From Sminthopsis crassicaudata (Eukaryota), in contig NC_133621.1 in NCBI RefSeq assembly GCF_048593235.1, forward strand, positions 299,097,146 through 299,161,145: DNA of 64,000 nt. Direction: 5' to 3'. A model generated the notes under the pieces. It saw only the letters and a program-made list of their open reading frames with translations. It searched no databases and was not told the DNA's origin. Position 1 is the first letter of the stretch. Each line of letters opens with the position of its first letter. This document shows positions 1 through 64,000 of the stretch, piece after piece. A program made the position numbers and the translations under genes.

Positions 1-750
1 AACGAACCTCCTCAAACTCAGTAATCACCTGGGTAAGTTACTCTCATCTTGGCAACTAGGTTTCCCTATTTGTAAAACTTGCATGCTTTAACCATGTGAT
101 AGAGTGGAAAGAGCACTGGCCATGGGGTCAGAGGCCCTGCTACAAGGCCTGGCCCAGCTCCTCACTACCCAAGTGACCCCCAGCTCTCACTTTGGGCAGC
201 GGTTAAGAAACCCGATGGTCTCTTTGGTCCCTCAGGATTATAATGTTGTCTGATGAGGATTTCTGCCTTCAGATGGACTCTTTGGAGGCCAGGGGGCTGA
301 CTCTCACCCAGCCTTCTTCCAACTGACCCCTTCCCTTCTAGACGATATCACAATTTGGTTCTCTCTAAAATTAGTTTTGCATAGTCTCCCCCAATCTCTC
401 CACCACTCTCTCTAATCCCATCTTTCAAAGGACATTGGGGGGGGGGCGGAATGTGGAGGGGAAGTGATCAAAGAGTTGTTCCCATGTGGATTGGCTGCTG
501 GCCCAGCCCCAGAGATAAGGCCTTTTGTGCTCTGTGTGGACTCCAAGTGCCTGAATGGGGCTGAGGAGGGGTGGGGTGAGAGTGTGACTGGCAGAGTAGG
601 GGGAGGGCTCAGCTGAAGCCCTGGACTGGACCACATATTTGAAGGGGCTGATACTTCCTTGACTTAGCATCTCTGCAGTGGAGTTGGACCTTGTCCTTCA
701 GGGACGGAGCTCAGCCACAAGAATCACCGGAGTATTTCTCATCCTTCATC

Positions 751-3096
751 ATGGTCAAGGTGAATGCGCCAGAGGGTACATAGACCGAGAGTGTCTTTGC
801 ACATACAGGGTATGGGCTGAGGGTCCAGGTGTATCATCTGAAGTTAGGGCTTGGGAAGAAGAAGGGAGTGTCCTGGAACGAGTCGGGATGCTCTACCCTT
901 CCTGTCTGTATGACTAAGGCTTCCTCTCTCTCTCCTTCCCTATCCCCTCATCCTTATCTTACTGACTCTGGAAAAAGCCGCCCTTTCTATTCCCAGCTTC
1001 ATCCTGCATCTGTGAGTTATCCATGGCTGCTGATTCCAAGATCTTTCACAAGCTGCTAAGTCCAGACAGATCCTGGAGAAAGGGGAACAAGGGGAAAGTG
1101 GGAGTTAATGGATTAAATTTAAGGTGTCCCCTGACTCTCAGAGGCTGCACTTGAGTGGGGTTTGGTAAGTAGGATGTAGGAGGATTCCCTTCCTGGAGTA
1201 AAGAGAGAAAGAAAAGAGGGAGACAGGTAGAGCTCGAGCTTCAGACTTGCTGGAATGAATGACTGTCTTACAGAGTTAACTCCAGCCTATCCTGGTGGTA
1301 TAGGAAGTGTCCTGGCTGAAGGGGATCCATTAGAAAGGCTGTAGACTGCAGACTGGCTGGAACGGAAGGCCAAGTGATTCACTAGAATCTTCCAAAATCT
1401 AACCTCCATCTCCCCTTTAAAAATAAAACCTCATTAACCTCACAACTAACCTTCTTGCCTGTTGTCTAGGAAGCCATCTCAGAAGACTCCCTTCACCCTT
1501 CCCCCCAATTATTCTCTGTTGGTTTAGAACATGAAGGGACCCCACATCTGTGCAGCCCTGGTTCCCTTAAGTTTCTCCAAAAAAAGCATTGGAAAAGCCA
1601 AGTGCCTTTACCTTGGAGTTTCTGCCAAAGTCACCCTTGATTCCTCATGCAAACTAGCCTGAAGGCTTCCTAGAACCTTCCTGAACCGTGGCTGCTTCCC
1701 AGTTGGTGCTCTGGGTCTCCTCAGGTTCCAGCCAGTTCCAACCTTCCTCTATTTGATCTGTTTTAGGATATGGTTGCCTTTAACTTCAGATTACTACCTG
1801 GAGGGACTATAAAAATAGAAGGAGAGATTCCACCCGATGCCAAGCAGTAAGTGGGAGGTGGGACACAACAATTAATCCCGAATGAAAGCTGAATATGTGA
1901 GCCCCCTGCTTGCACTTCACCTTGATCAGAAGCACCCACCTGGCTTTGCCTTGTGCCCAAGTAGCAGAGCCAGGACTCAGCATCAGGGGAAACTTCCCAA
2001 CAGAAGCCATCCAGTAGCTAGAGTGGACAGTTTCATAGGTGGTGAGCTCTCTGCCTCTGAAAATAGTTCAACATGAAGGTGGTTACTTGTTAGATGGGGT
2101 GGGAGGGTGCCTATAGAAGTGAAGTCCTGGTGCTTTGGGCCAGGATTGAGGGATTGTCCCTTTGGGGGTCCCTGCACTTGCCCAAACTGTCAGGACTCCT
2201 AAGTAGTAGAAGATTACTTCAGGAATTCTCTGAGGGGGATTTCCCAAGATGCTGTGCTGCGTGTCCATGATGGAGATATGCACTCAATTACCAGATTTAA
2301 ACTGAAACTGGGCAAGGACCGCTTTAACATTGGCATTCTACTCAACCCAATCTTCAACCATGGAGGGAAGAAAAATGTCATCCACTACAACTACATGACT
2401 CAAGGTGTGTGGAGAGATGACAAGAAGATGGAAGAATTCCCCTTTATGCCAGGGAGCAAGGTGGAGGTAAGACCCCAGAATCAGAACATAGAATGTTTCA
2501 CCCGAGGAGGACCCAAAAGATGATCGTAGATACCCCTCACATTTGACAGACGAAGCTTGGAAGCAAACTCTGATAGGGAAAAGATAAAAAGCTAGAGGGG
2601 AGAGGGGTCAGTGGGTTTGCAAAGCCCAGTGCCGAGAAGCCCAGCAGCCCTTGAGTTGGGTGGATTGGTAGGGGAGAGAATTATGAAAGGCTGTGATCTC
2701 AAAGGAAGTAGAGAAGACTGGGATGCCCCATGATACGTAATAGGACTCTAGATTTCAAGCTGGAAGGACCCTCAGGAGCCATATGATCTGACCCCCTCAT
2801 TCTATGGAAGAGGAAACTGAGGTTCAGAATGAAGAAAATATTTACCCAAACACATACTGTGTCTTGTAGTGAGCGTCTTGATTTGTAAGTCCCTCTTTTT
2901 CCAAGCCCAGGACTCTGGGTTCACCTCTTTCTACCTTCTTTCCATTCAGGTTTGCATCAACTTTGTTGGGCATTTTTTTCTATTATTTCTGCCTGGAAAT
3001 GTTAAATTGAATTTCTTCAATCATCTTTGCTTACTTGAAATCAACTATTTTCAAGTTTCTGGTGACTTCAAAGTCCAAAAGGTGACCTTTGAATGA
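751..3096 (+). CDS. Galectin-1-like paralog A, 135 aa, intact. Exons 751-759, 1767-1846, 2295-2466, 2950-3096. MVKDMVAFNFRLLPGGTIKIEGEIPPDAKQFKLKLGKDRFNIGILLNPIFNHGGKKNVIHYNYMTQGVWRDDKKMEEFPFMPGSKVEVCINFVGHFFLLFLPGNVKLNFFNHLCLLEINYFQVSGDFKVQKVTFE
   Basis: All introns GT-AG. Exon lengths 9/80/172/147 nt and phases match LGALS1. Galectin motifs PDAK, LGKD, NP.FN, W, FPF.PG, GDFK are present. AATAAA at 3149-3154; TATA-like TATTTGAA at 636-643. Confidence 0.9.
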
Positions 3097-5752
3097 GCCC
3101 TCCAATCACAGAGGCTACAGACAATGCTTGTCTCTAGGAGATCTCACTAATAAAAGTGCTGGTGATGTTACCAACTGAGATGTCCGTGGTATTCTGCTCT
3201 GGAGTTGGGAAGGATGGCTGAGTGACCTTGGATAATCCCCTTCCCCTCAAAGGCCCTATGGTGACTAAGAGAAGGGTACTCATCTGGTGTCCATGGATCA
3301 TTTTCAAAGGGGAAAAAAGCAATCTTTAATATAACTAACTTTTGTTTTCCAGATATTGCTATGCATTTTATGCATTTTAAATTTTTTTCTACTGTCTTGT
3401 TTGCCTTTTAAAAGAGTAGGGGAAGGATCAAAGGAAAGAAAGCAACTTTTAAGAAGAATGTCATATATAACATATACTGGATTGCTTGCCATTCAGGGAG
3501 GTGGGGGAAGGAGGGGACAATTTGGAACACAAGGCTAGGCAAGGGTCAATGTTGAAAAATTATCCATGCAGATGTTTTGAAAGTAAAAGGCTTTAATAAA
3601 AAATAATAATCATAAATTTAAAAAAACCAAAACATTCAGAAAATAAAAAATAACATCAAACACCAACACTTTATTTTGAGAATGAGTACGTGGACTTGCC
3701 CAGACTGTCAGATCATAACATAAACAAAAATGAAAAAATATTCTACTTTATATAAGACTTTTAAAATGAGGAAGGGAAGGGTCAGAAGGAGGGAGAAAAT
3801 TTGGAACTTAGAAATTTTTTTTACATGTTAAAAAAAATTTAAATAAAAATTTCACAAGATGAAAGCACAACAGTACATTATTATGAGAAGGGGCCTCTGA
3901 GTTTGCCAGCTTGTTAAAAGTCCAGGCCATAATCCAAACAAAGATGACAAGCTCTAAGAAGTCTCCACCTCTGATTAATAATGTGGAAGGGATTACCAAG
4001 AATGGCAACCTCTGTGTGTTAGGGACCACGCTCTCTGGGCAGGCCCCACCTGAAAAAAAAAAAAAAAGCTGCTGAATCCAAACCAGTGAAATCCTGTGTC
4101 CCTTTGAAGACCAGCCAAGGAAGCTCAGAGAGATCTGCAGGTCAGATGGGAGGAGAGTGGGAATACATTCCCTGGCTCTGGAGTCAGGTTTAAATTTGGC
4201 TTCTGACACTCCCTGTCTAGATGACATTGGAGAAGCCCGGGCCCTCAGTTTTCTCAGGGGCAAAATGAAGAGCTTGGCATCCCAAGTCCTTCCAGATCTC
4301 TATATCTATGCTCCTATGAGCCCAACTCACTCCCCTGCCTCAGTTTCCTCCTCGGTAACATGAAGAATTGAACTCTGATCTCTGACGTCCTTTCTCTGAG
4401 CTTCTAATCTCTGCTCTTCTCCTCTGATGTACAATAAATTCCAGGATTATTTCCCATCAGGCAGGAAAGAAAGCAACAGATCAACTCCCAAGGACTCTGT
4501 ATTTGTGGCTGCTTCTGTCTCAGCCTCATACTCAAAGGCTTTTATCACCATGGAAGGAGCCCAGAAGCAGTGGTCAAGGACACTGTATGTGCTCGGATAT
4601 AGAGTCCAGGGCTCTCCACTGCCTAAGCTCAGACATGGGCTTCCCCCTCCTGGATCTGGGTTTGACTATAGGGCTAGTTGACTGCTCTCACCACATCTAG
4701 AGTCCCCTCAGCACAAGGGGGTGACTGGTCTATATTCTTTTGGGGACCACTTTGGGGACCCAGAAATTTTTATTTACTAATCTAATATTAAGATGATAAA
4801 ATGCTCATGGAGGGACCCCTCTAAATGTACCCAACTCTTCTCTAACCCACAGCACCACAGGAACTTGGAACAGAATAAATTTAAATTTCTGTTTATGTGT
4901 CCATGGGCTGAAATGTACTTGGGAATGGAAGGTTTTCTCAGGGATGCCCTGCTCATCCTCAGCTACCCAAGGTCTGGCGTACATCAATCATCCCATAAAT
5001 ATGAGACTTCTATAAAATGATCCAATTAGGGGCAGAGAAGTCTCACATTCAAGGCTCTGGAATCCCAAAGGTAATTCCCTTCCTGGTGGGTCATAAGCCT
5101 TCTTTCTTGAAGACACATAGTGCTATCCCTATGCTGAGATCAAGGTGCAGTGTGGCTGTATATTCAGCCAACTAGGGTGAACTTATTCATAGAAGGTTCT
5201 ACCACAAAGCAAACACAAGAGAGAAAGTTTGCAAAGTAATTCCCTCTAAAAACTCCCCATTTCCCATTTTTATATTGTCCCTTTGATAATCTTAAAATGC
5301 AAAACAGTTGATTTTACAAGTGAGACTCCTGAATTTTTTTTTAAAGATTCTTATATTAGATACAGAATTTAAATAAACAAAGAAACAGCAAGTGTTACAT
5401 AAACACTGAAGTTCTCCAAAGTTTCAAAAATTGGAGAAAAAAAGTTAAGATTCTATACTAAACTGTATGAAGTTTTGTTACTGGCAAATTTGAACAGTAT
5501 TATCTAGGAAACTTCTCCCTGCAATTTGGAATCAGAGAAGCAGAACTCCCTTCAAAACTGCACTGAGAAGGAGACCGCTTCCAGAATGACCAAGAGAAGA
5601 TTTCAGAAAATGGTCATCGGCACTGTCTTATTAGGATTCAAGAAGATTTGATAAACTCTGTTAATATTGATGATCATTATTGACTTGATTTGGCATTTTG
5701 TTTCATAGAGTTTGTCTTTATGGTGACATTTTTCTTGGTAATCTTGGTGACA

Positions 5753-5755
<3 letters not shown>

Positions 5756-5795
<40 letters not shown>

Positions 5796-5810
5796 ATATA
5801 CATATATTTA
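5756..5810. repeat. (TATC)n/(TA)n microsatellite
   Basis: Direct reading. Confidence 0.95.
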
Positions 5811-7059
5811 TATCCCTTCTTAAAATTAGTCTATTATATTCCAAGTAACTCAATCTATAGTCTGATTGATGTAATTCAGATTATGAATTTACAAAAATCC
5901 TTATGAATTTAGTTTATAGATAAGTGATTCGGGGAGGAGTGAGTTTTCAAGAGGGAAAAACTGAGGGAATTAAGAAGATTAGGGCAACAAGTGGTTAATT
6001 GTAGGAATTGGGTGAATTACACTGACTCCATTATCTTGGGATTCAATTCTATGGCAAGCCCATTTCTTTTACTATTCAATTATGGGTCTGGTCCAAATTC
6101 TTTTCTTGGAAGAAACCTTTTTTTTGTGTGTGAGAACTGGGAAAAAGTCTTGTATCTTTGTTTGAATCTGCCTCTGAATGGCTGACAACCTGGATTACTT
6201 TTCCCTGTTCTTCAAGAGAGCCTTAACTAAGTATCTAAGTTGGGCAAACCTGATCTGATCCAACCTGGTCAAATCCAAAGATTAATGCAGGGAGTTTTCT
6301 CACAATTATATAACTCATGCTACCTATATGTCTTATCTTAAAAATCCTTAATAATTGATCCCTTTTTGTTGCCATATGCCTTTGATTATATACAGACACT
6401 CGGGAGAAGAGGGACTTCTCTTTTTCTGAATATAGGAAATGGCACCCATTGACTCTTCTGCTCAAAACTTAAAAAGTTCTTGATCTTTCCTCCAATTAGA
6501 AATCAGGTAACCTAATATTGCATTGTTTCCTTTTTTATTAATTGGCTTAATTTGATTAATAATTTCAATAATCAATAGATAAATTATATATAAATGACAA
6601 GTTAATAATTGGATTAATAAAATCTGTCTCTCAGTCTATTTGGAGTGACACCCTAAGGTGAGGAAAGGGCCTGAGCCTGATTTGTTGGGCAATTGCCAGT
6701 GTTGTTTAACGCACGTATCATCTTGGAAAACTTAGTGTCCTCAGTCATTTGGTCTCTCACTCCTAACAACTAGAGAGGGGATTGGTGCAAAGATTTTTAT
6801 CTCACTTTTATAGAAAAAGAAACTAAGATTCAGCATGGAAATATGTCTTATTTATGGGCCAATGTTAGGGATAGGTGAGTGAAAGGACTGGGGAGCAATG
6901 AGAATAAGGTTTTACAATCAGACTCAGAATGTGAAACAGCTCTGGTTGGTGAGGGGCTTGAGACAAGGAGAGCTGTGTCTCTTCTGATCCATTCATTGCT
7001 GAGAGATAAGATGGAACTGGGTTCGTGATTTGGACATAAAGGATGATACTACAAGTAAA

Positions 7060-8015
7060 ATAGGAAAACAAGAGATAGTCTGCCTCTCTGTAGAGGTCTG
7101 TAGGAAAGGAAGTAATTTATAGTCAAAGAAGAACTAAAGAACATTATGAAATGCAAAATGGATAATTTTGATTATATTAAATTTAAAAAGAAGGGAAGCA
7201 GAAAGGTAGGGAGCACATTTTTCCAGCTAATATTTCTGACAAAGGTTTCATTTCTAAGATACATAGAGAATTGACCCAAATTTATTTTTTTTTTGACCCA
7301 AATTTATAAGAATACAAGCCATTGCTATAAAACTGAACATACCCTTTGATCCAACAGTGTCTCTACTGGGTCTGTATCCCAAAGAGATCATAAAAGAAGA
7401 AAAAATATTTGTAGCAGCCCCTTTTTGTAGTTTCAAGGACTTGGAAATTGATGCCAGTGAGTTGGGGAATGGCTGAATAAATTATGGTTTATGAATATAA
7501 TAGAATATTATTGTTCTATAAGAAATGATCCACAGGATGATTTCAGAGGTCTGGAGAGACTTACATGAACTGATGCTGAGTGAAGTGAGCAGAATCAAGA
7601 GAATATTGTACACAGTAACAAGACTATGTGATGATCAACTGTGAAGGACTTGGCTCTTCTCAGCAATGAGGTGATTCCAGGCAATTCCAATAGATTTTTG
7701 ATGGAAAGTGCCATGCACATCTAGAGAGAAAACTATAGAGACTGAAAGTGGATCAAAGCAGAGTATATTCATCTTTTTGTTGTTGTTATTATTTGTTTGC
7801 TTAGGTTTTTTTTTCTTTTTCATGTTTTCCCTTTTGATCTGATTTTTTCTTGCGCAGCATGACAACTATGGAAATATGTTTAGAAGAATTGCTTGCTACC
7901 TTGGGGAGGGGGAGGGAGGGAGAAAAATTTGGAACACAAAGTTTTACAAAGGAGAATGTTGAAAACTTTCTTCGCATGTATTTGGGAAAATAAAATATTA
8001 TTATTATTTTTTTTA
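7060..8015 (+). mobile_element. Old LINE-1 fragment (ORF2 3' part and 3'UTR)
   Basis: Decayed L1 ORF2 C-terminal sequence, G-rich 3'UTR tract and A-rich tail. Confidence 0.8.
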
Positions 8016-8541
8016 CAAGGGATTTCCTCCTTCAGATGGATTCTTTGGAAACCAAGCGGGTTGACTCTCAGTCCGAAGAGCATGGCCATCCATCTAGAGG
8101 GTGGTTCCCTACCCCTTCCTACTAGTTTAAGATTTTTTGTTCATTCTCAAAGTACTTTTCCACTGGCTTCTCCAATCCCGCTACCACCTCCTTCCCCAAA
8201 GGACAGTGTTGGAGTTTGGATGTGAGAGGAAAGGCTTGAAAAGACAGAGTGTGCTGTGGAGCGGCGCGACCCCCTTGATTGCCTCCCCTCCAAGAAAAAC
8301 TTCCCATTTTCCATCCGGCCCCTTCCTGAGATACACTCTCTCCCCTGAATTGGCAAAAAGGGCCAGAAGGGAGGGCTGGAATATAGGTGGGGGTGAGGAT
8401 TTAGCAGAAGCCCAGAGAGCAGCAGTCTATCTGAAGGTCCGACACCTCCCAGAGTTACACTCCTGAGGTTGGAGGTGAATGTTGAACTTGGGGGACCCAG
8501 CGCACCCTAGAGAATCACAGGAGCATTTCTCATCCTCTATC

Positions 8542-9620
8542 ATGGCTAGGGTCTAGGCTGAGGGCAATCGAGTCCGAGGTGTGAACTGAAGATCTAGAAG
8601 TGGGAATTCTCCCGGGCTGGGAAGCATCGGGGACCTTTGGGGAAGGGTGTATTCTAGGGGGGCATTGCCTCCCCCTCTAACTTGTCCCCCTGACCTCTCC
8701 AAGGGCTGCCCTTTCCATGCCCTCCCCCATGGAACTTGTCTTTGACAAGCTGGTAAGTCCAGGCAGATCCTGGGGGAGCAAGAGGAAAGGGAGAGTCGGC
8801 TTAAATTTAGGGTGTCCTCTGACTCTCCATTGGGGTTGGGGGCGGAAGAATGTGAGGGAATCCCTTTCCTTGAGTAGGGAAGAAAGATGAAGCGACAAGG
8901 AGGGATTGTGCGATGGGTGGAGATGAAACTTCTAGCAGGGGAACAAACTTTCTGGATTAAATGACTGTCTTACTAAATTAAGAATCTTCTGATTCTTCCT
9001 CGTTTTAGCCCTGACCCATTTAAAAATAAGACCGAATTAAGCTCACCAATACACATCTTGCATATTCTCTAGGAAACTAGCTCAGACTATTCCCTTCACC
9101 CTGTCCCCAATTATTTCTCCACTGATTTAGAACAAGACCGGACCACACATCTGTGCTGCCCTTCTCCCAAAGGGAGCAGAACAGGAGAAGCTAAGTTTCT
9201 TGGCCTTAGACTTTCCACAAGATCACCCTTGATTACCCATTCTTTCTGTACCTCCCTCTCTCTTGTCAACTCTCTTGCTCCTGGGAATGGCTGGATCTTA
9301 TTTAAGACCAAGACTTGAGGAAGCTCTTCCTGAAAACTTTCCTGGGGAGGATTTCCCTCCCTACTTAATGAAATAAGCAGAACTCTGGGAGAATGAGAAA
9401 GTGGGCAATGCTGGGTATATGGGGAAGGCAAGGTATGAGTGACCTAGCTACCAGAAGATTCCCCATTGAGGTATACTATATCTCCAATTCTTGGGATAGA
9501 ACTATCTTCACTTCCCCCTTCAATTTTGTGCAAGTGTCAAGATACATGCCATGCCAGCCTAAGATAGCCCTCGGACAGTGTGACTGAGATAGAAAATATA
9601 TGGGCCTGGCACCCAGAAAA
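8542..9620 (+). pseudogene. Galectin-1-like remnant B: promoter, exon 1 (ATG GCT AGG, 8542-8550) and part of intron 1; exons 2-4 absent
   Basis: 8040-9620 aligns by eye to the promoter, exon 1 and intron 1 of gene C. Homology stops at about 9620 where L1 3' fragments begin. No exon 2-4 motifs occur before the next unit starts at about 10710. Confidence 0.8.
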
Positions 9621-9624
9621 GAAA

Positions 9625-10710
9625 TGATGAACGGGCTGATTTCAGAAAAACCTGGAAAAGACTTACATGAATTGATGTTGACTGAAGTGAGCGGAATCAG
9701 GAGAACGTTGTACAATAATAACAAGATTTTGTGACAATCAACTGTGATATTTAGCTCTTCTCAGCAATACAATTAACAGGCTTGGTATAGAAAATGTTAT
9801 CTGCATTCAGAGAAAAAACTATAGAAACCAACTGCAGATCAAAGCTTGCTATCTTGGGGAGGGAGGAGGAAAAAAAGGAAGGCAAAAATAAAAATTGGAA
9901 TTCAACATCTTACAAAAATGAGTGTTGAAATACAAACTTAAAAGAGGTATAGAAATCTATCTTACCCTGCAGGAAAATAGGAGGGCAATGGAAAATGGGA
10001 AGGGGGAGTGGGTGAGAAAAGAGAGAGTAACCTAGGATATACTAAAAGATATTTAATATGTATGGGAATGCCTGCCATCTAGGGGAGGGGGTGGAGGGAA
10101 GGAGGGGAAAAACTCGGAACAGAAGGGAGTACAAGGGATAATGTTGTAAAAAAAAATTACCTATGCATATGTACTGTCAAAGAAAATGTTATAATTATAA
10201 AAATTAATTTTAAAATAGTTTTTAAAAAAAGAGAAAAGAGAGTATATTGGGGGAGTGATCACTAGCAAAACACTTTTGAGAAGGGATGGGGTGAAAAGAG
10301 AGAGAATAAACGAGGGAAAATACAATTAGTAATAGTAACTGTAAAAAAAAAATTTGAAGCAAGTTTCTCTGATGGAATATTATTGTTCTCTGGGAAATGA
10401 TGAGCAGGATGCTCTCAGGAAAAAAACCTGGAAAGTCCTCCATGAACAAAGTAAAATATACTGTATACAAAGTAATAGAAATGTTCTGGGACAACTAGCT
10501 GTAAATTACTTTGTTATTCTCAGTAGTACATCCACAACTACTCTGAAGGATTTATGATGAAAAATCCTATCCATACACAGAGAAGGAACTGATGGAGTCT
10601 AAATACAGATTGAAGCATTCTCTAAAAAATAAAATAAAAAAATAAAAGTGTTGAAAAGTATTTTTAAATGTAATTGGAAAAAATAAAATACTATTAATAT
10701 TTTTAAAAAG
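9625..10710 (+). mobile_element. Patchwork of LINE-1 3'-end fragments at the remnant B breakpoint
   Basis: Repeated marsupial L1 3'UTR motifs (gcctgccatctaggggagggggtgg, aaattacctatgcata) and A-rich tails. Confidence 0.75.
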
Positions 10711-12122
10711 AAAAAGAAGTTCCAGATTCTAGTGGGCCAAAGGAAAGGAACGTCCTTTCAATTTGAAGCATCATATGGCCCCTGCATAAATTTTAAATGG
10801 AAAGAGAATCTTGCCTGCCAAATTCTATGATGGACATGATGGGACTCTCATTCTCTTTCCCTGGGGGACTGTTAATATGTTTGTCCCCTTGCCCCTGGAA
10901 TTGTTTATTTACTAGTTTACTTATTAAGGAATTATAATGCTCAAGGAGGGCACCATGGCCCCTCTAAATGTACACAACTCCCTTCTCCCCCATACCACCC
11001 CTAGAAACTTGGAACTGAATAAATTTAAATTTCTGCATATCTGTCCATGTGTTGAAGTGCCCGTAGAAATGGAAGCTTTCCTCAGAACTATCATGCCCAT
11101 ACCATTGGGGCATGGGGGCGGGGGACTACAGCTCTCATTTCATTCCTCCAAAATTCTGGAAAGCTCTGCAGAAGATTTGAGAGAGACAGAAGGTACTAAC
11201 TAGAACCCTAAGTGAGGGTGTAGCTGTGCATAGACACTGCAGATCTCAGGTCTAAATAAACTGGGTTCTGAGAGTAGATTAGACTTTAGAGGGGTTCCCA
11301 CAGTCAACAAAGTTATGCTGGCAGACCCAGGACAGATAGAATAATCCCTTTTTCAGAGAGATGATATGGTCATTTGTTTGAGGGAGAGGATAACTAGGAC
11401 CAGGTTATCCTCACTTGGGAAGTCTAAGAGAAGAAGGTGTGTGACCTCACAGACTCCCCGTGGCTGTCCAGTCTCACGCTGTGAGGAAGAGAAAGAGAAG
11501 GTAGGAGAATCCTGGGTTAGAATTGGGGGACTGCTCCGCCAGCTATGTGACCCAGGGATATCATATCTCCTTGGAACCTCAGCTTACTTTTTTGTAAAGT
11601 GAGGATCATGATCCAGTTAGAGGGACAGAAGTCTTAAATTTAAGGCTCTGGGCTCCCAAAGGTAACTCCTTCCCTAGCTGGTCAGAGGCCTGCTTTCTTG
11701 ATGAGAACTATAATAATATCACTAATTGTGGCTTAACAGTTTCATCAAAGCTTAGAAGGCCCTGCCACAAGATGGACACAAATAGTCCACATGATCAATT
11801 CCTATTTCTAGAGTGAATTAAAGTTTGCAAAGTAATGCCCTCAAAAAAAGTAATCTAGTTTCCCATTTTTATATTATATCTTTGTGAGTCTTCAAAGACA
11901 CAACAATTGATTTTTACAAATTAGACCCTTGTGAGCTTTTTAAAAAATATTCTTACATCAAGTACAGAATTGAAAAAAAAACAAGTGGTATATAAAAACT
12001 GAAATTCTCTAAAGTTTCAAGATTGGAGGAAAAAAATTTAAGACAGTGTACTAAATTGTAGGAAGTTTTGTTGCTGGCAAATTTTAACACCATTATCTAG
12101 GAATCTTCTCCAAGTGATTTGG

Positions 12123-13557
12123 CCCTATACCAAGATAAGGTCAAAATTAGTTCATGACTTAGACATAAAGAGTGATACTATAAGCAAATTAGAAGAATGA
12201 AGGATAGTCTACTTCTCAGATCTGTGGAGAAGGAAGGAATTTATGACCAAAGAAGACTGGAGTACATCATGAAATGTGGAATGGAAAATTTTGATTATAT
12301 TAAGTTTAAAAGTTCGTGTTCAAATAAATCCAATGAAGACAATATTAGACAACTGAGGAGAAATTTTTATATCAAAAGGGTCTCATAAAGGCCACATTTC
12401 TAAAATGCATTTATAAGAATACAAGCCATTCACCAATTGATAAATGGTCAAAGGATATGGACAGTTTTTAGATGAAAAAAATTGAAACAATTTCCAGTCA
12501 TATTAAAAACATATTCTAAATCACTATTGATCAGAGATTAAGACGATTCTGAGCTAACACTACAGACCTCTCAGATTGGCTAAAATAACAAGAAAAGATA
12601 ATGATGATAAATGTTAGAGGGAATGTGAGAAAACTGGGACACTGATACATTGTTGGTGGAGTTGTGAACTTATCCAACCATTCTGGAGTATAATGTGGAA
12701 CTATACCCAAAGGGCTATCAAATTGTGCATACTCTTTGATCCAGCAGTATCTCTACTGGGGCTGTATCCCAAAGAAATTATTAAAAGGGGGAAAGAGCCC
12801 CGATATGCAAAAAATGTTTATAGCTGCCCTTTTTGTGGTGGCAGAGAGGTAGAAACTGAGTGGATAATAATATTCCATAACATTCATATACCATAATTTA
12901 TTCAGCCATTCTCCAATTGATGGACATCCATTCATTTTCCAGTTTCTAGCCACTACAAAAAGGGCCGTCACAAACATTTTGTCCATGTGAGTCCCTTTCC
13001 CTCCTTTAAGATCTCTTTGGAATACAAGCCCAATTGTTCTGTAAGAAACCACCAGCAGGCTGATTTCAAAGAGACCTGGAGAGTCTTCCATGAACTGATG
13101 CTGAGTGAAATGAATAGAGCCAAGAGAACATTGTACACAGAAACAACAAGATTATATGATGATCAGCTGTGATGGATTTGGCTCTTTTCAACAATGAGGT
13201 GATTCAGGCCAGTTCCAATGGACTTGGGATGGAGAGAGCCCTCTGCATCCAGAGAGAAGATTATGGAGAATGAATGTGGATCACAGCATAGTATTTTTGC
13301 CTTTTTTGTTATTTGCTTGCTTTTTGTTTTCTTTCTCATTTTTTTCTTGTTGATTTGTTTTTTCTTGTGCAGCATGATAAATGTGGAAATATAGAAGAGT
13401 TGCACATGTTAGGAATATATTGGATTTTTTTTGTCTAGGGGAGGGAATGGGGGAAGAGAGGGAGAAAAAATTTGGAACACGAGGTTTTGTAAGGGTGAAT
13501 GTTGAAAACTATCTTTGCCTGTATTTTGAAAATAAAAAGTTATTGTTTTTAAAAAAT
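12123..13557 (+). mobile_element. LINE-1 insertion with an internal inverted segment (about 12864-13031)
   Basis: 11-bp target-site duplication AAGTGATTTGG at 12112-12122 and 13558-13568. It splits a module that is contiguous in the other units. Confidence 0.85.
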
Positions 13558-16500
13558 AAGTGATTTGGAATCAGAGAAGCGGACCCTCCTTCAGAGCTGC
13601 ACTGAGAATGACCTAGAGAAGATATTTCCTGGCAATAGAAAATAGAATTGGGTCTGCCTTACTAGTATTCAAGGAAACTTGGTAAACTTTGTCAATATTG
13701 ATGATCATTATTGATTCGATTTGGTATTTTGTTTCACTGAGTTTGTCTTTATGTTGAAATTTTCTTGATTACCTTAATGACATTTGTATCTCCTTCTCAA
13801 AATTAGTCCTTTGCATTCGCTCTAAGTAATTCAATCTATAGTTGGATTTAGATTCATATTATGAATTTACAAAAACTTATGGATATAAATTGTAGATAAG
13901 TAATAAAGGGGAGGAGTGGATTTGCTACTCCATCTCCAATCAGAAAAAAGGAGATTAGGCCAACAAGTGATTAATTCTGGGAATTGAGTGAAAGACACTA
14001 TCTTCGTACTCATTTCTGGAGCAAGGCCATTTTTCTTTCTGCTCAACTATGGGTCTAATACAAACTCTTTTGGGAGAAAACTTTTTTTCAGCTAAAAAAA
14101 ATTGGAAGAAAGCCTAAACGCATTGTTTGAACCTAGTCTTGGGATATTAGACCACCTCTTCCAGTCGCTTAGAGACCCTTAACTAGATTTCTAAGTTGGA
14201 TTAATCTGAAACCTGATCAGATCTAAATATTAATGCAAAGAGTTTTTCCACAATTAGACATTTCAAGCTATCTATGTCTTATCAGAAAAAATGATCCTGT
14301 GCTGATCATTTAGTTACTGTTTCCAAATGCTTTTAATTGTATAATGACACTGGAACATCTTGTTTTTCAGGTAAATGCACGTGTTGACTCTCTCCTCCCA
14401 GCTTGGAAAGTTGTTCATCTTTTCTCTAATTAGAAATCAGATTATTTAATTTTGTATTGTATCTTTTCATTAATTAGCTTCATTTGGTTGATTATTTTTC
14501 ACATCTAAAAAAATCTGTCTCTCACTCTTCTTGGGGTGCAACTCTAACATGAGGAAGGGGTCTGAGGTCCAGGTTTGTTGAGCAATTGCCAACAAATAAT
14601 ATAATCTATAATAAAATAATCTATAATCTTGGAAGACCTAGCCTTTGTGTCCTCAGTCATTTGATCTCTCACCCCTAACAACTACAAAGGGTTGGGTATA
14701 AGGATTATTATCTCCTTTTAATATAGGAAGAAACTGAGATTCAGAGTGGAGATATGACTTGCCCATGGGTTACAGACCTGGCATTACAAAAGGTGAGGAA
14801 GTATGGAGATGCCAGGATTGTGGAGGAGATGAAGGGGCTGAAATTAAGCTCAGAATGTGAGGTAGCTCAGGTTTGGGGGGGTTGGGAAGAGGGGAGCTGT
14901 GTCTATGCTGCCCTACTTAACTGTTGGGAGCTCCCTCTGTCTGGTAATCACGGTCTTTGTTCCTCCAACCTCTCCAAAGTTTAATGAATGATTCTATTGC
15001 CCTTGAGATAGATGGTGGGAGAAGGAATAGTCAGGGGTGTTGAGCTTGCAAATATAGAGGGGCTGTCCCACAGGAGAGGATCCTTCTCAGTCCTTCTCAG
15101 TCCCAGAAGAAAAATCAGGAGGAATTTGGGGAAAATGCAGAGGGACCTGTCTATTCAATCCAACAATGGGAGATGAACAGAAGTGGAGTTTCCCATGGTT
15201 GGAAGTCTTCAAAAGGGGCAGGGACCATGTGGGAGTGGGGGTGGGAATGTTCTGGGGAAAGATTTCATTTAAATAGATAGATGAGGTCTATTCTAAGTGC
15301 AGATTTTAGTATTCTGTTAAGGGATCTAACTGATCTGTGTTAAAATAGTATGTCTAGGGAACTCCCCGCTGAGCAAATCCTTCCCACGTGCAAAACATAA
15401 ATCATTTCTGAAACTTAGAGTCGTAGAGTAGAGATCCTTTGACTGGTTTGTGTCATTGACCCAGTGAGACAGTCTGATGAAGCCCTTCTGAGAAAAATGG
15501 GTTGTGTTTTAAAAATAAACAAACAAACAAACAAACAAACAAACAAATAAAAGAAATTGTCCATTTCAGTTAGAGTTCAGGGAAAATTAAAATTAAAATT
15601 CTTTTTTTCCTCTCCAAGTTCACATATCCTTTGGAACCAATCCATGGACTCTGGGGAGATCTGTAAACTCCAGGTTAAGACCTCATTCTTACACAGGGAC
15701 CTCAAAAACTGAGAAGTTAAGGGACTTGGGAGGTGGGATTTGCCAGCACTTCTTAATTTTGAGGGAATGGATCTCGATGCATTAGAATGTTCTCCTCTTT
15801 TATTTCCATTAGGATCCCAATTTACAGATGAGGAAATAAATAGAATCAGAATGGAAGTGACTTGTAGCTGTACATCTTGGTCTTCAGGAGAGGAAAAGGA
15901 AGAAAAGAGGGAGGATGAAGAAAATCATAGCCTTTCCTTTCCCTCAGGAGCCTCATTTTCTCTCTTGCCCTTTCTTGACCATCCTTCTTTGGCTTCATGA
16001 AAGCTCTGTCCTTGTATTTCTTTTCCATAAGAGGAAAGGCCTGCAGGTCTCCAAGGAGAGGCTGTCACAGTCACCCATCTCCTGGATGCCATTACCTGGC
16101 ACACCCAGGGACCCTGGTGGGGTATATAACCACTCCCTGTCTTGAGCTTTCTGAAAAAGCTCAGTCTGCCTCCCTGCAGCCTCATGATGCAGGCAGAGCA
16201 GGGAGTGATTGCTGAGAGCAGGCTCGGCCTTATACCACTTACCAGCCTTTCTCTCCTTAGAGACAGGGGGCTCAATGAGGCAGGAGACACTCAGAGCCCC
16301 CTGGGGAGCTGTCCAAAGACATGGGAGAGACTGGCTGATCCCTCGTCCCAGATTCCATGCCGATTCCATGCCCTCCTGCCACCCATCTCACTGTTCAGTG
16401 AACTTCCTCAAACCTAAGTCATTAACCGGTGATCTTGGGTAAATTATTCTCATCTCTGCCTCTCAGTTTCCCTACTTGACCATTTAACCACGCCATGCGG

Positions 16501-17134
16501 TGGAAAGGGCACTGGCCTTGGGGTCAAAGGACCTGGGGACCAAGCGTGGCTCAGCTCCTCGCTGCCCAGGTGACCCCAAGCTCTCTGTCTCCCCAGTGTT
16601 TAAGAAACCAATAGTTTCCACTTTGGGCCATGCCTGCTTAGGATTCCCCCCTTCGGATGGACTCTTTGGGGGCCAAGGGGCGACTCCCAGCCAGACCAGA
16701 GCCCGGCCATCCATCTAGAGGGCGGCCCCGGCCCCTCCCCGCCACCATCGGATTCTTGTTCATTCGCAAAGCGCTTTTCCACTGTCCCCCCAGTCTCTCC
16801 CACTCCCCACAAGCCCCTTTCCCAGAGGGCAGTATTCAGGGTTTGGATGGGGGAAGAAAAGCGGAGCGTGATGTGGAGGGGCGTGACCCCCTTGATTGCC
16901 TCCCCTCCGAGAAAGGCTTCACGTTTTCCATCCGTCCCCGCCCCCCGAGACACTCCCTCTCCCCTGGATTGGCGAAAAGGGCCAGAAGGGAGGGCCGGGG
17001 GAAGCCCAGACAGCAGCAGTCTATTAGAAGGTCCGACACCTCCCAGAGTTCCGCTCCCGAGGTCGGAGGTGCACGTCGAACTTGGGGGAGCAGCGATCCC
17101 TGGAGAATCGCAGGAGCATTTCTCATCCTCCGCC

Positions 17135-19867
17135 ATGGCTAGGGTATAGGCAGAGGGCAATCGAGTCCGGGGCGTGAGCTGAAGGCCTAGAAGGGGGGAT
17201 TCCCCGGGGCTGGGAAGGGTGTGTTGGAGGGGGGCTGGGAATGGCCGAAGCATCGCCTCCCCCGGGGGCCTGGGGCCCCCGGCTCTTCTTCCCCTCTGCC
17301 TTGTCCCCCTACTCCCCAATGACCTCCCCTTGGAACTTGTCTTTGACAAGCCGGTACGTCCAGGCAGATGCTGGGGAGACGTGAGCAAGCGGAAAGGAGC
17401 AATCGGCTGGATTAGGGGGGCAGCGAATCCTTTCCTTGAGGGAAGAAGAAAAGGCAAGGGGGGATTGTGGGATGGGAGGACGGGAGACTTGGAGCGGGGA
17501 TCGCACTGTCTGCAGTGAGTTAAGGGCAACCCAGCCGTGGCTGAAGTCTGGGAAGGAAGGATGCTAGAGAAGAGAGAAGGGGTGGGGCAGGGGACACGTG
17601 ATTCCTCAGAGTCTTCCGATTTCCAGCCCGGGTCCCTTTAAAAAACACGAACGAATGAATCTCACCAATAAACTTCTTACCTTTATTTCAGGAAACCAGC
17701 TCATAAGAGTCCCTTCATCCTGTCCCCAATTATTCTCCATTTAGAACATGGAGGGACCACACAGCGGGGCTGCCCTTCCCCCAAAGGGCGGGGGAGCAGG
17801 ACAAGCCAAGTTTCTTGACCTTAGTCTTTGTGCCAAGGTCACCTCTGATTCCCCATCCTTCCCTTGCCAACTCCCTTGCTCCTGGGAATGGCTGGATCTT
17901 GTTTGGGACCAAGGCTTAGCTCTAGAGAAAACTCCTGAAAACTTTCCTGGGGAGGATTTCCATCCCTACTTAATAACATGAGCAGAATCCTGGGAGAATG
18001 AGGAAGCGGGCAGAGCAGTTGCTGGGGTATGTGGGGAAGACATGGGTGACCTAGCTACCATAGAGATTCCCCATTGAGAGAATCCCCAAGATTCTCCTTG
18101 ATTGGCTCCCCCTCCAAGATACTGTATTTCCAAACCTGAGGGTAGAACCACTCTCCTCCCTTCCCTCTCCACTTTGTCCAACTGCCAAGATACATGCCAT
18201 GCCAACCGAAGATGGCACTGGGGCAGCCAGTGGAACCCAGAGAGCGTGGGCACCTGGCACCCAGGAAAAACTTTCATTTCAGTTCAGATTCTGTTGCTCA
18301 CGTGTATCACCTGGCACAGGTTACTTCTTGATTCTCAGTTTCCTGAGGTGTAAAATGTGTAAAAAACCAATCATCTAGGCTACTTCTTCACTGACCAGAT
18401 AAAGAAACTGGGGCCCAGAGACAGGAAGGGGCTTCTCCAAGGCCACAGAGCTGGGAATCACTAACTAGCCTGCAGACAATCTGATTTCCCAGAACGTCCA
18501 TGGAGGGTGGAACTTCCCCAACTTAAACCTCTGGGTCCCCTCAGGAACCAGCCAGCCCTAACCTTGCTGTGCTTGGTCTCTTCAGGAAATGGTTGCCTAT
18601 AAGATGTCCCTCCAATATGGAGCCTGCATAAAAGTAGTGGGAGATGTTCCATCTGATGCCAAGCAGTAAGTCACACTTGGGAAGCATGAGACAAAATTTA
18701 ACCCTGGGTGAGAGCTGAGTCCTTTATTCCCCTGCTTGCACTTGATCCTTGATTAGAAAGCACCAAGATGTTTTTGCTTCAGCCACAGAAGGCTGGGCTA
18801 GGATTCAGGATCAGGAAAAACTTCCCAACAAAAGCTTCTCCAATAGATGACATGGAAAGTTTGGGTAGGAAGTGAATTCCCTGTCTCTGGAAGGAGTACA
18901 GTATGTCCCATGGTTCCTTGTTAGACAGGAGGGGAGAGGAATGGGCTCAGGAATGGATGAGGTTCCCTTTGGACGTCTTCTAGCTCAGGGCTTCCTTTAA
19001 TGGGGAATTTCCAAGGCCCTGGGACCCATTCTAATGATAGAGGTATGTTCCCCATTCCCAGGTGTATGGTTAACCTGGGCAAAGATGAATTTAACATTGC
19101 CCTGCACTTCAACCCACGCTTCAACCATCAAAATATCATCAAGAAGATCATCTGCAACTCCAGGAGTGATGGCATATGGGGCAAAGAAATACAGGAACAC
19201 AACTTCCCTTTTGTACCAGGGACTTCGATGGAGGTAAGGCCCCAGAATCAGAGCATGGAATGTCAGAAGAACTCAAGAGATAATCTCATTCACACTTGCA
19301 TTTGACAGCAAAGTCGTGGAAGTGAACTCTGTCTGATAGGGGAAAAGATGAAAAGCTAAAGGGCAAAAGGGTCAATGGGTTCCCAAAGATTAATAGCCCA
19401 GAATCCCTTGAGCTGAAGAGAAGTTGGGGAAAATGGAAGGGAATTGTGAAGGGCTGTGGTGCCAATGGGATAAGAAGAGACTCTGGGGTATGTCAGGACA
19501 CATAACAGAACTATAGAATTAGATCTGAAAAAACCTCATGCACCATCTGGTGTTACTCCTTCATTTTACAGAGGAGGAAACAGGTTAGAAATGGAGAAAT
19601 GCCTTGCCCAAGATTTCACAGTGTCTTGTAGTGAGTGTCTTGAGCTGGAATTTGATCCAAGTCTTCCTGTCTCCAAGCCCAAGGTTCTCTGTTCACCTCC
19701 TTCTGCCTCTCCTCATTCAGATTTCCATAACCTTTGAAGCACATGGTTTTAAACTGAGGCTGCCCAATGGTTTTGAGTTCACTTTCCCTAATCGTCTTAA
19801 GTTACGCACCCTCAACTACTTGGAAATTGGTCATGATATCCTGATCAGATCAGTGACCTTCAAATGA
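17135..19867 (+). CDS. Galectin-1-like paralog C, 135 aa, intact. Exons 17135-17143, 18586-18665, 19062-19233, 19721-19867. MAREMVAYKMSLQYGACIKVVGDVPSDAKQCMVNLGKDEFNIALHFNPRFNHQNIIKKIICNSRSDGIWGKEIQEHNFPFVPGTSMEISITFEAHGFKLRLPNGFEFTFPNRLKLRTLNYLEIGHDILIRSVTFK
   Basis: GT-AG introns, 9/80/172/147 nt exons, and LHFNPRFN, CNS, WG.E, FPNRL galectin-1 motifs. AATAAA at 19922-19927; TATA-like TATTAGAA at 17022-17029. Confidence 0.93.
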
Positions 19868-21758
19868 GCCCTCCAATCAAGCGGACTTCAGACATTTTTG
19901 ACTCTTGGGACTCTCATGACTAATAAATATGCTGATGGAGATAACAGCTGACATTGTCTGTTTTTCTAATCTTGGAGAGAGAGGGCTGGGTTTGGCGTTT
20001 GGGAAGGATGGCTTTGTGATCCTGGACAAGTACCTTTACCTCAATGGTTCTTTGCTGGCTTTCTAGGACAATGGTTCTCTACTTGAGATAGATTTTGAAT
20101 GGGGAAAAAATTACATCGTCATTGTCAGTAACCTCTAGTCTTCTGAGTATTCCTCAACGTTTTTTAATATATACCTATATTTTTAAAATACATTTTTAAA
20201 ACATTATAATTGGGGAGAGGAGCGATGAAAGGGACGGCAGAATTTAATACTCAGAATTTTTTAATGAATATTAAGGACATTTAAAAACAAAGCATTCACA
20301 AAATGAATTAAGATTTTAGGATGATCCAGAAGGGGACCCTTCTAAATGTACCCAATTTCCCTATCCTTCACACTACTCCAGGAACTTGGAACTGATTAAA
20401 TTTAAATTTCTGTATATTTATCCATGGGCTGAATTATTCTTGGAGGCGAAAGCTTTCCTCAGGATTTTCCTGACCATATTCATCTGCCCAGTGTGTAACC
20501 TACAGCTTTCACTCCATTCATTCCAAATATTGGAAAATCCTGGAAAGGGAGAGATTTGAAAGAATCAGATGGGATTGATTAGAATCCTATGTGAAAGTGG
20601 AATAGTGGGCAAAGACACCAGATTTCAGGTCTGCAAAACATTCTGAAGGTTGATTCAGTCTTAGGGGGAATTCAAAGGGCCATCCTAAGGAGACTGGGCA
20701 GATCCCCAGACAGGTCATCCAATCCCTTTTTCAGAGAGAGCTTATGCCTTTGATTAGATAGAAGAGATGACTAGAACCAATCAGAGAGCCCAGACTGGGG
20801 AGGGACAAATCTACCATAGAAGAATGGGTATTGTCCCAGACTCACTGGGCTTGCTCTGTCTCATCCTTTGAGGAAGGACAAAGTAGGAGAGGCACATCTC
20901 CTCCAGCTGTGTGACCTAGGGATGTTACATCATTCCACAAATGCAAAATGGGGATCATGTCCCATTTCGGGGGGCAGGTTCCCAAAAGTGCCTCCTTCCC
21001 CAGTTAGTTGTGGTCCTTCTTTCTTGAAGAGGGCCCACTATGTTGAGGTCAAAGTACATTGTGTCCAGATGTGGCTGAATATATCCTAAGAAACTTGGAA
21101 GGCGCAAGTAATCTATATGACCAAGTCCTATTTCTAGAGAGAATTCTAGTCTACAGAATGTTTCCCTCTAAAACACTCTATTTTCCCATTTTGAAATCTC
21201 TTTGACCATTTTTAACGACTGAAGAGTTTGTTTTATAAGTCAGACCTTCATGATTTTATTTTAGATCTTTAAATATCAGGTGCATAATTTAGGTAAAGAA
21301 AGAAATAGCAAGTGAGATAAAAACTGAAATTCTCTGAAGTTTCAAAATTGGAGAAAAATTAAGACATTGTACTAAATTGTATGAAGTTTTGTTATTGGTA
21401 AATTTTAACAGCATTATTTAGGAGCCTTTAACAGGCGATTGGAATCAGAGAAACAGAGCCTCTTTCAGAACTGCACCCAGAATGAGACCTCTTCCAGAAT
21501 GTCCAAGAGAAGATAATTATACCTTTCAAGCCATCTACATATCTTTCCTGAAAATTAGCTATATACTGTTCAAATTTCACTCATTGTTTCCACCTTCCTT
21601 TTATTATATAAAGACACTTGTGGGGAGAAAAACAACTCTTATTTTAAATTCAGGAATTTTTGGGGAGAAAAACAACTCTTATTTTAAATTCAGGAATTTT
21701 GATTGTCCCCCTTCCTAGTTGGAAAGTTCCTAATTTTTCTTCCAATTAAAAATCAGAT

Positions 21759-21888
21759 GGGGGCAGCTAGGTGGCGCAGTGGATGGAGCACCAGCCCTGA
21801 ATTCAGGAGGACCCGAGTTCAAATTTGGTCTCAGACACTTAACACTTCCTAGCTCTGTGACCCTGGGGAAGTCACTTAACCCCAGCCT

Positions 21889-21924
<36 letters not shown>
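21759..21924 (+). mobile_element. Young marsupial CORE-SINE (WSINE1-like)
   Basis: tRNA-like head ggggcagctaggtggcgcagtgg with A/B boxes, long poly(A), TSD AAAAATCAGAT. Confidence 0.9.
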
Positions 21925-21927
<3 letters not shown>

Positions 21928-23006
21928 GATCACCTAACTTTGAATTATTTTCATGTATAAAAATCTCTCTGCCCCTATATTTGAGATTCAGCCCTAAGAT
22001 GAGGAAGGGGTCTGGTCCTGGTTTGTTGGGCAATAGTCAGATGCTACTTGATATATAAATAAGCTTGACAGACCAAGCCTTTGTCTCTTTAATCATTTAA
22101 TCTTTTACCCATAATAACCAGGAAGGAGTTGGTATAAAGACTGTTATCTCTTTTTAATAAAGAAGGAAACTGAGATTCAGACTGGAGATAAGACTTTGCC
22201 ATAGTCCCACAGCTGGCAGTGCAGAGCGTAGAAGGGTAAGTGCTGGGATTGAAGGGACTAGAGTCAGGCTCAGGATATGAGGCACCCGAGGTTGGTGAGG
22301 GGCTTGGGAAGAGAGGAGCAATGTCTGTTGTGCCCCACTCACTCCTGTGAGCTCCCTCTGCCTAGTGATCATGGCTTTTGTTTTTCCAACCTCTCCAAGA
22401 TTTCATGAGTCATTCATTCCCTTGCCTTTGAGATAGATGGTAGGAGAAGGAATAGTCAGGTGTGTTGGACTTGAGTACTTGAGCCTTGTCTGACAATACA
22501 GAGGGACTGCCCTACAGGAGAAGATTTAGCCTTGTCCCAGAGAATCAGGAGGGAGTTAAGAAAGGCACAGAAGGAACTGTCCATTCAGTTCATTAATGGA
22601 AGCTGAACAGAAGTGGAAACCATTGATAGAATGAAAGGAATAAGTTTCTCATTGTTAGAGATTCTCTAAGGGCCCTTAGTGACCATGCTGGGAGGATATT
22701 TCAGAGGAAGATTTTATTTAAATAGATGCATGAGATGCCTTCCAAATGGTGATTTGATGACCAAATCTGTGATGACATTTTGCATATAGGGAACTTCAGA
22801 CAAGCAAACTTCCTCCCCCTCAAAAACAAGTCAATATTGTCTCTGAAACATAGAGTATCAGAGCAGTTCTTTGACTGATTTGTGTCATTGACACCACTCC
22901 GGCATTCTGGCGAAGGCTTTCTGAGAAAAATGTAGTGTTTGATGTTTTAGAGCAGGAAAAGGAGATTTCTATTAGAGTTCAGTGAAAATAAAGATGTAAT
23001 TTCTTA

Positions 23007-23153
23007 GGGGCAGCTAGGTGGCGCAATGGATAGAGCACCAGCCTTGAATTCATTGAGTTCAAATTTGATCTCAGACACTTAACACTTCCTAGCTGTGTGA
23101 CCCTGGGCAAGTCACTTAACCCCAGCCTCAAAAAATAAAAAATAAAAAATAAA
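23007..23153 (+). mobile_element. WSINE1-like SINE, 7-nt internal deletion variant
   Basis: gaattcattgagttc in place of gaattcaggaggacccgagttc; TSD-like TAATTTCTT. Confidence 0.88.
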
Positions 23154-23417
23154 GGTAATTTCTTTTTTTCCTCTCCAAGTTCAAAATCCCTTAGAATCTA
23201 TCCATGGAAACTGAGCAGATCCATAAATTCCAGATTAAGAATCTCTATTTAGAGGGTTACCTCAAGAACTGAGAAGTTAAGGGACTTGGGAGGTGGGATT
23301 TGCCAGCACTTCTTGACTTTGAGGGAGTGGACTCTGTCCACTAAGATGCTTTACTTTTCTTTCCATCAGGATCCCAATTTACAGATGAAGAAACAGAGCA
23401 TCTGAGAAGACAAGTGA

Positions 23418-23548
23418 GGGGGCAGCTAGGTGGCGCAGTGGATAGAGCACCAGCCCTGAATTCAGAAGGACCAGAGTTCAAAGCTGGTCTCAGACACTTA
23501 ACACTTCCTAGCTGTGTGACAGTGGGCAAGTCACTTAACCCCAGCCTC

Positions 23549-23576
<28 letters not shown>
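23418..23576 (+). mobile_element. Young WSINE1-like SINE
   Basis: Full head, poly(A), 13-bp TSD AGAAGACAAGTGA. Confidence 0.9.
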
Positions 23577-23586
<10 letters not shown>

Positions 23587-24736
23587 TGACTTGTAGCTGT
23601 AGGTCCTCACCTTCAGGTAAGCTCGGAGGTTTCTAACCTCTGACCTCACATCTCTGTGTCACTGGAGTTCAAGGTCAGGAGAAATGTCTGTGGGAGGCTG
23701 TATCACAGGCCACGTAGAACCTCTATCTTGGGTCTCATTGTCTGGCAGCACCCAGGAGTATCTGCCCCTCTCTTCCTTGGGCTGGCAGGAAGGGCTTTCT
23801 GAAGAAACCTCCGCCTCCCTCCCTTCAGTCTCATCCTGCAGGCAGAGCAAGAAGAGCTTTCTGACAGCAGGATCAGCATTGGGCCCCTTGCTAGACTTCC
23901 TCTCCTTACAACTAAAGATACCGGGATCTCCACAGAGCTTAGTAAGGCTGGGGACACTTACAGGCCCCTGGGGAGCTGTCCAAACCAGTAGTCACTGACC
24001 CTCATACAGACGGAGAGCAAGCTGACTCCATGGCCTCCTCCCACCCACATTCGTTTTCAAGGAACCACCACATACTCAGGAGGCCACAATCTTAGGTAAG
24101 TTACTCTCTACACTGTGCCTCAGTTTCCCTATTTGTAAAACATGTCAATTTAACCGTGTGATATGGTGAAAAGAGCACTGGCCTTGGGGTCAGAGGAGCT
24201 GGGTACAAGTTCTGGCTCAGCTCAAGCGACCCAAAAGTTCCCACGTTATGTCGTCTGTGATTAGAGTTCCCCCCTGGACTCTTTGCAGGTCGGGGGGCCC
24301 ACTCTCAGCCAGACCAGAGCCCGGCCCCCGGCCCCTCCCCGCCACCATCGGATTCTTGTTCATTCGCAAAGCGCTTTTCCACTGTCCCCCCAGTCTCTCC
24401 TACTCCCCACAAGCCCCTTTCCCAGAGGGCAGTATTCAGGGTTTGGATGGGGGAAGAAAAGCGGAGCGTGATGTGGGGGGGGCGTGACCCCCTTGATTGC
24501 CTCCCCTCCGAGAAAGACGTCCAAATTTCCATCCGTCCCCGCCCCCCGAGACACTCCCTCTCCCCTGGATTGGCGAAAAGGGCCAGAAGGGAGGGCCGGG
24601 GGAAGCCCAGAGAGCAGCAGTCTATTAGAAGGTCCGACACCTCCCAGAGTTCCGCTCCCGAGGTCGGAGGTGCACGTCGAACTTGGGGGACGCAGCGATC
24701 CCTGGAGAATCGCAGGAGCATTTCTCATCCTCCGCC

Positions 24737-26859
24737 ATGGCTAGGGTATAGGCAGAGGGCAATCGAGTCCGGGGCGTGAGCTGAAGGCCTAGAAGGGGGG
24801 ATTCCCCGGGGCTGGGAAGGGTGTGTTGGAAGGGGGCTGGGAATGGCCGAAGCATCGCCTCCCCCGGGGGCCTGGGGCCCCCGGCTCTTCTTCCTCTCTG
24901 CCTTGTCCCCCTACTCCCCAATGGCCTCCCCTTAGAACTTGTCTTTGACAAGCCGGTACGTCCAGGCAGATGCTGGGGAGACGTGAGCAAGAGGAAAGGG
25001 GCAATCGGCTGGATTAGGGGGGCAGGGAATCCTTTCCTTGAGGGAAGAAGAAAAGGCAAGGGGGGGATTGTGGGATGGGAGGACGGGAGACTTGGAGCGG
25101 GGATCGCACTGTCTGCAGTGAGTTCAGTGCAACCCAGCCGTGGCTGAAGCCTGGGAAGGAAGGATGCTAGAGAAGAGAGAAGGAGTGGGGCAGGGGACGC
25201 GTGATTCCTCAGATTTCTCAGTAAAATGTGTAAAAAACCAATCTAGGCTACTTCTTCACTGACCAGATAAAGAAACTGGGGCCCAGAGACAGGAAGGGGC
25301 TTCTCCAAGGCCACAGAGCTGGGAATCACTAACGAGCCTGCAGACAATCTGATTTCCCAGAACGTCCATGGAGGGTGCAACTTCCCCCTGGAAGCTCTGG
25401 GTCCCCTCAGGTCCCAGCCAGCCCTAACCTTGCTGTGCTTGGTCTCTTCAGGAAATGGTTGCCTATAAGATATCCCTCCAACGTGGAACCTGCATAAAAA
25501 TAGAGGGAGATATTCCAATTGATGCCAAGCAGTAAGTCACACATGGGACGGATGAGACAAAATTTAACCCTGGGTGAGAGCTGAGTCCTTTATTCCCCTG
25601 CTTGCACTTGACCCTTGATTAGAAAGCACCAAGCTGTTTTTGCTTCAGCCACAGAAGGCTGGGCTAGGATTCAGGATCAGGAAAAACTTCCCAACAGAGG
25701 CTTCTCCAATAGATGACATGGAAAGTTTGGGTAGGAAGTGAATTCCCTGTCTCTGGAAGGAGTACAGTATGTCCCATGGTTCCTTGTTAGACAGGAGGGG
25801 AGAGGAATGGGCTCAGGAATGGATGAGGTTCCCTTTGGACGTCTTCTAGCTCAGGGATTCCTTTAATGGGGAATTTCCAAGGCCCTGGGACCCATTCTAA
25901 TGATAGAGATATGTTCCCCATTCCCAGTTGTATGGTTAACCTGGGAGAAGATGAATTTAACATTGCCCTGCACTTCAACCCACGCTTCAACTATCAAAAT
26001 AATATCAAGAAGATCATCTGCAACTCCAGGAGTGATGGCATATGGGGCAAAGAAATACAGGAACACAACTTCCCTTTTGCACCAGGGACTTCGATGAAGG
26101 TAAGGCCCCAGAGCATGGAATGTCAGAAGAACTCAAAAAATAATCTCAATCACACTTGCATTTGAAGGCAAAGTCGTGGAAGTGAATGCTGATGGGGGGA
26201 AAGATGAAAAGCTAAAGGGCAAAAGGGTCAATGGGTTCCCAAAGGCCAATAGCAAGAAGCTCAGCATCCCTTAAGCTGAAGAGAAGTTGGGGAGAATGGA
26301 AGGGAATTGTGAAGGGCTATGGTGCAATGGGATAAGAAGAGACTCTGGGCAGGACACATAACAGAACTATAGAACTGTCATGCAGCATGTGGTGTTGCTC
26401 CCTTATTTTACAGAGGAGGAAACTGAGGTTAGGAATGGAGAAATGCCTTGCCCAAGGTTTCACAGTGTCTTGTAGTGAGTCTTTTTTTTTCCCTGAGGCT
26501 AGGGTTAAGTGACTTGCCCAGGGTCACACAGCTAGGAAGTGTTAAGTGTCTGAGACCAGATTTGAACTCAATGAATTCAAGGCTGGTGCTCTATCCACTG
26601 CACCACCTAGCTGCCCCTGTAGTGAATGTCTTGAGCTGGAATTTGATCCAAGTCTTCCTGTCTCCAAGCCCAAGGTTCTCTATTCACCTCCTTCTGCCCT
26701 TTCCTCATTCAGATTTCCATAACCTTTGAAGCACATGGTTTTAAACTGAGGCTGCCCAATGGTTTTGAGTTCACTTTCCCTAATCGTCTTAAGTTACACA
26801 CCCTCAACTACTTGGAAATCGGTCATGATATCCTGATCAGATCACTGTCCTTCAAATGA
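24737..26859 (+). CDS. Galectin-1-like paralog D, 135 aa, intact, recent sister of C. Exons 24737-24745, 25452-25531, 25928-26099, 26713-26859. MAREMVAYKISLQRGTCIKIEGDIPIDAKHCMVNLGEDEFNIALHFNPRFNYQNNIKKIICNSRSDGIWGKEIQEHNFPFAPGTSMKISITFEAHGFKLRLPNGFEFTFPNRLKLHTLNYLEIGHDILIRSLSFK
   Basis: Same exon layout and splice sites as C. 21 nt differences in 408 coding nt versus C (hand count). AATAAA at 26917-26922; SINE in intron 3. Confidence 0.93.
26482..26617 (-). mobile_element. WSINE1-like SINE (deletion variant) in intron 3 of gene D, absent from gene C
   Basis: Reverse-complement SINE with TSD tgtagtga; the empty site is seen in gene C at about 19628-19640. Confidence 0.9.
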
Positions 26860-27645
26860 GCCCTCCAATCAAGCGGACTTCAGACCATTCTTGACTCTTG
26901 GGACTCTTTTATGACTAATAAACATGCTGATGAAGATAACAGCTGACATTGTCTGTTTTTCTAATCTTGGAGATAGAGGCTGTACCACAGGATACATAGA
27001 ACCTCTATTCTGGGTCTCATTCTCTGGCAGCACCCAGGAGTGCCTGCCCCTCCCTTCCTTGGGCCGGCATGGAAGGGCTTTCTGAAAAACCTCAGCCTTC
27101 CTCCTTTCAGTCTCATCATCCAGGCAGAGCATAAAGGGCTTTCTGACAGCAGGATCAACATTGGGGCCAGACTCCCTCTCCTTATGACTAAAAGGCAGCT
27201 AGTGGGGTAGCTAGGTGGCGTACTGGATAGAACACCTGCCCTGAGGTCAGGAGGACCTAAATTCAAATCTGAAAATTCCTGGATTACCTGGAAATACAGA
27301 GAGGCTCTCTTACAGGAGGATTTAGGCTGGTTCCTCTCAGCCTCAGCAGAACCAAAAGGAAATTAGGAAAAGTGCAGAGGTATCTGTCTATTCAGTCCAA
27401 CAATGGTAGCTGAACAGAAGCGGAACCTGTTGTTGGAGGTCTTCAAAGAAAGCCTAGTGACCATTTGGGGGGGAATTTTTAGGACTATTTTTTTATTAAA
27501 GCTCTTTAATCTTCAAAACATATACACGGATAATTTTTCACATTGACCCTTGCAAAACCTTTTCCAATTTTCCCTTCTTATCCCCACCTCCTCCCCTAGA
27601 TGGCAAGTAATCCAATATATGTTAAACATGGTAAAAAAAAATTAT

Positions 27646-29995
27646 AAGATCAGGAGTGAAACAAGGTTGCCCACTATCACCATTACTTTTCAATATAGTA
27701 CTAGAAACTCTAGCCTCGGCAATAAGAGCCAAGAAAGAGATTCAAGGAATTAGAGTAGGAAATGAGGAAATCAAATTATCACTTTTCGCAGATGAAATGA
27801 TGGTATACTTAGAGAACCCCAAAGACTCTGCTAAAAAAGTTATTAGAAATAATTCAGAGTTTTAGCAAAGTTGCAGGATACAAAATAAATCCACAGAAAT
27901 CCTCAACATTTTTATACATTACCAACACAATCCAACAGCAAGAGATACAAATAGAAATTCCATTCAAAATAACGGTCGATAGTATATAATATTTGGGAAT
28001 ATATCTACCAAAGGAGAGTCAGGATTATATGAGCAAAATTACAAAACACTTGCCACAAAAATAAAGTCAGATTTAAATAACTGGAAAGACATTCAGTGCT
28101 CTTGGATAGGCCGAGCGAATATAATTAAGATGACAATACTCCCTAAACTAATCTATTTATTTAGTGCTATACCAATCAGACTTCCAAGAAACTATTTTAA
28201 TAACCTAGAAAAAATAACAACAGAATTCATATGGAACAACAAAAGGTCGAGAATTTCAAGGGAAGTAATGAAAAAAAAAATTAAGTGAAGGTGATCTAGC
28301 TGTACCTGATCTAGAACTGTATTATAAAGCAACAGTCACCAAAACCATTTGGTATTGGTTAAGAAATAGACTAGTTGATCAGTGGCATAGGTTAGGTTCA
28401 CAGGGCAAGATAGTGAATAAAAATATCAATCTAGTGATTGACAAACCCAAAGATCCCAAATTTTGGGATAAGAATTCATTATTTGGCAAAAACTGCTGGG
28501 AAAACTGGAAATTAGTATGGCAGAAACTAGGCATGGACCCACATTTAACACCACATACTAAGATTAGATCAAAATGGGCCCAAGATTTAGGCATAAAGAA
28601 CGAGATCATAAATAAATTGGAGGAACATGGGATGGTTTACCTCTCAGACTTGTGGAGGAGGAAGGAGTTTGTGTCCAAAGGAGAACTAGAGACCATTATT
28701 GATCACAAAATAGAAAATTTTGATTACACCAAATTAAAAAGTTTCTGCACAAACAAAACTAATGCAAACAAGATTAGAAGGGAAGTAACAAACTGGGAAA
28801 ACATTTTTACAGTCAAAGGTTCCGATAAAGGCCTCATTTCCAAACTATACAGAGAATTAACTTTGATTTATAAGAAATCAAGCCATTCTCCAATTGATAA
28901 ATGGTCAAAGGATATGAACAGACAATTCTCAGATTAAGAAATTGAAACTATTTCCACTCATATGAAAGAGTGTTCCAAATCACTATTGATCAGAGAAATG
29001 CAAATTAAGACAACTCTGAGATATCATTACACACCTGTCAGATTGGCTAAGAAGACAGGAACAAATAACGATGAATGTTGGAGGGGCTGTGGGAAAACTG
29101 GGACACTGATGCATTGTTGGTGGAGTTGTGAAAGAATCCTACCATTCTGGAGAGCAATCTGGAATTATGCCCAAAAAGTTATCAAAATGTGCATACCCTT
29201 TGATCCAGCAGTGCTACTCCTGGGCTTATATCCCAAGGAAATACTAAAGAAGGGAAAGGGACCTGTATGTGCCAAAATGTTTGTGGCAGCCCTTTTTGTA
29301 GTGGCTAGAAGCTGGAAGTTGAATGGATGGCCATCAGTTGGAGAATGGTTGGGTAAATTATGGTATATGAATGTTATGGAATATTATTGTTCTGTAAGAA
29401 ATGACCAACAGGAGGAATACAGAGAGGTGGAGAGATTGACATCAACTGATGCTAAGTGAAACGAACAGAACCAGAAGATCATTATACACTTCAACAATGA
29501 TACTGTACGAGGATGTATTCTGATGGAAGTGGATATCTTCGACAAAGAGAAGATCTAATTCAATTCCATTTGATAAAGGATGGACAGAATCAGCTACACC
29601 CAAAGAAGGAACACTGGGAAATGAGTGTAAACTGTTTGCATTTTATGTTTTTCTTCCCAAGTTATTTTATTTTTATTTTTATTATTTTTTTGTTTTCCTT
29701 ATTTCCTGTCTTTTTTTTTTTTAATTGTATTTACTTCCCAGGTTATTTTTACCTTCCGAATCCAATTCTTTCTGTGCAACAAGAGAACTGTTCGGTTCTG
29801 CACACACATATTGTATCTAGGATATACCTTAACATATTTAATATGTATGGGAATGCCTGCCATGTAGGGAAGGGGGTGGAGGGAGGGAAGGGAAAAATCG
29901 GAACAGAAGTGAGTGCAAGGGATAATGCTGTAAAAAATTACCCATGCATATGTACTGTCAAAAAAAGTTATAATTATAAAAATTTTTAAAAAGAA
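27646..29995 (+). mobile_element. 5'-truncated LINE-1 (RT, C-terminal zinc knuckle, 3'UTR), non-coding
   Basis: [15 protein letters not shown]...LFADEM RT motifs and CWRGCGKTGTLMHCWWSC knuckle; several stops and frameshifts. Confidence 0.95.
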
Positions 29996-30060
29996 AATTA
30001 CTAACATGAACATTTTCCAAAATCACTAACATAACATACTAACACTAACATACATAAGTA

Positions 30061-30444
30061 TGTTTAGGCTTGCTGAACCCACAGAAGTAACACTTGTCCA
30101 GTAAACTGTCCCTTGAACCCAGGTAATCAAGTTGAACCTTAGGAAGTTTAATCTTGCTGGGGCCGCAGAATGAACACTTGGCTCCTAAATGTTCCTTCAA
30201 CAAGAGGCAAACACGTTTGCTATTTTGACTACCTCTGTTTTGAACAGATCTTGTGGCTAAGCTACTATCTGAAAAAGATTCTGGTTTTCATGGTCTTAGT
30301 ATTCCTATCATGGCTTCCAGCCAAATTACGGCTTCCCCCCTCCCCAATTATCAATAGTTACTCGTGCCATTTGGCCAGCCTGCCTGGGCAAAATAAAGCT
30401 CTAACTTAAAGAGGATTCTGGGAGAGTGTTCTCACTCCAATTCA
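30061..30444 (+). mobile_element. Putative solo LTR upstream of gene E
   Basis: Block absent from the homologous position of other units. Starts TGT, ends CA, AATAAA at about 30392; no clean TSD found. Confidence 0.35.
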
Positions 30445-30974
30445 GAGCCAAAAGTTTTCCTGAAATATTAGGATCTCGATTTATAGTTAAATAAACTGAG
30501 CATCAGAGATTGAAAATGACTTGTAGCTGTAAATCTTGACCCCCTCAAGAGAGAACCAAGAACTAAGGGGGGGGAGAGAAAAAAGTATGAGGAACATCGG
30601 ATCCCTTCTTTTGGGGACTGGGAGGGGGGGGCGCGGGCGGGAAGGGGGAGGAGTTAGTTGTTAAAAAAAAAAAAAAAAGACTACAAAGGCGGGAGCTTGA
30701 TGTGAAGGGGGTGTGACCTGAGGGTGTCCCCACATTGATTGGCTCACCTTCCAAGACAAATTAATTTCAGTTTGGGGGGAGAGGTTCGGAGGGCGAGGAA
30801 GGCTGAGGGTTGCTTCAGATTCAGCTGAGAGCCGGAGCCGGCTTTTCTACTTGAAGGATCCTTCCTACACCTCTTTGGCTTCCTATTTCTGCGTTGGAAT
30901 TGGGCGTTTTCCTTCGGGGGACCGGGAGACCCAGCACAGCCAGGAGAATCTCAGGAGATTTCTCACCCTCCATC

Positions 30975-33840
30975 ATGACTCAAGTAGGTGTGCTAGGGTA
31001 GAGGCTGCGGGAGTCCTTGTCCAAGGTCCTACCGTGGGGAACTGGTGCTAGGAAAGGATCTCAGAGTCTGGGGAAGAGTGTGTTCCCCACCGGGTGGGAT
31101 GCTCTGCCCTTCCTGTCTGTATGAATAGGGGCTCCTTTCTCTATTCCTCCACCCCGATCTTCCCAGTCCATGCAAGGGCTGCCCTGTCCATCCCTCCCAT
31201 CTTGAAGCTCTCGGCTATCCCTGGCTGCTGCTCCAAGGCCTTTGACAAGCTGCTAGGAATATGAGAGGCTATGGGGAAGAATAGCCGGGGAGAATGTGGG
31301 GGAATCCTCTTCTTTGAGTTGAGAAGGAAAGGAAAGGGACATGGTGGCCAGAGGTAATCTTCTGCCAGAGGATCCGACTTTTTTTTTTTTTCTGACGCAG
31401 TTAGGATTAAGTGACTTGCCCAGGGTCACACAGCTAGCTGATTTTTTTTTTTTTAAATAAATGACTATCTTACAGAATTAAGTCCTACCCGTTCTGATGA
31501 TACGGAAAGAGTCCAGGCTGAACAGGCTCCATCGGAAAAGGAAGAGGTTGGAGATGGCCGATGGGATGGGGGAGAGGGCACGTGATTCCTCAAGTCTCCT
31601 CCCTGCCTTAAAAAATAAGAGGGAATTAACCTCCCAAATACACTTCTGGCCTCTTCTCTAAGAAACCAGCTCATCAGATTACCCATTCCCTCCCATCTCT
31701 ACTTCACCATTACAGCTCCATTGCTTTAGAACAGGAAGGGACCACACATCTGTGCTGCTGGTTCCCTTACCCTTCTCCAAAGGAGTGGAGGACAGGAGGA
31801 GCTAAGTTCCTTAACCTTCATGTTTCTGCCAGCATCACCCCTGATTCCCAATTCTTTCTGAACCCCTCCCTCCCTTGCCAACTCCTCTTCCTCTGGGCCT
31901 AGCTACCTCCTGCCCTAGAGTGTGACCGAGACTTGGCTTGGAGGATGGGAGAAGCTCTTCCTGAAAATTTTCTTGGGAAGGAATTGGTTCCCTGCTTAGT
32001 GAGATGAAGGAGGCTCTGGGAGAATGAGGAGAGAAGTGGGAAAATGGCTGAAGAAATAGGGAAGGCAAGAGGCTCCCCACTGAGGTATAATCTATCTCCT
32101 ACAATTGGGGTAGAATTATGGTCCTCCCTTCCCTTTCATTCTTGTTTAAGTGACAGGATATATGATGCCAACCAAAAAATAGTGCTGGGACAGTCAGTGA
32201 GACAGAGAAAACATGGGCCTGGGACCCAGGAAATACTTGGACTTCAGTTTTAGTTCTATTGTTCACTTGTGTGAGTTGGGAAAGATTAATTCTTGCTTCT
32301 TTGTACCTCAGTTTCCTGGTGTGTGAAATAAGGAATAAGCTGGTCAATTATCTAGGCTGGTTCCTGTTTTAAAATATGGAGAAACTGAGGCCCAGATACA
32401 TGAAAGAGATTCACCAAGGTCACAGAGGTGGGACTGACTCCCACTACAGCACTAACTAGCCTGAAGGAGAGTCTGCTTTCTTAGAATCTTCCTGGATACT
32501 GGTTCCCCCCCCAACCAGAAGCTCTGAGCCCCCTCAGCACCCAGCTAGCCTTAACCTGTTTGTGCTTGGTCTCTTCAGGAGATTTGTTTTGAGATGATGC
32601 AACTTGAGCCTGGAATTCTTTTCAAAATAACAGGCTATATACCACCTCTTGCCAAAGAGTAAGTGAAAAATGGGAAAGATAAGACAATATAACCATGGGG
32701 GAGAGCTGAATTATTTGCACATGATCATTAATTAGCAGCACCAATCTGCTTTTGGCTTAGCCCCAGACGGCAGAACTGAAAGTCAGTATCAGGAAAAACT
32801 TCTTAACAAGAGCTACCCAGTAGGTGGAAGGGACATTGTATATAGGTAGTGAGCTCCCTGGGTTAGAGGGAATACAATATATACTATGATTATCTACTAG
32901 ATAGAGTTAGGATAGGAGGGATGTTGCAGAAGGATTGGGTGAGAGTCCCTTTGGGGGTTTTCTAACTGAGGGATTCTCTGAGTGGGGATTTTCAAAGCTT
33001 GGGGGGACCCATGCCAGTGATGGAAATGTGTTTCCCATTTCCAGATTTCACATTAACGTAGGCAAAGATGAACTTAACCTTGGCCTCCACTTCAATCCAC
33101 GATTCAACTATTATAATGATCAGAAAGTCATCTTCTACAACTCAAAAGTAAAAGACCAGTGGGGTGAAGAACAAAGGGACCATCACTTCCCCTATTCTGA
33201 TTTGTCCACAGTGGAGGTAAGACCCCAGAATGAGAGCCCAAAATATTATATCTGGGAAGGGCCAAAGAGATACAAGCTCACCCACCTCAAGTATTTGTCA
33301 GAAGACATCTGAAAATATACTCTGAGAGGGAAAAAATGAAAAGCTAGACGGGAAATGGGTCAGTGGGTTTCCAAAGGTCACTGCCAAGAAGCACAGCATC
33401 CCGTGAGCTGAGAAAAGATTGGAGAAAATAGAAGGGAGTTGTGAAGGCCCATGGTGCCAGTGGGATACAAGAAGCCTGGTGAATTTCAGCACACAGTAGG
33501 GCCTTAGATTAAAACTGAAAGGAACCTCAGGGTCATCTAGTCTGATTCTGTCATTCTAGAAACTGAGACTCAAATGGAGAAATGACTGGGTCAAGGTCAC
33601 ACAATGTTTTGTAGTATCTTGAGCTGGAATTTTAATTCAGGTATTCCTGTCTCCAAGTCTGTGTTCATCACTTTCTGTCTTCTCCCCATTCAGGTTTCTA
33701 TAATGTTTGAAGAGAAGGAATTTAGAATAAGACTTCATGATGGTTATGATCTCACTTTCCCTAATCGCCTTAACCTAAAAGAAATAAACTACATAGCAGT
33801 TGAAGGTGACTTCTGTGTCAGAAAGGTAGACTTCAAATGA
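30975..33840 (+). CDS. Galectin-1-like paralog E, 135 aa, intact. Exons 30975-30983, 32579-32658, 33045-33216, 33694-33840. MTQEICFEMMQLEPGILFKITGYIPPLAKEFHINVGKDELNLGLHFNPRFNYYNDQKVIFYNSKVKDQWGEEQRDHHFPYSDLSTVEVSIMFEEKEFRIRLHDGYDLTFPNRLNLKEINYIAVEGDFCVRKVDFK
   Basis: GT-AG introns and 9/80/172/147 nt exons. Full H-N-R/N/W-E-R carbohydrate-recognition signature. AATAAA at 33894-33899. Confidence 0.93.
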
Positions 33841-34232
33841 ACACGCCAATCCAGCCAGCTCCAGAACATTCTTGAAGTGATTCTTGATTTACTAATAAAA
33901 GCACTGATAATGATAACAGCTGACGTTGTCTCTGTTATTCTGGTCTGAGGGAATAGAGGGCTAGGGTTGGAGTCAGAAAGGATGGCTGAGTGACCCTCGA
34001 CAAGGACAAGGATTGTCTACCTGGAGACCATGGATAATTTTCAGATGGGGGGGGGGAGAAACATGACTTTTATTGTGACCAACTTTTGATTTTCCTAGTA
34101 TTACTCCGTGTGTGTGTATAAAACATTATTACGCTTTATATCATGATACTGCCTTTCAAGTGGGTAAGAAAAGGATCAAAGAGAAAGGAAGAATTTGATC
34201 CCCAAAATGTTTTTAAAAGAAGGTTAAAAATA

Positions 34233-34395
34233 GGGACAGCTAGGTGACATAGTGGATAGAGAACCAGTTCTGAAATCAGGAGACTTGAATTCAAATCTAG
34301 CCTCAGACACTTAACACTTTCTAGCTGTGAGACCCTGGGCAAGTCACTTAACCCCAATTGTCTCAGCAAAAAGAAAAAGAAGAAAAAGAAAAAGA
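34233..34395 (+). mobile_element. CORE-SINE
   Basis: tRNA-like head and A-rich tail. Confidence 0.85.
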
Positions 34396-34897
34396 GTAAA
34401 AATCAATTTAAAAATAAAACATACACAAAAAGAAAAATGAACAACAATATTATATTATTCTGAGAAAAGATGCAAGGGTTTACCAAAATGGTCATAACGA
34501 CAACAAAAGTAACAAACACTTAAAGTTTTTGGACAATCCCTGAGATCAGAGGACCTGAAACAGGACCTGACTCAGTTGCCCACTAACCAAGTTACCCTAG
34601 GTTCTCAGTTTTCACAATGTGTAAAAAATCAGATAGTTTCTGTGGTCTCTCCCAATTATAGTTTTGTCAAATTAAGATTTCTGCTTTCAGATAGACTCTT
34701 TGAAGACCAGGGGGCTGACTCTCACCAAGACCAGAGCACAGACTTCCCTCTACCTGACCCCAGTCCTTTCTGCACAATAACAGATTCTAATTCCCTCTAA
34801 AATTAGTTTTTCATTGGCTCCCCCAATCTCTCTACCACTGTCCCCAACCACATCTTCCAAGTTTGGGGATTTTGGACATAGGGCGGAGGAAGATTAT

Positions 34898-35149
34898 TTT
34901 TTTTTTTTTAAATTCATATGTCATAATTTATTGAACCATTCCCAGCTGATGGTCATAACTAATTTCCAGTTCTTTGCCATAAAAATGCTGCTACAAATGC
35001 TTTTGTACAATTGTGTCTTTTCTCTTTTCTGTTTGGTCTCTTTGGGATATAAATCCAGTAGTAGTATCATTGGGCTAAAAAGACATGTATAGTTTAGTAA
35101 CTTTGAGGGCATAGTTCCAATTTACTTTCTTTTTTTCTTTTTTTTTTTT

Positions 35150-35197
<48 letters not shown>

Positions 35198-36110
35198 ATT
35201 ATCCCTTGTATTCATTTTTCCAAATTACCCCCCCTCCCTTATTCCCTCCCCCCGACGACAGGCAATACCCTACATTTTACATGTGTTACAATATAGTCTA
35301 AGTACAATACATGTGTGTGAATATCATTTTCTTGTTGCACAATAAACATTAGAATCCGAAGGTACATGCAACCTGGGCAGACAGATATTAGTGCTAACAA
35401 TTTACATTCACTTCCCAGTGTTTCTTCTCTGGGTGTATCTACCTCTGTCCATCATTGATCAACTGGAAGTGAGTTGGATCTTCTTTATGTTGAAGATTTC
35501 CACTTCCATCAGAATACATCCTCATACAGTATCGTTGTTGAAGTGTACAGCGATCTTCTGGTTCTGCTCATTTCACTCAGCATCAGTTGATTTAAGTCTC
35601 TCCAACCCTCTCTGTATTCCTCCTGCTGGTCATTTCTTACTGAGCAATAATATTCCATAACTTTCATATACCACAATTTACCCAACCATTCTCCAACTGA
35701 TGGACATCCATTCATCTTCCAGTTTCTAGCTACAACAAAAAGGGCTGCCACAAACATTTTGGCACATATATGTCTCTTTCCGCTCTTTAGTATTTCTTTG
35801 GGATATAATCCCAGTAGTAGCGCTGCTGGGTCAAAGGGTATGCACAGTTTGATAACTTTTTGGGCATAATTCCAGATTGCTCTCCAGAATGGCTGGATTC
35901 TTTCACAACTCCACCAGCAATGTATTAGTGTCCCAATTTCCCCACATCCCCTCCAACATTTGTCATTATTTGTTCCTGTCATCTTAGCCAATCTGACAGG
36001 TGTGTAGTGGTATCTCAGAGTGGTCTTAATTTGCATTTCTCTGATCAGTAGTGATTTGGAACACTTTTTCATGTGAGTGGATATAGTTTCAATTTCTTCC
36101 TCTGAGAATT
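34898..36110 (-). mobile_element. 5'-truncated LINE-1 (about 35126-36110) with a ~215-bp 3' transduction (34910-35125)
   Basis: 16-bp TSD GGCGGAGGAAGATTAT at 34882-34897 and 36111-36126. Two poly(T) tracts; AATAAA (TTTATT at 34927-34932) 17 nt from the outer tail. Confidence 0.9.
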
Positions 36111-36593
36111 GGCGGAGGAAGATTATAAAAGGATGGAGCTTGAGGGGGAGGGGATTTGATCAAAGAGTTGTCTCCAGATTGGTTGGCTGCCCTTTTAAGA
36201 AACAGCTCAAAAATTTAGAAAGCTTGCCTCTTGACATAAGCCTTTTTGTGCTCTATATAAACCAAAAGTGCCCATGTATAGGATTCAGGGATGGTGGAAG
36301 GGGGAGTAGAGAGTGGTGGGGTACAGTAGGGGAGTGATGAGCATACTAGGGAGGACTCAGCTGAAACCCTGAACTTGACCACACTCCTGGATCCTCAGCC
36401 TATATGGTGTACAAAGACACCCTCAGCTTATATACCCTGGTTCGCTCACTGTGGCCATGATGAAGGATGAGAAATGCTGCTATGATTTTCCTGGCTGAGC
36501 TGGGTCCCCGAAGAACATTGCCCAACTTCACCACAGAGATGGCAACTTGGGGAAGTGTTGGACCTTTCAAATGTGTGGTCAAGTTCAGGGTTT
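36111..36593. pseudogene. Galectin-1-like remnant G (A-type promoter on +). Exon 1 (ATG GCC ACA, 36458-36450, donor GTGAGC) lies inverted on the - strand; exons 2-4 absent
   Basis: 34700-34897 plus 36111-36384 match the gene A promoter on +. 36385-36572 matches the gene A TATA/5'UTR/exon 1/intron start only as reverse complement, and is bounded by a perfect 21-bp inverted repeat. Confidence 0.8.
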
Positions 36594-36907
36594 TTCCCTT
36601 TTATTCTGATTTTTCTTGCATAATATGACAAATATGGGAATATGTTTAAAAGAATTGTACATATTTAACTTATATCAGATTACTTGCTGTCTTGGGGAGG
36701 GGGGAGATAAGGGAAGGAGAAAGGGAGGAAAATTTGGAATACAAAGCCTTACAAAAACAAATGTTGAAAATGATATATGTATTTGAAAAAATAAAATACT
36801 ATTAAAAATAAAAATAAAATTTAAAAAACTTTCACAAAATGAAAAAACACCACCACCATGCTTCTCTGCTGCGCAATACTACCACAACACATGCAGACAC
36901 ACCTAGA

Positions 36908-36909
<2 letters not shown>

Positions 36910-36956
<47 letters not shown>
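36910..36956. repeat. (CA)n microsatellite
   Basis: Direct reading. Confidence 0.95.
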
Positions 36957-36957
<1 letters not shown>

Positions 36958-38149
36958 TTGGTTGATCTTGGTGCCCTGGATCCAACTGAGCCAATCAGGC
37001 TGGTTCAAACTTCAGGAGCATCCACAAGTGTAAGTCATTGGGTCCTTTCTCCTAAGGGACTAACCAGGGCTGGAATTCATTTAAGGTCCAGATTCTAGTA
37101 AGCCAATGAGAGGGGATGCCCTGAATGACAGTTTAAGGGGCCATGTGACTCCTGTCCAGATTTTAAGTGGAAAAGAGACCCTGCTCCTCACATGCTGTGA
37201 GGATCCTTGGTGGGATATGGTGGGATCCTTGATCTCTTTCCCTGGGACTGTTTTTGTGCTTGTCTCCTTGCCTCAGGAATTATTTACTAATTTATTTATT
37301 AAAGTTTTAAGATGCTATCAGAGGGCCACCATGAGCCCTTTAAATGAGCCCAACTATCCCCTCTGTAATTCTCCCCTAGGAACTTGGAACTGAATAAATT
37401 TTTATTCCTGTGCATGGATATGTGCCCATATCCATGAGCTGAAGTACTTTTGAGGATGGAGGCTTTCCTCAGGGCTGTCCTGCCCATACTCAGCTGCCCA
37501 GGGTCTGGCTTACAGTTCTCATTCCCTTCCCCTCAAATGCTGGAAAACCCTAGAGAGGGAGAGAGATGAGAGAAGCAGAGAGAGCTGAAAAGAACCATAA
37601 GTGAAGGTAGGGCTATGGGCAGGCTACCAAGTCTCAGCCTTGAATATATTGAGTCCTGGAGGCATATTAGATCTTACAGAGGCTCCAGTGATCATCCTAG
37701 ATAGGCTGGGTAAACACAGGACAGGCCATCCAATGCCTTATTTAGAGAGAGCTTATTGTCATTTGCTGGGGGAATGGATGACTAGAATCAGAGAACCCAG
37801 AATAGGAACAGTCATCAGAGAATGTTGGGTGACCTCCCAGACTCCCTCTGGCTTCCCTGTCTCACCCTGTAAAGAAGAAGGTAGGAGAGATCTGGGTTAG
37901 AATTCTGGCACTGCCCTGCTAGCTGTGTGGCCCAAAAATATCACATGCCTGCATAAAACCTCATTTTCCTTTTCTGTAACATCAGGAGAGAGAAGTTTCA
38001 ATTTCAAAGTTCTGAACTCACAAAAGTACCTTTACCATAGGTCAGGTATAAGTAGTCTATATGAGCAACTCCTATGACTAGAAGAAGGTAAAGTTTGCAA
38101 AGTACTTCTCTTCAAACAACATTATATTTTCCCATTTTTAAATTGTCTA

Positions 38150-38890
38150 TGTGAGTGGATGCCCATCAATTGAGGAATGGCTGAATAAGTTGTGATATTT
38201 GAGTGTAATGGAATACTTCTTTTCTAGAAGAAATTATGAACAGGATGATTTCAGAAAAGCCTAGAAAGACTTACATGAACTGATCCTGAGTGAAGTGATC
38301 AGAACCGAGAACAATGTACACAGTAACAACAAGATTGTATGATTTTAACATATTTAACATGTATGGAACTACCTGCCATCTAGAGGAAGGGGGTGGGGAG
38401 AACGAGGGGAAAAGTTGGAACAGAAGATTTTTCAAGGGTCAATGCTGAAAAATTACCCATGCATAGATCTTGTAAATAAAAAGCTATAATAAAAGAAAAG
38501 AAAAAGAGATTGTATGATGATCAATTATGGTAGAATTAGTAATTCTTCTCAGTAATACAGTGCCCCAAGACAATTCCAATAGACTTGAGAGGAAAAATGC
38601 CATCTGCATCCAGAGAAAGAATCATGGAGATGAAATGAGGATCAAGGTATTCTTTTTTCATTTTTTGTTTTTCTTTCTCTTAGTCTTTCCTTTTTGTTCT
38701 GATTTTTCTTTACCAACATGACTAATATGAAAATATGTTTTAAAAAGTGATTGTATCTCTATCTGATTGCTTCCTTTCTTGGGGAAAGGGAATGTAAGAG
38801 AGAGGGAGAAAAATTGGAACTCAAAACCTTACAAAATGAATATTGAAAACAATATTTATGTGTATCTGGAAAAAAAATAAAATAACGCTA
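38150..38890 (+). mobile_element. LINE-1 3' fragments
   Basis: L1 ORF2-end and 3'UTR motifs with A-rich tails. Confidence 0.75.
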
Positions 38891-39399
38891 AAATTTTTTA
38901 ATCTGCTTGATAATTTTAAAAGGCAAAACAGTTCATTATACAAAGCACCCATTCATTGATTTTTAAGATTCTTATATCAGGTTCATGATTGAAGTAAAGA
39001 AAGAAATAGCAAGTGTATACAAACTTATATTCTCTGAAGATTCAGGATTGGAAAAACAAATGCAAAAGACTGTACTAAATTGTATGAAATTTTATTGCTG
39101 GCAGATTTTAGCAAAATTGTCTAGGAACCTTCTACAAGTGATATGGAACCAGAGGAGCACAGCCTCTTTCAGAACTGTCTTGAGAATGAGACCTATTCCA
39201 GAATGAACAAGAGAAGATATTTCCTGGAATCAGAGGGCTATATGAATTTTTTGGGATTCAAAATATGGTGATTAAATGGACATTGGAAGTGGCTTACTGG
39301 GATACAAGGACACTTGATTTTAGTTAATAATGATGAAAAAAAAAACTATGTCTTTGCTGTGACATTTTGTTTCATGGTGTCTCTTTTTGTGTTGAAGCT

Positions 39400-40762
39400 T
39401 CACCAAGATAAGATCAAAATGGGTCCATGACCTAGGCATAAAGAATTAGATTATAAATAAATTAGAAGAACATAGGATAATTTACCTCTCAGACCTGTGG
39501 AAGAGGAAGGAATTTATGATCAAGGAGGAACTAGAGATCACTATTGATCACAAAATAGAAAATTTTGATTATATCAAATTGAAAAGATTTTGTACAAACA
39601 AAACTAATGCAGACAAGATTAGAAGGGAAGCAATAAACTGGGAAAACATTTTTACAGTCAAAGGTTCCGATAAAGGCCTCATTTCCAAACTATATAGAGA
39701 ATTGACTCTAATTTATAAGAAATCAAGCCATTCTCCAATTGATAACTGGTCAAAGGATATGAACAGACAATTCTCAGATTAAGAAATTGAAACTATTTCT
39801 AGCCATATAAAAAGATGCTCCAAGTCATTATTAATTAGAGAAATGCAAATTAAGACAACTTTGAGATACCACTATATATCTGTCAGATTGGCTAGAATGA
39901 CACGGAAAAATAATGATGAATGTTGGAGGGGATGTGGGAAAACTGGGACACTGATATATTGTTGGTGGAATTGTGAATACATCCAGAAATTTTGGAGAAT
40001 GATTTGGAACTATGTTCAAAAAGTTATCAAACTGTGCATGCCCTTTGATCCAGCAGTGTTACTACTGGGCTTATATCCCAAAGAGATCTCAAAGAAGGGA
40101 AAAGGACCTGTATGTGCAAGAATGTTTGTGGCAGCCCTCTTTGTAGTGGCCAGAAACTGGAAACTGAGTGGATGCCCATCAATTGGAGAAGGGCTGAATA
40201 AATTGTGGTATATAAATATTATGTAAGAAATGACCAACAAGATGATTTCAGAAAGGCCTGGAGAGACTTGCATGAACTGATGCAGAGTGAAATGAGCAGG
40301 ACCAGGAAATTGTTGTATACTTCAACAACAATACTATATGATGATCAATTCTGATGGACGTGGCCCTCTTCAACAATGAGATGAACCAAATCAGTTTCAA
40401 TAGAGCAGTAATGAAGTGAACCAGCTACACCCAGTGAAAGAACTCTGGGAGATGACTATGAACCACGACATAGAATTCCCAATCCCTCTATTTTTGTCCG
40501 CCTGCATTTCTGATTTCCTTCACAGGCTAATTGTACACTATTTCAAAGTCCGATTCTTTTTGTACACCAAAATAACTATATGGACAAGTATACATATATT
40601 GTATTTAACTTATACTTTAACATATTTAACATGTATTAGTCAACCTGCCATGGGTGGGAAGGGGAAAGAGGGGAAAAGTTGGAACAAAAGGTTTGCAATT
40701 GTCAGTGCTGAAAAATTACATTTATCTTGTAAATAACAAAGCTATAATAAAAAAATTTTTAA
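39400..40762 (+). mobile_element. 5'-truncated LINE-1 (ORF2 C-terminus and 3'UTR)
   Basis: ORF-track peptides IDHKIENFDYIKLK and CWRGCGKTGTLIYCWWNC; poly(A) end. Confidence 0.92.
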
Positions 40763-42320
40763 AGTTGTTTCCTTGGTTACCTTGGTGATATGTATATCTC
40801 CCTTCTCAAAATTAGTCTATGTTGTAGATTCTGCAACTTGATAGGCAATTCTGATTATGAATTTATGAAAAATCCTTAAGGATTTAATTTGTACTAGGGA
40901 AGAATGAGTTTTCCACTTTGGTATCAATCAAAGGGGGAAATGAAGAAATTGAAAGGATTAGGACAGGGAGTGATTAATTCTGTGAACTGAATGATTTACC
41001 TTGACTCTATCTTGGTAATCTGTTCTGAAGTCACAAAATTCCCTTTCTTTTCAATTATGGATCTAGTCCATATTCTTCCTCAGGAGAATTTTTTCCAATT
41101 GTGGGGATTGGGAGAAATCTTTGTTGTATTGTTTCAACCTAGTCTTGAACCACCTCCAGCTGAACCACCTCTCCCTGATGCTTAGAGACCTTAACTAAAG
41201 ACCTAATTTGGGCTGCCCTGAAAGCTGCTCAGATCTAAAGATTAGTGCAAGGAGTTTTCTCACAAATATTCTTCTCAAGCAAGCTATTTGTCTTATCTGA
41301 AAACTGGCTCTGTATTGATTAATCATACACTTGAGGAAGTGAGACATCTGTTTTTCTGAATTCAGAAAATTGCACCTGAAGAATCCCCCCCCAACTTGAA
41401 AAATTCCCATTTTTTCATCCAATTAGAAATCAAATTACCCAATGTGGTATTAGTTCCTTTTGATTAATTGACTTCACTTGATTTATTATATTTCATATAC
41501 AAAAATCTGTCTCCTCCCTGTATTTGAGGTGCCATCCTAAAATGAGGAAGAGGACTGGTCCTGGTTTGTTGGGTAATTGCCAGGCAATGTTTAATATATC
41601 AATAATCTTGGAAGACAGTTTCTTTGTCTTCTCAGTCAATTAATCTTTCATCCATAAGGATTAGGAAGTGGGTTGGGGCAAGGATTTTTATCTCCTTTTT
41701 ATAGAGGAGGAAACTGAGATTCAGAGTGAGGATATGATATGCCCATGAGTCACATAGCTGGCAGAGCACAGATGTGGAAGTGGGGTGGTACCAGGATTAT
41801 GGGGGAGCTGAATGTTCTGGAATCAGGCTCAGGATGTGAGGCATTGAGGTTGGTGGGGATCTTGGGAAGAGGGGAGCTGTGTCAATTCTCTCCCACTCAC
41901 TTCTGGAAGGTCCCTCCACCTGGTGATTTTTTGTTTTTCCAAAATCTTCTTGACTTTTCATGACTCTCTTACTTTTGAAATAGATAGTGGGAGAAGGAAA
42001 AGATAGTGGGATGTTGGACTTGGGTATCTGAGCTTTGCCTACAAATACAGAGAGGCTGAACTACAGGAAAGGATTTAGCCTGGTCCCCTTCCTCTATTAC
42101 CTCTTGTTTCCTTCTACCTGATGGCATTTTCCTAATGTCACCAACCTCTCCCCATCATCCCTCAATTCAAGCCCCACTTTCCCATTCTCTCAGCTATGAT
42201 TTGGAGAATGCTTCCTTACTTTCTCTTCTTTCTCCCCATTTTCTCTCTTCTAGACCCAGAAGCTTTAATTCTGGAAAGAAGAGATGCCTTAGTTTCTTCC
42301 TCTGTAAGAATAAGGATGTT

Positions 42321-42437
42321 GGGAGCAGCTAGGTGGTACAATGGATAGAGCACCAGTCCTGAAGTCAGGAGGACTGAGTTCAAATCTGGCCTCAAACAAC
42401 ACTTCCTAGATGTATGATCCTGGGCAAGTCGCTTAAC
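42321..42437 (+). mobile_element. CORE-SINE cut by an assembly gap
   Basis: SINE head and body run into Ns at 42438. Confidence 0.85.
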
Positions 42438-42802
42438 NNNNNNNNNNNNNNNNNNNNNNNNNNNNNNNNNNNNNNNNNNNNNNNNNNNNNNNNNNNNNNN
42501 NNNNNNNNNNNNNNNNNNNNNNNNNNNNNNNNNNNNNNNNNNNNNNNNNNNNNNNNNNNNNNNNNNNNNNNNNNNNNNNNNNNNNNNNNNNNNNNNNNNN
42601 NNNNNNNNNNNNNNNNNNNNNNNNNNNNNNNNNNNNNNNNNNNNNNNNNNNNNNNNNNNNNNNNNNNNNNNNNNNNNNNNNNNNNNNNNNNNNNNNNNNN
42701 NNNNNNNNNNNNNNNNNNNNNNNNNNNNNNNNNNNNNNNNNNNNNNNNNNNNNNNNNNNNNNNNNNNNNNNNNNNNNNNNNNNNNNNNNNNNNNNNNNNN
42801 NN
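42438..42802. other. Assembly gap (365 N)
   Basis: Run of N. Confidence 1.
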
Positions 42803-45624
42803 TTCCAGATCTGAATCGATAATCTTAATGGGCCCTTTCTTGGAACACTCTGAGCTATTAATTCCCAAACTCATTGTTCTACCTGGGGTAGGGGCTTTCT
42901 CTCTCACATACACACACACCCTCCCTGGGTAGAACTGGAAGCCCTACATCCAACTGAGCCAATCAGGACTGAAGTAGTCAGTCTTGTCTCTTAAGGGTTG
43001 GAATCCATTGAAGTTCCAGAGACTGCTGGACCAATGGAAGTTGATGTCCTTTGTGCCAGTCTGAGGGACCATGTGGCTCCTGCCCAGAATTTAAGTGGAA
43101 AGAGGACCCTGGTCCCCATGTGATGTGATGACCATCACTTTTCCTGGAACTGTTGATATGCTTGTCCTCCTACTCCACTACTTGTTCATTTACTGATCCA
43201 TTTCTCAAGCTTTTAGGATGCTCCAGGAGGGATCACCATGACTATTCTAAATGTAACCAACTCCCCTTTCTTCTACACCACTTGGAACTGAAGAAATTCT
43301 GTTTATGGTGTAAAGTACGCTTAAGAATGAAGGCTTTTCTCAGGGGTATGTCCTGCCCAGTGTCTGACCTACGGCTGTCAGGCCAGTCAGTCCATTCCTT
43401 CCAAATGCTTGAAAACTGTGGAGAAGAAGAGATTTGAGAAACAAAGGGAGCTAACTTCACCCTAAGTGAAGGTGGGGACAACATATCTCAGGTCTGAGTA
43501 AGCTGAATCCTGAAAATCCTGAAGGTAATTTTAACCTTGGAGGATCTCCAGAGACCACCCTAGAGAGACTGGACAGACCCAAGAGAAGTCTTCTTCAGAG
43601 ACAGTTCGTGGTTATTTCTTGGGGAAAGAATGAATAGAATCAATCAGAAAAGGCCAAACTGGAAAGTGTCATTAACCAAAGAAGGTTAAGTGACCTCTCA
43701 GACCCTTATGGCTGCACAGCCTCAGTGAGGACAGGGAAAATAGGAAAGACATGGGTTAGAGTTATGGCACTGCCGTGCCAGCCATGTGACCCAGAGATGT
43801 CACATTTCCACATGGAACATCAGCTTACTATTCTGTAAAATGAAGAACATGACCCAGGAAGGGAGAAAGATGTCTCAGATTTAAGTCTCTGGACTCCCAA
43901 AGGTACCTCCTCTCTTAGTTGTAGTTCTTCCTTTTTAAAATGATATCACTATGTTGAGGTCAAGTTTTGACCAACTGTGGCTGAACAGATTCACAGAAAA
44001 GTGGAAAACTCTATTGCAGATTCAGCAGAAGTAGTCCATATGACTAACTCTTATTTGTAGTGGAAGTTAAAATTTGCACAGAGAACTTAGTCTGATCCTT
44101 CTCAAGCCCAAAGGAAGAACAGGGAGGAGTTTGGAAAGGTGCAAATGGACCAGTCCATTCAATCCAACAAGTAGAGCTGAACAAAAATAGAACCAGTTGA
44201 TGACAAGTAGCTCTTTAATAATCTTTAAAAAGAATTCATCTTACAAATCAGATCCTCATGAATTTTTAAAAGATTTTTTATCAGGTACAGGATTGAGGTA
44301 ATGGAAAAAAAAAACAAATCGTATATTAAAATGGAAGTTCTCTGAAGTTTCAAAAAGACAATGTACTAAATCATATGAAATTTTTATTACTGACAAATCT
44401 TAACATTATCTAGAAATCTTCTACAAGTGATTTGGAATCAGAGCAGCAAGGCATCTTTCAGAGCTGCCCTGAGAATGGGACCTCTCCCAGAAGTTCCAAG
44501 AGAAGATATTTCCTGGCACCAGAGGGTCTACATGAAACATGTAGGATTCAAAATATGGATTAAATGGACATTGAGAGTGGCTTACTGGGGACAGCTTTGT
44601 CTCCCCAGTCATTTAATTATTCACCCATAGCAACTAGGAAGGGGGTTGGTACAAAGACTGTTATGTCCTTTTTATAGAGAAAGAAACTGAGATTCATCTT
44701 GTGGCTAACATGCCCAGGATTACATACCTGGCAGTGCAGGATGGGGAAGTGGGATGGTGCCAGGACTGAAAGAGAACTGAAAGTTCTGGAATTCACCAGG
44801 ATGTGAGACATTGGTCAGGGGAGCTTGGAAGGAAGGGAGCTGTATCTGTTTTGTCCCACTAACTGCTGGAAGCTTTCTCTCACCATCATTTTTTCTTTCT
44901 TTCTCCAACCTCTCCAAAGTTTATGGAGTGATTCTCTTGCTTTTGAGACCAATGGTGGGAGAAGAAATAGTTAGGGGTGTTATTACTTGAGTATGTAGCC
45001 TGGTCTAGGAACACAGAGGAGCTGTCCTACAGAGAACTTAGTCTGATCCTTCTCAAGCCCAAAGGAAGAACCAGGAGGAGTTTGGAAAGGTGCAAATGGA
45101 CCAGTCCATTCAATCCAACAAGTAGAGCTGAACAAAAATAGAACCAGTTGATGACAAAGGGAGTTAGTTTCACATTGTTGGAAGTCTTTAAAGGGAGCTT
45201 TAGTGACCATGGGGTGGGGTTGGGGGGGGAGAGTGATTTTTTAAAATGGGTAAGAAAATCACAGGCTCAGCCTCAGGCACATTTCAGTCTTAATCTCTTT
45301 ACAATTTGAGGAATAAGGGCTCTGTAAGGCTGGAGATCCTTGGGGAGCTGTCCAAAGGCTTTGAAGAGACATAATCCCTCAGGCCCATAATCCCTCAGGC
45401 CAGATAGAGACCAAGCTACTTCCATTGTATTAGATTGCTTGCCATCTAGGGAGGGAGTGGGGGAAAGGAGGAGAAAATCTGAAATACTAGGCTTATTCGA
45501 GGGTCAATGTAGAAAAATTGCCCATGCAAATGTTTTGTAAATAAAAAGCTATAATAAAAAAAATTTTAAAAGACAAAAAGAAAAGAAAAATTATTCATGC
45601 ATATGTTTTGAAATAAAAAAACTT

Positions 45625-45747
45625 GGGGCATCTAGGTGATACAGTGGATATAGAGCACCAGTCCTGAAGTCAGGAGGATCTGAGTTCAAATGTGAGCTTA
45701 GACACTTAACACTTCCTAGATGGTCACTTAACCCAATTGCCTTAGCC
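45625..45747 (+). mobile_element. CORE-SINE
   Basis: tRNA-like head, internally deleted body. Confidence 0.8.
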
Positions 45748-45805
45748 AGACAGAGAGACAGAGACAGAGGAAGGGAGGAAGGCAGAAAGCTTTAAAATAA
45801 ATTCT

Positions 45806-46256
45806 NNNNNNNNNNNNNNNNNNNNNNNNNNNNNNNNNNNNNNNNNNNNNNNNNNNNNNNNNNNNNNNNNNNNNNNNNNNNNNNNNNNNNNNNNNNNNNN
45901 NNNNNNNNNNNNNNNNNNNNNNNNNNNNNNNNNNNNNNNNNNNNNNNNNNNNNNNNNNNNNNNNNNNNNNNNNNNNNNNNNNNNNNNNNNNNNNNNNNNN
46001 NNNNNNNNNNNNNNNNNNNNNNNNNNNNNNNNNNNNNNNNNNNNNNNNNNNNNNNNNNNNNNNNNNNNNNNNNNNNNNNNNNNNNNNNNNNNNNNNNNNN
46101 NNNNNNNNNNNNNNNNNNNNNNNNNNNNNNNNNNNNNNNNNNNNNNNNNNNNNNNNNNNNNNNNNNNNNNNNNNNNNNNNNNNNNNNNNNNNNNNNNNNN
46201 NNNNNNNNNNNNNNNNNNNNNNNNNNNNNNNNNNNNNNNNNNNNNNNNNNNNNNNN
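45806..46256. other. Assembly gap (451 N), upstream of the gene F promoter
   Basis: Run of N. Confidence 1.
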
Positions 46257-46801
46257 TGGGCCATGCTCTGATTAGGATTTCCCCCATCGATGGACTCTTT
46301 GGGGGCCGAGGGGCTGGTTCTCAGCCAGCCGAGAGCACGGCCATCCATCTAGAGGGTGGCCCCCTGCCCCTTCCCGCCACCATCGGATTCTTGGTGATTC
46401 TCAAAGTACTTTTCCATTCCACTCGCCCCAACCCCCTCCCCAAAGGATAGTGTTGGGGTTTGGATGTAGGAGAAAATCCAGAAAGGGACAGAGCTCTCTG
46501 TGAAGGGAGAGTCCCCAAAAGCTTGGCTCCTCCTTGATTGGCTCCCCTTCCCAGAAAGACTTCCAAAACGCCGGCGGCCCCGCCTCTGCGATGGGCCCCT
46601 CCTCCCCTGGGGTCAGTATTGGGGGAAAGTGCCAGCGGGGAGGGCTGGAGGTGTGTGGAGGTGGGGAAATCCGGAAATCCGGCAGCTATTTGAAGGGTCG
46701 CACACCTGCCGAGTTTAGCATCTCGCGGTTGGGACTGGACGTTATCCCTCAGGGACCCAGAGCAGCCGGGAGAATCGCCAGAGCCTTTCTCACTCTCCAT
46801 T

Positions 46802-49703
46802 ATGATGTTGGGAGTGAGTGCACCAGAGTATAAACTGCGGATGTCCCTGTCCTGGGTATAGGTTAAGGGTTCGATGGTGGGGAATCCTCTGGGGTTGGGG
46901 AGACTTGCGAAGAGCGTGCTCCTAGCTCCTGGCGGGGGGGGTGGGAGGGGTGGAGAGGATGCTCTATCCTCGCTCTCTGAAGGAGCTGGAGTACCTTGAA
47001 CTTCTTCTCTAACCCCCCAATTCTAACCTCTCCAGCCCTTCAAGGGCTGCTCGCCCCCTTGAGACTTGTTTTTGGCAAGCTGCTAAATCCACAGAGCTCC
47101 CAGGAGAGGGGAGCTAGGGAGAATGGGAATCAACATGGACTATGGATTATGGATTAATGAATTATGGACTATGGATTAATAGACTCTGAGGGCTCCGCGG
47201 GGCTGATGAGGGGCGGGGCGAGGGGGGAGATGTGTTAGGATGTCGGGGAATTTCCTTCCTTGAATGAAGAGGCAAGGTGGGATTTGATGGGAATGGAAAT
47301 AGCAAGGGCTCAGACGTTCTGAAATGAATGACTGCCTTAGAGGTAACTCCAACCCAGCCACAGATAGAGAGAGAATCCAGGCTGAAAAAGCTCCGTTGGA
47401 ACGAGAGAAGGTTGAAGGTGGGAGAGAAGAAATAGGGCAAAGGGTCCCAGGAGGATTTTTTAGGTTCCCTCTACTTCTAGTCCCCGCCCCTTTAAATAGA
47501 AGACTGAATTTACCTCATAAATACACTTCTTGCCTCTTTTCTAGGAAACCAGTTTACAAGATTCACCCTTTCCCTTGAGTACTTCTCCATTGTAAGGGAC
47601 CACACATCTGTGCTGTCCTAGTTCCAATATACTTCTCCAAAAAGGGCTGAGGGGTCAAGAGAAGCTAAGTTCCTTGACTTTAAGGGTTCTGCCAAGGTCA
47701 CTCTTGATTCCCCCTTCTTTCTGAGTCTCCCCCTCCCTTGCCAATTCCTGTTTTCCTGGATATCCTGGATGGATCTTGTGTGGGACCAAGACTTGGCTGG
47801 AGAGAATGGGAGAATCTCTTCCTGAAAACTTTCCCCGGGAGGAATTACTTTTTGCTTAGTGAAATGAAGATAGTTTTGGGAAAAATGAAGAAAAGGGTAA
47901 GGCAGCAGGTGGGGAGCGTGGCAAAAGCAAGGGCAGATTGAACTAGCACAGAGGTTCTCCACTGAGGTACAATGTTCTCCAAACTTTTGGATAAAAACCC
48001 TTTGTCCAAATGCTAGGATTCGTGTGATAGCAATCTAAGATGGCATTGGCTTAGCCAGTGAGACAGACAGATCATGGGCCTGGATCCCCAGGAAAAACTT
48101 GGCTTCCAGTTGTGATTCTGTTGCTCACTTGTGTCATTTGGGACAGGTTGGCTTCTTTGAGCCTCAGTTTCCTGATGTAGAAAATGAGAAGTGGACGGGA
48201 TCAATCATCTTAGCTAGTTCCTCATTTAACAGATGAGGAAACTGAGATCCAGAAAGAGGAAGAGGTTCCCCCAAAGTCACCGAGTTGGGATTGACTCCCA
48301 CTTCAGCCCTAACTAGCCTGGAGGAGAGTCTGCTTTCCTAGAATATTTGTAAAATATGTGTAAAGGGTGGAACTTCCCCAACTGGAAGTTCTGGGTCTCT
48401 TCAGTTCCCGGACAGACCTGAACTTTCTGTGCTTGGTCTCTTCAGGGCATGGTTTTCCATGATTTAGACCTCTCACCTGGAAGCTGCATAAAAATAGGAG
48501 GAGATATCCCATCTGATGCCAAGCAGTAAGTGGGAGATGGGGAGGAGAGATGCAATTTAGCCCTGGGTGAGAGCCCAGTCCTTTGACTTACTTGCTTGCC
48601 CTTGACCCTTGCGGAGAAGCACCAAGCTGATACTTCATCAGCCGCAGAGGCAGGATTCAGCATCAGGAAAAACTTCCCAACCCAAGCTGCCCATTTACTG
48701 AAAGGAACAGTCCCTGCAGGTAGTAAGCTCCCTTTCCTCAGAGGTAGTAAAATATGGACCACTGTCGATCATTGAACAGGGTGGGGTAGGGATGTTCCTG
48801 AAGAAGAGAAGCCAGGATTGGGTGAGAGTGCCTTTGAGGGTCTTCTAATTCGGGAATTCCTTGAGTGGGAGGGTTGGGGGTGTTAAAGTTCTGAACTCCA
48901 TGCTAACGACCGAGACATGTTCTCAATTCCCAGCTTTAGCATAAACCTGGGAAAGGATGATCTTAACCTTGCCTTGCACTTAAACCCACGCTTCAATGCC
49001 TTCAAGGATAAGAATTTGTTAGTCTGCAACTGTCGCAATGATGGTGTTTGGAACCCTGAACAAAGGGAAAGTCACTTCCCTTTAGTTCCAGCGAGCAGGA
49101 CAGAGGTAAGGATCCAGAATCGGAGCATGGAATGGTCCACTTGGACTGGACCCAAGAGATGATTTCATCCACCCCTTGTATTTGACAGAAGAATTCTGGA
49201 AATAAACTCTGATGGGGAAAAGATGAAAGGCCAGAGGAAAAAGGGGTCAGTGGGTTTCCAAAGATCAGCAACAAGAAGGGCAACATCCCTTGAGCTGGGG
49301 AGAAGTTGGGAAGAAAGGAAGGGAATTGTGAAAAGCAGTGGTCCCAATATGGCTAGAAAAGACTCTGGGGTCTGCCAGGATAATATAACAGGATGCTAGA
49401 ATTAGAGCTGGAAAGAACCTCAGCTGTCTGACCTCCTCATTTTACAGAGGAGGAAACTGAGGCCCAAAATAGAGAAATCATTTTTTCCAAGGTCATCTTG
49501 TAGTGGAATCTGAATCCAGGACTTTCCACCTTCTCCCCATTCAGATTACCATAATCTTTGAGAAGACTTACTTTGTTGTGAAGTTGGATGATGGATATCA
49601 ATTCAATTACAACAATTACTTAAACTTCAAAACGATCAACTTCTTATCAGTTTCTGGTGACTTCAAGGTGAAAGCTGTGACCTTTGACTGCCCCTCCCAC
49701 TGA
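46802..49703 (+). CDS. Galectin-1-like paralog F, 139-140 aa, intact. Exons 46802 (or 46805)-46813, 48446-48525, 48934-49105, 49545-49703. (M)MLGGMVFHDLDLSPGSCIKIGGDIPSDAKHFSINLGKDDLNLALHLNPRFNAFKDKNLLVCNCRNDGVWNPEQRESHFPLVPASRTEITIIFEKTYFVVKLDDGYQFNYNNYLNFKTINFLSVSGDFKVKAVTFDCPSH
   Basis: GT-AG introns with 80 and 172 nt internal exons. Complete H-N-R/N/W-E-R signature. 4-residue C-terminal extension. AATAAA at 49743-49748. Confidence 0.92.
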
Positions 49704-51319
49704 AGCCAGACCAAAAATAGAGCTTGAGATGCTCTTATTTCTAATAAAAGTGATGATGATGATGATGATGAGATGATAACAGTTGACATTATCTGTGTTA
49801 TTCTGGTGTGGGGAAGAGAGGGCTGGGTTTGGAGTTGGGAAGGATGGCCAGGTGAGCCGGAACAAATCCCTTCACCTCAGGGGGCCTATGGTGACCTTCT
49901 GGGACAGGAGTTCTTCACCTGGGATAGATTTCAAATGGGAAAAAAAATGACATCTTTCTTGTCAGTAACTTCTGGTTTTCCAAGCATTCTTTCATATTTT
50001 TATTCATTATAATCCATTCTGGTTGCTTTTCCAGTGGGGAAGGGAGTGGTGGGAGGGAGAAAGAGTATTTGGGACTCAGAATATTATTATAATTCATATT
50101 GCTTGCCTTCCCAGTGGGGAAGGGAATGGTGAGAGGGAAGAAGAGTATTTGGGACTCAGAATTTTTTAAAGTGAATGTTAAAAACACATTTTTTAAAAGC
50201 TTTCACAAAATGACAATGACAAAAACATTACATTATTGTGAGAAGGGGGTCCGTGGGCTTGGCCAGACTGTCAAGAGCCCAGGTTATAATACAAACAGAA
50301 GTGACATTTCATGATTAGCAGTGGGGAAGGGATTTCTCAGAGTAGTAACTGCAGGGGAACCTCTATGTATTAGGGTGCTCAGACCCTGGGCAAAACCACC
50401 TGCTAGGAAGCTGCTGAATCCAAACCAGGAAAGCTCTGCGTCCCTTTTAGGACCAGCCAAGAAAACTCAGAGAGACCTGCTGGCAAGATCGGAGCAGAAG
50501 GGGAAGACATTCCCTGGCTATGAAATAAGAAGTTTCAGGTTTGAATTTGGCCTTTGACACTCACTGCCTAGAGGACCTTGGAGAAGTTCCTAGACTTCAG
50601 TTACCTCAGGGGTAAAATGAAGAGCTTGGTCTCCCATGTCCTTCCAGCTTTCTACATCTATGCTCCTATGGGCCCACATCATTCTCCAGCTTCAGTTTCC
50701 TCCTCTGTCACATGAAGAAGTTGGACTCGATGGCCTCTGAGGTCCCTTTTCTGGCCCTGTGATGTCTCCTCTCCTCTTCCAAAGTCAAATACATTGATGT
50801 GTCACTACCCTAAACTCTCAGCCTTTACCCACTTTCACTTTTAAAAGCACCAGACCCTAGATTTAGAACTGGAAGGGAACTTATAAGGCCCCACCTAAAT
50901 CCCTCCCTTGATCACTAAGGAAACTACACTTCCAGGAGGGAAGTGATTGATCCACCTAGTAAGCATCTGAAATGGAATTTGAATCTTGACTTCCAGATTC
51001 CGAGCTCCGCAGCCTGTCCACTATGAATCAGAAAACCTGGTTTTGAATCCCACCTCCCAAACACTGTAGTTGGGTGGCCACAGTCCATTTAATATCCTCA
51101 TCCGTACAAAGGGGGAAGTCGTATTTCCTAGCCACCTACCAAATTAAAGATGTTATGAGGAAAGTGATATAGAAACACTAGAGCAAGGGGAGCTCTTATG
51201 ATTGAGAGTCAGGAGAGCTAGATTCAAATCCTGGTTCTGACCTTTATTGCCTGCAGAGATCCATTCCCAGGGCAGCAAAAGTCTCTATAATACCTCTGAC
51301 AAAATATTCTTCGAACATC

Positions 51320-54300
51320 ATTGCTTGTATTTCAATAAGATCATAAAGGAGAGAAAGGGCCCCACATGTGCAAAAAAGTCTGTAGCAGCCTTCTTTGTAG
51401 TGGCAAGAAACTGGAAATTGAATGGATGCCCATCAGTGAGAGAATGGCTGAATAAGTTATGGTGTATGAATGTTATGGAATATTATTGTTCTGTAGGAAA
51501 TGACCAGCAGGATGATTTCAGAGAGACCTGGAGAGACTTACATGAACTGATGCTAAGTGAAGTGAGTAGAACCAGGAGATCATTATACATGACAACAACA
51601 AGACTATAGGACAATCAATTCTGATGGATATGGCTCTTGTCAACACTGAGGTGATTCAGGCCAGTTCCAATAATTTTGTGATGGAGAGAGCCATCTGCAC
51701 CCAGAGAGAGGACGTGGGAACTGAATGTGGCTCACAACATAGCATTCTCCTCTTTTTGTTGTTGCTTTCTTGCATTTTGTTTTCTTTCTCATTCTTTTTC
51801 CCTTTTTGATCTGATTTTTCTTGTGTAGCATGATAATTGTGTGGCAATATGTATAGAAGACTTGCACATGTTAAACCTATAATGGATTGCTTGCTATCTA
51901 AGGGAGAGAGAGAGAAAAATATGGAATGATAGATTTTGCAGGCATGAATGTTGATCACTATTTTTGCATGTATTTTGAAAAATAAAAAGCAAAAATAAAT
52001 GCAGAAAAGATCGCAAAAGATATATACACATAGAAAGTATGGGTATAAACTGATGGATATAAAATTTATAAATTATAAATTGATGTATATGATAATATTT
52101 TTAAAAACTAGGGCTGAGAAAGAGAATTTCATGAGGGGAAGAGAAAATGGAGGAGAATGAGGCAAATTATATCATAGGAAGAGGCACAAAAGACCTATTA
52201 CAGTTGGAGGGAAAGAAGGGACCTATACTCTACTGAATATATATATTATTCTCTCTTGAATAAAATATCCAATCCAATGAGACAAATCCAATGAGAGTTA
52301 GAGGTAAAAGCAAGAATTGATTTTATTTTTAAAAAAATGAAATAGACAAACCATTTGTTAATTTGATTTAAAAAGAAAGAAGACCAAATTACCAGTATAA
52401 AAAATGAAAAGGATGAATTCATCACCAATGAAGAAGAAATGAAGATAGTTGTTAGTGGTTATTTTGTCCAATTGTATGCCAGTAAATCTGATAATCTATG
52501 CAAAATGGATCAATATTTAATATATATGTATAAATTATCCAAATTAACAGAAAAGGAAATAAAATACTTAAATAATTCCCTATGGGAAAATCTCCATGAC
52601 TAGATGTGTTCTACTAAGCATTTAAAGAACAATTAATTCCAATTTATATAAACTATTTGGGGAATTAGGCAAAAATAGAATCTTATCAAATTTCCTTTAT
52701 GACACAAATATGCTGCTGATATCTAAACCAGGAAGAATCAAAACAGAGGGAAAAAATTCTAAACCAATTTCCCTAATAAATATTGATGCAGAAATTTTAA
52801 CTAAAATAATAGCAAGGAGATTACAGCAATATATAACAAGGAACATACACTATGACCAGATGGAATATAGGGATATAGGATTGCTTCACTATTAGTAAAA
52901 GCAATCAGCATAATTGACCATGTAAATAACAAAAACAACATAAATCAGTATGAGAAGAAAAAGAAATTTAAGGAATTAGAATAGGCAACGAGGAAATAAA
53001 ACTATCACTTTGCAGATGATAAGATAGTATACCTAGAGAATCAACTAAAATCCTAGTTGAAATAATTAACCACTTTAGCAAAATGCAGGTTAAAAAATTG
53101 GCCCCTATAAATTATCAGCACTTCTGTATATTACCAAAAAAATCTAGTAGCAAAAGATAGAAAGAGCAATTCCTCTTAAAATAACTGTAGACAGTATAAA
53201 ATACCTGGGAGTCTGACGAGATAAACCTAGGGACTATATGAACATAATTACAAAACACTTTTCAAAGAAATAAAGTCAGATCTAAACAACTGGGAAAATA
53301 TCAATGGCTTATGGATAGACTGAGCCAACATAGTTAAGATGATAATTCTGCAACTTACTCATTCAGTTCTATACCAACCAAACTATCAAAAACTTATTTT
53401 ATAGAGATAGAAAAAAAAAGTCATAATAAAATTCATTTGAAGAACAAAAAGTCAATAACATTAAGGGAATTAATTAAAACAAATACAAACTGTACCATAT
53501 CTCAAACTATATTATGAAATGGTAATCATGGAAACTATCTGGTATTGGCAAAGAAATAGAGTGGTATATCAGTAACTACACAAGATTCAGTAGTAAATAA
53601 CCATAGTAATCTAGTGTTTGATAAACATAAAGACCCCAGCTTTGGGGATAAAAACTCACTATTTGACCAAAAACTGATGGAAAAACTGGAAAACAGTAGG
53701 GCAGAAACCAGGTATAGGCTAATATCTTACACCACATAACAAGAAAAATAAAAATGAAAACACATTTTAAGCAGAAAAAGGTGATACTATAAGCAAATTA
53801 GGAAAACAAAGAATAGTTTACCTGTCAGAACTATGGAGAAAGTAATAATCTATGACCAAATAAGAAATAGAGAGTATTTATTATTAGATACAAAATAGAC
53901 AATCTTGATTATATCCATTTAAAAACTAAGAGTAATGATTTTTATGATGTCTCTGATAAAGGTCTCATTTCTACATAGAATTGAATCAGATTTTAAAAGT
54001 ACAAGTCATTCCCCAATTGATAAATGGTCAAAGAATATTAATAGGCAATTTTAGATCAAGAAATCAAAGTCATCTATTAGAGTCGTATAAAAAAAGTTCT
54101 ATATCACTATTGATTAGAATATTTTAGCAAATTAAAACGATTCTGAGATATTACCTCACGTCTATCAGATTGGCTAATATGACAGAAAAGAAAAATAACA
54201 GATGTTGTAGGGAATGTGGAAAAATTGAGAAACTAAAACACTGTTGGTAGAATTGTGAACTGATTTAACCATTCTGGAGAACAATTTGAAACTATGCCCA

Positions 54301-55080
54301 AGGGGTTATAAAACTGCATATCCTTTGATCCAAAAATACCACTAATAAGTCTGTATCCCAAAGAGAAAAGGACAGGAGGAGGGGCAGCAACTAGATGGCC
54401 CCAGTGGATAGAGCACCAACCCTGAAGTCAGGAGGACCTGAGTTCAAATCTAGTCTCAGACACTTAACACTTCCTAGCTGTGTGCCCCTGGGCAAGTCAC
54501 TTAACCCCAATTGCCTCAGGGGAAAAAAAGGCAGGGGGGAACCTATTTGTATAAAAATATTAATAACAGCTCTTGAGGTGGCAAAAAAATTGGAAATTGA
54601 GGGGATGTCTACCAACCAGGGAACGATGATTATAATGGAAATGATGAGCAGCTGGATTTCAGAAAAACTTCCATGAACTGATGCAAAGTGAAGTGAGCAG
54701 AACCAGAACACTGTTACACAGTAACAGTAATATTGTACAATGATCAACTATGAATAACTTAGCTGTTCTCATCAATACAATGATCCAAGACAATTCCAAA
54801 GGACTCTTGATGAAAAATGCTATACATCTCCAGAGAAGGAACTTCGAGAGTCTGAATATATAGTTGAAGCATACAATTTGTGTGTATGTGTTTCCCCTTT
54901 AATTCTGTGTCTTCTTTCACAGCATGATTAATATAATAAAAAGTTTGAATAATTGAAGATGTACAACCTATATTAAATGTTTTTTATTCTCAGGGAGAAG
55001 GGAAATGGGGGGGAGAGAGAAAATTTGAAGCTCAAAAAAATTTTAATCAATATTAAAATTTTTCTTTATTTGTAATGGGG
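51320..55080 (+). mobile_element. Two or more old LINE-1 fragments, with a SINE nested at 54381-54530
   Basis: Decayed ORF2 peptides ([22 protein letters not shown]) and 3'UTR motifs. Confidence 0.85.
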
Positions 55081-55087
55081 AAAAGGT

Positions 55088-55088
55088 T

Positions 55089-55144
<56 letters not shown>

Positions 55145-55152
55145 TATATATA
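55088..55152. repeat. (TA)n(TG)n(TA)n microsatellite
   Basis: Direct reading. Confidence 0.95.
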
Positions 55153-55599
55153 TGAAACAAACAGATAAATAAACAATATTCCTAACAATTATAGCTGTTC
55201 AAAGATAGAATGGGCTGCCTAGGAAACATATAGGTATTGCTCCTCAAATTGAGGATCTCAAGCAAAGATCAGGAGATTCCTTGATATGAGAATATGCCTG
55301 TTTAGGTCTGAGTTGAATCACAAAGATAAAATTATGTTATCTGAATCTTTGAATGCTCAGCAGAAGAAAAAAATTCTCAATCTTTCCTTGTTTGGTTTTA
55401 ATATTTATCGAAAGATCAGTAGAAATCCCTATTTATTAAGAAGAATCAGCATCAGAATTGGCAGGTCATGAGGCATTTTAGTATCTGGAAACAATCGATT
55501 ATCTAGGTTTGGGTCAATAGCTACAGACACACCAGAGGAGGAGCTATTTAAATTCTTTATTCTTTTTATGTTTAATAGAATATTTGTTTTTGCAAAAAT

Positions 55600-55931
55600 A
55601 ACCAAAAGGGCTGGAGAAGTTCTTGTTTATTGGGAAAGTGTATTTGTATTGTCTGGTCATCTGAGCATTTTAGTGTTTGGGGAGAAATAATCTTTCCCGT
55701 CTAATCTTAAAACTTATCAAATGGGCACTGGGAAGTCATTGTTTATTAGGAAATGAGTTTGTATCAGAATTGGCTGATCATCTGAGCATTTTAGTGTTTG
55801 GAGAGAAATAATCTTTCTTGTCTGATCTTAAAACTTATCAAATGGGCTCTGGAAGTCCTTGTTTATTGGGAAGGTGAGTTTGCATCAGAATTGGATGATC
55901 ATCTGAGCATTTTATGTTTGGGGAGAAACTA

Positions 55932-55966
<35 letters not shown>

Positions 55967-56303
55967 GTCTTATCTTAAAGCTTATCAAATGGACCCTGGA
56001 AGTCCTTGTTTATTGGGAAGGTGACTTTGCATCAGAATTGGCTGGTCATCTGAGTATTTTAGTATTTGGAGAGAAATAATCTTTCTTGTCTGATCTTAAA
56101 ACTTATCAAATGGGCTCTGGAAGTCCTTGTTTATTGGGAAGGTGAGTTTGCATCAGAATTGGATGATCATCTGAGCATTTTATGTTTGGGGAGAAACTAT
56201 TTTTTTTTTGTCTTATCTTAAAGCTTATCAAATGGACACTGGAAGTCCTTGTTTATTGGGAAGGTGACTTTGCATCAGAATTGGCTGGTCATCTGGCATT
56301 TTG
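55600..56303. repeat. Tandem repeat, ~120-bp unit, about 6 copies, last four arranged as a higher-order dimer
   Basis: gtttatt(g/a)gg recurs at 55625, 55741, 55861, 56008, 56129 and 56251; one unit is lengthened by poly(T). Confidence 0.9.
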
Positions 56304-56692
56304 ATGAAGGGGAGTAAGAGGTAGGCTTTCTAATAATGCTTTGGTTAGGGACAATAACTATAGATGACAGAGGACAGGCCATTATATATGATGCTTCTTT
56401 TATGTTCAACAGAACAGTTGTTTCTGTCATAATATCCCCACTGGGCAGGAATTGAGGTGACAGCAAGCAGTATTTCAAGCAATCAATCAATAAGCATGTA
56501 TTGAGTGACTACTATATATCAGGCACTGTACCCAGCAAGATCTTGGCCTCTGAGTTTTTATCTGGTTTTTAATTCACTTCTTGCCTTCTCATCTCTCACC
56601 TGGCTGCTCTAATTTTAGATTTCAATGAACAGATTTCTTCACCAGGTCCTAGGAAGTTCATTATTGGGAGCACCCTTTCTTACTGCATTTCC

Positions 56693-56870
56693 TAGTTGTG
56701 TGACCCTGGGCAAGTCACTTGATCCTGTTTGCTTCAATTTCCTCATCTCTAAGATGGGGATAATCACATCACTTATCTCCTAGGTTGTTATGAGGATGGA
56801 ATGATATATTTGTAAAGCACTTAACACAGTGCCTAGCACATAGTAGCCACATAATAAATGCTTATTGCCT
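56693..56870 (+). mobile_element. MIR/L2-type ancient SINE 3' part
   Basis: CORE motif cttcaatttcctcatctctaagatggggataat followed by gcacttaacacagtgcctagcacatagtag. Confidence 0.75.
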
Positions 56871-57589
56871 CCTCTAGTCTCTCCCTTATCTTTGAAAACA
56901 GATGTCAGTGAAAAAGTTTTCAGATAGGTTTTTCATTTGTTTCTTTTCTACTTTGATGTGAAATATGTGCACTACAGGATTTGATCTAAGAGACCAATCA
57001 CTCATTTGTTTCAGGAAGTAATTTTTTTCCCTTTTCGACTATGTAAAGTTCCATGATTAACAGTGCTATATAATATCCCAGTACATTGAGTAATAAAATA
57101 TAGAAATTCCATAAGTACAGGTTTAGACAGACCAGTCCTTCATGGTATTTTCTTCTAATAAATCAAAATGGACAGACCTCAGAGGGCTGTCCCTCTCCCT
57201 GAATACTGATAAGGTTGTTCAATTACAAGCAAGCCTAAAAGAAAGAGGCAAATAAAAAGAAACCTGGCCATCACTTTCCCTCAATGGAAGCAGCTTCATG
57301 AGGAGCAAAAATTTTCTTTTTGCCACATTGTGGTATTATTATTATTATTGCAATTTATTATGTTATTATAGCAATAGCTAATTATTAGGCAGTGTTTCAC
57401 TTCCAATTTAGACAGGGTTTATGACTATTAGAATCATCTAAATATAACAATAGCTCTTCTGATTTCAGTATGAAGCTTCAATAATTAACCTATGCATACA
57501 CATTACTTCAATATTTCAAAATAAAAAAGATCCTCCCCAAGGCTTGATATGTCTAGTTTCAGAAGTTAAAACATCAGAAAGAAAACAGG

Positions 57590-57925
57590 AAACTGGGAGG
57601 GAAAATTTTTACAGCAAGTTTCTCTGATTGAAAAAAAAAAAAAAAGGTCTCATTTCTCAAATATAAGAGAACTGAGTCAATTTTATAAAAAGAAGAGCCC
57701 AACTGATAAACAAAGGATATGAACAAGCATTTTTCCGAAGAAGAAATTAAAACTATCAATAACTAGATAAAAATGCTCTAAATCACTACTGATTGGAGAA
57801 ATGCACATTTAAACAACTCTGAGATATCACCTCACACCTATCAGATTGGCTAATATGAGAGAAAAAAGAAAATGACTAATGTTGGAGGGGACAAGGAAAA
57901 TTGGAACACTAATGAATTGTTGATG
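57590..57925 (+). mobile_element. Old LINE-1 ORF2 fragment
   Basis: Matches the L1 ORF2 C-terminal DNA seen in the other copies (gagatatcacctcacacctatcagattggc). Confidence 0.75.
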
Positions 57926-58382
57926 GAATTGATCCTCCTTAGTCTTTGATTTCACATTTGCAAATTCACCTACTTGCTAAAATTCATTTGTAAAACCTAA
58001 ATCAATATTCTATTAAGGTTTTTAAACAATGCCCCCCTAGGACAGTGCTGTGTAGATTTCCTAAACCCAAAAAGGCAGTGAGGTGACTCACAGAGAAAAT
58101 ACTCATGTTAGATAAGCTTCCTTCAGGCACTAAGCATTGAGTTGTTGATCATGAGTTCACTGTTAATGTATCAACAAAGCAGTACATCCAGAAAAATAAA
58201 AAAGAAATTCTAGATCTGTACATGAGATTGTTCTGGAAAGTGCTAACGCAAATGTTACAACCAGAGATTCATAGGAATTCAACCGTGCATTTCTTTCAGG
58301 AATGATTGTTTAGTATTTGCTATAGCAAATGAATTTATAGATTTTATAGAATATAATTATCAGGAAAGAACAGAATCAGCCA
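57926..58382 (+). mobile_element. pogo/Tigger-family (MER44/Tigger7-like) DNA transposon relic
   Basis: 5' sequence ttgcaaattcacctacttgctaaaattcatttgtaa and 3' ttttatagaatataatta resemble MER44-type ends as recalled. The internal frame KKAV.*LTEKILMLDKLPSG...HEFTVNVST resembles a pogo transposase N-terminal HTH. Confidence 0.65.
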
Positions 58383-58999
58383 CATATCATTAATGATGGG
58401 GATCCTACTGATCAGATCAGATCAAAATTAACAAGGGATTTTGACAGAGAAGATGGCAAAGATAATACAGTAATTACAGATGATAATCAGATTTCTTTCT
58501 TATTATCTCTAGGGGAAATAAGATGAAGAGACAAAGAGTTTGGAAGAATCCTAAATTTAGTCCAGGTATTCAGCCCAAAATAAAGAAGGTCCTCCATTAA
58601 AACAGAAGATTCAAGTCATCAGAATCATGACTCCTAACATCAATGTTTATCATGGAATCACCTGGCTGATCACATCAGGATGTAATGATTTATATCTAAT
58701 AGATTATTCTAGTTCCAGATGGACAAACAGGAAATACAGACAATATTAGCAACATTAAGCCAACTCTATGATTTTCTGATTAACACGTATTTTACCAGCT
58801 AGTTGATTTTTTTCTACCCAGAAGTCTCCCAAGATCAAAATATTAGAACATTCTCTGTCTGAAGAACTTGAGTCTGATGTGACCTATTTGATTCCTTCAT
58901 AGTCCCCAAGAACTGGGACAAAGTCCCAGAGAATCCCTTGTCCAGCAAGAAGAGCAGATCAATCAATTTAAAGAATTAATTCAGGTTACTCACTACAAA

Positions 59000-59085
59000 G
59001 TCAAATACTGAAGCTGAAGTTTCAAATTTTTGTCCAAAGCCTGGGGCTCATTGAAAAAGACCATGATGTTGGGAAAAGCAAAAGG
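59000..59085 (+). mobile_element. RTE/BovB-like LINE fragment
   Basis: actgaagctgaagtttcaaat...gctcattgaaaaagaccatgatgttgggaaa resembles the RTE ORF 3' region. Confidence 0.5.
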
Positions 59086-59251
59086 AATCTTGGGACTTGG
59101 GAATCTGAGTTTTTAGATTCAAATGTAACTGCTTAATTATCTTTAAACCAGTAATCTACCATCTCAGGAGTAATTCCAAGAGCTGCTCAAAGAAAAATAA
59201 TCTGAAAATGTTACAGGTATTTTTGAGTAACAGGAAAGGTTGAAAAGACAA

Positions 59252-59372
59252 AGCACCAGCCCTGAATTCAGGAGGACCCGAGTTCAAATCTAACCTCAGA
59301 CACTTAACACTTCCTGGCTGTGTGACCCTGGGCAAGTCACTTAACCCCAGCCTCAGGGGGGAAAAAAAAAAG
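59252..59372 (+). mobile_element. 5'-truncated WSINE1-like SINE
   Basis: Body identical in pattern to the 21759 copy. Confidence 0.85.
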
Positions 59373-59479
59373 AAAATAATATTAGGTCCATATAATATCA
59401 CATTTTTTATGTGAGAGTAACATATATGCTCAAAAGAGGGAAGGCAATAAAGATATAAGAGCTTTTTACTGTCTATCTA

Positions 59480-59760
59480 CCCAGGTTACTTATACCTTCC
59501 GAATCTAATACTTAATGTGCAACAAAAAATGGAATTTACACACATATATTGTATCTAGGTTATATTGTAACACATTTAATATGTATGGGATTGCCTGTCA
59601 TCGGGGGGAGGGAGTTGAGGGAGGGAGGGGAAAATGTGGAAAAATGAATACAAGGGATAATGTTATAAAAAAAATGAATACAAGGGATAATGTTATAAAA
59701 AAATTACCCATGCATATATACTGTCAAAAAATTTATAGATAAAATTAAAAAAAAAAAGAT
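59480..59760 (+). mobile_element. LINE-1 3'UTR fragment with an internal 30-bp tandem duplication (59641-59700)
   Basis: Same 3'UTR as the 27646-29995 element. Confidence 0.8.
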
Positions 59761-61175
59761 ATAAGTGCTTTAATTAAGGAGTAAGTTTTACTTTGAAAAA
59801 AGCAAGAAGATCAGACATTTCCCCTTAGTAAATAAGATATATGTGGCTGACTTCCAAATGTTTTCTACTGTTTTCCACTAGGTAAAATGATACACTTAAG
59901 GGACTCGGATAGCTGTAATTAATTGTGTTGGTATCCTTGGGACTTCTGCTGCTGTTCTAAGGAAAACAACAAAGAGATAAGTAAAAGTGATGGTTCTAAA
60001 TTCTGAACATGAGGTAACAGATAACAGGACTGAAAAATACCAAACCAGCGCCATTGGAGTATTCACAGAAGTCTTTCCAAACAAATGCCTAAATACTGGA
60101 CCTTTAGGTTCATTTTAATTACTATCTATAAGGTCTCAGGGGCCTTGACAGATGATAGAGATGAAGGATCTGAAGGTGGGTAGCATGTACATTACGTTCT
60201 TTGTTCTTCTGCATATATAGTTATTTTATCTTATTTTTGGACTTAGTTTTTTTTCCTATATATTTTTCTAAATATGTGCAGATAGCTTTCAACATTCACC
60301 TTTGTAAAACCTTTTGTCCCAAATGTTTCTCCCTCCCTCCTTCCCTGGACAGCAAGCAATTTGGTTCACAAAGGAACTGTAAAATCCCATTCTTGTTTGA
60401 ATTCTAGTTTTATAAACTAAATCCTCTCCTTTAGACCTCACTAAAATTCCATCTCCTGCAGAAAGCCTCTCCCCATCCCTCTATTTTCTTTTTCTGTTAC
60501 TTCCTATTTATCCCGTGTATGGTTTGCACATGTTTGTTTCTTTATTGTGTCCTTCATTAGATTGTGGCCTCCTTCAGGGCAGGCACCGTCTTTCCCCTCA
60601 ATTTTTTTTTTGGCCATTTCTGGCACGATGTAGGTGCTTAATAAATATTTATTGATGGTTGATTGATAGATATAAACATATCCATCCATAAATATCAGTC
60701 CATATGTGTGTACAGATATATCCCTAGTTGATTTGTAAATCATACATTTCTATTGATATATTATTATATGTAAACATATATCATAGACTGCCTTGTCTCT
60801 GAGGTCACGGACCAGTTCTAAACCCGTAGTCCTATGACGTCACTTCCCCTCCCGGGTCTATTTCATTCTCTATGAAACAAAGGGACAGACCGCGGTTTCT
60901 TCAGCTCCCTTCCAGGACCCTGCGGCCCATTTCCCCTCCTTGTGCCTCAGTTTCCTCCTCTGCCCCGGGAGGGAGTCGGGCCATCCCTCCGGGGTCCCTC
61001 GCAGTTGTCTTGGCTGGGTGAGCCCCTGGAACCTCAGGCGTCTGTGCAGTGCTCGGAGCCCTGAACCTAGTCCCTCAAGTTCTAGTTCCAGAGCGGACGA
61101 GAACCCCGCGGAGCGCCCCGTGCCTCTCCTCCCCCACCCTCTTGGAGTGCTTTCGGGAAGGGCCCTCGGAGCTTC

Positions 61176-61351
61176 ATTTGCATAACAGAACCGGCCGCCC
61201 CGGGGCAGATGGTGAAGGGAAGAATAACCCGCGGGAGAGTGGATTCCCCTGACCCCCCAGCCCCCCGGAGGCGCGGGTCCCTGAGGAAGCGCGAAGCCCC
61301 GGAGGATGGGCCGCGAGAAGGGCCAGCCGTGGGTCACCGTGACCGCAAAGG
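61176..61351 (+). promoter_or_regulatory. Putative snRNA-type Pol II promoter (octamer DSE plus PSE, no TATA)
   Basis: ATTTGCAT at 61176-61183 and TCACCGTGACCGCAAAGG at 61334-61351, which fits the PSE consensus. Spacing puts them at about -220 and -62 from a C/A start at 61396. Confidence 0.55.
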
Positions 61352-61464
61352 CAGTCCGTGCCCAGGGCCCGGGCGCCCGCGGGGCTGGGGGGGTCAGCGT
61401 GACTTCGTTCGAACGACCCGTGCGAGAGCTGCGCACACAAGAAGGGTTAAGACTAGCAGAAGCG

Positions 61465-62779
61465 TGTTGTGGAGCCTCCGGGGACTTCTGGACCTGCTCT
61501 TGAAGACGATCCCCGGCTAGCTAGATTTATGAGCTGGTTTCCTCGAAAGGACGACGCTCCCTTCCTTCAAGAGAACAGGACTGTGGCATGGGTAGTACGG
61601 CGCAGGCGTGAGAAGCCGCGGCTGCGGACAAAAGGGCTCGGGTGCCATCTGCTGGAGGAGAGCCGGACTGTAGAAAGTGGTCGAGTCGCGGAGTGGAGAA
61701 GAAGCTGGCGGAGCACCTGCCACGAGCCGCCTGCGAGCTGCAGACAAGTCCCGAAGCCGGGCGAGGTGAGCGGAAGCGCCCCCGAGCTCCGAGGCTTTTT
61801 GTACGAGCTGCAGAACGCCCGAATGGGAAATATCGTTTCAGTACGCTCAAAGCACCCGATCTCTCTGCCGCTTGACTCCGTCGCTGGGCTGCCTTTCGGG
61901 CTTACCTGCTATACATATCAAGAGAAGGGAGGCGGTCCGCTGGACTGGAGCGAGTGCTGTATCGGACGGGACTTCTGCTGTTTGACTCCACTATGAGCTG
62001 AACTGGTACCGAAGCCCTCTGCTTGGTGATGGAGTGGAGCCCCTCCGAAAGCCCCGTGGCTCGCACACCGCCTGGTCTGCTACCGAAGCGCGCGTTTCCC
62101 GGGCCAGCCCGTGCCTCGCCTGGGAGCCGATCGTTTCGTCGGGCTCCTCTATGAGTTGGACTGATACCGAAGCCCTCTGCAAAGACGTCTTGACGGAACC
62201 AGACATGTTGAGAGGACTACATTGAGCCCGAACTGAAGCAGACTGGAACCTCGCCCTCCTTTGGGATTCTACTGTGAGCTGGACTGCCTGCCCACGGCCT
62301 TCGATATATGGCCAAACTCTGCATTGCTCATGAACAAACGGGAGAGCTACTCTGCGGCCTGGCCTGCCCCGGAGAATCCCGTGGAAGCAAAGTAGTTTCA
62401 AGGAGCACGGTTAGAATGGAATGGACCGTCGCTGGAGACCTAGCTCGGAGACCGGGGTGGCCGGGAATTGGGGGGAGGGGCATCCTACTATCTAGGACTG
62501 CAAGACACCCAAACCGGGGGGAGTGGGGAGCGCTGATGGAGCCCCTAAGGGAGACTGGACTTGGACCGCTCTGGGATTGTAGACGCCGAGGATCACTCCC
62601 CGGGGTGCTGAGAGAAGCTAGACTGGGGGTAGGGGAGAACGGACCCGCTAAAGTATTACAAATAATTATCTATGTCTTTGCTTTATTGATTGCGATGACA
62701 ATAAACTTGCCAGGAGCTTGAACGTTTCTTTCCGTGTGCCATGATTGGGTTCGGAGGAGGGGGTGAAACTATCTCGATA
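61465..62779 (+). mobile_element. Putative CpG-rich solo LTR-like element (boundaries uncertain by a few bp)
   Basis: Starts TG. Internal direct repeats ctatgag(c/t)tg(a/g)actg(g/a)taccgaagccctctgc at about 61991 and 62149; AATAAA at about 62700; only imperfect TSD candidates. Confidence 0.4.
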
Positions 62780-63329
62780 GTGGCTGATCTTGTTGCTGTT
62801 CCAGCCCTAAAACTTCCCTTCCTGTAAGATGTCGGGCACGGGGCTCCCCACAGCAAATATAAAAGTTACTGTTTTGGGACGAAGGTTCTCCGTGTGATCC
62901 AGAGAAAAAACGGGGATAGGGGGGTCTCGGACCCCTTCAGAGGGTTTAGATCTAATTTTGTATTAACACGGCAAGTTAAAATACACCCACCATCCCAGAT
63001 CCCCGATTTGTAAGGGTACAAGATAAACTGGGAAAACTAGTGAGAACCTCTGGGCTAGATCGGCCGAGCTGCGAACTGCGGCCCAGGAATCCGGCGCTCG
63101 AGTTTGGGGGGGAGGGGAGTGCAGACATTCGTCTTAAGCGCCTGCAAGGTGCAGGGTTCCCGCCCGCGAGGATCCTGCAATCCCAAGGGGATCGAGCAAT
63201 GGGCAAATATATGACCTGGAGACTGGGGAGGCAGTGAACCAAGAGGCCGGGAAGGCTCCCCGGATGTAGGGGGGAGACCACCGGGAGTTCGTAAAGGCGC
63301 AAGGAGAGATCTAGTGAAAGGGCCCGGCC

Positions 63330-63881
63330 CGTGAGTCAGAGTGAGGGTCGAGGGGAGGGGTTAGTTAGAAAGGTCGCAGCGTCACGTGACCTCGGGCTTG
63401 GAAGGCCAAAGCTTGATTTTCCGCGGGCTCGCGGGGAGGTGTGGGAGCCCCGGGGAGTGCGGAGTAGGGAGTGACAGGATTGGATTAAGACTGGAGGGGG
63501 CGAGGCTAGAAGCTAGAGCCTCCCCCAGCAGTTAGAGCTACGGAGGGTTGAGAGAGAGGAGTCTGCGGCGGGAATCCGAAGAGGGAGAGGCGGCGAGCTT
63601 AGGGGGAAAGGTTAGTAGCTCGACGTGCTGAACAGCTCGGTGCGGAGGAGAGGACCCAGATCCGAGCCTCAGTTTCCCCATTTGTCAAGCGGAGGAAGGG
63701 GCCCGGCTCCAGGCGTTGCTGGGTGGGTGGAACCTGTCGGAAGGCAGAGGGGCGGGGCGAGGGCGGGGCGTAGGAGCCGGAAGCGGAAGTTTCTGCGTGA
63801 GTTAACGTCCTGCGCGGCCGCGCCGGCCCGACTGGCTGCAGCTCCCGGAAGCTGCGCTCCGCTGCCGCCTGCGCCTCCGCG
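63330..63881 (+). promoter_or_regulatory. NOL12 CpG-island promoter
   Basis: Palindromic E-box GTCACGTGAC at 63381-63390, GC boxes at about 63750-63768, tandem ETS/GABP sites CCGGAAGCGGAAGT at about 63777-63790, and high CpG density. Confidence 0.75.
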
Positions 63882-63958
63882 ATGGCTCGCAAGAAGAAGA
63901 AGAACAAGAAGGAGGGCGACGGCCGCCTCGTGCTCACCTTCGATGAGGAGAAGCGGCG
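63882..63958 (+). CDS. NOL12: NOL12 (nucleolar protein 12) first coding exon, MARKKKKNKKEGDGRLVLTFDEEKRR; gene continues beyond the window
   Basis: RLVLTFDEEKRR matches the NOL12/Rrp17 N-terminal motif. Phase-2 donor GTGAGC at 63959, CpG-island context, and the known position downstream of LGALS1 in mammals. Confidence 0.9.
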
Positions 63959-64000
63959 GTGAGCCTTCCTTCGGCCGGGTGTGCCCCCGCCCTCCCCCTC

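What the first reader, a model, noticed from the sequence alone, without database searches (positions are those of the whole stretch)
18586..26859. Strong excess of amino-acid-changing substitutions between sister genes C and D
Hand count: 21 coding differences give 16 amino-acid changes and only 2 purely synonymous codon changes (GGC/GGA, ATT/ATC). Exon 2 differs at 9 of 80 nt, all in amino-acid-changing codons (M10I, Y14R, A16T, V20I, V21E, V24I, S26I), while the adjacent 396-nt intron 2 differs at only about 9 positions (~2%). An exon diverging about five times faster than its neighbouring intron suggests diversifying selection. The changes sit away from the H-N-R-W-E core, which is unchanged. 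Counts are small, and patchy gene conversion could contribute.
Basis: partly seen in the sequence, partly recalled or inferred. Interest (0 to 1): 0.8.

Follow-up and report, generated by a model that had tools for sequence, protein, structure and literature searches.

The report
Old galectin gene pair, patchily homogenised
Two neighbouring galectin-1-like genes of a small marsupial differ mostly by amino-acid changes. They are an old pair kept alike by gene conversion, so the exon-versus-intron contrast alone does not prove selection, though two related marsupials point to fast, probably adaptive, protein change.

Summary
The counts are exact: C and D differ at 21 of 408 coding bases, giving 16 amino-acid changes and 2 purely synonymous codons. 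Exon 2 differs at 9/80 and intron 2 at 9/396.

The inference does not hold as stated. Antechinus and Sarcophilus carry the same two genes around the same spacer, so the duplication predates the dasyurid radiation. C and D differ by 4.2% in non-coding DNA, against about 11.5% from the copies in those species. That is concerted evolution by gene conversion.

Differences are patchy. Exon 2 sits in a 176-nt island (18510-18685) whose intronic part is as divergent as the exon (9/94 vs 9/80, p=0.80). Pairwise dN/dS is 1.6-2.5 and not significant (p=0.12-0.33).

Across all six genes the coding sequence changes as fast as introns, yet has no indels or stops and keeps most sugar-binding residues. Site models favour a class with dN/dS near 8 (p=2e-5; p=0.001 after removing suspect codons). 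These sites include positions next to the sugar groove. Positive selection on a subset of sites is probable, not proven.

The scan noted a similar pattern, unchecked, for pair G3/G4 just upstream in this genome. No RNA evidence was obtained.

The parts
16717..19988 (+). Duplicated unit holding gene C: promoter/CpG-rich 5' region, 4 exons and 3' UTR
   Evidence: Self-BLAST pairs 16717-17610 with 24316-25213 (97%), 18350-19636 with 25221-26480 (92%) and 19627-19988 with 26618-26982 (95%). A 135-aa gene is called here in the public assembly.
24316..26982 (+). Duplicated unit holding gene D
   Evidence: The product is identical to P0001, 'galectin-1-like [Sminthopsis crassicaudata]'.
17135..17143 (+). 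C exon 1, coding part (ATG + 2 codons)
   Evidence: Good start context and a GT donor. The 21-nt site is identical in D and occurs only twice in the window.
18586..18665 (+). C exon 2 (80 nt)
   Evidence: AG/GT borders and an open frame. It differs from D at 9 positions, all non-synonymous.
19062..19233 (+). C exon 3 (172 nt), sugar-binding core
   Evidence: tblastn and splice sites. It differs from D at 8 positions.
19721..19867 (+). C exon 4 with stop codon
   Evidence: It differs from D at 4 positions.
24737..24745 (+). D exon 1, coding part
25452..25531 (+). D exon 2
25928..26099 (+). D exon 3
26713..26859 (+). D exon 4 with stop codon
18510..18685 (+). Divergent island around exon 2 in C (its partner in D is 25378-25551)
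   Evidence: 18 mismatches in 174 aligned nt plus a 2-nt indel. The neighbouring 18350-18509 and 18686-19061 have 7 in 533 (p=5e-7). The intronic part of the island has 9/94. Changes are split between the C and D lineages.
19277..19613 (+). Second divergent island, entirely within intron 3
   Evidence: 26/312 mismatches (8.3%) plus several indels. It shows that islands of this divergence occur without any coding sequence.
17012..17228 (+). Longest stretch identical between C and D (covers exon 1), a likely recent conversion tract
   Evidence: A 217-nt mismatch-free run, permutation p=0.018.
17617..18348 (+). Intron-1 segment present in C and absent from D
   Evidence: It is present in all four Antechinus and Sarcophilus copies, so it is a deletion in D, not an insertion in C.
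26480..26626 (+). Repeat (SINE-like) insertion in intron 3 of D only
   Evidence: It is absent from C and from the four outgroup copies. Similar elements lie elsewhere in the window.
19989..24315 (.). Spacer between C and D, orthologous to the spacer between the two copies in Antechinus and Sarcophilus
   Evidence: Collinear BLAST matches at 87-91% to L004 13382-16339 and L006 12851-16351.

Best explanation
C and D are the two members of an old tandem pair of galectin-1-like genes in the marsupial expansion at the LGALS1 locus. The window is Sminthopsis crassicaudata, the fat-tailed dunnart.

Shown: the duplication predates the split of Sminthopsis, Antechinus and Sarcophilus. Since then the two copies have repeatedly been copied onto each other by interlocus gene conversion. 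This keeps most of the promoter, introns and exons at 96-100% identity. It leaves short unconverted islands at 8-10%, close to the 11.5% seen against the copies in the other two genera. Exon 2 lies inside one such island, which explains why it looks five times more divergent than the average of intron 2.

Inferred: on top of this mosaic, the protein evolves unusually fast in all six genes. Non-synonymous sites change about as fast as introns, while reading frame, splice sites and most sugar-contact residues are kept. The mechanism I think most likely is diversifying selection on about 10 surface positions, with purifying selection on the fold. These positions lie in the N-terminal S1-F2 segment (14, 16, 26) and along or beside the sugar groove (30, 37, 55, 74, 76). 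I infer this tunes glycan or partner specificity of two secreted lectins.

Four of the C/D differences (Q30H, K37E, H52Y, I55N) recur between the upstream and downstream copy of Sarcophilus. They are therefore either old paralog-specific states that survived homogenisation or parallel changes.
For: Identity and family:
- The D protein equals P0001, galectin-1-like of S. crassicaudata, and carries PF00337.
- C aligns without gaps to human and bovine galectin-1 structures, E=2.5e-39.
- The D model has pLDDT 94.5 and is a beta-sandwich.

Old duplication:
- Antechinus L004 and Sarcophilus L006 each hold two intact copies about 7 kb apart.
- The spacer and outer flanks are collinear with the window at 87-91% identity.

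Concerted evolution:
- Non-coding divergence is 4.2% for C-D, 5.7% for Af1-Af2 and 6.1% for Sh1-Sh2, against 11.1-11.9% between Sminthopsis and the others.
- 99 sites are shared by C+D only, 32 by Af1+Af2 and 24 by Sh1+Sh2.
- On the coding sequence the species tree beats the orthology tree by 50 lnL units.

Mosaic:
- The index of dispersion of mismatches is 2.17 (p=0.0002), and the longest clean run is 217 nt (p=0.018).
- Island against neighbours gives p=5e-7, and exon 2 against its own flanks gives p=0.80.

Fast protein evolution under constraint:
- The CDS has 0.223 changes per site against 0.246 in non-coding DNA.
- There are no gap intervals in the CDS against 90 in 3251 non-coding columns (11.3 expected, P=1e-5).
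- M0 dN/dS is 1.85 (p=0.02), or 1.64 (p=0.06) with kappa fixed to the intron value.
- M1a against M2a gives 2dl=21.4 (p=2e-5). It gives 13.5 (p=0.001) without codons 14, 30, 37, 52 and 55.
- Exon 2 has 20 non-synonymous changes to 1 synonymous, dN/dS 7 (p=0.012).
- Null simulations never reached the observed M0 value (maximum 1.23 of 36) or the observed LRT (maximum 13.9 of 20 with mosaic, 4.6 of 16 without).
Against: - The pairwise C-D test is not significant (p=0.12-0.33).
- By simple counting, six-gene dN/dS is only about 1.1, and the non-synonymous rate equals the intron rate.
- The ML excess depends on the transition bias: kappa is 5.3 in the CDS against 3.3 in introns.
- Exon 2's non-synonymous rate is not clearly above the intron rate. 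My arithmetic on the counts gives 20 changes on about 61 sites against about 15 expected. Part of its high dN/dS comes from a single synonymous change.
- Gene conversion violates the single-tree assumption. In my simulations it inflated the site-test null (6 of 20 above the 5% cut-off).
- The codon-model code is my own, not PAML.
- Only three species and six genes were available, and Sminthopsis has no closer outgroup.
- No expression or binding data were obtained.
Confidence: 0.65

Rival explanations
1. There is relaxed constraint only. The two redundant lectin genes drift nearly neutrally (dN/dS about 1) while gene conversion shuffles patches. The apparent positively selected class is an artefact of conversion, multi-nucleotide mutations and small numbers.
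For: Counting gives dN/dS 0.75-2.5 for all 15 pairs, none significant. The non-synonymous rate is about equal to the intron rate. The M0 test weakens to p=0.06 with the intron kappa. A mosaic null inflates the site test. Clustered multi-base changes also occur in introns, at 18524-18528, 18546-18547 and 19327-19334.
Against: There are no indels or stops in six genes despite roughly neutral substitution rates (P about 1e-5 for indels). The sugar-contact core and all splice sites are invariant. M2a stays better after the conversion-like codons are removed (p=0.001). The observed M0 value and LRT exceed all null simulations. Several codons changed three or more times, to different residues.
Confidence: 0.28
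2. C and D are young sister genes from a recent duplication, and exon 2 has been driven apart by selection while the introns show the true, small age.
For: Intron 2 averages 2.3% against 11.3% in exon 2. The C-specific and D-specific exon-2 residues are not seen in other species.
Against: The same two-gene arrangement, with an orthologous spacer and flanks, is present in Antechinus and Sarcophilus. Intronic flanks of exon 2 and the intron-3 core are as divergent as exon 2. Paralogs in all three species are more alike than orthologs.
Confidence: 0.04
3. The exon-2 island was pasted into C or D from a third, more distant galectin paralog by a short conversion event. The cluster of differences is then imported rather than evolved in place.
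For: Differences are tightly clustered. Codon 26 of C (TCT) matches paralog F, and E21 of D matches paralog A. Many other paralogs lie nearby.
Against: Paralogs A, E and F are only about 70-79% identical over this stretch and would have imported many more changes. No other dunnart protein closer than 45% to C was found. Polarised with four outgroup copies, the island's changes fall on both genes and are interleaved: 10 C-derived, 5 D-derived plus a D-derived 2-nt indel, 2 ambiguous and 1 shared with a Sarcophilus copy.
Confidence: 0.03

Closest known systems
Canonical galectin-1 (LGALS1), prototype dimeric beta-galactoside lectin
   Same: It has 135 aa and aligns without gaps. It has the same four-exon layout; the LGALS1 exon sizes are from my own knowledge. 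It carries PF00337. His45, Asn47, Arg49, Asn62, Trp69 and Glu72 are kept. It lies on the same chromosome as the true galectin-1 gene, which sits next to a PDXP-like gene in Antechinus.
   Different: It is only 41-46% identical to eutherian galectin-1. Three further contact or network residues are replaced in both C and D: conventional His52 becomes Gln, Asp54 becomes Ile/Asn and Arg73 becomes Gln. It is a member of a marsupial-only expansion. Its dN/dS is about 1 or above, whereas LGALS1 is reported under purifying selection (PMC6751361).
Congerin I and II, conger eel skin-mucus galectins
   Same: They are prototype galectin-1-like duplicates described as products of accelerated, adaptive evolution after duplication, with changed sugar specificity (PMC2843614). 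They appear among the structure matches to C.
   Different: They are fish genes with no reported concerted evolution between the copies. Their function and structures are known; here nothing is measured.
Primate placental galectin cluster (LGALS13/14/16) and the artiodactyl LGALS15 cluster
   Same: They are lineage-specific tandem galectin clusters. Rate variation and positive selection are debated for them. [quoted passage not shown]
   Different: They sit at a different locus (chromosome 19 in human) and belong to a different galectin subfamily. Here shared synteny in three genera separates conversion from independent duplication.
Primate red/green opsin genes, where introns are more alike than exons (from my own knowledge; not checked in the library)
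   Same: A tandem pair is homogenised by gene conversion while a few functionally important amino-acid differences persist, so exons look more divergent than introns.
   Different: In opsins the retained sites have a measured function (spectral tuning). Here the function of the retained or fast sites is unknown, and most exon-2 differences are new rather than retained.

Membership tests
Galectin (Gal-bind_lectin, PF00337), galectin-1-like prototype | Gal-bind_lectin domain detected by profile | tested here: met
   PF00337 is precomputed for P0001 (identical to D) and for the called 135-aa products of both C and D.
Galectin (Gal-bind_lectin, PF00337), galectin-1-like prototype | Full-length similarity to solved galectin-1 structures and a beta-sandwich fold | tested here: met
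   C against bovine galectin-1 1sla gives E=2.5e-39, gapless. The AlphaFold2 model of D has pLDDT 94.5 and pTM 0.88, with 11 strands.
Galectin (Gal-bind_lectin, PF00337), galectin-1-like prototype | Core sugar-contact residues His, Asn, Arg (S4), Asn (S5), Trp and Glu (S6) | tested here: met
   H45, N47, R49, N62, W69 and E72 are present in C and D and in all four dasyurid relatives.
Galectin (Gal-bind_lectin, PF00337), galectin-1-like prototype | The remaining canonical galectin-1 contacts: conventional His52, Arg73 and its partner Asp54 | tested here: not met
   By the gapless alignment they are Q53, Q74 and I55 (C) or N55 (D). Position 74 is Q, K or R among the six genes.
Galectin (Gal-bind_lectin, PF00337), galectin-1-like prototype | Binding of beta-galactosides | not testable with these tools
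   This needs recombinant protein and a glycan array.
Concerted evolution of tandem duplicates by gene conversion | The duplication is older than the species split | tested here: met
   The two copies, the spacer and the flanks are collinear in Sminthopsis, Antechinus and Sarcophilus.
Concerted evolution of tandem duplicates by gene conversion | Paralogs within a species are more alike than orthologs between species | tested here: met
   Non-coding divergence is 4.2-6.1% within species and 7.4-11.9% between species. There are many species-specific sites shared by both copies.
Concerted evolution of tandem duplicates by gene conversion | Tract-like, mosaic distribution of differences | tested here: met
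   Dispersion is 2.17 (p=0.0002), the longest identical run is 217 nt (p=0.018), and islands of 8-10% lie between stretches of 0-2%.
Positive (diversifying) selection on the protein | Pairwise dN/dS of C against D significantly above 1 | tested here: not met
   dN/dS is 1.59 (Fisher p=0.33) or 2.5 by ML (LRT p=0.118).
Positive (diversifying) selection on the protein | The exon is more divergent than its immediately adjacent neutral DNA | tested here: not met
   Exon 2 has 9/80 against 9/94 in its flanks, p=0.80.
Positive (diversifying) selection on the protein | With more taxa, the site-class test favours dN/dS above 1 | tested here: met
   M1a against M2a gives 2dl=21.4, and 13.5 after dropping five codons. 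This exceeds the null simulations. The code is my own, there are six sequences, and the recombination caveat applies.
Positive (diversifying) selection on the protein | Gene-wide dN/dS above 1 with more taxa | tested here: inconclusive
   dN/dS is 1.85 (p=0.02) with free kappa, 1.64 (p=0.06) with the intron kappa and about 1.1 by counting.

The most novel reading that the evidence does not exclude
Selection actively resists homogenisation at groove-side residues. The upstream gene keeps Q30-K37-H52-I55 and the downstream gene keeps H30-E37-Y52-N55 in both Sminthopsis and Sarcophilus, although gene conversion has erased almost every other difference. On this reading, two distinct glycan specificities have been held apart for tens of millions of years inside a concertedly evolving pair. 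Meanwhile the exon-2-encoded face runs an arms-race-like turnover, for example against pathogens or in marsupial reproduction or lactation.
Probability: 0.25. Interest if true: 0.6.

Novelty: new member of a known kind. Interest (0 to 1): 0.4.

Why it matters
The case shows how an exon-faster-than-intron signal can arise from gene conversion in an old tandem pair, and how synteny in related species settles that question.

Biologically, it documents that a dasyurid-specific pair within the marsupial galectin-1 expansion evolves at or above the neutral rate at the protein level while staying intact. Variable positions include residues that contact sugar in canonical galectin-1.

I found no paper on this marsupial expansion in the searchable library. 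If the selected sites change glycan specificity, the pair would be a natural experiment in lectin retuning, comparable to the congerins. It would also be a candidate component of marsupial-specific immunity or reproduction.

Tried and rejected
I therefore have no transcript, splicing or polymorphism evidence. The run lists show only that some RNA-labelled runs hold words of both genes.
- The look-up of encoding contigs failed for Antechinus P0002 and P0004. Cluster members P0121 and P0122 gave the loci.
I modelled D (P0001) instead and did not send C elsewhere.
- The orthology tree, with upstream copies together, was rejected for the CDS by 50 lnL units.
- Paralogs A, E and F were rejected as donors of the exon-2 island because they are too divergent.
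- The branch model with C and D tips as foreground is no better than one ratio (p=0.58), so the fast evolution is not special to the dunnart pair.
- One long batch of site-model fits timed out and was rerun in parts.
- I did not run GENECONV, codeml or a dimer model, because they are not available here.


Full report
WHAT IS THERE

The window carries a tandem array of galectin-1-like genes. tblastn with the C product finds paralogs at about 1.8-3.1 kb (A), 17.1-19.9 kb (C), 24.7-26.9 kb (D), 33.0-33.8 kb (E) and 48.4-49.1 kb (F).

C and D have four exons of 9/80/172/147 coding nt with GT-AG introns, and each encodes 135 aa. The D product is identical to 'galectin-1-like [Sminthopsis crassicaudata]' (P0001). 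The locus is on CM109185.1 of assembly GCA_048593235.1, where both C and D are called as 135-aa Gal-bind_lectin genes.

C aligns without a gap to human and bovine galectin-1 structures (E=2.5e-39). An AlphaFold2 model of D is a confident beta-sandwich (pLDDT 94.5).

CHECK OF THE OBSERVATION

- 21 differences in 408 coding nt;
- 16 amino-acid changes;
- two purely synonymous codons;
- exon 2 at 9/80, with all changes in replacement codons;
- intron 2 at 9/396.

The exon 2 against intron 2 contrast is nominally strong (Fisher p=0.0009). The replacement excess itself is not significant in the pair:
- Nei-Gojobori gives Sd=3 (one step of the two-base I55N change is silent) and Nd=18. This gives dS=0.037, dN=0.060 and a ratio of 1.59, with one-sided p=0.33.
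- Maximum likelihood gives 2.5, with p=0.118 against 1.

THE PAIR IS OLD AND IS BEING HOMOGENISED

Protein searches found the nearest relatives only in dasyurids: Antechinus and Sarcophilus at 74-84%. The next relatives are at 55% or less.

Fetching the encoding loci showed two intact copies about 7 kb apart in Antechinus flavipes (Af1, Af2 in L004) and in Sarcophilus harrisii (Sh1, Sh2 in L006).

BLAST of window 14-31 kb against these loci is collinear:
- the flank upstream of C matches the flank upstream of Af1 and Sh1;
- the C-D spacer (19989-24315) matches the spacer between the copies at 87-91%;
- the flank downstream of D matches that of Af2 and Sh2.

One duplication therefore predates the split of the three genera. 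By my recollection of published timetrees, not tested here, that split is tens of millions of years old.

Yet in 1915 ungapped non-coding columns the paralogs are far more alike than the orthologs:
- C-D 4.2%, Af1-Af2 5.7%, Sh1-Sh2 6.1%;
- dunnart copies against the others 11.1-11.9%;
- 99 sites are private to C+D, 32 to Af1+Af2 and 24 to Sh1+Sh2.

The coding tree groups copies by species, 50 lnL units better than grouping by position. This is concerted evolution by interlocus gene conversion.

THE MOSAIC EXPLAINS THE EXON-INTRON CONTRAST

C-D mismatches are strongly clumped. The index of dispersion is 2.17 (p=0.0002), and the longest identical run is 217 nt around exon 1 (p=0.018).

Exon 2 lies in an island, 18510-18685, with 18 mismatches in 174 aligned nt plus a 2-nt indel. 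The adjoining 18350-18509 and 18686-19061 have 7 in 533 (p=5e-7).

The intronic part of the island has 9/94 against 9/80 for the exon (p=0.80). It is itself far more divergent than the rest of the neighbouring introns (p=0.0001).

A second island of 8.3% lies wholly inside intron 3 (19277-19613). Island divergence is close to the divergence from the other genera.

Polarising each difference with the four outgroup copies shows that the island's changes are interleaved on both lineages:
- 10 are C-derived;
- 5 are D-derived, plus a D-derived 2-nt indel;
- 2 are ambiguous, both in codon 26, where C and D each changed both bases;
- 1 (18616, Y14) is shared with Sh2.

Paralogs A, E and F are too distant to be donors. 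The island therefore diverged in place and was not imported.

IS THERE SELECTION?

With six genes the picture is richer.

By parsimony on the species tree, the coding sequence has 0.223 changes per site against 0.246 in non-coding DNA. Changes by exon, non-synonymous to synonymous, are 20:1 in exon 2, 34.5:9.5 in exon 3 and 17:5 in exon 4. The protein thus changes about as fast as neutral DNA.

These are not decaying genes:
- No indel touches the CDS, although 90 gap intervals occur in 3251 non-coding columns (11.3 expected in the CDS, P=1e-5).
- There are no stop codons.
- All splice sites and H45, N47, R49, N62, W69 and E72 are conserved in all six genes.

A rate near neutral together with such constraint implies a mix of conserved and very fast sites.

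My own implementation of Goldman-Yang codon models gives the following:
- M0 dN/dS is 1.85 (p=0.02 against 1). It is 1.64 (p=0.06) when kappa is fixed at the intron-derived 3.3 rather than the CDS estimate of 5.35.
- M1a against M2a gives 2dl=21.4 (p=2e-5), with about 19% of codons near dN/dS 8.
- The sites with posterior above 0.9 are 14, 16, 26, 30, 37, 55, 74 and 76.

Because conversion breaks the single-tree assumption, I made three further checks:
- I removed the five codons with cross-species patterns. The test still gave 2dl=13.5, p=0.001.
- I repeated the test on another topology, which gave a stronger result.
- I simulated the nearly neutral null. Without mosaic, the largest LRT in 16 runs was 4.6. 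With 15% of codons evolving on the orthology tree, 6 of 20 exceeded 5.99 but the largest was 13.9. M0 never exceeded 1.23 in 36 runs.

The C and D tips do not differ from the rest of the tree (p=0.58). I conclude that positive selection on a subset of sites is probable (about 0.6) but not proven. Relaxed constraint with conversion artefacts remains a live rival.

WHERE THE VARIABLE SITES LIE

Numbering is one higher than the conventional galectin-1 numbering, by the gapless alignment.

- Positions 14 and 16 are in the loop before strand F2.
- Positions 20 and 21 are in F2, and 24 and 26 are in the F2-S3 loop. This is the face opposite the sugar groove (strand limits).
- Position 30 starts strand S3.
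- Positions 52 and 55 flank the S4-S5 turn.
- Position 74 is on S6.

From established knowledge of galectin-1 structures, conventional Ser29, His52, Asp54 and Arg73 line or organise the binding groove. Here they are Q/H30, Q53, I/N55 and Q74. Position 74 is Q, K or R among the six genes.

So the invariant core is intact, but the differences are not all remote from it.

Positions 30, 37, 52 and 55 carry the same pair of states in dunnart and devil. The upstream copies have Q, K, H, I and the downstream copies have H, E, Y, N. Only 3 of about 80 non-coding C-D differences show such a pattern. This suggests retention of old paralog-specific residues against homogenisation, or parallel change. I could not separate the two.

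COMPARISON WITH WHAT IS KNOWN

Rapid, adaptive divergence of duplicated prototype galectins is known from the conger eel congerins (PMC2843614). Lineage-specific tandem galectin clusters are known from primates and artiodactyls, with debated selection and unresolved conversion against independent duplication (PMC6751361).

Introns more alike than exons in a converting tandem pair is the classic opsin pattern (from my own knowledge).

I found no paper on the marsupial galectin-1 expansion. Earlier notes of this scan describe the array and a similar exon-over-intron pattern for pair G3/G4 upstream. I did not test those.

VERDICT

- The specific argument is not valid, because the pattern reflects a conversion mosaic in an ancient pair.
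- The idea of diversifying selection is partly supported by six-gene analyses.
- This is a new member of a known kind, of moderate interest.
- Missing evidence: expression data (read laying was lost), more taxa, population data and binding assays.

Noticed in passing
window 8020-8624 and 9015-9470: This is a copy of the C/D promoter and exon-1 region (76-80% to 16641-17217 and 24456-24819) and of the intron-1 segment (77% to 17634-18078). tblastn finds no downstream galectin exons. It is possibly the relic of a further gene ('B'). The exact exon-1 site of C and D is not present there.
   Followed up: partly
window 48449-49114 (paralog F): F has His-Leu-Asn-Pro-Arg instead of His-Phe-Asn-Pro-Arg and Trp-Asn-Pro-Glu in the core. 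tblastn found no exon 4, although 3'-UTR-like similarity to C lies at 49762-49980. An N run (45806-46256) sits just upstream. It may be a degenerating or oddly built gene.
   Followed up: no
window 18524-18528, 18546-18547, 18652-18653, 19327-19334: Many C-D differences are clustered multi-base changes: three in 5 nt, two adjacent, and five in 8 nt. Codon 26 changed both CG bases independently in C (to TC) and in D (to AT). This suggests multi-nucleotide mutation or micro-conversion, which can inflate dN/dS tests.
   Followed up: partly
Sarcophilus proteins P0003 versus P0123/P0122 (Sh1, L006 10001-12405): Two database versions of the devil upstream gene differ at residues 43, 52, 53 and 60. 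In P0003 all four match the downstream copy Sh2. This is possibly a segregating gene-conversion tract or a difference between assemblies.
   Followed up: no
L004 (Antechinus) and L006 (Sarcophilus): Public annotation merges neighbours. The two Antechinus genes appear as isoforms X1-X6 of one gene (P0002 is Af1, P0121 is Af2). The devil 'galectin-4-like' P0124 (369 aa) joins Sh2 to the orthologue of paralog E.
   Followed up: partly
six-gene alignment, C coordinates 16798-16988 (5' flank of the unit): Here the Antechinus and Sarcophilus copies keep position-specific states: 13 sites are private to Af1+Sh1 and 13 to Af2+Sh2. C and D are nearly identical to each other in the same region. Conversion therefore reaches further upstream in the dunnart than in the other two genera.
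   Followed up: partly
L002 and L003 (Antechinus CM028221.1, 285.77-285.82 Mb): The true galectin-1 gene (P0017) lies next to a PDXP-like HAD hydrolase, about 130 kb before the Af1/Af2 pair, with further galectin-1-like genes between them (P0010, 241 aa, two domains). The expansion therefore spans well over 100 kb.
   Followed up: no
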